A stretch of 64,000 nucleotides of DNA. Source: Flectonema sp. DT1601 (Eukaryota). Position numbers and translations under genes: made by a program. The DNA is taken from assembly GCA_964019425.1 (NCBI GenBank), contig OZ025781.1, positions 248,001-312,000 of the forward strand, read 5' to 3'. Below, in pieces: positions 1 through 64,000 of the stretch. The notes under the pieces were generated by a model, which saw only the letters and a program-made list of their open reading frames with translations, had not been told where the DNA came from and did no database searches. How positions within the stretch are numbered: the stretch's first letter is position 1; each line of letters starts with the position of its first letter.

Positions 1-2141
1 AATGGAGGCCAGAAAGGCAACACATGATCAGCATAAACAGGAAGATATTCATCCGAAATAGAAGCGCCCGGATCAGAGAAGAAAGCAGCTAAACTGAATG
101 TCAGCGCGGCGTTAGTTCTCGTGATTGGAGTCAGTGGCTTGTTTACATCGTTTTCAGTGGCGGTAGCCACCCAAGTTTTCCACTCGAAAAACGGTCCATT
201 TGTAGCAGAACTTACTCTGTGCTTTTCCCCAGAAACACCACCAGCAGAGACAACTGTTACAGCACTAGCCTTCCTAAGGAGCTTCACAGCAAGGGAACAC
301 GCACTTCCACAATCTCCGAGTGAAAAAAGTTTGACAGTTGCGAATCCCTTCGTAGGTATATTAATTTTCTCGTTCGCTGCAAAGTTACACTTAGCAAGCA
401 TAGCAGAGTCTTTCGCTTCAAGCAATGAGTCGGAGAGAGGAACAATCTTTGGAACCACAAACACTTCAGGTGATCCAGCAGCCCTGCTCTTCTTCGGAGG
501 GTTTTTAAAGGCCTCAATCAATTTAGCGTGTGCCTGCATCGGGTTTGTACTGCCCAAAGGTTCGTTGTATAAGCTTTCCCCGGTAGAAACAAGCAACGCG
601 TTGTAGTTTTCACCACCAACCACAGCAGATAGTATCAAACGGACGTATCCCTTAGTGAAGTCAGTGAGATGGTATTCAGAAGCACCCTTAGTGGAAGCAG
701 CACTTGCAGGTGAGATACGGAAATCGCTTCTCGTCCTCGATGTTTCCCTGAGTCCTGCAGGGTATTGGAGCTTCGGAGTGAAGTACTCAATCGCCGTGTA
801 GGCCAAAATCTGAAATCCACCACCGTTACCACGAATGTCCAGGATCAATTCTGTGATTCTCGGGGAAAACGCAATCGCATAATCACTGCAAGCCTCAATA
901 ACTTTTAAAAACCTAAAGAGGACTTTATTTTCATCACAACCCTTTAAGTTGGTAGTCTTCGGTTCAAAGGTTCCGATGTACAAGTACATTACTGGCTTTG
1001 CGTTGGTTTCGAATGAGCTGCACACAATATTCGGTTCATTGGTATTTTGTGGATATTGAGCAACTATCTTACCCTGATTCCAGAGATCTGAAGGAGCAAG
1101 CTGCTGAACTGATCTTTTGGACACGCGTTCTTGTTCCTTCTTTGCAGATGCAGCCTTGTCAGCCTTGTCAGCGTTGTGAAGATCTCTCGCAATGTCTGAA
1201 AGTGGATTAGGAGGAAGGTTAGGTCCGGAGTTCACTTCAGGACTTTTATGAATACCTGCCCTCTGATCAGCGATAGGAGGAATTGGTTTGTATGCCTCTC
1301 TGTTCTGCCTGATGTGAGTAATGTCGTTAGGGGTCACTGGTGCTTCCTGTACCTGAGCACCTCTCGCAGTCGCTGCTGGACGGTTACCAGCAACTATGAC
1401 AGCGGTTGTTAACTGTTGGTCACCCCTTCCAGCGTAGATTGGAAGGGTGTGAGACGTACCAGCAACAGTTATTTGCATTGTGGTGGCCTGGTATCCAGAT
1501 CTGGTTGAAGATATACCTGCAGCGTCCAGGTTGTTTAGGTATTCATTAAGGTCTGCGCCATTAGACTTCGAAGTGCCGTTGTCACCAAGCAACTTTGCTA
1601 AAGAGGCCACTGCTGGCTGTCCGTTGATTGCAGTTACAATGTCGCCAACCTGAACACTGCTCCACGTTTGTCCCTGAGAATAGGCAGCGAAAAGTGCAAG
1701 GTGTCCACTGATGAAAATAACCTGCTGTCCATTATCCATTCTTGATCCGAATACAAAAGGAATATATAACTGAGAATGATATCCCGATGGCAGAGTGTAA
1801 GAAGTATGCCCGTCTTGCAACTTTAAGAAGAGTTGAGCCATTGAAGCTTGAAATTGGAAATCACTATTCCACTGTTGAGTAGAGAACTGTTGAAGAGAAC
1901 CCTTCAAGTTAACCTTTCCAATCACAGATGGGTCTGTTGATAGAGCGATGTCAGTTCCTTGATAAAACTCAACCATCTCAAGCGCTGCTTTTGTCGCTTC
2001 CGTCACAGTTGCTTTATCCACCGGAACAGTGTTGTAACAGTCAAAGATTTCACTAGCTCTGTAGTAGTAAAAGTTATCTATCAGCCGCCCCTGCAAATTA
2101 CATTGCGACACCGCCAGCAGGTTTATCATTGAGAGTAACAT
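1..2141 (-). CDS. S41-family peptidase paralog 1 (3' end lies outside the window)
   Basis: Near-identical to the other six copies. ATG of MLLSMINLLAVSQC is at 2141, with LILDIRGNGGG and GDCGSACS motifs. Absent from the ORF track because no stop codon falls inside the window. Confidence 0.85.
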   Translation of the reverse strand, partial: MLLSMINLLAVSQCNLQGRLIDNFYYYRASEIFDCYNTVPVDKATVTEATKAALEMVEFYQGTDIALSTDPSVIGKVNLKGSLQQFSTQQWNSDFQFQASMAQLFLKLQDGHTSYTLPSGYHSQLYIPFVFGSRMDNGQQVIFISGHLALFAAYSQGQTWSSVQVGDIVTAINGQPAVASLAKLLGDNGTSKSNGADLNEYLNNLDAAGISSTRSGYQATTMQITVAGTSHTLPIYAGRGDQQLTTAVIVAGNRPAATARGAQVQEAPVTPNDITHIRQNREAYKPIPPIADQRAGIHKSPEVNSGPNLPPNPLSDIARDLHNADKADKAASAKKEQERVSKRSVQQLAPSDLWNQGKIVAQYPQNTNEPNIVCSSFETNAKPVMYLYIGTFEPKTTNLKGCDENKVLFRFLKVIEACSDYAIAFSPRITELILDIRGNGGGFQILAYTAIEYFTPKLQYPAGLRETSRTRSDFRISPASAASTKGASEYHLTDFTKGYVRLILSAVVGGENYNALLVSTGESLYNEPLGSTNPMQAHAKLIEAFKNPPKKSRAAGSPEVFVVPKIVPLSDSLLEAKDSAMLAKCNFAANEKINIPTKGFATVKLFSLGDCGSACSLAVKLLRKASAVTVVSAGGVSGEKHRVSSATNGPFFEWKTWVATATENDVNKPLTPITRTNAALTFSLAAFFSDPGASISDEYLPVYADHVLPFWPP

Positions 2142-4143
2142 TTTATTTAGAAAACTGATGATGAGAAGTTGTGGATTCATCGTATTGACTGGATGGGTAA
2201 CTATTTGTGGTATCGACTTAGTTCGAATATCTGTGTTGATGTCCTGGAAAAGAAAAGTATCAATCAATTTAGTGACTAACATTAAAAAACCAACACAGCC
2301 CAGCAGGTAGCTGTCGGGATAACGGAGTTAGTTGTTCAACGCCTGGGCTCCCTGTTGAGGGAAGTCATCCGGCAATCGAGTTGTTTACTTGCATCCCATT
2401 GTTATCGAAACAAACGAAATTGACCTTTACGGTGTCGCTTGAACAATATAAAAAATATTTAAGAAGCAAAAAATGAGGGAAGATTACAGCAATGTTTTAT
2501 TTTATTTTTTCAAATATTATTGACATCAGGGACAACATTAGTTCTTCTTGCCTTGTCAGTTTCAGAGAAGACGACGACAAGACACCCAACAGAATTATCA
2601 TAATACGGAATGTCCCAAATGAATAAATATGAACTAATGAAATAAAAAAAAGACATAACGACCTCCTATGCGGGAAAGACCACAAATTATAACCTTCTTC
2701 AGATATCTGAAGATGAAAAAGTACCTTTATTTCCTCCTTTTTTCTTTTGATTTGTGTTCCACCAACTGCTGACTACTTCGCAGTAGCAAGTTAATGAAAT
2801 TATAGGAAAAAAGGACAGACAGAGAGTAACCTCCCATCTAACCGTTGTTCTATACGCAAGTTAATGGTCTAGAATAGTAGAGAAACTAAATGAGAGTTTT
2901 AAGGAATGAATTCGTGGAAGAGATGTCACCAAGGATGTGGAAACGTTTGTCGAGTTACGTTTCCCTCCTAAATGCTCTGTTGGTGTGGGTAGTTTCTACT
3001 TTCTTTTTTTCTTTCTTTTTATGTCCCCCAAGAAGAAAAAAAAAATCACAAGGGACAAAGTGATTTACAAAAACCATCCTCAGTTGAGTATCAAATTCGA
3101 GCTCTCGGAGTGATTGGAAAAAAAAAGAATTTTAAGAAATATCTTATTTTTTAAATAATCTCATTCAGTTCATCGCGACTTGAAAAGCATCATTAAAGAT
3201 CAAAGTGGAAGCGAGCAAACTCGCTGACAGAATGAAAGCTTCCAGTCGCTGACATAACCAGAGATATCACAAGCCGCACTGAGAAAGAAACCCAAGAGAA
3301 CAGTTAGAATATGAGTCTTGTTATATTAGTCAGTATTAGCTATATTAGCGAGGAGAGGACTACACTCCTTACAAAATTTAAAAAAAAAAACTTAGAATCT
3401 CTTACTCAGCACCTTTCAAAGAAGAAAGCAAGGAGGATACTGAGGTATCAGGTCCTACAGGACTGAATAAGAGCTGTAATAAGTTCAGCTTCTCTGAAGA
3501 AGTTTTTTTATACATATCGGAGTTTGTCAGAACTATTTGTCACAACTGAGCTAACAAAACAAGTCCGACCATCTCTGCCAACATTATCAGGGGAGGTAAC
3601 TTGATACTAATATTAAATGGAAAACAACTTGAAACTGGGAGGGGGGTGACTGAAAATAGTAACAACTACTTCAGGTATTAATACAACATTAATATCAAAG
3701 TATTTGACTGAAAACATATTTGTAGTTGTTAATCAAAGAAAAGCGTTTAGAAAAAAGAAAACATAAAAAGGGAAAATTATATGAAGAAGAAGTTGTCTTC
3801 ACTTGCAATGACAAGAGAGGGGTAATTCGATACTGCATTTTTAAGCTCAAAAAGGAACAACAATTTCTCAGACAATCTTGACTGTCAGCAGCAGCTTAGT
3901 AAATGAATAAATAAAGCCACTGGAGGCCAGTTGAGCTCCACTTGCCTATGTTACCGTAACAGCTTTTTATAAAACTCATGAGTACTTAATTAATACAATA
4001 TTATATTGTCTTGAAAATTAAGCATAGAAAAAGACGAACACCAGGAAGGGGGGCGGCTCCTTGTCAATAGCCGTCTAGGGGGAGAGAATATAGAAATGTA
4101 TGTTCAAACACGTATCGTAAACAGCGAAAGCAACACAGAAACA

Positions 4144-6633
4144 TTAAGCACTGTCGGGACGGTCTTCAAGTTCTTCTTCTTTCTGTTCCTCCTCCTCCGC
4201 TGATTTCCTACAACAACACATGTAAACAATAACAATAACAACTATTACGAATACGACAGAAAATATCGAAATCAGAAGTGTATTGCGAAGCTTCACATCG
4301 CTGTCATCACTGCTTTTCGCAGGTGCCGTAGAGACACCTGTCGCAGTACTTGTAGCTGTGGTCGCATTAGGTGAAACCACAACGGTACCTGGCACCTTGT
4401 AAGTTCCAGCCTCAAATTCCACCCAATTAGTTGAAGCAGTCGAACTGAGTGCAGCAGTTTGCTGAAGTATCTGCAACTCTGTTGCAGCTGAGAATGGAGG
4501 CCAGAAAGGCAACACATGATCAGCATAAACAGGAAGAAATTCATCCGAAATAGAAGCGCTCGGATCAGAGAAGAAAGCAGCTAAACTGAATGTCAGCCCG
4601 GCGCTAGTTCTCGTGATTGTAGTCAGTTTTTTGTTCACGTTGTTCATAGCGGCGGTAGCGACCCAAGACTTCCATTCGTAAAATGGTCCATTTGTAGCAG
4701 AACTTACTCTGTGCTTTTCTCCAGAAACACCACCAGCAGAGACAACTGTTATGGCACTAGCCTTCCTAAGGAGCTTCACAGCAAGGGAACACGCACTTCC
4801 ACATGCTCCGAGTGAAAATAGTTTTATGGTTGCGAATCCCTTCGTAGGTATATTAATTTTCTCGTTCGCTGCAAAGGTACACTTAGCAAACATAGCAGCA
4901 TTTCTCGCTTCAAGCAGCGAGTCGGAGAGAGAAACAATCTTAGGAACCACAAACACTTCAGGTGATCCAGCAGCCCTGCTCTTCTTCGGAGGGTTTTTAA
5001 AGGCCTCACTCAACTTAGCTTGTGCCTGCTGCATGTTTGTGTTGCTCAAAGGTTCGTTGTATAAGCTTTCCCCGTTAGAAACAAGCAACGCGTTGTAGTT
5101 TTCACCACCAACCACAGCAGATTGTATCAAACTGATGTATCCCTTAGTGAAGTCAGTGAGGTGGTATTCAGAAGCACCCTTAGTGGAAGCAGCACTTGCA
5201 GGTGAGATACGGAAATCGCTTCTCGTCCTCGATGTTTCCCTGAGTCCTGCAGGGTATTGGAGCTTCGGAGTGAAGTACTCAATCGCCGTGTAGGCCAAAA
5301 TCTGAAATCCTCCACCGTTACCACGGACGTCCAGGATCAATTCTGTGATTCTCGGGGAAAACGCAATCGCATAATCACTGCAAGCCTCAATAACTTTTAA
5401 AAACCCGAAGAGGACTTTGATTTCATCACAACCCTGTGCGTTGGCGGTGCTAGGGGAAAAGCTTCCGATGTACAAGTACATTACTGGCTTTGCGTTGGTT
5501 TCGAAAGAGCTGCACACAATATTCGGTTCATTGGTATTTTGTGGATATTGAGCAACTATCTTACCCTGATTCCAGAGATCTGAAGGAGCAAGCTGCTGAA
5601 CTGATCTTTTGGACACCCGTTCCTGTTCCTTCTTTGCAGATGCAGCCTTGTCAGCCTTGTCAGCGTTGTGAAGATCTCTCGCAATGTCTGAAAGTGGATT
5701 AGGAGGAAGGTTAGGTCCGGAGTTCACTTCAGGACTTTTATGAATACCTGCCCTCTGATCAGCGATAGGAGGAATTGGTTTATATGCCTCTCTGTTCTGC
5801 CTGATGTGAGTAATGTCGTTAGGGGTCACTGGTGCTTCCTGTACCTGAGCACCTCTCGCAGTCGCTGCTGGACGGTTACCAGCAACTATGACAGCGGTTG
5901 TTAACTGTCGGTCATCCCTTCCAGCGTAGATTGGAAGGGTGTGAGACGTACCAGCAACGGTTATTTGCATTGTGGTGGCCTGGTATCCAGATGAGGTTGA
6001 AGATATACCTGCAGCGTTAGGGTTGTTTAGGTATTCATTAAGGTCTGCGCCATTAGACTTCGAAGTGCCGTTGTCACCAAGCAACTTTGCTAAAGAGGCC
6101 ACTGCTGGCTGTCCGTTGATTGCAGTTACGACGTTGCCAACCTGAACACTGCTCCACGTCTGTCCCTGAGAATAGGCAGTGAAAAGGGCATGGCGTTCCC
6201 TGATGAAAATAACTTGCTGTCCATTATCCATTCTTGATCCGAATACAAAAGGAATAGATAACTCAGCAAAGTATCCCGATGGTGGAGTGTAAGCAGTATG
6301 CCCGTCTTGCAACTTTAAGAAGAGTTGAGCCATTGAAGCTTGAAATTGGAAATCACTATTCCACTGTTGAGTAGAGAACTGTTGAAGAGAACCCTTCAAG
6401 TTAACCTTTCCAATCACAGATGGGTCTGTTGATAGAGCGATGTCAGTTCCATGGTAAAACTCAACCATCTCAAGCGCTGCTTTTGTCGCTTCCGTCACAG
6501 TTGCTTGATCCACCGGAACAGTGTTGTAACAGTCAAAGATTTCACTAGCTCTGTAGTAGTAAAAGTTATCTATCAGCCGCCCCTGCAAATTACATTGCGA
6601 CACCGCCAGCAGGTTTATCATTGAGAGTAACAT
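4144..6633 (-). CDS. S41-family peptidase paralog 2, type I membrane protein
   Basis: LILDVRGNGGG and GACGSACS (putative catalytic Ser) motifs, PDZ-like VGNVVTAINGQP, signal-peptide-like N-terminus, Ser/Thr stalk, TM helix, CCC cluster and acidic tail. Start set at the Met shared by all 7 copies; the ORF track starts at 6774. Confidence 0.88.
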   Translation of the reverse strand: MLLSMINLLAVSQCNLQGRLIDNFYYYRASEIFDCYNTVPVDQATVTEATKAALEMVEFYHGTDIALSTDPSVIGKVNLKGSLQQFSTQQWNSDFQFQASMAQLFLKLQDGHTAYTPPSGYFAELSIPFVFGSRMDNGQQVIFIRERHALFTAYSQGQTWSSVQVGNVVTAINGQPAVASLAKLLGDNGTSKSNGADLNEYLNNPNAAGISSTSSGYQATTMQITVAGTSHTLPIYAGRDDRQLTTAVIVAGNRPAATARGAQVQEAPVTPNDITHIRQNREAYKPIPPIADQRAGIHKSPEVNSGPNLPPNPLSDIARDLHNADKADKAASAKKEQERVSKRSVQQLAPSDLWNQGKIVAQYPQNTNEPNIVCSSFETNAKPVMYLYIGSFSPSTANAQGCDEIKVLFGFLKVIEACSDYAIAFSPRITELILDVRGNGGGFQILAYTAIEYFTPKLQYPAGLRETSRTRSDFRISPASAASTKGASEYHLTDFTKGYISLIQSAVVGGENYNALLVSNGESLYNEPLSNTNMQQAQAKLSEAFKNPPKKSRAAGSPEVFVVPKIVSLSDSLLEARNAAMFAKCTFAANEKINIPTKGFATIKLFSLGACGSACSLAVKLLRKASAITVVSAGGVSGEKHRVSSATNGPFYEWKSWVATAAMNNVNKKLTTITRTSAGLTFSLAAFFSDPSASISDEFLPVYADHVLPFWPPFSAATELQILQQTAALSSTASTNWVEFEAGTYKVPGTVVVSPNATTATSTATGVSTAPAKSSDDSDVKLRNTLLISIFSVVFVIVVIVIVYMCCCRKSAEEEEQKEEELEDRPDSA

Positions 6634-7164
6634 TTTATTTAGAAAACTGATGATGAGAAGTTGTGGATTCATCGTATTGACTGGATGGGTAACTATTTGT
6701 GGTATCGACTTAGTACGAATATCTGTGTTGATGTCCTGGAAAAGAAAAGCATCAATCAATTTAGTGACTAACATTAAAAAACCAATACAGCCCAGCAGGT
6801 AGCTGTCGGGATAACAGAGTTAGTTGTTCAACGCCTGGGCTCCCTGTTGAGGGAAGTCATCCGGCAATCGAGTTGTTTACTTGCATCCCATTGTTATCGA
6901 AACAAACGAAATTGACCTTTACGGTGTCGCTTAGAAACGCAAGAGAACAGTTAGAATATGAGTTTTGTTATATTAATCAGTATTAGCTATATTAGAGGAG
7001 AGTTATTCATTTACTTATTTATTTACGAAGCCTGGAAGCCAAAAAGCCAGGAAAAGCTCACAGTGTAATTGCTGTAAGCGACCAGAAAGAGACTCTCACA
7101 GACAGTTATCAAATAAATAAATAAGCAAATCAATCAATGAATTGCAGTACAAAATTTAAAAAAG

Positions 7165-7333
7165 AATTGGCTTTAACTTCAACTATACAGAAAATAATGA
7201 TATAACACTGTGGTTTTTTGTTTGTGCACAAAACCGTGAACCGACTTAAACTGATAAAGCTAAAGGAGGTTTACGTGTGCTGCCAACATTCTTTTTCGTT
7301 CTTACAATACTTGTTAAATGCAAAAAAAAAAAA
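7165..7333 (+). mobile_element. Short A-tailed dispersed repeat (SINE-like)
   Basis: Inserted in an A-run that is empty at 3380-3390; homologous to 46580-46793. Confidence 0.55.
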
Positions 7334-8088
7334 CTTAAAATCTCTTACTCAGCACCTTTCAAAGAAGAAAGCAAGGAGGATACTGAGGTATCAGGTCCTA
7401 CAGGACTGAATAAGAGCTGTAATAAGTTCAGCTTCTCTGAAGAAGTTTTTTTATACATATCGGAGTTTGCCAGAACTATTTGTCACAACTGAGCTAACAA
7501 AACAAGTCCGACCATCTCTGCCAACATTATCAGGGGAGGTAACTTGATACTAATATTAAATGGAAAACAACTTGAAACTGGGAGGGGGGTGACTGAAAAT
7601 AGTAACAACTACTTCAGGTATTAATACAAGATTAATATCAAAGTATTTGACTGAAAACATATTTGTAGTTGTTAATCAAAGAAAAGCGTTTAGTAAAAAG
7701 AAAACATAAGAAGGGAAAATTATATGAAGAAGAAGTTGTCTTCACTTGCAATGTCAAGAGAGGGGTTATTCGATACTACATTTTTAAGCTCAAAAAGGAA
7801 CAACAATTTCTCAGACAATCTTGACTGTCAGCAGCAGCGTAGTAAATGAATAAATAAAGCCACTGGAGGCCAGTTGAGCTCCACTTGCCTATGTTACCGT
7901 AACAGCTTTTTATAAAACTCATGAGTACTTAATTAATACATAATATTATATTGTCTTGAAAATTAAGCATAGAAAAAGACGAACACCAGGAAGGGGGGCG
8001 GCTCCTTGTCAATAGCCGTCTAGGGGGAGAGAATATAGAAATGTATGTTCAAACACGTATCGTAAACAGCGAAAGCAACACAGAAACA

Positions 8089-10542
8089 TTAAGCACTGTC
8101 GGGACGGTCTTCAAGTTCTTCTTCTTTCTGTTCCTCCTCCTCCGCTGATTTCCGACAACAACACATGCAAACAATAACAATAACAACTATTACGAATACG
8201 GCAGAAAATATCGAAATCAGAAGTGTATTGCGAAGCTTCACATCGCTGTCATCACTGCTTTTCGCAGGAGCCGTAGTAGCAGACCCCACAACGGTACCTG
8301 ACACCTTGTAAGTTCCAGCCTCAAATTCCACCCAATTAGTTGAAGCAGTCGAACTGAGTGCAGCAGTTTGCTGAAGCATCTGCAACTCTGTTGCAGCTGA
8401 GTATGGAGGCCAGAAAGGCAACACATGATCAGCATAAACAGGAAGAAATTCATCCGAAATAGAAGCGCTCGGATCAGAGAAGAAAGCAGCTAAACTGAAT
8501 GAAAGCGAGGCGCTAGTTCTCGTGATCAGTGTCAGTTTCTTGTTTACATTGTTTATAGCGGCGGTAGCGACCCAAGACTTCCATTCGTAAAATGGTCCAT
8601 TTGTAGCAGAACTTACTCTGTGCTTTTCTCCAGAAACACCACCAGCAGTGACAACTGTTACAGCACTAGTCTTCTTAAGGAGCTTCACAGCAAGGGAACA
8701 CGCACTTCCACATGCTCCGAGTGAAAATAGTTTTATGGTTGCGAATCCCTTCGTAGGTATATTAATTTTCTCGTTCGCTGCAAAGGTGCACTTAGCAAAC
8801 ATAGCATCGTTTCTCGCTTCAAGCAGCGAGTCGGAGAGAGAAACAATCTTTGGAACCACAAACACTTCAGGTGATCCAGCAGCCCTGCTCTTCTTCGGAG
8901 GGTTTTTAAAGAGATCATTCAATTTAACTTGTGCCTGCTGCTTGTTTGTTTTGCTCAAAGGTTCGTTGTATAAGCTTTCCCCGTTAGAAACAAGCAACAC
9001 GTTGTAGTTTTCACCACCAACCACAGCAGATTGTATCAAACTGATGTATCCCTTAGTGAAGTCAGTGAGGTGGTATTCAGAAGCACCCTTAGTGGAAGCA
9101 GCACTTGCAGGTGAGATACGGAAATCGCTTCTCGTCCTCGATGTTTCCCTGAGTCCTGCAGGGTATTGGAGCTTCGGAGTGAAGTACTCAATCGCCGTGT
9201 AGGCCAAAATCTGAAATCCTCCACCGTTGCCACGGACGTCCAGGATCAATTCTGTGATTCTCGGGGAAAACGCAATCGCATAATCACTGCAAGCCTCAAT
9301 AACTTTTAAAAACCCGAAGAGGACTTTGATTTCATCACAACCCTGTTCGTCGGGGGTGCTAGGATTAAAATCTCCTATGTGTAAGTACATAACTGGCTTT
9401 GCGTTGGTTTCGAATGAGCTGCACACAATATTCGGTTGGTTGGTATTTTGTGGATATTGAGCAACTATCTTACCCTGATTCCAGAGATCTGAAGGAGCAA
9501 GCTGCTGAACTGATCTTTTGGACACGCGTTCCTGTTCCTTCTTTGCAGATGCAGCCTTGTCAGCCTTGTCAGCGTTGTGAAGATCTCTCGCAATGTCTGA
9601 AAGTGGATTAGGAGGAAGGTTAGGTCCGGAGTTCACTTCAGGACTTTTATGAATACCTGCCCTCTGATCAGCGATAGGAGGAATTGGTTTGTATGCCTCT
9701 CTGTTCTGCCTGATGTGAGTAATGTCGTTAGGGGTCACTGGTGCTTCCTGTACCTGAGCACCTCTTGCAGTCGCTGCTGGACGGTTACCAGCAACTATGA
9801 CAGCGGTTGTTAACTGTTGTTCTGATCTTCCAGCGTAGATTGGAAGGGTGTGAGACGTACCAGCAACAGTTATTTGCATTGTGGTGGCCTGGTATCCAAA
9901 TGAGGTTGAAGATATACCTGCAGCGTTAGAGTTGATTAGGTATTCATTAAGGTCTGCGCCATTAGACTTCGAAGTGCCGTTGTCACCAAGCAACTTTGCT
10001 AAAGAGGCCACTGCTGGCTGTCCGTTGATTGCAGTTACGACGTTGCCAACCTGAACACTGCTCCACGTCTGTCCCTGAGAATAGGCACTGAAAAGGACAT
10101 GGCGTTCCCTGATGAAAATAACCTGCTGTCCATTATCCATTCTTGATCCGAATACAAAAGGAATAGATAACTCAGCAAAGTACCCCGATGGCATAGTGTA
10201 AGCAGTATGCCCGTCTTGTAACTTTAAGAAGAGTTGAGCCATTGAAGCTTGAAATTGGAAATCACTATTCCACTGTTGAGTAGAGAACTGTTGAAGAGAA
10301 CCCTTCAAGTTAACCTTTCCAATCACAGATGGGTCTGTTGATAGAGCGATGTCAGTTCCATGGTAAAACTCAACCATCTCAAGCGCTGCTTTTGTCGCTT
10401 CCGTCACAGTTGCTTGATCCACCGGAACAGTGTTGTAACAGTCAAAGATTTCACTAGCTCTGTAGTAGTAAAAGTTATCTATCAGCCGCCCCTGCAAATT
10501 ACATTGCGACACCGCCAGCAGGTTTATCATTGAGAGTAACAT
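8089..10542 (-). CDS. S41-family peptidase paralog 3
   Basis: Same motifs as paralog 2; intact ORF with a shorter stalk. Confidence 0.88.
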   Translation of the reverse strand: MLLSMINLLAVSQCNLQGRLIDNFYYYRASEIFDCYNTVPVDQATVTEATKAALEMVEFYHGTDIALSTDPSVIGKVNLKGSLQQFSTQQWNSDFQFQASMAQLFLKLQDGHTAYTMPSGYFAELSIPFVFGSRMDNGQQVIFIRERHVLFSAYSQGQTWSSVQVGNVVTAINGQPAVASLAKLLGDNGTSKSNGADLNEYLINSNAAGISSTSFGYQATTMQITVAGTSHTLPIYAGRSEQQLTTAVIVAGNRPAATARGAQVQEAPVTPNDITHIRQNREAYKPIPPIADQRAGIHKSPEVNSGPNLPPNPLSDIARDLHNADKADKAASAKKEQERVSKRSVQQLAPSDLWNQGKIVAQYPQNTNQPNIVCSSFETNAKPVMYLHIGDFNPSTPDEQGCDEIKVLFGFLKVIEACSDYAIAFSPRITELILDVRGNGGGFQILAYTAIEYFTPKLQYPAGLRETSRTRSDFRISPASAASTKGASEYHLTDFTKGYISLIQSAVVGGENYNVLLVSNGESLYNEPLSKTNKQQAQVKLNDLFKNPPKKSRAAGSPEVFVVPKIVSLSDSLLEARNDAMFAKCTFAANEKINIPTKGFATIKLFSLGACGSACSLAVKLLKKTSAVTVVTAGGVSGEKHRVSSATNGPFYEWKSWVATAAINNVNKKLTLITRTSASLSFSLAAFFSDPSASISDEFLPVYADHVLPFWPPYSAATELQMLQQTAALSSTASTNWVEFEAGTYKVSGTVVGSATTAPAKSSDDSDVKLRNTLLISIFSAVFVIVVIVIVCMCCCRKSAEEEEQKEEELEDRPDSA

Positions 10543-13163
10543 TTTATTTAGAAAACTGATGATGAGAAGTTGTGGATTCATCGTATTGACTGGATGGGTA
10601 ACTATTTGTGGTATCGACTTAGTACGAATATCTGTGTTGATGTCCTGGAAAAGAAAAGTATCAATCAATTTAGTGACTAACATTAAAAAACCAACACAGC
10701 CCAGCAGGTAGCTGTCGGGATAACGGAGTTAGTTGTTCAACGCCTGGGCTCCCTGTTGAGGGAAGATTCCAGCAATGTTTTATTTTATTTTTTCAAATAT
10801 TATTGACATCAGGGACAACATTAATTCTTCTTGCCTTGTCAGTTTCAGAGAAGACGACGACAAGACACCCAACAGAATTATCATAATACGAAATGTCCCA
10901 AATGAATAAATATGAACTAATGAAATAAAAAAAAGACATAACGACCTCCTATGCGGAGAAGATCACAAATTATAACCTTCTTCAGATATTTGAAGAAGAA
11001 AAAGGACCTTTATTTCCTCATTTTTTCTTCTTTTTTATTTTTCATTTTTCCTAAGCTACTTAATACGACGAGCAGTTGTAGAAGCTTTGTTTTCTTCGAA
11101 TCTTTTTTCTTTATTCTTGATTCAAATACTCGTCGTTGTGCGATGGGCAATGAGCTGAACGTGTTCAATCCCAGGCGATGGTTCAAAAGGTATTCACGGC
11201 AATTCAGTACTGGTTCCCTGCTTGTGATGTCATTCTCAGACATCTATTTCTTTTCTGTTGACAGTTCCCTTAAGAGAGGAGCAAAAGAAAGAAAGCAAAA
11301 AAGGTTTCAGAAAAACACGAAAATGAAAACAACAACTGTTGTACGGTTCCCAAAGTTGCCGATAGCAGCAGCTTTTCATGTCTTTTTTCCCCTCCTCTGC
11401 CCTCAATTCTTTTTGATGGTGTTCCACCAACTGCTGACTACTACGCTGGCAAGTACCGAACTAATAAAATTATAGCAATAAAGGACAGACAGAGAGTAAC
11501 CTCCAATCTAACCGTTGTTCTATACGCAAGTTAATGGTCTAGAATAGTAGAGAAACCAAATGAGAGTTTTAAGGAATGAATTCGTGGAAGAGATGTCACC
11601 AAGGATGTGGAAACGTTTGTCGAGTTACGTTTCCCTCCTAAATGCTCTGTTAAGAGTCTCCGCAGCTGGAAGTTTTCTCTTGTTTTTTTTCTACCAAAAA
11701 AAGAGGGTCGAAGCGATTCCAAAAAAAAAAAAAAAAGAGAGAAAGAGAAAGATTTTCTCGTTTTTTAAGAATGCCCATAGTTTAATGAGTGACTATGCCA
11801 CACGGCTTGCTGGTAGAAGCTTTCAGCCGGTGACTTAACCAGGGGATCAAAAACTATGTACATAAAACAGCTCGTTAATTGCACCACAGCAGTGTTAAAA
11901 AATATTTTCAGAAGAAACATAAAAAATAAAGAAATTATTTGCAAACACAATATTGTTAAGAAAGAAAGCATTCGAAGTACTCTCTAGGCAGTCGACACTT
12001 ATTTTTTATTTCATTTTTTTTTTTTATATTTTTTTTTTTTTTTCGGATACAAATTGCATCGAATATATAAAATAAGCCAGCTTAGCGATGTTATTTGATT
12101 ATAGTGTATTCCCCCTTTCGGGGGACTCGGATAAATAAATCACGGTTCCATACAAAATCGAACGCTTCAAATAAACTACCAGAGAAATAAATGCTGCGCA
12201 GGAGGAGGGTTTTTTTTTTTTTTTTTTTTTCCATCATATAAGAATTGGAATTGTTTCGACAAAATAGGTAAAGTTCACAATTATATTTTTAAAAAAAAAG
12301 GGAAAAAAAAAAACTTCCACAAAATCCGAAAAAAAAAAACAATAGTTTCCAACTTTTGTATAAACGTTGAGGGGGAAACTATTGCGTTCGATCAGAGAAG
12401 CTTTCCCTATTTTTAATTAATAATTAGCCGGAGCACGTGGAACCCGGGACAGTGGTATTGAACGAACAAGTCCTGATAGGTGATATGGTAGATCAATTTA
12501 AAAAAAAAAATATCCTCCGATAGTTGTAATCAGTAACACAGAATTATTATTATTATTATTTTATTTTTTCCCCCCCCACCTTCGGAAAAAAAAACACTTC
12601 GAAGAACCTTCTTAGCAAAGGCTAGCAAATTTAGAAAAAAAGAAATCGAACAACTTTTACATTTTTTCCTTTTTTTTTTTTTGTCATTTCATGTTTGCGC
12701 AACCGACACAAAATCATAATAAATGAATAAGTTAAGTCACGCTGCCCGCGATTCTATCTATACCAAAACAAATATATGTAGATATCAATCACGGCACAAA
12801 AACGCAGAACACTACATACACTTTAAAAGCGCACAAAAGCTTTTGGTACGTGTCTATACAAATATAAAAAGAGGAGGAAAGTCGGAATAGAACGGGGAGA
12901 AGGAGGGGGTGAACCATTGACAATGTAAAACCATATTCGGGGAGGAGGGGGGCGGGAAGTAAGATATAAACTAATTACCAGATTACTTGACGAAGGTTAA
13001 TAATGTACCAACCCCTACTATGAATTTTCTTTTAATTTTTTAAATATACAAAAAGGCGCAACATAAGTGAATCTGGAGGGAGGGAGGTGTGGCTTATTAT
13101 ATTTTTTTTAATTTTTTTTTTCCCGTTTTCCTGCTGCGGTACTAACGCAACATGCCCATCCAG

Positions 13164-13199
<36 letters not shown>

Positions 13200-14167
13200 T
13201 CCACTAGAAATAAAATTATTTCCGGACAGATGATGAGGTGATGTATTGTTTTTGAAGCATTAAAAAAATAAAAAATTGAAATTCAACTGACTTTCCTGCA
13301 CCACAAAAGGTTGCCTAACAAGTCAAAACCTACCATACGAGCGAAGACACGCAAGAAACGCTGATACCTGTTCGAAGATATCAGGGGAGGGGTGACTCTG
13401 ATGGCAACATTGATGGGAAATAAAAGTCGAATCACTAACTCAAAGCACGCATATGAATTGAACGAAACATGCAGATCGAAAACCCGCAGATTTGGATTAT
13501 CTTTTAAACTATTTTGTCATCCCAGTACTTTTCACATAATCAAGTTTTGGTCTTATTTCGTCAAGTCGTGATTACGTGAAATGCGGGGAAATCTGAATTT
13601 TTTTTTTTTATTTTTTTTTTCATTTTCCACATCACAACCGATAATTACCATAATTTAAGAAGCAAAAAGTAGAAGTCAAAAACATCATGTCATTGTAGCA
13701 GTTTATTTTTTAGTTTTTTTTTTTTTTTTTTTCACCCTTCAAAAGAAGAGACTACTTTAAATAAAAAAAAACTCTAAAAGTCATCATCGATAAAGACTCT
13801 TTTAGAATAAATTACTCTTCTTTTCTTTTTCTTCTTTCTGATAACTGGGACGGCATTACAGAACTGATTATTATTTCTGAGAACAAAGGAACGAACGACT
13901 AAAATACACACAAATCCATGACAAGTGTATATTATTAATAACTCATAAATGCAGTACAACATAACTTTTGTGATTATCTTAAAAAAAAATTTGCTCTTTT
14001 TTTTTATTTTTTTTATTTTTTTTAAACAAAACTCAATCTCAACTAACAATAAAAAGATATATCAAAAGCATGTGAGCACAATACATACAAACTATTGTAT
14101 TATACGAGCTTCACAGTGTTCCCAGAACATGAAAAAAACGGGGGAAATTTGATACGATACGAAAAGA

Positions 14168-16657
14168 TTAAACACCGTTACCACCCACAGGAGGACGTGT
14201 ACCAAGTTCTTCTTCTTTTTGTTCGACCGTTACTGGCTTCTTTTTACAACACATACAAATTACAATAATACCAATTATTACGAATACGGTCGGAATGATA
14301 GAAATCAGAAGTGCATTGCGAAGCTTCACATCGCTGTCATCACTGCTGGAGGTACCGTTCACAGGGATCGCAGTAGGTGCAACTGGAGCAACAGTTGAGA
14401 GCACAACAGCACCAGGTACCCTGTAAGTTCCAGCCTCAAATTCCGCCCAATTGGTTGAAGTAGTCGAACTGAGTGCAGCAGTTTGCTGAAACATCTGCAA
14501 CTCTGTTGCAGCTGAGTATGGAGGCCAGAAAGGCAACACATGATCAGCATAAACAGGAAGAAATTCATCCGAAATAGAAGTGCTCGTATCAGAGTAAAAA
14601 GCAGCTAAACTGAATGTCAGCGCGGCGTTAGTTCTCGTGATTGGAGTCAGTGGGTTGTTTACGTTGTTCATAGCGGCGGTGGCCACCCAAGTTTTCCACT
14701 CGAAAAATGGTCCATTTGTAGCAGAACTTACTCTGTGCCTTTCTCCAGAAACACCACCAGCAGTGACAACTGTTGCGGCGCTGGATTTTCTAAGGAGCTT
14801 CACAGTTTGTGAACACGCACTTCCACATGCTCCGAGTGATAAAACTTTGATGGTTGCGAATCCCTTCGTAGGTTTGGTGATTTGCTCATTCGCTGCAAAG
14901 GTACACTGAGAGAACGTAGCAGAGTCTTTCAATGCAAATAGTGACTCGTAAAGAGAAACAATCTTAGGAACCGCAAACACTTCAGGTGATCCAGCAGCCC
15001 TGCTCTTCTTCGGAGCGTTGTTAAACAGATCATTTAATTTAGTTTGTGCCTGCTGCGGGTTTGTACTGGCCAAAGGTTCGTTGTATAAGTTTTCTCCACT
15101 TGAAGCAAGCAAAGCGTTGTAGTTTTCATTACCAACCGCAACAGATTGTATTAAACGGCTGTATCCCTTAGTGAAGTCAGTGAGGTGGAATTCCAAAGCA
15201 CCCTTAGTAGTAGCAGCACTTGCAGGTGAAATCCAGAATTCATTTTTCGTTTTGGAGGTTGCTCTGAGTCCTGTTGGGTAATGGAGTTTCGGGGTCAAGT
15301 ACTCAACCGTCGTAGCGGACAAGATAAGAAATCCTCCACCGTTACCACGGACGTCCAGGATCAATTCTGTGATTCTCGGGGAAAACGCAATCGCATAATC
15401 ATTGCAAGCCTCAATAACTTTTAAAAACCCGAAGAGGACTTTGATTTCATCACAACCCTGTAAGTTGGCAGTGCTAGGGGAAAACGTTCCGATGTACAAG
15501 TACATTACTGGCTTTGCGTTGGTTTCGAATGAGCTGCACACAATATTCGGTTCATTGGTATTTTGTGGATATTGAGCAACTACCCTTCCCTGATTCCAGA
15601 GATCTGAAGGAGCAAGCTGCTGAACTGATCTTTTGGACACGTGTTCCTGTTCCTTCTTTGCAGATGCAGCCTTGTCAGCCTTGTCAGCGTTGTGAAGATC
15701 TCTCGCAATGTCTGAAAGTGGATTAGGAGGAAGGTTAGGTCCGGAGTTCACTTCAGGACTTTTATGAATACCTGCCCTCTGATCAGCGATAGGAGGAATT
15801 GGTTTGTATGCCTCTCTGTTCTGCCTGATGTGAGTAATGTCGTTAGGGGTCACTGGTGCTTCCTGTACCTGAGCACCTCTCGCAGTCGCTGCTGGACGGT
15901 TACCAGCAACTATGACAGCGGTTGTTAACTGTGGTTCTGATCTTCCAGAGTAGATTGGAAGGGTGTGAGACGTACCAGCAACAGTTATTTGCATTGTGGT
16001 GGCCTGGTATCCAGATATGGTCGAAGATATACCTGCAGCGTCGGAGTTCTTTAGATATTCATTAAGGTCTGCACCACTAGACTTCGAAGAACCATTGTCA
16101 TCAAGCAACTTTGATAAAGAGGCCACTGCTGGCTGTCCGTTGATTGCAGTTACGACGTTGCCAACCTGAACACTGCTCCACGTCTGTCCCTGAGAATAGG
16201 CACTGAAAAGGACATGGCGTTCCCTGATGAAAATAACTTGCTGTCCATTATCCATTCTTGATCCGAATACAAAAGGAATATGTAAAGTAGAATGGTATCC
16301 CGATGGCATACTGTAAGAAGTATGCCCATCGTGTAACTTTACGAAGAGTTGAGACATTGAAGTCTGAAATTGGAAATCACTATTCCACTGTTGAGTAGAG
16401 AACTGTTGAAGAGAACCCTTCAAGTTAACCTTTCCAATCACAGATGGGTCTGTTGATAGAGCGATGTCAGTTCCTTGATAAAACTCAACCATCTCAAGCG
16501 CTGCTTTTGTCGCTTCCGTCACAGTTGCTTGATCCACCGGAACAGTGTTGTAACAGTCAAAGATTTCAGTAGCTCTGTAGTAGTAAAAATCTCCTACCAG
16601 CTGCCCCTGCAAATTACATTGCGACACCGCCAGCAGGTTTATCATTGAGAGTAACAT
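14168..16657 (-). CDS. S41-family peptidase paralog 4
   Basis: Same motifs; intact ORF with a different upstream flank and C-terminal tail. Confidence 0.88.
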   Translation of the reverse strand: MLLSMINLLAVSQCNLQGQLVGDFYYYRATEIFDCYNTVPVDQATVTEATKAALEMVEFYQGTDIALSTDPSVIGKVNLKGSLQQFSTQQWNSDFQFQTSMSQLFVKLHDGHTSYSMPSGYHSTLHIPFVFGSRMDNGQQVIFIRERHVLFSAYSQGQTWSSVQVGNVVTAINGQPAVASLSKLLDDNGSSKSSGADLNEYLKNSDAAGISSTISGYQATTMQITVAGTSHTLPIYSGRSEPQLTTAVIVAGNRPAATARGAQVQEAPVTPNDITHIRQNREAYKPIPPIADQRAGIHKSPEVNSGPNLPPNPLSDIARDLHNADKADKAASAKKEQEHVSKRSVQQLAPSDLWNQGRVVAQYPQNTNEPNIVCSSFETNAKPVMYLYIGTFSPSTANLQGCDEIKVLFGFLKVIEACNDYAIAFSPRITELILDVRGNGGGFLILSATTVEYLTPKLHYPTGLRATSKTKNEFWISPASAATTKGALEFHLTDFTKGYSRLIQSVAVGNENYNALLASSGENLYNEPLASTNPQQAQTKLNDLFNNAPKKSRAAGSPEVFAVPKIVSLYESLFALKDSATFSQCTFAANEQITKPTKGFATIKVLSLGACGSACSQTVKLLRKSSAATVVTAGGVSGERHRVSSATNGPFFEWKTWVATAAMNNVNNPLTPITRTNAALTFSLAAFYSDTSTSISDEFLPVYADHVLPFWPPYSAATELQMFQQTAALSSTTSTNWAEFEAGTYRVPGAVVLSTVAPVAPTAIPVNGTSSSDDSDVKLRNALLISIIPTVFVIIGIIVICMCCKKKPVTVEQKEEELGTRPPVGGNGV

Positions 16658-16964
16658 TTTATTTGAAGAACTGTTTAATAAAATACAGTAACAGTTCACA
16701 ACATTCACAGATGTGTATTAATTACTTCAGACATCCATCCAAATCGTACGAATATCTGTGTTGATGTCCTGGAAAAGAAAAGTATCAATCAATTTAGTGA
16801 CTAACATTAAAAAACCAACACAGCCCAGCAGGTAGCTGTCGGGATAACAGAGTTAGTTGTTCAACGCCTGGGCTCCCTGTTGAGGGAAGTCATCCGGCAA
16901 TCGAGTTGTTTACTTGCATCCCATTGTTATCGAAACAAACGAAATTGACCTTTACGGTGTGAAA

Positions 16965-17220
16965 TCGCTGAGTTAGTAGTTAGTAAGTAAGTAACCGAAT
17001 CCAGAACTGATGACTGAGGTCTGAGTAACCACACACCAGTAGAGGACTCTATCACAGAGATCGTGTTTTCATAGTTTCGGCTGGAAGGATCACTTCCCAG
17101 CTGTCTACTTTGCCCAGAAAATAACGGGTTTGACAAAAACACGAATAAGACATAAATAAAAAAGAATACGACGCAGTCAGTTTTAAGTCTTGACTGCTAC
17201 GAACTTCTCGAGTAACTTTC
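16965..17220 (-). mobile_element. Diverged solo copy of the short structured element
   Basis: Absent from the paralogous spacer at 2430-2470. Shares CAGAACTGATGACT, TTTCATAGT..GGCTGGAAG..ACTTCC.AGC, TTGCCCAGA and CAGTCAGTTT..ACTGC blocks with 29340-29820. Confidence 0.65.
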
Positions 17221-18132
17221 ATAAGAAAAAACAAAAAATGAGGAGGGAAGATTACAGCAATGTTTTATTTTAATTTTTCAAATATTATTGACATCAGGGA
17301 CAACATTAGTTCTTCTTGCCTTGTCAGTTTCAGAGAAGACGACGACAAGACACCCAACAGAATTATCATAATACGAAATGTCCCAAATGAATAAATAAGA
17401 ACTAATGAAATAAAAAAGACATAACGACCTCCTCGGAAAATATCGGGGGAAAAGGAAATAATAATACTGTTCATTTTCTTCAGAGGATTCTAAAAAAGGA
17501 TTTTTTTTTTTTTTTTTTTCTCCATCAGAAAACAATAATTGTACACAAAGCTGCTAATGTGCTTCACTAACTACCGACTACTATGCTGGCAAATGCCAAG
17601 CTAATAAAATTATAGCAATGAAGGAAAGACAGAGAGTATGCTCCCATCTAACCGTTGCTCTATACGCAAGTTAATGGTCTAAAAAAAAAAAAAAAAAAAA
17701 AACAAGATTTTCTCGTTTTTTTTAAAAATTATATCATTCAAATGATATGCAACAAAAAGGGAAAGCTAGCAGGGTACTATGGCTGGTTAATTGTGCGACA
17801 GCTGCACTGAACAGTTGAAGCACAGTACTGCAGCCCGTCAGATAACATAGATGAATGAAAATATTAATTTTGTCGAATTAAAAAAATAAAAAAGGAAGAC
17901 GCACAATATCCATACAACAGTTGCCTAACAAGTCAAAACCTACCATACGAGTGAAGACACGCAAGAAACGCTGATACCTGTTCGAAGATATCAGGGGAGG
18001 GGTGACTTGCTTAGTTTTCCATTTTAAGAATCAAAAAAGAACAGAAAAAGCAGATGACATTACAGCAACTTATAATATATTACATACGCTTTAAATCCTC
18101 CCTCCCGAGGGAAACATGAAGGTAATTTTTTA

Positions 18133-20685
18133 CTATACTCTTCCCTGATGCGGTGTTGACGCAGTGTCCCTGTCAGAAAAGAAAGTAGCGCGGGGACGTT
18201 CCCCAAGTTCTTCGTCTTTTTGCTCCCGAGATGCTGCTTTCTTAAAAAACAACATGTAAATAATTACTATAACAACCACTACTAACACGGTAGAATTGAT
18301 CAAAATCAGAATTGTATTGCGTTTCACATCACTGTCATCTGCTGGTGCAGTAGTTGGAGCGTTACTTGTCACCGGAACTGCAGGAACATTACTCGTCGCT
18401 GGGGCCCTAGTGGCTGCTTTAGGTGAAACCACAATAGTACCTGGCACCTTGTAAGTTCCAGCCTCAAATTCCACCCAATTAGTTGAAGCAGTCGAACTGA
18501 GTGCAGCAGTTTGCTGAAGCATCTGCAACTCTGTTGCAGCTGAGAATGGAGGCCAGAAAGGCAACACATGATCAGCATAAACAGGAAGAAATTCATCCGA
18601 AAGAGACGTGCTCGGATCAGTATAGAAAGCTGATAAACTGAATGTCAGCGCAGCGCTAGTTCTCGTGATTGGAGTCAGTTGTTTGCTTCCGTTGATGTTG
18701 GCGGCGGTAGCAACCCAAGATTTCCATTCGTAAAACGGTCCATTTGTAGTAGAACTTATTCTGTGCTTTACTCCAGAAACACCACCAGCAGAGACAACTG
18801 TTACGGCGCTGGATTTTCTAAGGAGCTTCACAGTTTGGGAACACGAACTGTAACACCCTCCGAGTGATAAAAGTTTGATGGTTGCGAATCCCTTCGTAGG
18901 TTTGGTAATTTGCTCACTCGCTGCAAAGTTACACTGAGAGAACATTGGAACGTCCTTTAATGCAAACAGTGATTGTACGAGAGAACCAATCTTAGGAACC
19001 ACAAACACTTCAGGTGATCCAGCAGCCCTGCTCTTCTTCGGAGCGTTGTTAAAGAGATCATTTAATTTAGCTTTCGCCTGCTGCATGTTTGTACTGGCCA
19101 AAGGTTCGTTGTATAAGTTTTCTCCACTTGAAGCAAGCAAAGCGTTGTAGTTTTCACCGCCAATCACAGCAGATTGTATCAAACTGACGTATCCCTTAGT
19201 GAAGTCAGTGAGGTGGTATTCAAAAGCCCCCTTAGCAGCAGCAGCACTTGCAGGTGAGATACGGAAATCGCTACTCGTCCTCGATGCGTTCCTCAGTCCT
19301 GCAGGGTATTGGAGCTTCGGAGTGAAGTACTCAATCGCCGTAGAGTACAAGATAAGAAATCCACCACCGTTACCACGGACGTCCAGGATCAATTCTGTGA
19401 TTCTCGGGGAAAACGCAATCGCATAATCACTGCAAGCCTCAATAACTTTTATATATCTGAGTACGACATTACCAAAATCACAACCCTGTGCGTTGGTAGT
19501 GTTAGGATTAAAATCTCCTATGTGTAAGTACATAACTGGCTTTGCGTTGGTTTCGAATGAGCTGCATACAATATTCGGTTCATTGGTATTTTGTGGATAT
19601 TGAGCAACTATCTTACCCTGATTCCAGAGATCTGAAGGAGCAAGCTGCTGAACTGATCTTTTGGACACCCGTTCCTGTTCCTTCTTTGCAGATGCAGCCT
19701 TGTCAGCCTTGTCAGCGTTGTGAAGATCTCTCGCAATGTCTGAAAGTGGATTAGGAGGAAGGTTAGGTCCGGAGTTCACTTCAGGACTTTTATGAATACC
19801 TGCCCTCTGATCAGCGATAGGAGGAATTGGTTTATATGCCTCTCTGTTCTGCCTGATGTGAGTAATGTCGTTAGGGGTCACTGGTGCTTCCTGTACCTGA
19901 GCACCTCTCGCAGTCGCTGCTGGACGGTTACCAGCAACTATGACAGCGGTTGTTAACTGTTGTTCTGATCTTCCAGCGTAGATTGGAAGGGTGTGAGACG
20001 TACCAGCAACAGTTATTTGCATTGTGGTGGCCTGGTATCCAGATGCGGTTGAAGATATACCTGCGAACTGTGTGTTCCTCAGGTATTCATTAAGGTCTGC
20101 ACCATTAGACTTCGAAGAACCATTGTCACCAATCAACTTTGCTAAAGAGGCCACTGCTGGCTGTCCGTTGATTGCAGTTACGACGTTGCCAACCTGAATA
20201 CTGCTCCACGTCTGTCCCTGAGAATAGGCACTGAAAAGGACATGGCGTTCCCTGATGAAAATAACCTGCTGTCCATTATCCATTCTTGATCCGAATACAA
20301 AAGGAATAGATAACTCAGCAAAGTATCCCGATGGCAGAGTGTAAGCAGTATGCCCATCGTGTAACGCTACGAAGAGCCGAGCCATTGAAGTCTGAAATTG
20401 GAAATCACTATTCCACTGTTGAGTAGAGAACTGTTGAAGAGAACCCTTCAAGTTAACCTTTCCAATCACAGATGGGTCTGTTGATAGAGCGATGTCAGTT
20501 CCATGGTAAAACTCAACCATCTCAAGCGCTGCTTTTGTCGCTTCCGTCACAGTTGCTTGATCCACCGGAACAGTGTTGTAACAGTCAAAGATTTCAGTAG
20601 CGTTATAGAAGTAATAACCATCTATCAGCCGCCCCTGCAAATTACATTGCGACACCGCCAGCAGGTTTATCATTGAGAGTAACAT
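18133..20685 (-). CDS. S41-family peptidase paralog 5 (most divergent)
   Basis: Same motifs, but GGCYSSCS around the putative catalytic Ser. Lacks the juxtamembrane Cys cluster and has a longer tail. Confidence 0.88.
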   Translation of the reverse strand: MLLSMINLLAVSQCNLQGRLIDGYYFYNATEIFDCYNTVPVDQATVTEATKAALEMVEFYHGTDIALSTDPSVIGKVNLKGSLQQFSTQQWNSDFQFQTSMARLFVALHDGHTAYTLPSGYFAELSIPFVFGSRMDNGQQVIFIRERHVLFSAYSQGQTWSSIQVGNVVTAINGQPAVASLAKLIGDNGSSKSNGADLNEYLRNTQFAGISSTASGYQATTMQITVAGTSHTLPIYAGRSEQQLTTAVIVAGNRPAATARGAQVQEAPVTPNDITHIRQNREAYKPIPPIADQRAGIHKSPEVNSGPNLPPNPLSDIARDLHNADKADKAASAKKEQERVSKRSVQQLAPSDLWNQGKIVAQYPQNTNEPNIVCSSFETNAKPVMYLHIGDFNPNTTNAQGCDFGNVVLRYIKVIEACSDYAIAFSPRITELILDVRGNGGGFLILYSTAIEYFTPKLQYPAGLRNASRTSSDFRISPASAAAAKGAFEYHLTDFTKGYVSLIQSAVIGGENYNALLASSGENLYNEPLASTNMQQAKAKLNDLFNNAPKKSRAAGSPEVFVVPKIGSLVQSLFALKDVPMFSQCNFAASEQITKPTKGFATIKLLSLGGCYSSCSQTVKLLRKSSAVTVVSAGGVSGVKHRISSTTNGPFYEWKSWVATAANINGSKQLTPITRTSAALTFSLSAFYTDPSTSLSDEFLPVYADHVLPFWPPFSAATELQMLQQTAALSSTASTNWVEFEAGTYKVPGTIVVSPKAATRAPATSNVPAVPVTSNAPTTAPADDSDVKRNTILILINSTVLVVVVIVIIYMLFFKKAASREQKDEELGERPRATFFSDRDTASTPHQGRV

Positions 20686-21667
20686 TTTATTTAGAAAACT
20701 GATGATGAGAAGTTGTGGATTCATCGTATTGACTGGATGGGTAACTATTTGTGGTATCGACTTAGTACGAATATCTGTGTTGATGTCCTGGAAAAGAAAA
20801 GTATCAATCAATTTAGTGACTAACATTAAAAAACCAACACAGCCCAGCAGGTAGCTGTCGGGATAACGGAGTTAGTTGTTCAACGCCTGGGCTCCCTGTT
20901 GAGGGAGGAAAGACAAGAAGAGGATTACAGTAATGTTCTGGAGGCCAGTTGAGCTCAACTTGCCTATGTTACCGTAACAGCTTTTTATAAAACTCATGAG
21001 TACTTAATTAATACATTATATTGTCTTGAAAATTAACCATAGAAAAAGACGAACACCAGGAAGGGGGGCGGCTCTTTGTCAATAGCCTCATATACTGGTA
21101 TTTGATGATACGAAAACTGTATTAAAAGTAGTTCAAGATGGCGAAACACGTTGTGAGAGGGAAAAAAAATAAATAAATAAAAAAAACATAACAGCTTGTC
21201 ACCAAAATAAATAATTTCAAGTAATGTATAGAAGTGGTTCCAGAACAGATGAATGAAAATATTAATTTTGACGATTTAAGAAATAAAAAAGGAAAATCAA
21301 CAACTGACTTTCCTGCACCACAAAAGAACACAATATCCACACAACAGTTGCCTACCATACGCACTGATACCTGTTCGAAGATATCAGGTGAGGGGTGACT
21401 CTGATGGCAACATTGATGGGAAACAAAAAGGTCGAATCACGGGTCAATCATATTTCCTACCATACAAAAAAGTGTGGATGCAAAAAAAAAAAATTCCAAT
21501 TTCCTGATAACTGGGACAAAAATCACTAACATAAAAGTCTCTCACCGCAGAGTAAGGGACTACTAAAGAACACAAATCTATCACAAGTGTATATTATTAA
21601 TAACTCCCGTAATGGAGTACAACATATCTTCGTGTTCATCTCACTATTTTTTTCTTTCTTTCAAAAA

Positions 21668-22651
21668 ATGATAATCATAATGATAATCATAATGATAATC
21701 ATAATGATAATCATAATGATAATCATAATGATAATCATAATGATAATCATAATGATAATCATAATGATAATCATAATGATAATCATAATGATAATCATAA
21801 TGATAATCATAATGATAATCATAATGATAATCATAATGATAATCATAATGATAATCATAATGATAATCATAATGATAATCATAATGATAATCATAATGAT
21901 AATTATAATGATAATCATAATGATAATCATAATGATAATCATAATGATAATCATAATGATAATCATAATGATAATTATAATGATAATCATAATGATAATC
22001 ATAATGATAATCATAATGATAATTATAATGATAATCATAATGATAATCATAATGATAATCATAATGATAATCATAATGATAAACATAATGATAATCATAA
22101 TGATAATCATAATGATAATCATAATGATAATCATAATGATAATCATAATGATAATCATAATGATAATCATAATGATAATCATAATGATAATCATAATGAT
22201 AAACATAATGATAATCATAATGATAATCATAATGATAATCATAATGATAATCATAATGATAAACATAATGATAATCATAATGATAATCATAATGATAATC
22301 ATAATGATAATCATAATGATAATCATAATGATAATCATAATGATAATCATAATGATAATCATAATGATAATCATAATGATAATCATAATGATAATCATAA
22401 TGATAATCATAATGATAATCATAATGATAATCATAATGATAATCATAATGATAATCATAATGATAATCATAATGATAAACATAATGATAAACATAATGAT
22501 AATCATAATGATAATCATAATGATAATCATAATGATAAACATAATGATAATCATAATGATAATCATAATGATAATCATAATGATAAACATAATGATAATC
22601 ATAATGATAATCATAATGATAATCATAATGATAATCATAATGATAATTATA
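21668..22651. repeat. 12-bp tandem satellite (ATGATAATCATA)n, about 82 units
   Basis: Directly visible, with occasional AATTAT and AAACAT variant units. Confidence 0.99.
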
Positions 22652-22919
22652 ATAACTAATACAATACACCCTATCATTTCTATTCGTTTTTATGAATAGA
22701 AAAACGTAAAAAAGAAAATCAAAGATGATTACACTCGTACATAACTAAAATAATGATAATAAGCAACGTTGTTATATCTGATAATTTGGGGGCTACGTAC
22801 TAAAGATTGAGCTCCCATAAAAAGTGAAGAGAGGGTGAAATCGCACATTGTAGTTTTTACACACAACTACAACTGTAATAGAGAATAAAAATAAAATACG
22901 AAAATGAAACACAAAAAGA

Positions 22920-25397
22920 TTAAGCACTGTCGGGACGATTTTCCTCAAGTTCGACGCCTTTCTGTTCTTCTTCAGATGATGATTTCCTACAACAACACAT
23001 GTAAACAATAACAATAACAACTATTACGAATACGCCAGAAAATATCGAAATCAGAAGTGTATTGCGAAGCTTCACATCGCTGTCATCACTGCTGGAGGTA
23101 CTTGCCCCAGTTGGGGCCGCAGTAGGAGCAGTAGACGAAACTACAACGGTACCTGGCACCTTGTAAGTTCCAGCCTCAAATTCCACCCAATTAGTTGAAG
23201 CAGTCGAACTGAGTGCAGCAGTTTGCTGAAACATCCGCAACTCTGTTGCAGCTGAGTATGGAGGCCAGAAAGGAAACACATGATCAGCATAAACAGGAAG
23301 AAATTCATCCGAAATAGAAGCGCTCGGATCAGTGTAGAAAGCAGCTAAACTGAATGTCAGCGCGGCGTTAGTTCTCGTGATTGGAGTCAGTTGCTTGTTT
23401 ACATTGTTTTTGGCGGCGGTAGCAACCCAAGACTTCCACTCGAAAAATGGTGCATTTGTGGTAGAACTTACTCTGTGCTTTTCCCCAGTAATACCACCAG
23501 CAGAGACAACTGTTACAGCACTAGCCTTCCTAAGGAGCTTCACAGTTTGTGAACACGCACTTGCACATGCTCCGAGTGATAAAACTTTGATGGTTGCGAA
23601 TCCCTTCGTAGGTATATTAATTTTCTCGTTCGCTGCAAAGTTACACTGAGCAAACGTAGCAGAGTCCTTCAATTCAAATAATGATTCGAAGAGAGAAGCG
23701 ACCTTTGGAACCACAAACACTTCAGGTGATCCAGCAGCCCTGCTCTTCTTCGGAGCGTTGTTAAAGAGATCATTTAATTTAGTTTGTGCCTGCTGCATGT
23801 TTGTACTGGCCAAAGGTTCGTTGTATAAGCTTTCCCCGGTAGAAATACGTAACGCGTTGTAGTCTTCACCACCAACCACAGCAGATTGTATCAAACTGAT
23901 GTATCCCTTAGTGAAGTCAGTGAGATGGTATTCAGAAGCACCCTTAGTGGAAGCAGCACTTGCAGGTGAGATACGGAAATCGCTACTCGTCCTCGATGCG
24001 TTCCTCAGTCCTGCAGGGTATTGGAGCTTCGGAGTCAAGTACTCAATCGCCGTAGAGTACAAGATAAGAAATCCTCCACCGTTACCACGGACGTCCAGGA
24101 TCAATTCTGTGATTCTCGGGGAAAACGCAATCGCATAATCATTGCAAGCCTCAATAACTTTTAGAAATCTGAAGAGGACTTTGATTACATCACAACCCCG
24201 TAAGTTGGCGGTGCTAGGGGAAAAGGTTCCGATGTACAAGTACATTACTGGCTTTGCGTTGGTTTCGAAAGAGCTGCACACAATATTCGGTTCATTGGTA
24301 TTTTGTGGATATTGAGCAACTATCTTACCCTGATTCCAGAGATCTGAAGAAGCAAGCTGCTGAACTGATCTTTTGGACACGCGTTCCTGTTCCTTCTTTG
24401 CAGATGCAGCCTTGTCAGCCTTGTCAGCGTTGTGAAGATCTCTCGCAATGTCTGAAAGTGGATTAGGAGGAAGGTTTGGTCCGGAGTTCACTTCAGGACT
24501 TTTATGAATACCTGCCCTCTGATCAGCGATAGGAGGAATTGGTTTGTATGCCTCTCTGTTCTGCCTGATGTGAGTAATGTCGTTAGGGGTCACTGGTGCT
24601 TCCTGTACCTGAGCACCTCTCGCAGTCGCTGCTGGACGGTTACCAGCAACTATGACAGCGGTTGTTAACTGTGGTCCTCCTCTTCCAGAGTAGATTGGAA
24701 GGGTGTGAGACGTACCAGCAACAGTTATTTGCATTGTGGTGGCCTGGTATCCAGATCTGGTCGAAGATATACCTGCAGCGAAAGGGTTGTTTAGGTATTC
24801 ATTAAGGTCTGCACCATTAGACTTCGAAGAACCATTGTCACCAAGCAACTTTGACAAATAGGCCACTGCTGGCTGTCCGTTGATTGCAGTTACGACGTTG
24901 CCAACCTGAACACTGCTCCACGTCTGTCCCTGAGAATAGGCAGCGAAAAGGGCATGGCGTTCCCTGATGAAAATAACCTGCTGTCCATTATCCATACTTG
25001 ATCCGAGTACAAAAGGAATATGTAAAGTAGAAAGGTATCCCGATGGCAGAGTGTAAGCAGTATGCCCATCGTGTAACGCTACGAAGAGCCGAGCCATTGA
25101 AGTCTGAAATTGGAAATCACTATTCCACTGTTGAGTAGAGAACTGTTGAAGAGAACCCTTCAAGTTAACCTTTCCAATCACAGATGGGTCTGTTGATAGA
25201 GCGATGTCAGTTCCATGGTAAAACTCAACCATCTCAAGCGCTGCTTTTGTCGCTTCCGTCACAGTTGCTTGATCCACCGGAACAGTGTTGTAACAGTCAA
25301 AGATTTCACTAGCTCTGTAGTAGTAAAAATCTCCTACCAGCTGGCCCTGTAAATTACATTGCGACACCGCCAGCAGGTTTATCATTGAGAGTAACAT
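22920..25397 (-). CDS. S41-family peptidase paralog 6
   Basis: Same motifs (GACASACS); intact ORF. Confidence 0.88.
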   Translation of the reverse strand: MLLSMINLLAVSQCNLQGQLVGDFYYYRASEIFDCYNTVPVDQATVTEATKAALEMVEFYHGTDIALSTDPSVIGKVNLKGSLQQFSTQQWNSDFQFQTSMARLFVALHDGHTAYTLPSGYLSTLHIPFVLGSSMDNGQQVIFIRERHALFAAYSQGQTWSSVQVGNVVTAINGQPAVAYLSKLLGDNGSSKSNGADLNEYLNNPFAAGISSTRSGYQATTMQITVAGTSHTLPIYSGRGGPQLTTAVIVAGNRPAATARGAQVQEAPVTPNDITHIRQNREAYKPIPPIADQRAGIHKSPEVNSGPNLPPNPLSDIARDLHNADKADKAASAKKEQERVSKRSVQQLASSDLWNQGKIVAQYPQNTNEPNIVCSSFETNAKPVMYLYIGTFSPSTANLRGCDVIKVLFRFLKVIEACNDYAIAFSPRITELILDVRGNGGGFLILYSTAIEYLTPKLQYPAGLRNASRTSSDFRISPASAASTKGASEYHLTDFTKGYISLIQSAVVGGEDYNALRISTGESLYNEPLASTNMQQAQTKLNDLFNNAPKKSRAAGSPEVFVVPKVASLFESLFELKDSATFAQCNFAANEKINIPTKGFATIKVLSLGACASACSQTVKLLRKASAVTVVSAGGITGEKHRVSSTTNAPFFEWKSWVATAAKNNVNKQLTPITRTNAALTFSLAAFYTDPSASISDEFLPVYADHVFPFWPPYSAATELRMFQQTAALSSTASTNWVEFEAGTYKVPGTVVVSSTAPTAAPTGASTSSSDDSDVKLRNTLLISIFSGVFVIVVIVIVYMCCCRKSSSEEEQKGVELEENRPDSA

Positions 25398-25882
25398 TTT
25401 ATTTAGAAAACTGATGATGAGAAGTTGTGGATTCATCGTATTGACTGGATGGGTAACTATTTGTGGTATCGACTTAGTACGAATATCTGTGTTGATGTCC
25501 TGGAAAAGAAAAGTATCAATCAATTTAGTGACTAACATTAAAAAACCAACACAGCCCAGCAGGTAGCTGTCGGGATAACGGAGTTAGTTGTTCAACGCCT
25601 GGGCTCCCTGTTGAGGGAGGAAAGACAAGAAGAGGATTACAGTAATGTTTATTTTATATTTTTTTCAAATATTATTGACATAAAGGGATTCTTCTTGTCT
25701 AGTCAGTTTCAGAGAAGACGATGACAGGATACTCAACTGAATTATTCTATTCGTCGAAAGACCCTTTGAAAATATATATTTCCCAGAATGAATTAATATG
25801 AACAATAAAATAAAGTAAGATGTTCAATACAATAAGCCGAAGAGAGCAGATGGAAGTAACTTATATTTTCTTGCCGTGGTAC

Positions 25883-25944
25883 TAGTTAGTATCATTAATT
25901 TTAGAACAGAAAAGTGAGAATAAGAAAAGTAGAGATTAATAAAA
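25883..25944 (-). mobile_element. ~60-bp 3'-terminal remnant of the Penelope-like element
   Basis: TAGTTAGTATCATTAATTTTAGAACAGAAAAGTGAGAATAAGAAAAGTAGAGAT matches 26282-26335. Confidence 0.8.
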
Positions 25945-26261
25945 GGAAATAAAAAAGGAAATTCAACAACTGACTTTCCTGCACCACAAAAGAACACAAT
26001 ATCCATACAACAGTTGCCAAACAAGTCAAAATTTTCAAACGACTAAACATAAGAAACGCTGATACCTGTTCGAAGATATCAGGGGAGGGGTGACTCTGAT
26101 GGCAACATTGATGGGAAACAAAAAGGTCGAATCACAAAAAATAATGAAGTTTGGTTTTATTTAGTCAAGTTGTGATAACATGAAATGCGAAGAAATCCGA
26201 ATTTCATTTTCATTTTCGACATCACAACGGATAGTTACCATTCCCAACCCCCACTACCATT

Positions 26262-26757
26262 TTTTTTATTTATTTATTTATTAGTTAGTATCATTAATTT
26301 TAGAACAGAAAAGTGAGAATAAGAAAAGTAGAGATCAATAAAAGAAAAGTATTCATTTCTGCAGTTTCCTAACATCAAAGGGTAATAGAATATGTAGTTT
26401 CAGGCCTTAATCTTATACTACTTGTCCCTTTTTAGGCCTTCATCAGTAAGTTCTAAGGGACTTCATTCTATGTTGAAGTTGTTATCGTTCAAAGATAAAA
26501 ATCCATCGGAGCTCGCCAGGATAGGGCTAGCAATGTTTATTTGCTTTTGCTCAATTTGAATTTTTGACGTCTGGTCGTTTCACTATTACAGTCGAGTTAA
26601 TGGATGAGTCGTCATCCAATTTCCGTTTTACTTTATCATCGCATACCATCAAAGGTCCTATATTCGCAGGTGTCATTGTAACATCCATATCAGTCTGAGC
26701 TTTTAATGGTATCATATGGAAACTATATTCTGTAGTTGCCATGTTAAGTACTTGTAG
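26262..26757 (-). mobile_element. Second, short 3' unit of the same retroelement (pseudo-LTR-like) with a 219-nt internal deletion and (TAAA)n/A tail
   Basis: Near-identical to 26758-27222, joined to 20 nt matching 27442-27461. Confidence 0.88.
26385..26471 (-). ncRNA. Second copy of the hammerhead-like motif
   Basis: Identical to 26870-26956. Confidence 0.55.
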
Positions 26758-26869
26758 ATTATTTATTAGTTAGTATCATTAATTTTAGAACAGAAAAGTG
26801 AGAATAAGAAAAGTAGAGATCAATAAAAGAAAAGTATTCATTTCTGCAGTTTCCTAACATCAAAGGGTA

Positions 26870-26956
26870 ATAGAATATGTAGTTTCAGGCCTTAATCTTA
26901 TACTACTTGTCCCTTTTTAGGCCTTCATCAGTAAGTTCTAAGGGACTTCATTCTAT
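26870..26956 (-). ncRNA. Hammerhead ribozyme-like motif in the retroelement 3' UTR
   Basis: Minus strand reads GUC...CUGAUGA-AGGCCU...AGGCCU-GAAAC, with a plausible stem III (AUAGAAUGAAGU / ACUACAUAUUCUAU). Stem I is not canonical. Confidence 0.55.
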
Positions 26957-27035
26957 GTTGAAGTTGTTATCGTTCAAAGATAAAAATCCATCGGAGCTCG
27001 CCAGGATAGGGCTAGCAATGTTTATTTGCTTTTGC

Positions 27036-29321
27036 TCAATTTGAATTTTTGACATCTGATCGTTTCACTATTACAGTCGAGTTAATGGATGAGTCGTCAT
27101 CCAATTTCCGTTTTACTTTATCTTCGCATATCATCAAAGGTCCTATATTCGCTGGTGTCATCGTAACATCCATATCAGTCTGAGCTTTTAATGGTATCAT
27201 ATGGAAACTATACTCTGTAGTTCGGTACATCTTGTCAAAATGATCGAAAGGGAGTCTTAAATCTTTTGTGCCTTTAAGAATGTCTCGGATGATCATGGAC
27301 TCAAATGAGACTAGCGCAACAATAAAGCGAGTCATCCTTGTTTTCGCTTTATGTAGAATAAGTGCTGCGGCTGCTTCAGGATAATCGAAATCTGCTGGGT
27401 TAACGAAGTACTCGATTCTCCTGTTGAATTTAGTCATGCAAGCCATGTTAAGTACTTGTAGCGAGAACCAACCATCTGGTGATGGTTTATGCTCTGAGTT
27501 GTTCGGTTCTACTTTAAGAGATTCTTCATAAAATCGCTGTTGGTAGTTTTGCAGAAAACTGAAGTTAATTCTATCGATATATAAATGATCTGCAATGAAG
27601 TTGAGCGCTGCCCATCCGCATTCTCCACCGAGAAGACCTTCTCCTGATGTTTGATGTAGGGATGGTGGAAATCGTTTATCCAAGGAATGGCTTGTAGAGC
27701 CCGTATGGTTAATTGTATCCTTTTCGATGCTTAATGGGACTTTGTGACTAAACTTCTCAAAAGTAAGGTTGAGACGTCGACGCATTGCAGCTGCTGTATT
27801 ACCATCATCAATGTGAGAGCTAATGAAGCGGAGGCATGCTGCTCTGATATTGTCAGATTTATAGCCCCGGTTGAGTAATCTATAAGTTACCGCTTCAAGT
27901 TCCTGTAAAAAGTCTGCCTGGTTGTTGCAGATTTTTAGAGCTCGTAAGATCATGGTGGTAAAGATACCTGAACCCATTGATTCTTGAGCTGCGGAATGCT
28001 GATGGGTAAACCTTGTTGGCGTAATATGCCAACCCCTGGCTTTGTCATTAACACTTAAACGAATCCATCGTTTATTTGTGTTAGTGATCTCTATTCGGAT
28101 ACGAATTCCTATATAAGAGACATCATCAATGTTATTCGAAGTATCAGTGTAATCCATTGAATATAGACTTGCTGGTGGAGGGTCGCAACTCCAGGTGAGG
28201 AAGTCGTCGATGTATCTACACGAGTGGTCATGTTGCCGAGCTAAGTCTAGATTTTTTGTTTCAATTAAAGAATCGATATATGCGGATTCAACTCTATAGC
28301 AGTAGAGATTTGCTATATCGCTACTGGCGTTGCCACCCATTGGAATGCCTATTGTTTGTCTCCAAATATAACCTCTTAATGCAATAAAGGAGGAGTCAAT
28401 ACAGAATTCAAGTAATTTTTGACATTCTGCAAGCGCAAGAGAAGGGAATCGTGTAGGGTCACTCGATTCAAGACGTAAGATATTTTTGAAACTAAAGGCT
28501 TCTTGCAGTGCTTCACTTACTTTAGTTTTAATAGCGTTGTGTGGTAGGCGGGTGTACATTGTTGTAAAATCAAAAGTCTTAGGGGATAATTTTTTCAAAA
28601 CCATCAAATTCTGTTTAATCGAACTAGAGACTTCATCATCTGATTCCACAATCCAGTATCGTTTGAACCGTGAATGCATATCTTTCTCTTTCAATATAGT
28701 CATCGCATTTTTAAGGATACTAGAGAGATGTTGGTGCGCATATGTTGTTGCTGTTGCAGGTGCAAGATTATGATCCTTATCGTATTGTCGTTGTTCCGCT
28801 GTACCCGTGAAGGATGAGACACCAGTAATCCATCTCATCCCGATAGCTGATTTGTGTAATTTAATCATTCCATATAGGTGTGGGAGTCGATCAGAATGGC
28901 GGGCATTGATTGAAATGTTCATGTTCTTGAGGTTGGCTAGTAGAGTTGGTTCGTCTGATGTGATGCGTTCATAAGAATCACTTTGTAGCTGCTCTCGAAG
29001 TAAAAGCAAATAATTTATTTTACACATGTAACCAATATCGTGCTGTCCTTTGTCAACTTTAAGAAACACAAACTGAGATTGAAGATTCTGAAGTTCAGTC
29101 CATGCTTTATTTGATAATGGTGAGTCAAGAAAGCTTAAGTCTTTACTTAATTTAAGCTGCAATTGTTTAAGAATTGTGTTTTTAAAGATCGATTTAAAGT
29201 TATCGCCAACGTTCTTGTATGCGTGAGTTATATATTCAGTAATATCATTTTCAAGTGATTCTAATGCAGCTGATGGGTGCACTGGGACTCTAAATTTTTG
29301 ACCTCGTGCGACCTCGTTCAA
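27036..29321 (-). CDS. Penelope-like element reverse transcriptase (Naiad/Chlamys-type motifs), 5'-truncated, with C-terminal Josephin-like domain
   Basis: PHLYGMIKLHK..MRWI, TFDFTTMYTRLPH, QTIGIPMGGNAS, CRYIDD and a thumb region ending LLNRGY. The ORF opens on TTG directly at a junction, and no endonuclease is visible. Confidence 0.9.
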   Translation of the reverse strand: MNEVARGQKFRVPVHPSAALESLENDITEYITHAYKNVGDNFKSIFKNTILKQLQLKLSKDLSFLDSPLSNKAWTELQNLQSQFVFLKVDKGQHDIGYMCKINYLLLLREQLQSDSYERITSDEPTLLANLKNMNISINARHSDRLPHLYGMIKLHKSAIGMRWITGVSSFTGTAEQRQYDKDHNLAPATATTYAHQHLSSILKNAMTILKEKDMHSRFKRYWIVESDDEVSSSIKQNLMVLKKLSPKTFDFTTMYTRLPHNAIKTKVSEALQEAFSFKNILRLESSDPTRFPSLALAECQKLLEFCIDSSFIALRGYIWRQTIGIPMGGNASSDIANLYCYRVESAYIDSLIETKNLDLARQHDHSCRYIDDFLTWSCDPPPASLYSMDYTDTSNNIDDVSYIGIRIRIEITNTNKRWIRLSVNDKARGWHITPTRFTHQHSAAQESMGSGIFTTMILRALKICNNQADFLQELEAVTYRLLNRGYKSDNIRAACLRFISSHIDDGNTAAAMRRRLNLTFEKFSHKVPLSIEKDTINHTGSTSHSLDKRFPPSLHQTSGEGLLGGECGWAALNFIADHLYIDRINFSFLQNYQQRFYEESLKVEPNNSEHKPSPDGWFSLQVLNMACMTKFNRRIEYFVNPADFDYPEAAAALILHKAKTRMTRFIVALVSFESMIIRDILKGTKDLRLPFDHFDKMYRTTEYSFHMIPLKAQTDMDVTMTPANIGPLMICEDKVKRKLDDDSSINSTVIVKRSDVKNSN

Positions 29322-29845
29322 ATTATTTATTAGTTAGTTAGTTATCAAAATACAGAACTGATGACTACGAGGGGTCTGGGTAGCCCGCATCAGTAAGGAC
29401 CCAATCGCGAAGATTGTAGTTTCATAGTATTGGCTGGAAGTGATCGACTTCCAGCTTCCACCTTGCCCAGAGGCTAACAGGTTGTAAACAACTAAAGAAA
29501 ATAAAAGAGAAATGATCTGGGAGTGGGGGGAAGGTGAAAAAAACAAAAAATCTTCTTTCTTTCATATACATCTTTCTTTATAATACGACCACATGTGCCA
29601 TATGCCCACACTCCACGAAAGAAAATAGAAACCCCCGGAACAGTACCGAGGATCGTTCACCCCCAGTTGTCCAAAGCATTATAAGTGTACTGTGGGCTTA
29701 CCGAAAAGCTTTAGAAATGTACCACAAAAGATTTGGGCAGCACATAGCCATATCACTCAGCAAGAAATGAAAACCAAAAGGATCAGGTAAGATGACAGTC
29801 AGTTTAAGGGTCATAACTGCGCCGGACCAACTATTTATTTAAGAT
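29322..29845 (-). mobile_element. Short non-coding structured element, putative non-autonomous partner of the Penelope-like RT
   Basis: Shares the 17-nt 3' terminus with the RT element and is homologous in blocks to 16965-17220. Confidence 0.65.
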
Positions 29846-29860
29846 AACATTTAAGAACAC

Positions 29861-29891
<31 letters not shown>

Positions 29892-30355
29892 CCAATTTCC
29901 TGATAACTGGGACAAAAATCACTAACATAAAAGTCTCTCACCGCAGAGTAAGGGACTACTAAAGAACACAAATCTATCACAAGTGTATATTATTAATAAC
30001 TCCCGTAATGGAGTACAACATATCTTCGTGTTCATCTCACTATTTTTTTCTTTCTTTCAAAAAATGACAATCATAATGATAATTATAATAACTAATACAA
30101 TACACCCTATCATTTCTATTCGTTTTTATGAATAGAAAAACGTAAAAAAGAAAATCAAAGATGATTACAGTCGTGCATAACTAAAATAATGATAATAAGC
30201 AACGTTGTTATATCTGATAATTTGGGGGCTACGTACTAAAGATTGAGCTCCCATAAAAAGTGAAGAGAGGGTGAAATCGCACATTGTAGTTTTTACACAC
30301 AACTACAACTGTAATAGAGAATAAAAATAAAATACGAAAATGAAACACAAAAAGA

Positions 30356-32833
30356 TTAAGCACTGCCGGGACCATTTTCCTCAAGTTCGACGCCTTTCTG
30401 TTCTTCTTCAGATGATGATTTCCTACAACAACACATGTAAACAATAACAATAACAACTATTATGAATACGCCAGAAAATATCGAAATCAGAAGTGTATTG
30501 CGAAGCTTCACATCGCTGTCATCACTGCTGGAGGTACTTGCCCCAGTTGGGGCCGCAGTAGGAGCAGTGGTCGAAACTACAACGGTACCTGGCACCTTGT
30601 AAGTTCCAGCCTCAAATTCCACCCAATTAGTTGAAGCAGTCGAACTGAGTGCAGCAGTTTGCTGAAACATCCGCAACTCTGTTGCAGCTGAGTATGGAGG
30701 CCAGAAAGGAAACACATGATCAGCATAAACAGGAAGAAATTCATCCGAAATAGAAGCGCTCGGATCAGAGAAGAAAGCAGCTAAACTGAATGAAAGCGCG
30801 GCGTTAGTTCTCGTGATTTGAGTCAGTTGCTTGTTTACGTTGTTTTTGGCGGCGGCAGCAACCCAAGTTTTCCACTGGAAAAATGGTGCATTTGTGGTAG
30901 AACTTACTCTGTGCTTTTCCCCAGTAATACCACCAGCAGAGACAACTGTTGCGGCGCTAGCCTCTCTAAGGAGCTTCACAGTTTGTGAACACGCACTTGC
31001 ACATGCTCCGAGTGATAAAACTTTGATGGTTGCGAATCCCTTCGTAGGTTTATTGATTTGCTCATTCGCTGCAAAGGTACACTGAGAGAACGTAGCAGAG
31101 TCCTTCAATTCAAATAATGATTCGAAGAGAGAAGCGACCTTTGGAACCACAAACACTTCAGGTGATCCAGCAGCCCTGCTCTTCTTCGGAGCGTTGTTAA
31201 AGAGATCATTTAATTTAGCCTTCGCCTGCTGCATGTTTGTACTGGCCAAAGGTTCGTTGTTTAAGCTTTCACCGGTAGAAATACGTAACGCGTTGTAGTT
31301 TTCACCACCAACCACAGCAGATTGTATCAAACTGATGTATCCCTTAGTGAAGTCAGTGAGGTGGTATTCAGAAGCACCCTTAGTGGAAGCAGCACTTGCA
31401 GGTGAGATACGGAAATCGCTACTCGTCCTCGATGCGTTCCTGACGCCTGCAGGGTATTGGAGCTTCGGTGTCAAGTACTCAACCGTCATAGCGGACAAGA
31501 TAAGAAATCCACCACCGTTACCACGGACGTCCAGGATCAATTCTGTGATTCTCGGGGAAAACGCAATCGCATAATCATTGCAAGCCTCAATAACTTTTAA
31601 AAACCTGAAGAGGACTTTGATTTCATCACAACCCTGTAAGTTGGCGGTGCTAGGGGAAAAGGTTCCGATGTACAAGTACATTACTGGCTTTGCGTTGGTT
31701 TCGAAAGAGCTGCACACAATATTCGGTTCATTGGTATTTTGTGGATATTGAGCAACTATCTTACCCCGATTCCAGAGATCTGAAGGAGCAAGCTGCTGAA
31801 CTGATCTTTTGGACACGTGTTCCTGTTCCTTCTTTGCAGATGCAGCCTTGTCAGCCTTGTCAGCGTTGTGAAGATCTCTCGCAATGTCTGAAAGTGGATT
31901 AGGAGGAAGGTTAGGTCCGGAGTTCACTTCAGGACTTTTATGAATACCTGCCCTCTGATCAGCGATAGGAGGAATTGGTTTGTATGCCTCTCTGTTCTGC
32001 CTGATGTGAGTAATGTCGTTAGGGGTCACTGGTGCTTCCTGTACCTGAGCACCTCTCGCAGTCGCTGCTGGACGGTTACCAGCAACTATGACAGCGGTTG
32101 TTAACTGTGGTTCTGCTCTTCCAGAGTAGATTGGAAGGGTGTGAGACGTACCAGCAACAGTTATTTGCATTGTGGTGGCCTGGTATCCAGATGAGGTTGA
32201 AGATATACCTGCAGCGTCCAGGTTGTTTAGGTATTGATTAAGGTCTGCACCATTAGACTTCGAAGCACCATTGTCACCAAGCAACTTTGATAAATAGGCC
32301 ACTGCTGGCTGTCCGTTGATTGCAGTTACGACGTTGCCAATTTGAACACTGCTCCACGTCTGTCCCTGAGAATAGGCACTGAAAAGGACATGGCGTTCCC
32401 TGATGAAAATAACCTGCTGTCCATTATCCATACTTGATCCGAGTACAAAAGGAATATGTAAAGTAGAAAGGTATCCCGATGGCAGAGTGTAAGCAGTATG
32501 CCCATCGTGTAACGCTACGAAGAGCCGAGCCATTGAAGTCTGAAATTGGAAATCACTATTCCACTGTTGAGTAGAGAACTGTTGAAGAGAACCCTTCAAG
32601 TTAACCTTTCCAATCACAGATGGGTCTGTTGATAGAGCGATGTCAGTTCCATGGTAAAACTCAACCATCTCAAGCGCTGCTTTTGTCGCTTCCGTCACAG
32701 TTGCTTGATCCACCGGAACAGTGTTGTAACAGTCAAAGATTTCACTAGCTCTGTAGTAGTAAAAATCTCCTACCAGCTGCCCCTGCAAATTACATTGCGA
32801 CACCGCCAGCAGGTTTATCATTGAGAGTAACAT
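30356..32833 (-). CDS. S41-family peptidase paralog 7
   Basis: Same motifs (GACASACS); 3' flank nearly identical to that of paralog 6. Confidence 0.88.
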   Translation of the reverse strand: MLLSMINLLAVSQCNLQGQLVGDFYYYRASEIFDCYNTVPVDQATVTEATKAALEMVEFYHGTDIALSTDPSVIGKVNLKGSLQQFSTQQWNSDFQFQTSMARLFVALHDGHTAYTLPSGYLSTLHIPFVLGSSMDNGQQVIFIRERHVLFSAYSQGQTWSSVQIGNVVTAINGQPAVAYLSKLLGDNGASKSNGADLNQYLNNLDAAGISSTSSGYQATTMQITVAGTSHTLPIYSGRAEPQLTTAVIVAGNRPAATARGAQVQEAPVTPNDITHIRQNREAYKPIPPIADQRAGIHKSPEVNSGPNLPPNPLSDIARDLHNADKADKAASAKKEQEHVSKRSVQQLAPSDLWNRGKIVAQYPQNTNEPNIVCSSFETNAKPVMYLYIGTFSPSTANLQGCDEIKVLFRFLKVIEACNDYAIAFSPRITELILDVRGNGGGFLILSAMTVEYLTPKLQYPAGVRNASRTSSDFRISPASAASTKGASEYHLTDFTKGYISLIQSAVVGGENYNALRISTGESLNNEPLASTNMQQAKAKLNDLFNNAPKKSRAAGSPEVFVVPKVASLFESLFELKDSATFSQCTFAANEQINKPTKGFATIKVLSLGACASACSQTVKLLREASAATVVSAGGITGEKHRVSSTTNAPFFQWKTWVAAAAKNNVNKQLTQITRTNAALSFSLAAFFSDPSASISDEFLPVYADHVFPFWPPYSAATELRMFQQTAALSSTASTNWVEFEAGTYKVPGTVVVSTTAPTAAPTGASTSSSDDSDVKLRNTLLISIFSGVFIIVVIVIVYMCCCRKSSSEEEQKGVELEENGPGSA

Positions 32834-33113
32834 TTTATTTGAAGAACTGTTTAATAAAATACAGTAACAGTTCACAACATTCACAGATGTGTATTAATTA
32901 CTTCAGACATCTAACCGACAAACAGATAAACACAAAATATTTAAAACATCATCTGTTTATGTTTAGTGTGGTACAAGTTAACAAAAGAAATACATTCATT
33001 CTAAAGAAATGAACTTAAAATCAATGAAGAACAAAGGGGTACAGGGTTCTAAAACAAGAAAAATATTTTAAAAAAAAAACAGTACAGAACGGGATTCAAC
33101 TTAGGCTGTTGTT

Positions 33114-36100
33114 CTATAACATAACAGGGCTGTCGGTAGACATAATTGGTATTGATATCATAGTATGACCTGCTGAGTAAGCAGAAATTGACATCTCAGC
33201 AGCAACAACAGGTCTTGAAAACGGAAAACTTCTCACAGCTGACGGGAAGAATCTCGGAGCGACGGACCCCTTATCCATCATAGCAGTTAAAATAGATGAA
33301 GCTGACGGATCAATGTTTCTCGTAGTCATAACAAACGGTTGTGATAACTCATCTATTAACAATCGAGTACTAGTTTCATTAAAAGGAGGCATAAGAACAG
33401 CAACTGTTGACACGTGAAGACTACTTACTGTTGCACTGATGGATAACGATTCAGGTGAACCTCTTATGAAAGCTGTGTACTTATTTTGATGTTCCTCAAC
33501 ACGCAATGCTGGTCCTGGTCTTCGGGGAGACATCGGCCGAGGTGATGAAACACCCTCTCTTAGAACTTGACTTTGTACATCAACACCCCCAATTGATATC
33601 GGGATCCTAGTAGGAGTTACTTTAGGTAAAGTACAAACAGTATAACCTGGACTGTTTGTTAACGGTTCCTTTGCTGCTAAGTGTGGAGCAACTGGATTCT
33701 GAAGTTGAATTTGTCTCTTAGCCGCACCCAACATCATCACATTCTGATCAGACATTGAAGACAACTCATCAGTAAGTATCCTTCCTGATTCTAAAGGGAT
33801 TTGATCACCAACTAACCAAATAGTTGCTTCAGACTCAGTTAGTGCTACTCTGATTGATGATGCGGAACCTCTTACGATTATTCTGTAAGAGGACTGGTTC
33901 TCTTCAACCCTTACGGATGGTAAGGCTGAGCACAACATCGTTTGATCTAACGGGAGAGCAGTCGCTGCTAAAAATAAAAAGTCTAAATTATTAGAAACAA
34001 TGCTATCGTAGTATTCACCTTGCTGCTGTCGTTGTTGCTGCTGTTGCTGCTGCTGGTGGTGGTGGTGGTGATTCGGGACTGGGGTAGAAAGCTGTGGATT
34101 TCCAGAAATAACAGACGCATCAGTAAAAGAATAATCATACGGAGAATGATTACTAACAGTTTGATTATATTGCAATTCTCGAGGAACAGAACTATTAAGA
34201 ACATGAGTACCAACCGAAGGAACATTTATTGAAGTTCTCATGACTGACGTATCCACACCCAAGACATTAGGACTCAACATTGGAGGAGAAACAGGTATCG
34301 GTGCAGGTGATTGCTTAGACATGCTACTCCTCGTTGTCTTCCAAGGCATTGATTGAGCTCCACTTAGAATAGCCAGTAGCTCTTCTCTATCAGCGTAGTC
34401 ACCCAGAGCGGTAACCCACTTAATACAAGCATCTTTACATCTTAGTAAGTGACCAGGGACTTCAACTACACTCTGAACAAGGAAAGATACAAAAGGATAC
34501 GCCAAGTACGAAACATTAAATATATGGATTGCTTCTATTATCTTACCGACCATTCTCCTCAAGTTCGATCCCTCCTTGGTGTTTAAAATTCTAAATCGAT
34601 CTCTCTCTGCAGGTCTGCTCCAACCAGCATCAGCATTCTGTTGTGAAGGACGTGATATATTTCCGGTTTTCAGGCAAACTTCTAAACCGATGCCAAGAAG
34701 AGAATGGTAATAAGATGCTAGAAAGCTTTTTTTACACTTCTGATCAAGTCCTAAGTTCATCGCCTCTTCATGAGCGATACCTGTCCTGTTTGATGAACTT
34801 ACTAACGTTGGGAACAAAGCAGAGGTAACACGATTATCAGCAAGTAATGACATCTGTACAGTAGCAGCATGAAAGGATGCGTTATTCTCCCGATCGAGTC
34901 TCTCATGAACTTGAGCAATTGTTCCGATCCCACGAAGGGGTAGCTCACCTCGATAGAATTGAAGATGCCAACCTTTCGGGAATATCCGATGCTCAGTTGG
35001 AAGAGGTCTGGCTATTTTCTTATAACGTCGAGTACTAGATAATTGGATTGATCCTTGTGGTGAGAGCATTGATGATGGTTGATTGTCTGCCATGATTGCT
35101 GATGTTGCTTGAAAGACATTCATCTGATTCTGTCTCAGGTATCCTCTTGCTTTTCTAGGAGGAGATCCAGTCAGTTTCACAACTTCACCAATCAATTGTT
35201 GTTCATATTGACGATGAGGTTCACTGGCTATTAGTAGTATTCCGATAGCTCCAGCTACAGAACTTATTATCGATTCCTCCAGTAGTGGTGGAGAGAGGTT
35301 GTGAATCACTCCCCTGGTCTTTTCAAGTAAGACATACAACTTCTTGTGAACACGAGAAAATTCTTCATACTCCTCACGGTTGCCAGCTGGTTTCATGAAT
35401 GTTGCTTTTTTAATTTCCGGAAAATGAAGTCCCAAACTTCCTTCCAAAATATTCAAACTAATAACTCTGACGTCAGAAATATTCGGGTGGTGGGTGAGAC
35501 CAATCTCAAGCTCAAGCCCAGAAGCTGGTTTCGCAGGATGAGTTTTGTTGTTTTTTTCAACTCTCGCTAACACAATTAAATCACCATCACTGTCTCTGAA
35601 AAAAACTGGTTTCCTGTCATCCTCAAGATGGCTTTCCTTAATTAATATTTGCTTCTTGTTTATATAGTCGACAGTGATGTTGTGGGGGACACCGGCATAG
35701 TCGAGAATGGTAGCAATCTTCTTTGCATTTTGGATTGATATGGATAGACCTAGTTTCATGTTGGGGACGTTTACTAAACATTTTGAATTGGGTAAAGGCG
35801 TTGCAGAAGCAGATTGAATAAAAGGGTGTTCTTCTGAAGGAGGCTTCTGATTGATGTGGATGCCGACTTCCTTACAATTCATAACAAAAACTCTGATCTT
35901 ATCACCGTCGTCATCCGTGAATTCGCATTCCTTTTCCGGTACTATAGTTTTGTTGATGATTTGTTTTTTTTCAGTTGGAGGTTTTTGTATCAAATTATCA
36001 CTTCTTTCTCTCTTAGGAACAGCCGCAATAGGTGTTTTCGGTTCAAGTGAAAACACCGGTGGGACTCTTTGCTTTGTTGTTGGTTGTGTTTTGTACGAAG

Positions 36101-38267
36101 CGGATGATGAAGGGGATGAGGCTACTGACGGTGGTCTACTTATTGTAATCACATTCTGTGCGATGAGATTTAGGTTTGAGACATCTGGATTGCCAGGACC
36201 ATAAGCGCAGACCACAGTTGCTACTCCTTCTTTACAAAATAACGCTGATCCGATATCTGTACTCCCTCTCCATACGATTCTGTTGTGATCATCAGAACCA
36301 ATTTTATTGTACCACTCACTTATAGAGTGCCTTATAACACTTGAATTACCTGAGTTTAGTTGAGTTGTATTCACATTGTGGTTAGTGTTAGATATGTCAG
36401 ATGAAGATGCTGTTCCTGAAGCAATTTTCCAAGCAATTTGAGCTAATTGTTTATTAAATAAAAGTGGTGGTGATGTGTGTCTTGATCGAAGCGTATCATG
36501 AATTTCATGAGCGATAACTTGAGTGGTGTCTTCTTGTTTTGGACTCAAATAATCTATAATCGATTCATCTTTTAGTCTGTTGGCAAGTTTTCTAAATACC
36601 GAATCTGCGTTTCCATCTTTCTGTTCTCGTTGGAGGAGTCCATGGAGGATAGCTCTGCCGTCCTTGCCAGGTTTTGATAATTTCTTAATATGTTTTTCAT
36701 AAACAGTATTTATCATACCAGAGTATGTATCAACCTCTGGAGCTGGTGGGTTCAATACATACATACTCGGTGTTATCTTAGAGAATGATAATGAAATGTC
36801 AAATGGTGACGCTCCTCTTGAAGATGCTTTTCTAGAGATCCCTCCTCCTACTTGAAGTCCTTCTGAATAGGCTGAAAATGTCTTTGGAATACTTGCGAGT
36901 GTTCCAATTCCTTGATGTTCTAATTGTTCTTGTATCGTTCCGTGTTGTTGTTCTGCAACACGGAGTTGGTTTTCTCGCTGTTGTTCTTTCAGCCTTGTGA
37001 GTCGTATCTCTTCGTCTTCGGCTAATTTCTTTTTAAGTTCGGCTTCCTCGCGTCTCGTGTTCGCTTCTTGTTGCCGTTTCGCAAAATCCAATTCTTCCTG
37101 ACGTAGCTTCCCTTCTCTGTCTTTATTAGCCTGAGCTAATGCAGCAGCAGCAGCGGCAGTGGCTGCTTCCCGCTCTTGCTCTGCAATCTTTGCCTGCGCT
37201 TCTTTCTCTGCAGCTCCCTTCTCCTCAGCAGCTTTCTGTGCGGCAACACGCTCGGCGTCTGCAGCTGCTGCTTCACCTTCAGCTTTCGCTTTTTCATCTG
37301 CCTCGCGTTGGGCTTTTTCCTGAGCTTCTTTTTCCGCAGCTGCAGTAGCTGCTGCTGCTGCTGCTGCCGAGTCTGCAGCCTGCTGAGCCTCCTGCTCAGC
37401 AGCGGCAGCGGCAGCTGCCTCAGCTTCACGTTGCGCTGTCGCGGCTGCGGCAGCTGCAGCCGTAGCGGCAGCCTCTTCCTGTTGTTTGCGCTCTTCTTCC
37501 TCCCGAGCTGCATTAGCGGCAGCCTGTCGCACTCTTTCTTCTTCAGCAGCAGCAGCTGATGCTGCAGCTTCAGCAGCTTGACGCTGTTCCTCCGCTAGCT
37601 TTTGGGCAGCTGCTTCCTCGTCCTTCTTCTTCTGTTCTTCAGCAAGTCGCTGAGCCTCGGCCTGTTGTCGCTGAGCCTCAGCCTGTTGTGCCTCCGCTTC
37701 TTGACGAGCCTTTTCTTCCGGTGACAGTTGCGGTGTAACTTGTGCTGGGGATACCAAACTCTTAACAACTTTTCCCTCTTCATTCGTCATTTCAATTACC
37801 ATCAGATTGGCGCCATTTGGACTGTCTGGTTTTGGTCTGTAGCCAACAACTGTTGCAGGTTTACCTCCGAGTTTACCAGTTGACTTGATTTCGACTTTGC
37901 TACCAACTGGATAACGAAGGGTGCAAGCTGCTGGTGGGAATGAACGGGAAGAGTTATCAGGAAGAGTACATTGCATAGCATAACTACCTGTACTCGGTAT
38001 GTACTTATCAACAATGGCAGTGTCAACACCATCTACTCCTTTTATTACTACTTGAGCTCCTATTGGATGACATCCAGCTGGAAATACATTCGTCGGTTTC
38101 ACTAACACTTTCTTACCATCGATTAGAACAAACATACAAAGTATTCCATTATTCTCTTTGGTGCCCGCAGCTATCTTTCCTCGCTTTCCATTCATCGCTG
38201 CGGTGCTTAATCCTCCCAGCTCTACTTCAGTCCCTGCCGGGTAGTGACCCGGCGGTGATTGTGCCAT
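33114..38267 (-). CDS. 1717-aa multidomain protein: SH3/KOW-like repeats, Ala/Glu coiled coil, CAP/SCP domain, UBA-like segment, OGFr-like domain, two HSP20-like domains
   Basis: Long intact ORF. CAP-like HDTLRSRH..PPLLFNKQLA..SEWY..H.RIVW..IG..VVCAYGPGN; OGFr-like LQFYRGE..LFP..KTGNISR..RFRILN; two VEE..Y.. beta-sandwich repeats. Confidence 0.8.
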   Translation of the reverse strand: MAQSPPGHYPAGTEVELGGLSTAAMNGKRGKIAAGTKENNGILCMFVLIDGKKVLVKPTNVFPAGCHPIGAQVVIKGVDGVDTAIVDKYIPSTGSYAMQCTLPDNSSRSFPPAACTLRYPVGSKVEIKSTGKLGGKPATVVGYRPKPDSPNGANLMVIEMTNEEGKVVKSLVSPAQVTPQLSPEEKARQEAEAQQAEAQRQQAEAQRLAEEQKKKDEEAAAQKLAEEQRQAAEAAASAAAAEEERVRQAAANAAREEEERKQQEEAAATAAAAAAATAQREAEAAAAAAAEQEAQQAADSAAAAAAATAAAEKEAQEKAQREADEKAKAEGEAAAADAERVAAQKAAEEKGAAEKEAQAKIAEQEREAATAAAAAALAQANKDREGKLRQEELDFAKRQQEANTRREEAELKKKLAEDEEIRLTRLKEQQRENQLRVAEQQHGTIQEQLEHQGIGTLASIPKTFSAYSEGLQVGGGISRKASSRGASPFDISLSFSKITPSMYVLNPPAPEVDTYSGMINTVYEKHIKKLSKPGKDGRAILHGLLQREQKDGNADSVFRKLANRLKDESIIDYLSPKQEDTTQVIAHEIHDTLRSRHTSPPLLFNKQLAQIAWKIASGTASSSDISNTNHNVNTTQLNSGNSSVIRHSISEWYNKIGSDDHNRIVWRGSTDIGSALFCKEGVATVVCAYGPGNPDVSNLNLIAQNVITISRPPSVASSPSSSASYKTQPTTKQRVPPVFSLEPKTPIAAVPKRERSDNLIQKPPTEKKQIINKTIVPEKECEFTDDDGDKIRVFVMNCKEVGIHINQKPPSEEHPFIQSASATPLPNSKCLVNVPNMKLGLSISIQNAKKIATILDYAGVPHNITVDYINKKQILIKESHLEDDRKPVFFRDSDGDLIVLARVEKNNKTHPAKPASGLELEIGLTHHPNISDVRVISLNILEGSLGLHFPEIKKATFMKPAGNREEYEEFSRVHKKLYVLLEKTRGVIHNLSPPLLEESIISSVAGAIGILLIASEPHRQYEQQLIGEVVKLTGSPPRKARGYLRQNQMNVFQATSAIMADNQPSSMLSPQGSIQLSSTRRYKKIARPLPTEHRIFPKGWHLQFYRGELPLRGIGTIAQVHERLDRENNASFHAATVQMSLLADNRVTSALFPTLVSSSNRTGIAHEEAMNLGLDQKCKKSFLASYYHSLLGIGLEVCLKTGNISRPSQQNADAGWSRPAERDRFRILNTKEGSNLRRMVGKIIEAIHIFNVSYLAYPFVSFLVQSVVEVPGHLLRCKDACIKWVTALGDYADREELLAILSGAQSMPWKTTRSSMSKQSPAPIPVSPPMLSPNVLGVDTSVMRTSINVPSVGTHVLNSSVPRELQYNQTVSNHSPYDYSFTDASVISGNPQLSTPVPNHHHHHQQQQQQQQRQQQGEYYDSIVSNNLDFLFLAATALPLDQTMLCSALPSVRVEENQSSYRIIVRGSASSIRVALTESEATIWLVGDQIPLESGRILTDELSSMSDQNVMMLGAAKRQIQLQNPVAPHLAAKEPLTNSPGYTVCTLPKVTPTRIPISIGGVDVQSQVLREGVSSPRPMSPRRPGPALRVEEHQNKYTAFIRGSPESLSISATVSSLHVSTVAVLMPPFNETSTRLLIDELSQPFVMTTRNIDPSASSILTAMMDKGSVAPRFFPSAVRSFPFSRPVVAAEMSISAYSAGHTMISIPIMSTDSPVML

Positions 38268-38759
38268 GTTGTCCTTCCCTTCCTAAATATAAAATATGAT
38301 AACGAATATCACACTCTCCTTAACATAAACTACCCTTCCTCATTCAGATGCTTGGTGTGCTCTCTGAGAGACCTGTAGAACAAACGTAATTACTCATTAC
38401 TTCATAATATATAACTAGCCACCTACTTGGGTTGGCCTGAAATTACCTTCCTGAGAGAAAGGTTTTTAGCTTCCCGTATCTCCTCTCCCCTTCTTTTTTT
38501 TTTTTTTTCTTCTTCTTCTTGATCGAAAAAAAATAAAGAGCCATCACCCAAACTGACCCTGCAAGTGAAGCCAGAAAGAGTTGCTTCATTGAAGGTCAGA
38601 TTAGAGTACTTACAAAGGGTTATCGCCCAAATCAATTGAACTGTCTCTTTAATTAAAGTACACAAAGTAACCACTGAGTGCTGAGATACCATGCTGGAAT
38701 ATAATAACAATTCCAAGAGACGAATAAGTATAGTCAAATCAAAGATCAGAGAGTGAAGT

Positions 38760-39983
38760 TTACCTCCTATATCTCCGCTGAGGACGTGATGATGAAGATG
38801 ACGACCTGCTGTAGGAACTCCATGATCTAGAATCTGATGCTGAGCAGAACGAAGAGTATGATCTGCTGCTGTGGCTGCTGGATGATCGCTTTCGTTTATC
38901 CTTTGATTGCTGTTTAGTAGGAAATCCTTTAAAGTCTGTTCCCCTTGTTGGTTTTCGTATTCCTTTTGTGTTAGTAGTTTGATTCCTTTCATGATTGTCA
39001 CGAGATTCCTGAAGCTGTTTCTTCATTTCAGATTTTTGACGTCTTTTCTCGGAGATCAACTTCTCCTGTTTGAGTTTATCTTTTAGTCGCTCCTTTTGAA
39101 GATCGTCATCTCGCATACGACGTCGTAGTTTGTCTTCATCACGTTTTAATTGACGTTCTCGACTGATTGCTTTTTCTTCTTTCTCTTTTCGGCGTCGATC
39201 TCTTTCTTCCTTTGCACGCCGGTCTCGGTCTTCCTTCGCACGTTTTTCACGTTCCTCCTCACGTTTTTGCCTCCGTTGCCGTTCTTCTTCTTCTTGTTTT
39301 TTTTGTCGCTCCCTTTCATCGGCAGCTTTTGCTTTTCTGTCCTTCATTGCTCGTTCCCACTTTTCCTCACGGTTTTTCGTCCCTCTTTCTTCTCGTTCAC
39401 GCACGGCTTCACGTCTGCGTTCGCGTCTGTCACGGTCAGGTTGTGGAAGACCCTTTCCTTTTTGAAGGTGTAGTAGTAGCTGGTCAGAGGCAGAGAGTTT
39501 AGTAGTGGATTTCGGTTTACTTTTTGGATAAAATTTCGAATCTATTTGTTGTTGTTTTTGTTGTTTTCGTCTCAAGAGATCTGATTTTGAAATCATTTCT
39601 ACTTTCACTGAATCTCTTTTCTTCGTAGCAGCCGATCGAACTTCCTCTTCACGTTCCTTCTTCCGACGAGCTTCAGCTGCTTTTTGTTGTTCAGATGCGA
39701 ATTCAATTTCACTCTCGATATTTCCTAAATGCATTAATCTGACTTCCTCGTCTGATGGCCCACCCTGAATAAGATCTTTTTGATTTATAAGAGAAGACTC
39801 AGTAATCACACTCAACAAATCTTCCTTTGTAGGCTTCTTCATTTGTGTTAGTATTTCATTTATTATATCATAAGGAATCTCTGGTGTTGAAGCGTCACTC
39901 TCGTAATCAGATTCATCAACAGCCATATCATCGGGAACTCCTATTGGAGAAACCATTCTTCTCCTTGGTTCTGTTTTTATCAT
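38760..39983 (-). CDS. Arg/Glu/Lys-rich coiled-coil protein with Ser/Arg-rich C-terminus
   Basis: 407-aa ORF with an ATG start. It ends at AG/GTAA, so it may splice to a further exon. Confidence 0.75.
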   Translation of the reverse strand: MIKTEPRRRMVSPIGVPDDMAVDESDYESDASTPEIPYDIINEILTQMKKPTKEDLLSVITESSLINQKDLIQGGPSDEEVRLMHLGNIESEIEFASEQQKAAEARRKKEREEEVRSAATKKRDSVKVEMISKSDLLRRKQQKQQQIDSKFYPKSKPKSTTKLSASDQLLLHLQKGKGLPQPDRDRRERRREAVREREERGTKNREEKWERAMKDRKAKAADERERQKKQEEEERQRRQKREEEREKRAKEDRDRRAKEERDRRRKEKEEKAISRERQLKRDEDKLRRRMRDDDLQKERLKDKLKQEKLISEKRRQKSEMKKQLQESRDNHERNQTTNTKGIRKPTRGTDFKGFPTKQQSKDKRKRSSSSHSSRSYSSFCSASDSRSWSSYSRSSSSSSRPQRRYRR

Positions 39984-40421
39984 ACTATTTTTTTATTGAT
40001 ACAATGCCCTATTTAAGACAATAAATTATTAATTATAAAACAAGAGAAAGAAGCACAATGCATTTTTGGCGTTGAAGCCCCACACATGTGGTTCGCTGTA
40101 TCAGTGAGCCTCGCTAGTGCAGATTGCTCGAAGATCATTTTGTAAGAACGTATTTTGCGATCAAATATACGGATCGTAGGAGGGTTTGGCAAAATCAGTC
40201 GCCACCCTCAATGGAAAAAAAAAAAATAATAACACTATTTTTTTTCGAGGGGGGGTTTTTTTTTTCCCCCCTTCGTACACTAAAACCGGATTTTTTTTTT
40301 TTTTTTTTTTGTATTCGTTGTCCCTCTGTGGGGTTGACCCGGACGTAGCTATTTCTACCACCTGCGGATGCGCTTCCATGGTCGAGAAGCGTTGATGACG
40401 TACAAGTATATCTCAGCACGA

Positions 40422-41051
40422 CTAGTTCAGGGACGAGGTATTAACATGTGGGTATTTCGTACTCTGTAGGGTTTGTTATGTTTATATTGTCTCTCAGTGT
40501 GCTAAATGTTAATAATTTAATAAGGGAGAAAGTAACATACAAAGTCACTAGGAAGTTCGTACTTACAGTCCGCACTGCACTTCTTAGCCCACCACAGTCG
40601 TCTCATCATCGTAGTTTCATCATTAGGGGCAACCTGTTTGAGTAGATGTGATGAAATATTAACAGAGCGTGTAGGAGGGAGTCTCAGATTGATAAAAGTT
40701 AACATACGTTTGGGTAAAGAGTGGTTCCAGCGGTGTGTCCAATCACACCTCCACCAATTCCAAAGCTGAGAGCCATGAAGGCACCAACCATACTGGTATT
40801 TCTTCTCTTCATAACAGGCCAAACCCATCCGAATATGCTTCCCGCTGCCGCTCCTGCACCCGCCGTGTAAAGCTGGTTACGACGTACAGATCTCTGCTCA
40901 CCCCATGGCTTTACAGTTTTCTCGAATTCCGCCTGTAATGTTATTATTATTATTATTCAAGATACGGTTTTATATCATAAAAAGTACAACAGGAATAACA
41001 TACATAATCATCAGCCTTCATCAGCGGAAGGTCAGCGATAAGACGACCCAT
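40422..41051 (-). CDS. 135-aa small membrane protein with two Gly-rich hydrophobic segments, 4 exons (41051-41004, 40932-40708, 40633-40541, 40463-40422)
   Basis: Three phase-0 GTATGT...CAG introns of 71, 74 and 77 nt join to give one open frame, MGRLIADLPLMK...TTMMRRLWWAKKC...KYPHVNTSSLN*. Confidence 0.85.
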
Positions 41052-41997
41052 TATGTGTATTAATGAGCTGGTAATGAGAAAGGAAATTGATTACTACTAA
41101 AAGAGAGAAAAAAAAAAAAAAATAGAGAAGATTAAGCTTCCTCATTAAATAGTAGCTGATGAGGGGGTGAAGAACAAGTTATTCTCAATACTACCGTCAA
41201 ATACGATGAATTTTAAGATAAAATAATAAAATCAATAAAAAAAAAGGGTAAATGACAATGATTTTAGTGCCCGAAAGAGCACAGTATCTGTGAAGAGTTT
41301 CCACCGGAGAAAGAGAGAGAGAGAGAGAGAGAGAGGGGCGAGAAAATCTTCATCAACTATGCTATGAATGTTGACCATTACAGCTTTCCATCTGGTGGAT
41401 AAGTCGCAATAAGTCAATAGATAAGGAAGTCTAATACATTGCGTACTAATGCAGTAAACTAAAGATTAGCAACGTAATTTAGACCCTTTGGTATGGCACA
41501 GCTTCAGCTGACGGGAGATACTGATCACAGTATGTCATTGTCAGCTTTCCACTTTTGTCCTATAAAAAAAAAAAAATAAATCACACGAACATACTTTTGG
41601 AGGAGTGTCGGCTGCATGAACTCGAAAGAGACACATTCATCGACTCGGTGTTTGTACTATTTAAAAAAAAAAAAAAAAAAAAAATTGTCTTGCCAAAACC
41701 AGACAAAGACAAATATTGGGAATATAAACAGCGAAAAGGAGAGAGGGGGTTGAATGTTTGAATTTGTAAAATACAACTGTTTTGTATCGCGTAACATAGC
41801 GAGGTGAAAGACTACCGAAATGATTACACTGTTTTGCATTACATGTTATCTGGATTGCTTATCAAAAAAAAACGCAAAAAAGAAGAGAAAAAAATAATAA
41901 TCCTTTCAATGTAAATGACAGTACACCTTTTTCTCAATCCCACGTTAGTGTAATCAAAAGGGAGGAAGTACTAGTCCAACAGAATCAACAACAGGAA

Positions 41998-42396
41998 TTA
42001 TTGTCCGTCAGAATTAACACTAAATAGAATACGTAATCCTGTTTTTTTTTTTTTTTTTTTTTTTTTTTTGGTTTGTTTTTTTTTAATTTTAAAAAATAAA
42101 ATAAAAATAAAATAAAAAGATAACAACTGTGACACACCACTTAACGGAGAGTCTACGCATCTGGCCTCGAACAGAGTAAGAAGCCCTTCTCCTTTTGGTT
42201 TTGGCATCGGACCAGCTTTCTCAACCTGCAATTGCTTAGCCGAAGCTGATAAACTTGAGCAATCAGCTATGCTAGTAAATCCGAGACAGGTAAGTTTATC
42301 AAGTGCTGCTGTTACTGCTTCTAAATCTTCGACGTTGAGCTTTTGTAACTGCGGTGACCGCTTGCATGTTTCAATATCGTCGTTCTGTTCTACCAT
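41998..42396 (-). CDS. Possible exon of an unresolved spliced gene
   Basis: About 85 protein-like codons preceded by a CAG acceptor (~42419), then running into A-rich intron-like sequence. The full model could not be resolved. Confidence 0.3.
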   Translation of the reverse strand: MVEQNDDIETCKRSPQLQKLNVEDLEAVTAALDKLTCLGFTSIADCSSLSASAKQLQVEKAGPMPKPKGEGLLTLFEARCVDSPLSGVSQLLSFYFIFILFFKIKKKQTKKKKKKKKKTGLRILFSVNSDGQ

Positions 42397-42749
42397 TTTT
42401 CTGTGGTTGAAGTTATTCCTGTGAGTGACATGTAAAGTAAATCAGGTCTTACACGTGATAGTTTCCCCTTTCACAATAATAGTAGAAAATAACCAAACAC
42501 ACATTAACTACAACACTATCACAGAAAATCTTGGACTGGACCATAGGAATACAACCCATCCCGAGAAGCAGCTCGCGCTGAAACGCAAAGACATAATTAT
42601 ATCAAGTGAAGGGAAGATGGTAAGGGGACAAAGGGAAAGGGAAAGTGTAAATATACTTTTATTCAATTATTAAAAAAGAAAAAACTACTCAGTGCACACC
42701 TGGTACGACACTAAGAAGTGGGTTTTTTGAGACCAAAGGAAGACAACAC

Positions 42750-44444
42750 TCACCGAGAAGCCATTCTCAACATAATCATTGCGAACTCATTGTAAGAAAT
42801 GATTCCAGGCTTGTGTTGTGAACTTACTTGAGCAAGAATTCTTTCAACATAACAACTACTACGAACACCAATATGTTCAAGAGAATCGAAGTAGTTGTCA
42901 AATACCCTCCTTGTAATAAAACCACAATGCGAAGAGTCTAACTCATCAAATGAGTTGCGTAGGTTGGTATCCTGAAGGGACTCAGTGCTAGCGATCTCTT
43001 CAGTGTTGCGATATTCTCCGAAACGCCATTTGAATTCCGTCTCTGGTATGAATCGATCTGTTCTCGCAGGTGCAGAGAATGGTCTGATCATTGAACATCT
43101 CTTTGGTGGTAACTCTGGAGGTTCTGGTGTGTACACTCTACGAGTTCCTAACTGACTATGAATACCAAACTGTGCTTCAGGAGTAGCCACTTCATCATCA
43201 TCATTTTGAAGTCGTTCCCACACATCACCATCCTCCCAACGTAGTACATGAGTGCTGCTCGTCTTTACGTTTAACTTACAACCAAGTAGGGTTATAACCC
43301 CGTCTCTATTAGCAATTATCCATTCACTTCCATAGCTGGATGGGGTTACTTTAAATCGAGCGATATCACCGTTGACTTTGACTACTGTTTTGTCTTTTAG
43401 AGTTTTCCAGTAACCAGCAATACAAGAAACACCTTCTGTAGTGTCGAGTGGGATGGAGGGTTCCCATGATTTTTTTGGGGAATGAGATTCTTGAAGAGGC
43501 TGTTGACTTTGTTTAAACTCAACAGGTGAAGACTCTATTGTTGGGGAAGGCAACAACACGTTATGTTGAACACAATACCTACACCAGAGTAACAGGACAC
43601 ACGCTGTCGGGTCAGTATCCCATAAGATGTCGGCTGATAATTCTTCAGTCAATCTAATGATGCACTGTAGTACGATTTTACTTAATCTAGTTTCTGTTGA
43701 GGTTGAGAAGGACTTTGAATTTATTTCATTTCTCATAATCATATCATCAGTAAGCATATCAATCTCAAGTATTAACAGAGCAGCTGACACAACGGATATG
43801 ACGCTCGGAATTTTTGAACTCACAGCCACTCGTAAAGTCTCATGAGTCACAACCAGATCGATGGCTCGTCGAAGACCAGCAGCTTCTAAGCGAAAGGCAC
43901 CTGAAAATTCGTTGTCGTCAGACTTGTTTAAACTTTCAGTTGATGCTTTGATCATGTAATTAAGTGAAACAAGAGAAGAAGGATCCTCTACGGCAGCTAC
44001 CAGTGTTTCAATTGATTTAAAGTCTGATTTCCCATCGCTTTCCACAACAAGTACTTCTTCCTTTTCATGATCTTCGAGTTGTTGTTCAGGCTCATCATCG
44101 CTATCGGTAGCGTCAAATGAGTTGAGGTATGTTTGTTGGGTTTTCCGTTTTTTGTTATTCAACATAAATTCAAACGTGGTCCCTTCTGGTGAAGGTTCTC
44201 TACGTGTCAGAGGTACAATACTAAATCCTTGTAGTTCAGGCTTCAGTTGAACGTCGCCTATGCCGCATGCGATCTTCGCATTCAAATCACCTCCTAATTG
44301 AATTATTAAACCTGGTTCTGCGTTAGGCAGTGAGAGGCATTCAACAACTATGCCAATTGCTCCTTTTAAACTGCCAGTCAGGAATGCAGCTTCAGATCCA
44401 CAAGCATCGGCTATCGCCAGCGATTCAACAGCGCTGGATGTCAT
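42750..44444 (-). CDS. 564-aa protein with C-terminal EF-hand pair
   Basis: FDELDSSHCGFITRRVF and ISYNEFAMIMLR; also an LRWEDGDVWER motif. A CAG acceptor lies just upstream of the ATG. Confidence 0.8.
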   Translation of the reverse strand: MTSSAVESLAIADACGSEAAFLTGSLKGAIGIVVECLSLPNAEPGLIIQLGGDLNAKIACGIGDVQLKPELQGFSIVPLTRREPSPEGTTFEFMLNNKKRKTQQTYLNSFDATDSDDEPEQQLEDHEKEEVLVVESDGKSDFKSIETLVAAVEDPSSLVSLNYMIKASTESLNKSDDNEFSGAFRLEAAGLRRAIDLVVTHETLRVAVSSKIPSVISVVSAALLILEIDMLTDDMIMRNEINSKSFSTSTETRLSKIVLQCIIRLTEELSADILWDTDPTACVLLLWCRYCVQHNVLLPSPTIESSPVEFKQSQQPLQESHSPKKSWEPSIPLDTTEGVSCIAGYWKTLKDKTVVKVNGDIARFKVTPSSYGSEWIIANRDGVITLLGCKLNVKTSSTHVLRWEDGDVWERLQNDDDEVATPEAQFGIHSQLGTRRVYTPEPPELPPKRCSMIRPFSAPARTDRFIPETEFKWRFGEYRNTEEIASTESLQDTNLRNSFDELDSSHCGFITRRVFDNYFDSLEHIGVRSSCYVERILAQVSSQHKPGIISYNEFAMIMLRMASR

Positions 44445-44486
44445 CGTCCCTGAGTGAGGAGTGTAATCTGTAAAAGGAAATACTTA

Positions 44487-44620
44487 TTCTCTACGTGTCA
44501 GAGGTACAATACTAATCCCTTGTAGTTCAGGCTTCAGTTGAACATCGCCACCAGCGACTCAGCGCGCTAGATGTCATCGTCCCTGAGTGAGGAGTGTAAT
44601 CTGTAAAAAAGAATACTTAA
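44487..44620 (-). pseudogene. Internally deleted duplicate of the 5' end of the EF-hand gene
   Basis: 44487-44549 matches 44196-44258 and 44550-44607 matches 44416-44475. Confidence 0.8.
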
Positions 44621-44991
44621 ATCATCAATTAATACATGCAGTCGATAAAAAAAAAGGGCTAGCAATCTCTACACAAACACACGTAGTCTTCATATAATTA
44701 AATGTCTTCCAACTAAAAGAAGGTTAAAACAACTTTTAGTAGAAAAATAAAAAAAAGATTTTTTTTTCTTTTTTTTCTAAAATATAAAATAATCAACTAA
44801 ACAGAACAGATTAATTCTTACTGAGGACAAGAACGGATTTCAATAGCCCACCGGTTTGAGACATCTACAGCTACACTTACGTCAGAGTAGCGTTGGTTGT
44901 GCGATGCTGCTTTCTTTCTTGTTTTGCTATCAAGATTGGAACTTGATTTCATCTAAATAGCCAACAGGTTTCAACTAAATAACAATGTGCA

Positions 44992-45906
44992 TCATTGATA
45001 AACATGAAATTTACGATCACCAGTTGCAAGAACAAGTCGACCCTTAAAGAAACAAGCAGCAGTAACATTAACCAAAGGAATCATCCATGGGGGATCTAAT
45101 GCGTGACCATTTTCATCACAGATTTGAGGAATACCATCAGTGATCAAAAGAGTCTTGTATGGTGATACAGAAACAGCAAGAGTGGCTAGAGCGATAGCTC
45201 CCTTCTCAAGAAGAGGAGACGATGAATTTGTTATCGTCACAACTGATGTTGCTCCGGGAGATGAAAGTTTTACATCAGGTTCACCTGACCATAGTAGTCC
45301 TTTTGTATCCCACAAAGAAGCCTTTTGAGGACCCAGTACAAAGCGTAATGATACCCTCACCACATCAGGAGGTACCTTCAGTGTATGAAGTAACATCCCT
45401 TCAGGTGACCAAACCCCTACTGATTCATCTGGATGAGGAGCAGCGAAGGAATACATCGCTGACTTATCTACATCATGAGCAAGAGCTACTACTGCAGTCT
45501 TGTGTGCAATAGCGTATCTAATTGTGTTCAGGTTTCGGTCGAATATTTTAATACTGCCGTCAGTGAATCCACACCAGAAATGACTACCTAAACCAGTTAT
45601 GCTTTCAATTCTAACGTCTTTTGATTGAGAGCAAACCTCAGTTCTTTCTAGTTCTCTTCCATTCCATACTGCCAAGCTATAGCCTGTGCTGCTTATCATG
45701 TATTCTTCGGTTGATATTAAAGTCGTGATGGAGAATGGTATGTCTCCACTGAATACTTTTAATCCCTCAAAACAAAGATACTTGTGAATATGCTCAACGA
45801 CATCAGATGGCCATTTCTTTAATAATAAAAGAGCGTTACGTTGTGCTCTAGGCGTGAGATCTTCCCAAGGATCCTTCTTATTCGAAGGCGGGAGTAGGTT
45901 TCCCAT
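44992..45906 (-). CDS. F-box-like / WD40-type beta-propeller protein, possible N-myristoylation
   Basis: MGN start, F-box-like WPSDVVEHIHKYL, and WD-like GFTDGSIKIFD, AHKTAVVALA and LATGDRKFHVY. Confidence 0.7.
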   Translation of the reverse strand: MGNLLPPSNKKDPWEDLTPRAQRNALLLLKKWPSDVVEHIHKYLCFEGLKVFSGDIPFSITTLISTEEYMISSTGYSLAVWNGRELERTEVCSQSKDVRIESITGLGSHFWCGFTDGSIKIFDRNLNTIRYAIAHKTAVVALAHDVDKSAMYSFAAPHPDESVGVWSPEGMLLHTLKVPPDVVRVSLRFVLGPQKASLWDTKGLLWSGEPDVKLSSPGATSVVTITNSSSPLLEKGAIALATLAVSVSPYKTLLITDGIPQICDENGHALDPPWMIPLVNVTAACFFKGRLVLATGDRKFHVYQ

Positions 45907-46579
45907 TCATTTAATTTTTTTTTTTTTTTCCTTTTTTGTTCCTGTTTTTTTTTTTTTTTTGTAAGGGAAAAAAGAAAAAAAATTTAATTCGGCTTTAAAA
46001 AAACAAAATAACCGGTAACGAAGAAAACAGAACAAAAAAAAAGAATTTAAAAAATACTACTGTGAATAACTGTATTAAGGGGTGGTTTTTTTTTTTTTTT
46101 TTTTTTCGTACTTTACAATAAGAGATCGATGTATTAATTAAGAAAAAATCATCTGTATTTATATATCGACGCGACTTTTATTTTTTTTTTTTTTTTGTCA
46201 CCACAAAAAAAAAAAAAACAAAAAAAAAACAAGAAAGAAAAAGAAAAAATACACCTGTTTATAATGTGAGAGGATGTCAAAAATTAGGGGTATCTTTTGG
46301 TCAACGTGTATCTGATGATCGGTAGACCCTAATCTGACCACTTCCCCCACGTATTTGACACCTAAAAAATCAATTTCCGTGTCTAAATCCACTATATACG
46401 CATCACTAGTTCAAAAATTTCAAAAATCCCTGTGTCCTGTATTCTGTTTGGCTCACAGCAAAACACCTCTACTTTATTTATTTTATTGTTTTTTTGTTTT
46501 TTTTTTCTTTTCTTTTTCTTCCTATTTTTCACAATTTTCTCGGAACAATCTAAAGAAGAAATAGGAAAAAGAAAAAAGA

Positions 46580-46793
46580 AGAATTTGGCTTTTTATCTTA
46601 AACTATACAGAAAAAATAGTAATATAACACTCGCTGATGTTTTTTATTTTTTTAAATTTGTGTTCACGAAATCCCCGCGAACCAAACTTAAACTGATAAA
46701 AAAAAAGCTAAAGGACTTGTGTTGCCAAACATTCTTTTTTTTTTTTCCTTCTTTACAATACTTGTTAAATGCAAAAAAAAAAAAGAAAAAAGA
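46580..46793 (+). mobile_element. Second copy of the short A-tailed dispersed repeat
   Basis: Shares AACTATACAGAAAA, ATATAACACT, ACTTAAACTGATAAA, GCTAAAGGA and TACAATACTTGTTAAATGC(A)n with 7165-7333. Confidence 0.55.
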
Positions 46794-48046
46794 AGAAAAA
46801 AAGGGGTAGTTCTCAGGAAGTGAATTCAGTGGATTCGATGATCACACTCATACGTTAAGGTAGATAATTCTTATTTTTTTTTTTTTTTTTTTTTTTTTGA
46901 GGCCAGGGTGTCGAATGCTTTGTTACCAACAGTTAGCAATCAAGGAACCGTTGCACGCTCTGATTTAACTCCAGAGACGGGGACGAGACAATACTCACAA
47001 CAGTGAACAGCGAAGGCACCGCTTAATGCTTTTTTTATTTATCCATCGAAGTCAGGAAAAAAACTCACGACCAGTCATTCGGTGCCGACAACCCAACATG
47101 CACCTATACTCCCAAAGAAACAACTAAGCGGAAAACGACGGCTTCTTTTTTTTTTTTTTTTTTTTGAAATTGAAGCCAGAAGTTAAAACACGCTGTTTTA
47201 TTTTCAGTTTTTTTTTTTCTCCTCTGAAAAAGTATAATAAAATGCAGGTTTTTGATTTATTAGAAGGAAAAAAAAAAGGGGGGGAAGGGTGGAAAAAAAA
47301 AAAAAAAAAAAAATTAGAAAAAAAACGCATAAACTCAACAAACGTTGGTTTTGCGACATAATAATTGCAGCGAGTAGTCCTCCCCATCGAATAAAAAAAA
47401 CATTTAAAAAAAAAAAAAAAAGAGCGCTAACTTGGTTTATTAACAGAGACAGATCTAACAAACAAAAACAGAAAGACAAGGAAAGTTATGAAAAACAAAA
47501 AAAAAAGAATTCGGAGTAGCGATAATTTAGTTTAAAAAAATAATATTATCAAGTAACCTCAAGGCAGAAGTAGTAAAAAAAAAAAAAAAAAAAAAAACCC
47601 TTCTAAGCTGAAGGGGAAATACCGTTATGGGCTCAGTTGCCAACTGCGATCCTACGCGGGAAGGTACATTCAATTAGCTGGATGCAGTGTTCTTGAACAA
47701 ATGAACCCGTCGAAAAAAAGGGGGGGGAAAAAAATAATAATAATAATAATAAAATCTGAACAACAAAACAAAAGACTGATAACTAACAAACAACAAGCAG
47801 GGCTGCACATAAAGAGAAAAAAAAAAAAAAAAAGAAGAAGCAAAAAAACTAAACCCAACATTCAACTAATGTTAAGGCTCATTAACACCTCTCTTGAACA
47901 ATGCACTCTTTTGAAATACAACAATTCTTCAGTTTTTTTTTTTTTTTTTTTCCCCTTCCCTAATATAAATGAAGAGGAAAGAAAGAAAAGAACGAAAGAA
48001 AAAAAAAAAAGAAAGAAACATAACAATCAAGAAAGACAACAGATGA

Positions 48047-51000
48047 CTAAAAAGATAACGATTTCGCGTCTCTCACATTTCTGTTATGAATTTGATTCTC
48101 CAACTCCGTTGACGTTCTGGGAGTTTCAGCTTTTCGTAAGAGAGAAGCGAAACGAAGATGATCTTCAGACGATTTCATTAGTAAATTATTAAATGAATAC
48201 AGAGGAAGGGGTGGCTTATCTTTTATAAAAGACAAGCTTGGAGAATAAGCTGCAAAACTTTCCGGATCTGGCGGAGTGACTCTACTCAAAGCGAATAACT
48301 TTCTAGTAACTGGGAACGACTCCAGGATGGTACTCTCACCACCACAATCAACTATTCGTTGTTTACAAGAACCGTAGAGATTTCTGAGGTGGGGATGGGT
48401 TGAAATTTCATTAATCGACTCTGTCGACATGGCAGCAGTTATTAAAACAGAATCAGCTTTCTTTACTAATTCTTCTCTCGTTAAGTTACAAGCAGAAGCC
48501 CATGACGACACAGATGAGGCCCCATCATCACAATCATCATCAGTCCGATGTTGTGTTAGTCTGCATTGAAACCGATTTTCTCGCAATTTCTGACTTGTCA
48601 AAGGACAGGTCACCTCGTCAGGATGCTGATCAACTACTGTTTCATTGTGAAGTAACCACCATTGTGTTTTCCCTAAAAATGATACTTCCTGAACAGTTCT
48701 ACCTCCTCGTTCTGTTGTAAGGTTCGCTGGTTTTTTTGAAAGAGTCGTCCGAAGTGTTTGTGTCATTCCTCTGGACTGCGTCAATCCGGTGTTGAGACTG
48801 ACTTCTCTAGGTTCGTACTTTCGATTATTCCAAGGTGATAATCTGTCTAGAAGTTGTGTTGTTTTCTTCGTCTTAGTAGACTGCTTTGACTTCGGAGTTC
48901 CAGTGGCATCATTCTTACGCATACTTATCAAGCCTTGTTCAATAAACATGTTGTATGACCTTTCTAGTTCTTCCTTACGAGAAGCCATCTCATCTGAGAG
49001 TTGTATCCCAGACTTCAGTTGTTCTTCAATTTCTTGTAGTTCCGTGTGTTGTTCTCGAGACCAAGTTTTCTTTTCAACTTTTCTGAGATTGCTGTGTTTC
49101 CATTTTTTTGAAGTTTTCCCGCTAGCTGACTTTATTGTATACAGTGGAAGTCCACTTGAACCTGAAAACTGAAGCACTACACCACCATCAGTCCATCCAG
49201 ACGATGTATTATAACTGACTGTGTCTCCAGGGTTGAGTGCTGCTTTGATGTTGTGGGCACGCCAATGTTGGTATAAAACCTTTTTTGGATTCTTCTTGGG
49301 AACAATGTCATAGGTATTTTGATGAACCGCCGCGATCGCACCAGCTAGCAATCCGTTTGAGGTAGTGCTGAATATGACATGTTGACCAACTGTGAAGATT
49401 GGTGCTTGCTGCTCTGATTCAACTCTCCTGAGACTACCACTACTTGGAAATGGTGCTGACGTGCTAGTCTTTGGTGAGAAGGTAGCCTGTCTCACAAGTG
49501 AGATGTCGGATAAATTCGAATCACTTCTCTTTCTTCTGATATTTTCAGCAGTCAGTTGTCTGGTAGCTGAATCAGATCCCAATACTTTTATAATATAAAC
49601 ACCGGAGTTGTTCACGCCATCAATCTCACCAGTAACGAAATCCCTGTATTCAGCAATGTTAACGAATATTACTGTACCAATTGCTATGACATCATTATGT
49701 GATGTTGTCTTTATCCATGAAGAAGGAACATCTTTTAACACTTCTTCTGTCGCAAGAACTCTAACACTGTAACATTCAGTGTTTTCACATGAGACAATCT
49801 CTCCTTGTACCCAACAAGGATCTGTGTGATGATGAACAGGAGATCTATTGCTCACTGGAGTAAGTGCCTGTGACGGGGAATATAAGATCTGTTGTCCAAC
49901 TGCGTATTGTTTGGGAGAGAAACCTCCATAAGAAAAACAACTTTCCTGACTTTCTGAAGCAACTGACTGCGCCATGCTATTACTCCTGGATCGATGACCT
50001 TCAATGTGAATAATTGCTTGTTGAGGTGTGCAATACGAAGTAGAGCTACCCTGATCCAATAACAAGGCAGGAGAATCCGAAAGACCACGTGTAACTATCT
50101 CTTTAGGCCTTGAAGAGCTACTTCTATTTTTAAACAATCTGTGAGCAATCGATTTTCCAGAGTCTTCAATCTGCTTTGTGTGTTCCAATTGCTGAACAGG
50201 AGTATTGTCAATTGTTAACACACATATGTAGTCAGTCTCTATTATGTTGGTTATTCTTTTTCCTACATATTCAAGAGTGATTCCACTGTAGTCGGCATCA
50301 CTCTTGTTTATGATTCCCGTTATTATGTGTTTGTCATTTAGTTTGATACCAACAACTGAATGCTGTGGTGACTTTTGTGTTTTGATAATATACATTTTTC
50401 TCAACGATGGAGGGTCAGACAGAGCATTCCATAGAGGAGATGCCGCCTGTTCATGAGATGAAATAATTTCAATGATCTTTGGATCGTTACCAAGTATTCC
50501 TTCAGCTTCTAGTCTCTCACGTGTGTATCCCAAATCGACTAAGTCGCAGCAGTAGCCCGACATCTCTTTCGATAGATATTGTTTTAAATCAGAACGAGCA
50601 CTGATCATCGCTAACACATCAGTTTTATAAGCAGCTGAGTCGCTAGTTATCGACTGTGGACTTATATCACTGAAAGTTGAATCACGTGTGTCTGTATATG
50701 GTGGTGTTAATACTTGCAGAGGTGTCGTTTGATTCAGTTTCTGTGATGCCGCAGTTAACCGAATATCAGGAGAACATGAGATAGTATTCCCACTGACGTG
50801 ACCGTTAGAGGTATTTTGATCTGATGCAGGAGGAAGACTGAAAACATCATTGCAGCTGTTATCCATTGTTTTCGTCGCAGCAGGTAGTGCTAAGATATCA
50901 TCTAATGCGAGAGTGTCAGAAACCTGATCTGTCGGTAATAATAATTTTACAATATTAGGTGGTAATCCAGCACTAATCAACTTACTCTCATCCGAACAAG

Positions 51001-51703
51001 GAACACATTCAATCCCTGCCTTCAGTAGTAGTATTGCGTACGCTACTGCAGCATAGTTGTAGTCATCTATTTTTGTTATGAGGTCAGTTAGTCCTGGAGG
51101 TGGCCATGGACCAAACTGAGATATAAGATCAGAGAACCAATTAGGAACATTAGTGTCTTCAATTGAATTCCTCAGGTCTTTATCAATCCCAAGAAGGTCT
51201 ATTTCATTATAAAATAAACAAAACTCTGTTGCAGTTTTAAGAAGAAGTGGAGGACAAGTAGATGATGATGACTTAACTGGTACGATGAGTGGTGTCATTT
51301 CAGTCCAGCCTTCAGAGAGTCGCATCCAACCATTTTGAATTTCAGAAGCTGAGATAACCTGACCTGGTGATAAAACAGTTGATAATGGTGGAGAGCTGTG
51401 ATCCGGTTTGATTCTTATCGCCCTGCATTCCGTACCATCAAGTTGGAACCTACCAAGAGATACTGCTGCATTAGATTTCTTTCTTGACCCTCCATTACCT
51501 GACATACTTTTCAATATATTAAAAACTCTCTTTCCCCCAGTCGGATTCTGTGATGGCGTAATACTAGGAGATATACTCCTCACACTTCCATCACCGCATT
51601 CACCCGCATCGGTCTCCCGGTCGTCATCGCTTGCCGCTTCTTCAGGACATACGGGTATCTCGTGTTTATGTTTTTGAACTTTTTTTCGCAGGCGCGAGAG
51701 CAT
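48047..51703 (-). CDS. 1218-aa protein with SH3b-like, PDZ-like and several Tudor/Agenet-like repeats
   Basis: Intact ORF with NGWMRLSEGW, VGIKLNDKHIITGI and repeated [YF].VGQ.V.[YF]...G.I......Y.[IV] units. Confidence 0.75.
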   Translation of the reverse strand: MLSRLRKKVQKHKHEIPVCPEEAASDDDRETDAGECGDGSVRSISPSITPSQNPTGGKRVFNILKSMSGNGGSRKKSNAAVSLGRFQLDGTECRAIRIKPDHSSPPLSTVLSPGQVISASEIQNGWMRLSEGWTEMTPLIVPVKSSSSTCPPLLLKTATEFCLFYNEIDLLGIDKDLRNSIEDTNVPNWFSDLISQFGPWPPPGLTDLITKIDDYNYAAVAYAILLLKAGIECVPCSDESKLISAGLPPNIVKLLLPTDQVSDTLALDDILALPAATKTMDNSCNDVFSLPPASDQNTSNGHVSGNTISCSPDIRLTAASQKLNQTTPLQVLTPPYTDTRDSTFSDISPQSITSDSAAYKTDVLAMISARSDLKQYLSKEMSGYCCDLVDLGYTRERLEAEGILGNDPKIIEIISSHEQAASPLWNALSDPPSLRKMYIIKTQKSPQHSVVGIKLNDKHIITGIINKSDADYSGITLEYVGKRITNIIETDYICVLTIDNTPVQQLEHTKQIEDSGKSIAHRLFKNRSSSSRPKEIVTRGLSDSPALLLDQGSSTSYCTPQQAIIHIEGHRSRSNSMAQSVASESQESCFSYGGFSPKQYAVGQQILYSPSQALTPVSNRSPVHHHTDPCWVQGEIVSCENTECYSVRVLATEEVLKDVPSSWIKTTSHNDVIAIGTVIFVNIAEYRDFVTGEIDGVNNSGVYIIKVLGSDSATRQLTAENIRRKRSDSNLSDISLVRQATFSPKTSTSAPFPSSGSLRRVESEQQAPIFTVGQHVIFSTTSNGLLAGAIAAVHQNTYDIVPKKNPKKVLYQHWRAHNIKAALNPGDTVSYNTSSGWTDGGVVLQFSGSSGLPLYTIKSASGKTSKKWKHSNLRKVEKKTWSREQHTELQEIEEQLKSGIQLSDEMASRKEELERSYNMFIEQGLISMRKNDATGTPKSKQSTKTKKTTQLLDRLSPWNNRKYEPREVSLNTGLTQSRGMTQTLRTTLSKKPANLTTERGGRTVQEVSFLGKTQWWLLHNETVVDQHPDEVTCPLTSQKLRENRFQCRLTQHRTDDDCDDGASSVSSWASACNLTREELVKKADSVLITAAMSTESINEISTHPHLRNLYGSCKQRIVDCGGESTILESFPVTRKLFALSRVTPPDPESFAAYSPSLSFIKDKPPLPLYSFNNLLMKSSEDHLRFASLLRKAETPRTSTELENQIHNRNVRDAKSLSF

Positions 51704-54700
51704 TTATGAGATCCTGTAAAAGTTAGATTATGTAAGGAGAGGATTCTTCATGTGAGCATCTTGATTTTTTAGATATTGGTGATTGTGCTGGAAAGAGAAC
51801 GAGCAATACCGTACTCTCGAATTAGAAACAATTTCTAACGTCGAACACCAGAAGATTAAGCAGCCGCACCACGCCGTTAACGGGGGGTAGCGACCTTTTA
51901 AAAACATAACAAAGGGAGAGAAGATTTTTTTGCTTTTCTATACAAAAGCTGGCGCAAGAAAACATTTTCGCACGTGTGGCTGTTTAGCCTGGCAACCAAC
52001 AGAATTAGGCTAACAGAACGTGTAAGAGCACGCGAGCCAATAGCAGTTGGTGCAAATAATAATATACAGTGACTGCCAAGATCAGGAATGGCTGTCAAAC
52101 ATATCGAAACAGAGGATTTATCTAGAAGCTGTAAACAGAACGGACAGATCGATATTTATGTGGCCAATGTTTTCCACTTCTATCATTAAGTTTAATGTAA
52201 AAAAAAAAAAAAATACTACTATTGGGGGGGCTGCTTGCGCACTACATGGTTAACGCCAACAAAAAAAAAAAAAAAAAAAAAAAAAACGGAGTATATTTCC
52301 TACACAGTAGTTCGTTGTTTACTTTTATTTTATTTTTTTTAAATTCGTTCTTAGGGAATGATAGTTTGACAATACAAAAACAGCAATACAAGTACTTTGA
52401 ATAAAAGCAAAAGTTGAACTGAGAGAGAGGTGGCAGAACAGTAGCTGAAACGGCTGACAAACATTCCCATAAATATCGCAATTGTGTTATTTTTATTAAA
52501 CTTTTTTTTTTTTTTCTTTGAAGGAACTGACTAATACAAGAAAAACAGCATTGCTTGTTTGTATTGATTTTTAAAAAAAAAAAAAAAAAAAACTGTCTCG
52601 TTAGTGAAAAACACTACCGAGATTCCACCTTACCTCGCAAAAGATTGGCAGTAGATTACTTTAATAAAAAGAATATAGTCTGAGATAACCAGTATTTCTC
52701 TTATTTATTTACAAACGCATGGGAAGTCAAAAATTCAGGCAGGTAAACAGGGGGAAAAAACAATTCTTCAAACTACAGGTTACAAAAAAAAAAAAAAAAA
52801 AACTTTTAACTATACTTAGGAAAACCCTGTTTTTACGACCAGGTGACACATCTGACCGTCTAATGTGCTGAACCTTTTGGTAGTGTAAAAGAAAAACTAA
52901 ATTAAGTGTTGAGAGCCAAAAGAAACGAGTACTTCACAACTATTACGTTTGTTGGTTCTACAACACCTACTAGTTTCAAAAAAAAAAATTAAAAAAAAAA
53001 AATAACTTAGAAATTTAATAATTTTGTTTTTTTATTTTGTTGTTTGTTCACGAAACTGAATGAGAACGAAGTGCGAGGAGGAGGGAGAAGGGAAAGAAAA
53101 ATTAAAGCCACAAAATGAAATCTTTCAAATATAGACTTTGAGATTACCACATCACAGCAGTTAGTATTAATGATTATCAGTCAAAAGAAGGGGAGAGGGC
53201 GGAAAAATTCAATCGAATGCAAAAGTTCGTAGGACAAGCTACATTATGCGGAGAGATATCACAAATAAAAAAAAAAAATAAAAAAGAAGCACAGACCCAA
53301 TTGGACCCAATTGGACCTAATCACGGAAGAGTTCGTTTTAACTGAAAAAATCTCCACGTTACACAAAAACAATTTGTTCGTGTAGGACAACATGGAATAT
53401 CAGAATCAAGTAATTGAAAACTGTCAAATAAAAAACTTCACCGTGAAAAAGGGTCTCTGGACATGTTACCACTATTTAATTTAAAAAAATATATATTTTA
53501 AAAAAAAAAAAAAATTCAAGTTTCTGTTCCCCTAAATCAAGTTACTGACTGATATCAGGGAAGAAAGAAGAGAAAAAAAAATAGTCCTGCCAACCTAATA
53601 GCACATAGAATTGTTAATGAAACCAGCGCAGCAACACATATTAAGACTAAAAAAAAAATAATTTTAAAAAGGGAAAGGAACCATAACGCACAAAGAGGAC
53701 GAAGAGGGAAAGGGCGCGCCCTTTTTCAAGGCGAGAGAGGTACCGACATAGCAGAACGTAAAAAAATAGTTTCACAAATAATCAATAACTACGAAAAAAA
53801 AACCGCCACATGGTTTATTGCTTGAACGAAGAGTTTTTTTTTTTTTTTTTTCTTCTCTTCTCGGAATCGAAAAAATTAAACGAAAAAAAAAAAAAAACGA
53901 CAACAACCTAATACAAAAATGAAGGACTATGAAAAGCCCACTGGTAGGGATTATATGAGATTCCACTAACAAAAAAAAAACCAAAAAAATTACACGTGTT
54001 GTAAACATTATTAAAAGAAGTTTCGGGGAGAGGAGAAAAACGGCTAAAAAGATGGGTGAAATCCGCGAAAAGATAAATAACAATTTTTATAATAAGCAGC
54101 AGGGTAGCATTTTAAAAAAAAAAAAGAATTTTTGGGGGGAGAGAAATCTATTCGCCTGAATCCCACGTAGGAGTACGATCATCGACGCGAACACAACATC
54201 AGTCAAAGCAATATAACATCTGATCACTATTTCTAGTGGGTAGCCTTGAGGACAAACAACTTGAGAATGGAGAATAAGCAAAGAGACAATCGTCACTTTA
54301 CAAAGGGAGAGTAATCTCTGACTTCATTGCATATCAAAGGTCATCAGTACGGTAATTATTAAAGTTTAGAATTCGAGTTACAAGAAAACACAAAAAGTGT
54401 AGATTATAAAAAAAACCCTTCTCAACTAAACAATTTTTTTTTTTTTTTTTTTTCGCATATAAGAGAGAAATACAAAAAAAAAAAAAAAAAGTAAACTCCA
54501 CTATTTCTAGTGGAACCGATTAGGACAGGAGACGAAGAGAGAGAAACAAAAAAAAAATTCTATTATTTTCTTAGTTAAAAGATGCATCAGTAAAAAACAA
54601 AACCAACGAGGAGGTTCAAACATTGATATCAACCCCTCAGATACCATTATAAAGATAGTACCTTAGGGTTTAGGGATTATGATCAATGCTGTACAATGCA

Positions 54701-55415
54701 CTACTATTAGGTTAATCATCTCTCGTATTGCAGGTCGTACCTATTCTATCAAATGATTGATTACCAACAGAATGTAATCAGCGACAGGAGACGTGTTTTT
54801 TTTTTTCTTATTTTGGGTTATTAGAAGAAGCAGAGAACGGAGGAAGAGGAGGAGGGGGAAAAAAAAAAATGCTAAAACCTGATTTTTTTATTTAACTGAG
54901 TTCACACGACAGTCTTTCCGTCACAAAAAATGCTGAAATAAAAGATCGCATTACGTCTCAAAAAAAAAATACTAACGAAAGACGACAGAGAGACAAAAAA
55001 AAAAAAAATAACGCTCATAAATTCGTAATCTCTACTGAGCTTTGAAGGCAATTTTTCACTTCGAAGTTCTTCACAAGAACAGTAGGGAAAGAAAGGTTGG
55101 GGGAGAATTAATACGATACAAAAAAAGGGGGGTTAACAGTTTGAGCGTACTAATAGTGATGTACAGTATCAACTACTAATATTAACATTAGTAATTTTAT
55201 GAATACGATTTACTATTAAAAAAAAAAAAAAAAAGGGAATAAATAATAGAAGGGACAGGGGGATGTGAAAAAAAAAAACTTAACACAAGGGGACTATCCA
55301 TTTTTTTTTTTTTTTTTTTTTGAAGGGGTATCAAATATGACTCCACTGCTGTGATTGCACTACTGGATTGGTCGATCGAAGCAGCAACTATACTAACTAT
55401 ACATCGAATACGTTC

Positions 55416-55874
55416 CTAAAACGCGTACATACTTTGAGAAGATACCCCACCATTCACATCACTATAATATTGATTGTAGGAATTGAAGTGAGAATTGAGG
55501 TTGTAACTGTTATTAATTAAACAACAAGATGTTACACAACCCCACTGATTTCCATAGTCAGTCTCAACAATAATACTTGATCCAAGTGGAAGCTGCTGTG
55601 GAAAAGTCAAGTTATAAACTTCATTACCGGCTAGTAAAACTGTTAAAGCGTATTCTTCTCTTGGAGTGGTGGTACCTCCGCTTCCCATTCCACTGAGTGT
55701 CTCACTCATGGGAACCGATTCGTCTACATTGACTGACTCAGTGGTGGTCACACTCGGGCTTGGAGGTGGAGTCATAGGTTCATCGTCAGCCCAGCAGAGA
55801 TCAACGACAATCGTTTCTGATCCTAAAGGGTGATGGCAATCATTAGTTTTTGAGGAAACCATATCCAAGGACAT
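55416..55874 (-). CDS. Small protein with a PSP1-associated motif
   Basis: LPLGSSIIVETDYGNQWGCV resembles the G..V.VE.D.G...G.V motif of PSP1-family proteins. ATG at 55874 follows an A-run. Confidence 0.6.
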   Translation of the reverse strand: MSLDMVSSKTNDCHHPLGSETIVVDLCWADDEPMTPPPSPSVTTTESVNVDESVPMSETLSGMGSGGTTTPREEYALTVLLAGNEVYNLTFPQQLPLGSSIIVETDYGNQWGCVTSCCLINNSYNLNSHFNSYNQYYSDVNGGVSSQSMYAF

Positions 55875-58800
55875 TTTTTTTTTTTTTTTAAAAAAAAGGA
55901 GATAAAAATTTTCCTGAGAGAAAGACAAATATTAAAATTTGACGGAATCCCAATTCCAACACATGAAAAATTCATATTATACTGTGAGAAACTAAGTAAG
56001 GTGACTTGTTAAAAAAAGTTTTATATTTTTAAATTCCGCTTTTTTTTTTCCAAAAATTATTCGTCTTCTTCTTCTTCTTTTTTTTTTTTTTTCTTTTTTT
56101 TTTTTTGTTTCCCTCCTCACCTTCCTATTTAAAAGCTTGCTCCGCCTTGGACAGCATATGACTCAACTCCCTTCAGGCGGCGGAAGGCAAAAAAAAAAAT
56201 AAAAAAATATGTTTTTAAAAAAAAAAAATGGTAAGTATCATTTTATTTAACAAGGGTTGGGATGGGAACGAGTTGGGATGAGGGGAGGGAGAATGCGAAC
56301 AGGTACTCGTGAGGACATGTGATGCCTTCCCCTCTTTTTATTGTAAATGCTGATTTTTTTTCTTTTTTTTTTTTTGCTGTTTGAGAAAAACGGGAAAGTG
56401 CGATAAAAAAAAAGGGAGAAAACAAATAAATGGGGAGAAGAAAAAAATAATAATAATAATGATAATAATAATAATAATGTAGAGCGGGGGATAAATAAAA
56501 ATTTCTCCTTGTTTAAATTTTTTCTTCTTTTTTTTTTTCTTCGTTATGAGCTCTGCAGCAACAAGAGTTCATCTGCGTTGTTGCTGTTTTTTTTTTTCTC
56601 TCTTCTTCTTTTTTCTATTTTTTTTCCCTTAGTCCTACTAAGATGACTGCGGGTTGTGTAACGAGATCGAAGTAAAGACTTCACGTAGGGAAGTGAATAA
56701 CCCAATTACAGGCGATGATATAATCATTCCCTTGTTCATGAGGCATGGTACTGCCTTTTTTTTTCTGCTTCTAAAAAAAAAGTTCCAGAATCCCAGAAGG
56801 ACGGGGAAGACCAACACTGCCAAGTATTATTTTCTTTGTTTGGTTTCGTTCTTCTTTCTTACTTTATTGATTGCCTTGAAGAAAAGACGATAATTAAAAA
56901 AAATAAAAGGGAGTGGAGGAAAAAAAAAAAAAAGAAGAAAAAAATCAACAGGAATGACAACAAGCTACCATAAGATTTCTTTTTTTTTTTTTTTTTTTTT
57001 TTCCAGCAGTCACTAAGTTGAGGGAAAAAATAATAACGGCTCGAAACATATCTCTTTGCGAACCAAAAAAAACTTGAATAAAGGCAAGAACAGGAATAAC
57101 AAAGATACTCCAAATTCACTGTACTACCTAACGCCAAGTACTAAAATATGTAATACAAAGTGATAAATCGAAAGCAGGTAATAATCTGCTATGCTTTTTT
57201 CTAGGCAAGAGTAAAAATACAAAGACTTGCTTTTTTTTTTTTTTTTTTTTTCAATTTTTTTTTTAAAAAAATACTAAGTGTGCGTTACACAGCGGGATAC
57301 GACCAGGGACGCGAGTAATTGTACGCAGTGCTAAAAAAACTTTCATTGAGTTTTTTCTTTTTTTTTTTTCTTATAAATTCACTGAAAAGGATGAGAGGTA
57401 AAAGCAGCTGGTCTCACATACGTTTTCCGAAAAACACCCCCCTTCGAGGAAACTATATGCGATGAGTGAAAATTCATTCAGCAAAATAGATAGTCTACGA
57501 GTATAATGATGTGGTCACGGAAATTGTTGCATAACAAAACCAATTGCTCTGTCCCATCCCTTTTTTTTTTTTTTCTTTCTTTTTTTTCTCTTTCTTCTTT
57601 TCAACAACCTAACTGTTTGAGTAAAAAAAGTATGTCAGCAGCAACACCATAATCTTGTGTGTTTTTTTGTTTTTGTTTTTTTTTTTTCCTCAAGATACGG
57701 TCTGACGCTAACGTACCATTTAAGTGTACACAGGAAATTGAGAACGGGAAAAAAAAAGGCGTAATAGGGCAGGTACGACACAGAAATAAATATGTGGGGA
57801 GAGGAAAGGAATTTTTACGGCTACCAACTATTTTTTTTCCAAAAAAAATTTGTTGTGCTATCTTCAGTTCCTATGGTCACGCGATGCTGTAAAATAATTT
57901 TAGAAGAGGAAAATGCCTTCTTTCCTTTACTTCCGAAAATCAGCCGCCCTTCTTGCATCGCAACAGGCTGCGAAGATACAAAAAAAAAGGTCAACAAGGA
58001 CGAATGTACATTCTTTCTTTTCTTTTTTTTTTTTTTTTTCTTAAAAATTTCTTTTTTATATGTGAAATCTGAGGGGACAAATAATTACTCAAGGAAGGAA
58101 CAATAAAAATTTTGGTTTTATTTTTAATTTTTTTTTTTTTTTTTTTTCTGACAAAACGCAGAGGAAAAAAAAAAAAAAAAAACGGGGGAAAGAAAAAAAA
58201 AAGCTATCCCATTGTTACAAACTAACACCACCTCTAGTTCAGCTGACAAGAAATCTTATTTTCTGACTAAATTAAGTCTGTTTGATGGCATTGATGGCAT
58301 TTTGTACGTACTCCTTCAATAGATGGGTTTCTTAAAAAAAGATGAAGGTAAAAGGGAGAGGGGAAAAAAAAAAAAGTAAATGAAATGAAATGAAATTCTG
58401 GAGGTAGGTAAGCAAACAATTTTAATAAAATACACGGCGAGAAATATAGGGATCCGCAAGATGACCGCACAAGTCGTGGCAGAAGCCACGACACAGAAGA
58501 TGGTGTGCTGTTGTTTGTTGTTGCTGTTGTTGTTTTTTTTCTCTTTCAGAACACCTCAGGGGAGTGCGGAAAACGTAAAGCACAAACTCAGGTCATCAAT
58601 ATTTTTTTTTCTTTTTTTTCTTTTTTTTACAATGTACTTTTTTTTCTCCCATTTTCACTTCAAACGATATAAAAAAAAGAAAAATAATTAAATAAAAAAA
58701 ATTGCTTGCATTCCTATACTCGACAAAAAAAAAAAAAAAAAAAAAAAAAGGCAGGTCACCTAATCGTCTAATGCCGTGCAAAATAATTATTTTGCTTATT

Positions 58801-59204
58801 GCAAGAGTGGGCTTGTTCTGTGTAAATATTTGCCAACTGCTTTTTTTTTTTTTTTTTTTTTCCCCCTCCCCCGCCCGAGTGAAGGGAAGGGGAAAAAAAA
58901 AAAAAAGCAACAAAAACAAGTCCAATAGTAAAGCATGGCCTCGACATTTGCGGGGCAGTTTTTGCAGTAGAAGGGAATGTGTACACCCTTCTATCTGTGT
59001 AAGTAGTTGCAAGATACCAGTCGTTTATCTCTTTAGAAATTAAACGGGGTATTTTGCGATATAAACATGATCAAGTTTTTCCATGATAAAATATTATCAA
59101 GAAATACCTTGAAAGGTGAAAAAAATGATTGTAAGAGGATAGCAGTGATGAAAAGCTCTGAGTTTGTTTGTTTTGGTTATTTTATTTTATTTTATTTTTT
59201 TTTC

Positions 59205-60701
59205 TTATTGAGAAGGGAAAAATCCATCAGGCATCGAAACGTTAAACGGAAAACGAACAACTAATTCAGCGATGGCAGGACTGTTAGCGAGGGACATCAT
59301 TGGAGAGGTCGACAACGCAGCAAACTTCGGATTTGACACATGTGTTGGAAACTGCGCAGCCAAATCCACTATATCAGGAGAAGGCAACTGAGGTGACGCT
59401 GGATTCAAATGAGCCCTCGGAAGAGTTAGCGACTGAGTCCTAGAGAACTCTAAGAAAGATGAATCAGGTAACGTTAACATTGGTGATTCTGGTGTCATTC
59501 CCGCACTACTCGTACTTGTACTGTACGCACTCGGTGACGTATTAAGCAATTGCTGTGATAAGTCAACAGTTGCTAAGGTAGAAGGATCCTGAAGCATTTT
59601 AGCTTGCTGACCATTAACCCTTCTCCAAAGAGGTCTGTGTGCAATCATTGTACTGAGTGGTGTTAATGCTGTCGCTGGGTTATAACAAGTCAACGCTGAT
59701 AAAAATGACTGCAGGTGAGCTTTTATCATTCTGATGCAAGTACATCCTTTTGCCATGTTTACAGATGAGTTACCAGGAGCTAATACTGATAACTGATCAT
59801 CAGGGTGTCTCTTGCTTAGAGTTAATCCTCTCGGATCAATTGAACTTTCTTTTAAATTAATTTCTTTTCCAAATTCTCTCAAGAAAGTTACCAAAGCAGT
59901 AGCAGGATCATCACCACTACGTCTACAGGTAAACATAGTTAAACCTAACAAGGCATCTATAGGTAGAGAACCGGGTTGTTCACCAACGAGAGTTGCACAA
60001 GCGTGATACAAAACATGTCTGAGAAGTATAGCGAGTGTTCGAGCTAATGGAACTTCATTAAGGGCTTCAGTTAGAATCTGTCGGCGACTTCTTTCTGGAT
60101 CATGTCCCTCAAAGAGTCTTGCTTTTAAAACAATTCCATTTGATGAAACAATTTGAAATGTCCCAACTTTATTATCCAACGATGAAGACATAGCATGACC
60201 TTGAATTGACAGTGATTCAATCGATTGTAAGTTTAATTTCCTGCAATTTGATATCACCAACTGCAGTGGCGCAGCAGGCTCTGATGTCCCTGTAGCATAA
60301 CATCCTCCGACTGCAAGGTTGCTAGTTGGCCAGATCTTAATAGCTGCTGAAGCAACAGAAAGGATCAATGCATCGCGTTGTTCGCGTTCTTGTTGATCAA
60401 GACTGACTAGTTGAGTGAAGGAAATGATCTCAGAAGATAAATTTGTTGGATAAGGAGCACCTTGTGGATACCACGGAGTTTTTCTTGATGCATCAGTCTG
60501 ACCCTGACCTTGAGGATACTGTGGACCCATAGTAGCCATTAATTGTGCTTCCATCATAGAAGCTTGTCCTGTTGCCATCTGCAGAGCAATCAGCTGAGCC
60601 TTTAACACTTCAATCTCTTGAGTAGGATTAGCCACCACTTTACCTCCAATCACAACTGGTCTCTGTGATGGAGGAGCGGAGAATACTCTTCTACGAACCA
60701 T
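59205..60701 (-). CDS. Trf4/PAP2-like non-canonical poly(A) polymerase-fold protein, catalytically degenerate
   Basis: LSSEIISF..EREQR..IWP...GGCYATGT..LQLVI aligns by eye with FGS..TGL..SDID. A PAP-associated-like FLREFG..F/N..LSV.PGNSSVNM segment follows. Confidence 0.75.
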   Translation of the reverse strand: MVRRRVFSAPPSQRPVVIGGKVVANPTQEIEVLKAQLIALQMATGQASMMEAQLMATMGPQYPQGQGQTDASRKTPWYPQGAPYPTNLSSEIISFTQLVSLDQQEREQRDALILSVASAAIKIWPTSNLAVGGCYATGTSEPAAPLQLVISNCRKLNLQSIESLSIQGHAMSSSLDNKVGTFQIVSSNGIVLKARLFEGHDPERSRRQILTEALNEVPLARTLAILLRHVLYHACATLVGEQPGSLPIDALLGLTMFTCRRSGDDPATALVTFLREFGKEINLKESSIDPRGLTLSKRHPDDQLSVLAPGNSSVNMAKGCTCIRMIKAHLQSFLSALTCYNPATALTPLSTMIAHRPLWRRVNGQQAKMLQDPSTLATVDLSQQLLNTSPSAYSTSTSSAGMTPESPMLTLPDSSFLEFSRTQSLTLPRAHLNPASPQLPSPDIVDLAAQFPTHVSNPKFAALSTSPMMSLANSPAIAELVVRFPFNVSMPDGFFPSQ

Positions 60702-63699
60702 TTTTTTCTTTTTTTTTTTTTTTTTTTTTTTTTGGTTGTTTTGTTTTGTTTTGATTATTTAACCTGTGAGGTGAGAGTTGAACGAAATGTGAATTAATTA
60801 TACAAAAAAAAAAAAAAAAAAACTTAAAAAAACAGTCAAATCGATCAATCATCAAGAAAACATGATTAAAATACTAATTTAACCTCTCTCTTATCACTGC
60901 ATCATCATCATCATACGGTTTTTTTTATCAATTTATTTTATACATGAGTAGTGGCAAATTACACGAACAGAAAGAAAAAAAAACTCTATTCTCCCCAGAA
61001 AATCCCTAACTCACAGAAATATACAGAAAAAAGACTAAGGGGGGTAAAAAAGTAAAAAAAAATGAAGAAAAAAAAAAGAAAAAAAAAAAAAAAGGGATGA
61101 GAATAAAGCATATTTTGCATTTTTTTTTTTTTTTAAAAATGTTTCATATTTTTTTTTATAGGGTATCTAAAAAAGCATATCCAAATTAATGAAATCAATT
61201 GATAATAAAGAAAAAAACGCCCCCCTTTTTTTTTTTTTTTTTTTTGGTGGAAATGCAGCTGGGAGAATCTGTGTATGGAGAGTTTCCACTCTGATTGTCT
61301 ATTCAAAATATTTTTTTCTAATTAACATAAAAAGGGAGAAATGGTCTCCCCTTTTTTTTTTTTTTTTTTTTTTTTTTTGTGGTTTAGGAGTTGTTAATGA
61401 ATAACATCCTCCCACAAAAACAGAAACTAAAAAAAACAATTAAAAAAAATTCACTTTTTTTTTCAGATAAACACAATGAGACTCGTTTGCTGAGTGTTGT
61501 TGTTGCAATAAAATAAAGAAAACTCACACAGACTGAACGCTAGCCTATTTTCAGTATTCTAAAAGGTGTCCCCGCTTGATGAAGGGTTTTTTTTTTTTTT
61601 TTTTTGTTGGGCACTACTACTGCTGAAGAGTTAATTGCAAATGGACCCCCAAGATAGGATTCTAGCAGGGCGGTCATTCTTTTTATTTTTTTTTTTTTTT
61701 TTTGGTCAACTTCAGCACTGGCTGTCTTTTCACCCACCTGCTACAGTGGACGCCTTGACTCTACCTGTTGTAGTCACTCACTCTTTTCGTTTCTTTTTTT
61801 ACTAAATTCTAAAAAAAAAAAAAAAAAAAGATTCTATGGTGAGTGTTATTGCTGTTTTCTTTTTATTTATTTTTTTTTTTTTCTTTCCATACGGGCAAAA
61901 ACATGTTTCTTTTTGGCAGTATTCTTTTTTTTTTTTTTTTCTTGAGGCAAAACTCCTAATTCCACACAAATACTACTGAAATGGCACATCTCAACACAAA
62001 AGTGTTTCTGAAAAAAAAAGATAGCAAAAAAAAAAAAAAAAAAAATCCAATACTGCTAAAGTGGAAGCTGTTACACAACTCATTCACTCCTGTCAGACAC
62101 AGGCTTGTAGCTCTTAGCGGCATGAGGGCACTAAGCGCACATTTCCTGTTGACACTCACTGTCTATTTGGGAAACGTTCGTGTAGAGCTGTCCATTTCAG
62201 AAGCTTTGATGTGGAATCATAGGTTTTTCCCTTCTTTTTTTTTTTTTTTTTTTTTTTTCCCTATTCCTGATAGCAGCGAAGGGTTACTAATACGTAAGGA
62301 TTAATGTGAAAAAAAAAAGAATCGGCACCTCACTAAATAATTCTCACGCTTTGTTTTTGTTTGTGCGCAACCGGAAACAAGCCTATAAAGTAAGGATGTT
62401 AACGTTACGCTGCCACAATTCTCTTTCGCTCGTAAAACATGTCTTCGAGATGAAAAAAAACCATTCAGATTAGCCTTATATTTCGTTGAACGCAGACAGA
62501 ATCCTGTCGCACGGGGGAAATAAATCATGACCATAAGAAATAACGGCTTTCAATCTGAATAGTTTTTTCTCCGACTACGTCGGTACAAAAAAAAAAAAAA
62601 AAAAAAAAAAAAACAACACATTAAAATTCTGAACTAAATACGAGTTGCTATGTCTGCAATGCAAATTCTAACGAAGGGGAAAAAAAGGTTGCTGAGAGGG
62701 GAAGGAAAAAAAAAAAAAAAAAAGTAGCGATTCTGCAAACCTAAGTTTATAATTTTGTTATTAAGAGAAAAGAACCCAATAGGGTTCGAATAAGAGGGTT
62801 TCTTTTTTTTTTTTTTTTTTCATTGAACTTCCTAATAATTGAAAAAAAAAAAAAAAAAACAGAAATGAAAGAAAAGTTGGGAATGAGACTACAGGATCGA
62901 GTTAGGGGGAACTATAATACAACGGTGGGGGGGGTAACTTGATACTATGATTAAATATAAAGCAACTTGAAACTGGCTAAAACGAATATAGGGTTCGGCC
63001 AAACCTGGTTGCAATGAAAAGAGACCAACAGTTGGTACCCATATATGCTGTCGAATATGGGGATTCGGGGGCCACGTACTACAGGTTGAGCGCCCCATGC
63101 CCTGTAGCCCGGGGGCTGCAATATGCAAGAAAAACGCTACAGCAGTATTTTTAATCCAAACTACGTTACGCTACCTGAACCAGAACGAATGAATACAAGG
63201 ACAAATAAAATTTAAAAAAAAAAAAAAAATTGAAATGCTTACGCCAAGATAATCACACAAAACAAGGTAAATATTATCTTTAGTCGGCTATGGCGATTGC
63301 CAGTTTGCTTCAACAAGGGGGAGCGTACTACAATTTTTATTAAAAATTAGTCTTAAAAAAAACAATTAGTCGGTATAACCAAAAAAAAAAAGAAAAAAAA
63401 GAGAAAAAAAAAGAAAAAGGAACTGCGAGAATGAGACAAACGTGGCAAAAAGTTTTTTTTTTTTTTCCCATTCTTCTTTGTGAGACAAAACTACATTCAG
63501 TTCACTAAGAAAGCTATTTTTAGATCAAGAAAACAAAACGTACTTAATGATTTTTTAAAAAAAATAAAAAAAAAAAGGAAAGAGGAAAGAGGAAGATATC
63601 CCAATGATTATCAATATAGACGAGGAAACAACAGAATACGATATACCAAACAGTAAGACAATACATTTTTTTATTTTATTTTTTTTGGGAAAGTCATTT

Positions 63700-64000
63700 T
63701 CATTTTTTAATTTTCCCCCAATAACCGTGTTGCTGAACACGGTAATTACCAGGACCATTTCCGTCAACTCGTGTCACTCTGAGGTCAACTACGCTTTTGG
63801 GTTTTGAATGTTTTTTTTGAGGTTTTGATTTTTTTACTACAACTGGATCCGATTGTTTTGCACCCCATCCAGAGGCTGGTGGAACTGTTGGAGTCGTAAA
63901 TTGAGGAAGGGAAGAATTATTTACCGTCGTTGGAGTCGTGAAAGGATCTACACTCTGTTCGGGTTCATCGAAGGGAGAACCCGGAGTGACCTTTGTCTTT
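63700..64000 (-). CDS. 3' end of a hypothetical gene entering from the right edge
   Basis: 100 open codons (KTKVTPGSPFDEPEQSVDPF...QQHGYWGKIKK*) ending in TGA at 63700. Confidence 0.5.
   Translation of the reverse strand, partial: KTKVTPGSPFDEPEQSVDPFTTPTTVNNSSLPQFTTPTVPPASGWGAKQSDPVVVKKSKPQKKHSKPKSVVDLRVTRVDGNGPGNYRVQQHGYWGKIKK

Follow-up and report, generated by a model that had tools for sequence, protein, structure and literature searches.

A Chlamys-type Penelope-like reverse transcriptase with a C-terminal domain of predicted Josephin fold, and probable tail exchange with other ubiquitin-type proteases among its relatives

The window is a stretch of 64,000 nucleotides of contig OZ025781.1 from Flectonema sp. 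DT1601 (positions 248,001 to 312,000), and the element described here occupies part of its minus strand. A single stop-free ORF (27036..29333, P0001, 765 aa) belongs to a Penelope-like element (PLE) present in many copies, of which this one is truncated at the 5' end. Residues 9-765 differ from the full-length protein P0008 at 3 of 757 positions, by which the family looks young, and the first 522 residues of P0008, including the endonuclease, are missing from the window copy. The first eight residues of P0001 are the tail of an upstream repeat and lie outside the element's own protein. The protein cluster of the family has 59 members, and the viral and prokaryote genome contigs searched contained no relatives of the element. 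By its motifs and its reverse transcriptase (RT) relatives, several of which have Pfam RVT_1 and N-terminal GIY-YIG matches, the Penelope-like RT spans residues 9-510 (27804..29309), with VDKG at 93, DFTTMY at 255, IPMGG at 330, YIDD at 374, and a thumb. It is followed by a predicted papain-like domain of Josephin fold at residues ~554-714 (27192..27674), and by a poorly conserved C-terminal tail at residues 715-765 (27039..27191) with a basic KRK patch.

The 3' UTR (26759..27035) was read from the sequence and ends in an A/T-rich tail. It is followed by a partial, pseudo-LTR-like tandem copy of the 3' end (26274..26757, minus strand), which consists of 464 bp with 98.5% identity to 26759-27222, headed by 20 bp that match 27442-27461. 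The 219-bp gap between the two parts of the tandem copy was considered as a spliced intron and rejected, as its ends are not GT-AG. A 70-bp piece of the extreme 3' end of the element (family D2, 96% identity) lies at 25880..25949, also on the minus strand. Directly upstream of the element, repeat comparison places a separate minus-strand repeat with a similar A/T-rich 3' tail (29325..29800, boundaries approximate), of which a 76% copy is present at 16973-17130. It is fused to the 3' part of the element in contigs of runs X2 and X3, which hold only small shares of the window's sequence words, and is possibly a non-autonomous partner of the element.

Full-length relatives of 1279 and 1350 aa have the order N-terminal GIY-YIG, CxC, and RT, which is the Chlamys layout, and the full-length members encode GIY-YIG, CxC, RT, and the papain-fold domain (fold predicted) in one ORF. 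The first-pass annotation had anticipated an N-terminal GIY-YIG in the complete element; it is indeed found in the full-length members and was lost from the window copy by truncation. A Pfam search of P0008 and P0014 did not detect GIY-YIG, and residues 233-333 of P0014 match, at E=2e-20, a profile of seven relatives in which Pfam does detect GIY-YIG. The 117-residue nuclease stretch of P0008 has one Cys and thus no CCHH or CX2-5CxxC zinc motif. The CxC motif between the endonuclease and the RT is CNC at P0008 489-491, followed by GH, and is the same in P0019, P0022, and P0027, while the DK(G) motif upstream of the RT core is VDKG at P0001 93-96. The DFTTMY-to-IPMGG spacing, in the insertion-in-fingers region, is 75 residues, shorter than in several relatives, the comparison being among these relatives. 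Chlamys-like 5' truncation, partial tandem (pseudo-LTR) ends, and many copies are all present in the family. Rfam gave no canonical hammerhead match in 25600-30400, as for most Chlamys families.

The Josephin-like motif series LHQ, ECGWAALNFI, DGWFSLQVLNMACM, ALILH, TRFIVAL, IIRDILKG, and EYSFHMI was proposed in the first-pass annotation for 27195-27660 (residues ~559-713 of the ORF), and all of its blocks occur in that order within the stop-free minus-strand frame that also encodes the RT. Direct searches were negative: Pfam PF02099, the profile that the annotation had proposed as a check, gave no match at E<=10 with P0001 whole or the domain alone, and none at E<=0.1 with P0002, P0008, P0014, P0017, P0018, or P0023. 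Neither a phmmer search of the window domain nor the own-family profile found a Josephin among PDB sequences, and residues 545-765, used in a word-indexed search, matched nothing outside the family's own cluster. The ESM Atlas gave no usable match for the window domain, and for the domain of P0017 gave only sub-threshold C39/YopQ leads at 0.76-0.77, where scores under 0.8 are at chance level. On the other hand, a profile of own-family tails (P0008, P0017, P0023) matches eight Pfam-Josephin-positive tails at E=2e-5 with a score of 36.3, where 100 column shuffles reach no more than 22.75, and this alignment places Cys, Gly, His, and Asp in register. The domain segment is also kept in other copies of the family, as the annotation's reading required.

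Structure prediction ranks Josephins first. A model from alignment A3 (pLDDT 82) has ataxin-3 1yzb as its top Foldseek match (E=9e-5), and all four matches at E<=0.001 are Josephins. VIA-align of the same model gives JOSD2 6pgv at Z 12.6 (rmsd 3.2, 132 aligned) and ataxin-3-like 3o65 at Z 12.2, with 8.8 for the best non-Josephin. This model leans toward the Josephin fold because eight Josephin-positive rows went into it, and matches of the A3 profile to ataxin-3 entries (E=5e-4 to 1e-3) are partly circular and are therefore given little weight. In a non-circular check, a model from five own-family rows (pLDDT 53) again ranked Josephin first; 3o65 at Z 5.3 was the sole match at Z>=5 among 48,161 chains, a weak value that lies inside the range of mere fold resemblance, and Foldseek of this model returned nothing at E<=0.001. 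Residues ~554-714 are thus predicted to form a divergent Josephin-fold domain, and the earlier reading of a Penelope-like RT with a C-terminal Josephin fold is borne out by the RT motifs, the profile match, and the ranking of Josephins in the fold searches.

The predicted nucleophile is Cys572 (27618..27620), equivalent to ataxin-3 C14, and the predicted third triad residue is Asp684 (27282..27284), equivalent to N134. In alignment A3, Cys is present in 12/12 rows, and His and Asp in 11/12 each. The position of the predicted catalytic His (ataxin-3 H119) is occupied in the window copy by Arg669 (27327..27329), which lies 15 residues before Asp684, a spacing equal to that of H119-N134 in ataxin-3. 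TRFIVAL had been named as the counterpart of the His block; its position is correct and in register, and the replacement of the His by Arg had been missed. His occupies this position in nine of the ten listed cluster members that span the site, and also in P0017, P0023, and the run X2 contig, so that the change is private to the window copy and the Cys-His-Asn/Asp triad is present in the intact copies of the family. In full-length P0008, which has the His, the domain spans residues ~1068-1228. The domain of the window copy is therefore predicted to be inactive, and this copy, being also truncated, is likely dead. The oxyanion Gln (ataxin-3 Q9, five residues before Cys) is not in register, and P0001 has Leu there; of four own-family rows, two (P0001 and P0017) have a Gln at -11 from Cys and two (P0018 and P0023) lack it, and the segment around this position has pLDDT under 50 in the A3 model. 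Identity between P0001 and P0017 is 103/161 in the domain, 216/300 in the RT, and 21/51 in the tail. In a partial list of codon differences between the domain and the X2 contig, seven of ten are synonymous, and the domain does not differ significantly from the tail (Fisher p=0.21).

The 3' UTR contains a candidate hammerhead ribozyme (26870..26956, minus strand), which was found by a scan for cores in all six block orders and appeared in the order C-S-G only. Its core comprises CUGAUGA (26931-26925) and GAAA (26886-26883), with stem I of 4 bp (26935-26932/26900-26897), a palindromic stem II of 6 bp (26924-26919/26892-26887), stem III of 4 bp (26906-26903/26882-26879), and a predicted cut after 26901. 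Base pairing allows two further compatible 7-bp helices, 26956-26950/26876-26870 and 26946-26940/26915-26909. A complete core arose in 1 of 5000 dinucleotide shuffles of the 3' UTR, and the second copy in the tandem repeat (26385-26471) is identical across the stems. A strict scan found a core in 0/19 distant loci; cores in L011 and L013 appeared at loose settings only and were gone in the strict scan, and the upstream repeat has no complete core. A type III hammerhead was rejected by inspection, as the upstream GUC leaves no possible stem I. By sequence, the element thus carries a candidate type-CSG, non-circularly permuted hammerhead. Eckert et al. 2023 describe two metagenomic type-CSG hammerheads, CSG-1 and CSG-2 (PMC10085705), which share with it the C-S-G order, all core nucleotides, stems I-III, and an additional helix through which stems I and II could be connected. 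In contrast to these, the candidate sits in the 3' UTR of a eukaryotic retroelement and, if true, would be an example there of a permutation described from two sequences.

Dualen/RandI non-LTR retrotransposons, reportedly the subject of work by Kojima and Fujiwara in 2005, are the retroelements from which the first-pass annotation knew a Josephin-like protease, which it took to be unknown in PLEs. The latter view does not hold, since Craig et al. 2021 (PMC8557442) report an extension of Josephin type at the C-terminus of Chlamys-1, -4, and -6 of Chara braunii, and a Josephin-tailed Chlamys architecture is therefore not new. By the published description, Chlamys-1_cBra, -4_cBra, and -6_cBra share with the window family an N-terminal GIY-YIG without CCHH, CxC, RT, a C-terminal Josephin extension of weak homology, 5' truncation, and partial tandem ends. 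By the same description, the ORF is ~1800 aa in the Chara elements and 1279-1350 aa in the window family, where the Josephin domain follows the RT thumb via a short linker and a second Cys/His-rich motif is lacking. The host also appears unlike a streptophyte alga, judging from its intronless one-strand gene arrays. The terms 'ubiquitin', 'OTU', and 'peptidase' are absent from the main text of Craig et al. (PMC8557442). Dualen/RandI polyproteins also contain a Josephin-like cysteine protease, for which interference with protein degradation has been proposed (cited in PMC8557442 and 10.64898/2026.06.17.732966), but have a LINE-type RT and an N-terminal Josephin instead of a Penelope-like RT and a C-terminal one. 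Ataxin-3 (1yzb), ATXN3L (3o65), and JOSD2 (6pgv) resemble the window domain in predicted fold, Cys-His-Asp/Asn order, and His-Asp spacing, and bacterial PcJOS/BpJOS match its predicted fold at Z 9.2. In contrast to Josephin deubiquitinases, to which its identity is 9-17%, the domain is below Pfam detection, is fused to an RT, and has the oxyanion Gln out of register, and the window copy lacks the catalytic His.

Relatives of the RT carry several kinds of protease after it. Pfam matches to Josephin, UCH/USP, OTU, or C48 follow the RT in 8/15 relatives of one set and in 14 of 44 long-tailed relatives, the other 30 being without. One RT clade of nine rows (97/95) comprises four Josephin, three USP, and two OTU tails. 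AU tests rejected a single clade of 17 Josephin bearers (p=2e-81), of the 14 better-supported Josephin bearers (p=1e-12), and of 11 USP bearers (p=0.006). Five changes of tail type are required on the RT tree among 24 strictly labelled rows, with a minimum of three; a looser count of eight takes in some unconfirmed labels. The tree has four short-tailed matches as its outgroup and was built without the published Chlamys sequences. The tail is under 110 residues in 74/131 tree rows, some of them fragments, which makes it dispensable in the wider group. For most of these relatives the data are predicted proteins with no surrounding DNA, and chimeras occur among the gene models, such as P0032, which includes a kinesin. 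A putative third Josephin-like group (P0040, P0075, P0165, L001, L009) has Cys, His, and Asp invariant in the four rows aligned and E~6e-4 to the Pfam-positive group, with no Pfam or PDB match. The tails of L002, L003, and L007 have OTU-like motifs by eye and likewise no Pfam or PDB match, and hhalign gave no support to ULP-like tails in P0050 and P0058 or to an OTU remnant at residues 340-510 of P0023. The interleaving of tail labels on the RT tree points to exchanges that recurred while ubiquitin-type isopeptidase activity was under selection. P0023, whose RT is sister to those of OTU bearers while its Josephin is of the window family's type, would be a direct case of such an exchange if the P0017, P0020, P0023, and P0025 families occur together in the host genome. 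Josephin, USP, OTU, or ULP1 in the same slot of such RT relatives was not found in print.

The presence of unrelated ubiquitin-cutting domains in one slot suggests that these elements probably need to have ubiquitin-type tags removed. For intact copies, an even chance is given to the predicted Josephin fold of this Chlamys-type protein being a tethered deubiquitinase that shields the element's own endonuclease-RT particle. In that case, the domain would be catalytically active in His-bearing copies and would cut ubiquitin or a ubiquitin-like tag, the target suggested by the activity that the four exchanged families share. As the enzyme is tethered and does not occur free, its main substrate would be the protein of the element itself or its RNA-protein particle, and the repeated replacement of tails may mirror pressure from ubiquitin-based control by the host. 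An active isopeptidase could instead find its useful substrates among proteins of the host, either where the element inserts or on the ribosome that translates it, for example ubiquitinated histones, repair factors, or ribosome quality-control marks. The fold and exchange data also fit this, fusion to a nuclease-RT would bring the enzyme to its target DNA, and ULP-type tails (P0063, L011) imply SUMO/NEDD8-type tags, which typically belong to nuclear regulation rather than to marking for the proteasome. Josephin/OTU domains of LINE ORF2 proteins have also been tied to ribosome stalling in a preprint (10.64898/2026.06.17.732966); many relatives, however, are without such a tail, and host substrates are considered unlikely, if the least so of the alternatives.

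A polyprotein-processing role, in which the protease would release itself or the endonuclease from the RT, agrees with three observations: viral polyproteins are processed by papain-fold and OTU proteases, the complete ORF is, at 1279-1350 aa, a long one, and processing peptidases of the C39 type come next among the fold matches (Z 8.6-8.8). Such a role is rather improbable, as Gly-Gly, the cleavage site screened for in the RT-to-protease linkers, is present in only 3/26 of them and in none of P0001, P0017, and P0018, and a new matching site would be needed at each swap between unrelated protease families; ubiquitin removal appears to fit the domain-swap pattern better. Still less probable is that the domain was captured as a passenger, or binds ubiquitin without cutting it, and that selection acts on something other than catalysis. 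The Arg of the window copy, the unconserved oxyanion Gln, and the varied accessory domains known on PLEs (PMC8557442) agree with it, but Cys, His, and Asp persist across RTs ~25% identical, the Arg occurs in a single copy, conservation of the domain comes close to that of the RT, and random capture would not repeatedly give ubiquitin-type proteases. The smallest chance goes to a papain fold of a non-Josephin kind, for example C39-like, with a different specificity. C39 peptidases at Foldseek ranks 5 and 9-13, the YopQ/C39 clusters among the Atlas leads, and the low identity to Josephins speak for it, whereas Josephins are ahead by over 3 Z units and head the ranking with the own-family model too, the profile match joins the domain to Pfam-Josephin tails, and the Atlas leads are at chance level.

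The tethered deubiquitinase extends to a broader proposal, which is held somewhat more doubtfully. A broad protist Chlamys sub-clade would possess a C-terminal 'anti-ubiquitin slot' that is repeatedly refilled with Josephin, USP, OTU, or ULP1, also between co-existing families, ubiquitin-dependent destruction of the particle would be an unrecognised host defence, and the RNA of the family would be processed by a type-CSG pseudoknotted hammerhead. The hammerhead, if true, would help explain the apparent absence of ribozymes from Chlamys elements. A single Josephin-tailed PLE, as already published, tells little of function, and four unrelated ubiquitin or ubiquitin-like protease families in one position on one RT lineage amount to a natural experiment, which would indicate selection on their shared activity and, as for viruses, ubiquitin as a means of host control. 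As the family looks young, intact ORFs exist for direct assay, and the Arg copy of the window may serve as their natural negative control.

The ORF of the element, P0001, is a single stop-free frame of 765 residues at 27036-29333 on the minus strand, with the RT motifs VDKG at residue 93, DFTTMY at 255, IPMGG at 330 and YIDD at 374. The Josephin-like motifs described in the first-pass annotation, at 27195-27660 (residues ~559-713), are all found in the order claimed, after the RT thumb. The ORF belongs to a cluster of 59 proteins, 40 of which were read; among the 15 members listed, two are full-length (1279 and 1350 aa). These carry the N-terminal GIY-YIG nuclease suspected for the complete element (E=2e-20 against a profile of seven Pfam-positive relatives), which Pfam alone misses. 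The nuclease stretch of a full-length member has one Cys, so the CCHH motif is absent, and a CxC motif lies ahead of the RT. In this the full-length members are like Chlamys elements, for which Craig et al. 2021 (PMC8557442) give an N-terminal GIY-YIG, no CCHH and CxC before the RT. The window copy begins at residue 523 of P0008, a full-length relative in the same cluster, and the two disagree at 3 of 757 positions. Part of the 3' end is repeated in tandem downstream (464 bp), where a 70-bp end fragment also lies. The window copy is therefore young, truncated at its 5' end and devoid of the endonuclease. Another family member, P0037, has an internal deletion that leaves no gap between the RT and the beginning of the Josephin domain.

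Searches of the window's own protein or domain against Pfam, PDB sequences and the Atlas find no Josephin, the Pfam/HMMER comparison proposed in the annotation among them; the reading was therefore tested indirectly. A tail profile of the window's family (P0008, P0017 and P0023) matches tails that Pfam identifies as Josephin in other RT relatives: four of them at E=9e-5 (score 33.1, maximum 20.7 in 30 column shuffles) and eight such tails at E=2e-5 (score 36.3, maximum 22.75 in 100 column shuffles), against a score of about 14 for OTU and USP tails. In A3, a 12-row alignment of own-family rows with the eight Josephin-positive tails, Cys is present in 12 of 12 rows, and His and Asp in 11 each; they align to ataxin-3 C14, H119 and N134, whose roles are taken from PMC4754714. 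A model based on A3, partly circular because of the eight Josephin-positive rows, reaches pLDDT 82 and places Josephins first: ataxin-3 is matched at E=9e-5, all four matches at E<=0.001 are Josephins, and JOSD2 (Z 12.6) and 3o65 (Z 12.2) stand ahead of the top non-Josephin (8.8). The model from five own-family rows alone is poor (pLDDT 53) and has no significant Foldseek match, although Josephins still take ranks 1, 2, 4, 6 and 7, and its sole match at Z>=5 among 48,161 chains is 3o65 (Z 5.3, rmsd 5.2, 117 aligned). Profile, triad and fold combined make it highly probable that the tail domain is a Josephin. The oxyanion Gln is out of register in the window family, which counts against canonical activity.

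The annotation's supposition that a Josephin is new to PLEs fails: C-terminal Josephin extensions are already published for three Chlamys families of Chara, in the main text and File S1 of PMC8557442. The searchable main text of that paper, figures apart, does not mention 'ubiquitin', 'OTU' or 'peptidase', and the searchable supplement does not mention OTU, ubiquitin, Ulp1 or UCH. LINE ORF2 proteins with Josephin and OTU are noted in a 2026 preprint (10.64898/2026.06.17.732966). No publication on PLEs with OTU, ULP1 or USP was found by a search beyond whose reach most subscription literature lies, and the accessible parts of PMC11167929 and 10.64898/2026.07.22.740005 hold nothing on them. The feature is real and varies a known architecture: the Josephin is strongly diverged, is carried by an element of Chlamys type, and is predicted to be dead in the window copy.

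Residue 669 of the window ORF is Arg, and His occupies this site in 9 of the 10 cluster members spanning it among those listed. The tenth, P0006, matches the window at all of 757 residues and comes from a contig as long (312,055) as that of a neighbouring gene in the window; it is likely the window copy itself. The Josephin segment does recur in other copies of the family. A contig from sequencing run X2 (709 letters, 46 differences from the window) carries the His codon. On this substitution, the window copy is probably inactive. The domain is nearly as conserved as the RT, with identities to P0017 of 64% for the domain, 72% for the RT and 41% for the tail. Among the 29 of 46 differences to X2 that are listed, 26 of them within the ORF, 7 of 10 codon differences are synonymous in the domain and 5 of 14 in the tail.

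The 3' UTR holds a candidate type-CSG hammerhead ribozyme (non-circularly permuted and pseudoknotted) at 26870-26956 on the minus strand, with a second copy at 26385-26471, also minus, in the tandem copy of the UTR. The blocks run C-S-G, all three being present; the stems measure 4, 6 and 4 bp, and two further 7-bp helices are compatible. A scan of both strands of the 64-kb window finds no complete core besides these two, and among 5000 dinucleotide shuffles of the UTR a single one produces any complete core, a rate that somewhat overstates the evidence as the motif was spotted by eye before the scan was written. The candidate has no Rfam match, and the minimum-energy fold shows part of it only. 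Eckert et al. 2023 (PMC10085705) report two validated natural type-CSG ribozymes, both metagenomic. Stem II is palindromic, and a dimer between the tandem copies is possible. The tandem copy, 26274-26757, carries at its head 20 bp that match 27442-27461, as after a template jump; it differs from the long copy in seven places, five of which carry the X2 letter, and thus likely derives from a different template.

The element's truncated 5' end is abutted by a repeat at ~29325-29800, with a 76% copy at 16973-17130. It has an A/T-rich 3' tail similar to that of the element and hammerhead-like words, with no complete hammerhead core. Contigs of runs X2 and X3 link it to the 3' part of the element, and in X1 it occurs in tandem; it is possibly a non-autonomous partner. 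Seven tandem paralogues of an ORF of 775-912 aa lie at 3-32893 on the minus strand, with the element between two of them. In the paralogue that was scanned, matches to S41 peptidase and a CPAF-like PDZ are weak, and a C-terminal segment resembles a membrane helix. A minisatellite of about 1 kb with a 12-bp unit (~21670-22690) produces spurious long ORFs in both directions. The window's 14 non-repeat ORFs of at least 300 aa are without exception on the minus strand and form long uninterrupted frames, a pattern suggestive of a protist with polycistronic gene arrays.

An RT-only search recovers 16 proteins, 15 of them outside the window's cluster, and Pfam matches following the RT among these are Josephin in five, USP in two and OTU in one; three more have the divergent Josephin of the window family. 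A larger RT-only search of 1.84 billion representatives gives 2077 matches at E<=0.001. Among the 150 matches listed (146 new ids), 44 have tails of at least 110 residues, and 14 of these tails have Pfam matches at E<=0.02: five Josephin, seven USP, one ULP1 and one OTU. Among 19 metagenomic loci with DNA, L011 has a ULP-type domain in the same frame as the RT (XopD E=2e-6, Ulp1 E=0.06); three further loci with OTU-like and two with Josephin-like motifs have no library confirmation. One RT relative, P0076, has a weak OTU match and a C-terminal DnaJ domain. Many tails, including those of P0021, P0022, P0028, P0060 and locus L004:77-2647, close with a zinc finger of C2H2/C2HC-like type, for which L004 gives weak Pfam zf-C2H2 matches; this is possibly the Cys/His motif noted in Chara elements and is missing from the window's family.

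On an RT tree of 38 rows (34 labelled, four short-tailed outgroup; LG+G4; L011 not placed), the window family shares a 97/95 clade with three USP and two OTU bearers, and P0023, with the own-type Josephin, has an RT sister to those of the two OTU bearers (97/84). Monophyly is rejected for the Josephin bearers (p=2e-81 with 17 rows, p=1e-12 with 14) and for the USP bearers (p=0.006); for the four own-type rows it is only mildly rejected (p=0.019). Strict labels on 24 rows need five changes on the tree, which does not show whether these are gains or losses; some of the proteins that lack DNA context may be gene-model chimeras. A FastTree run took in the remaining 93 of 131 usable rows as well, and there 60 short-tailed rows cluster apart from every protease bearer. 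The results point to exchange of ubiquitin-type proteases within the lineage of the window copy.

Four separate papain-fold families are involved, Josephin, USP, OTU and ULP1; what they have in common is the removal of ubiquitin or ubiquitin-like tags. All four are listed in PMC10318531. Past the Josephin fold prediction, every step of the mechanism is one that we infer. The domain could be a protease that processes a polyprotein, the other role raised in the annotation; Gly-Gly occurs in just 3 of 26 linkers, and this is improbable. We give still less weight to a passenger or binding module, and least to a specificity other than that of a Josephin. Action on host chromatin, repair or ribosome marks ranks second and is rather unlikely. 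A fused enzyme would act first on whatever it is attached to, and the favoured role is therefore to shield the protein-RNA particle of the element itself from ubiquitin-dependent turnover, with an about even chance of being correct. Since four families with one shared job alternate in one position, the alternation is most simply explained by selection for tag-removing activity.
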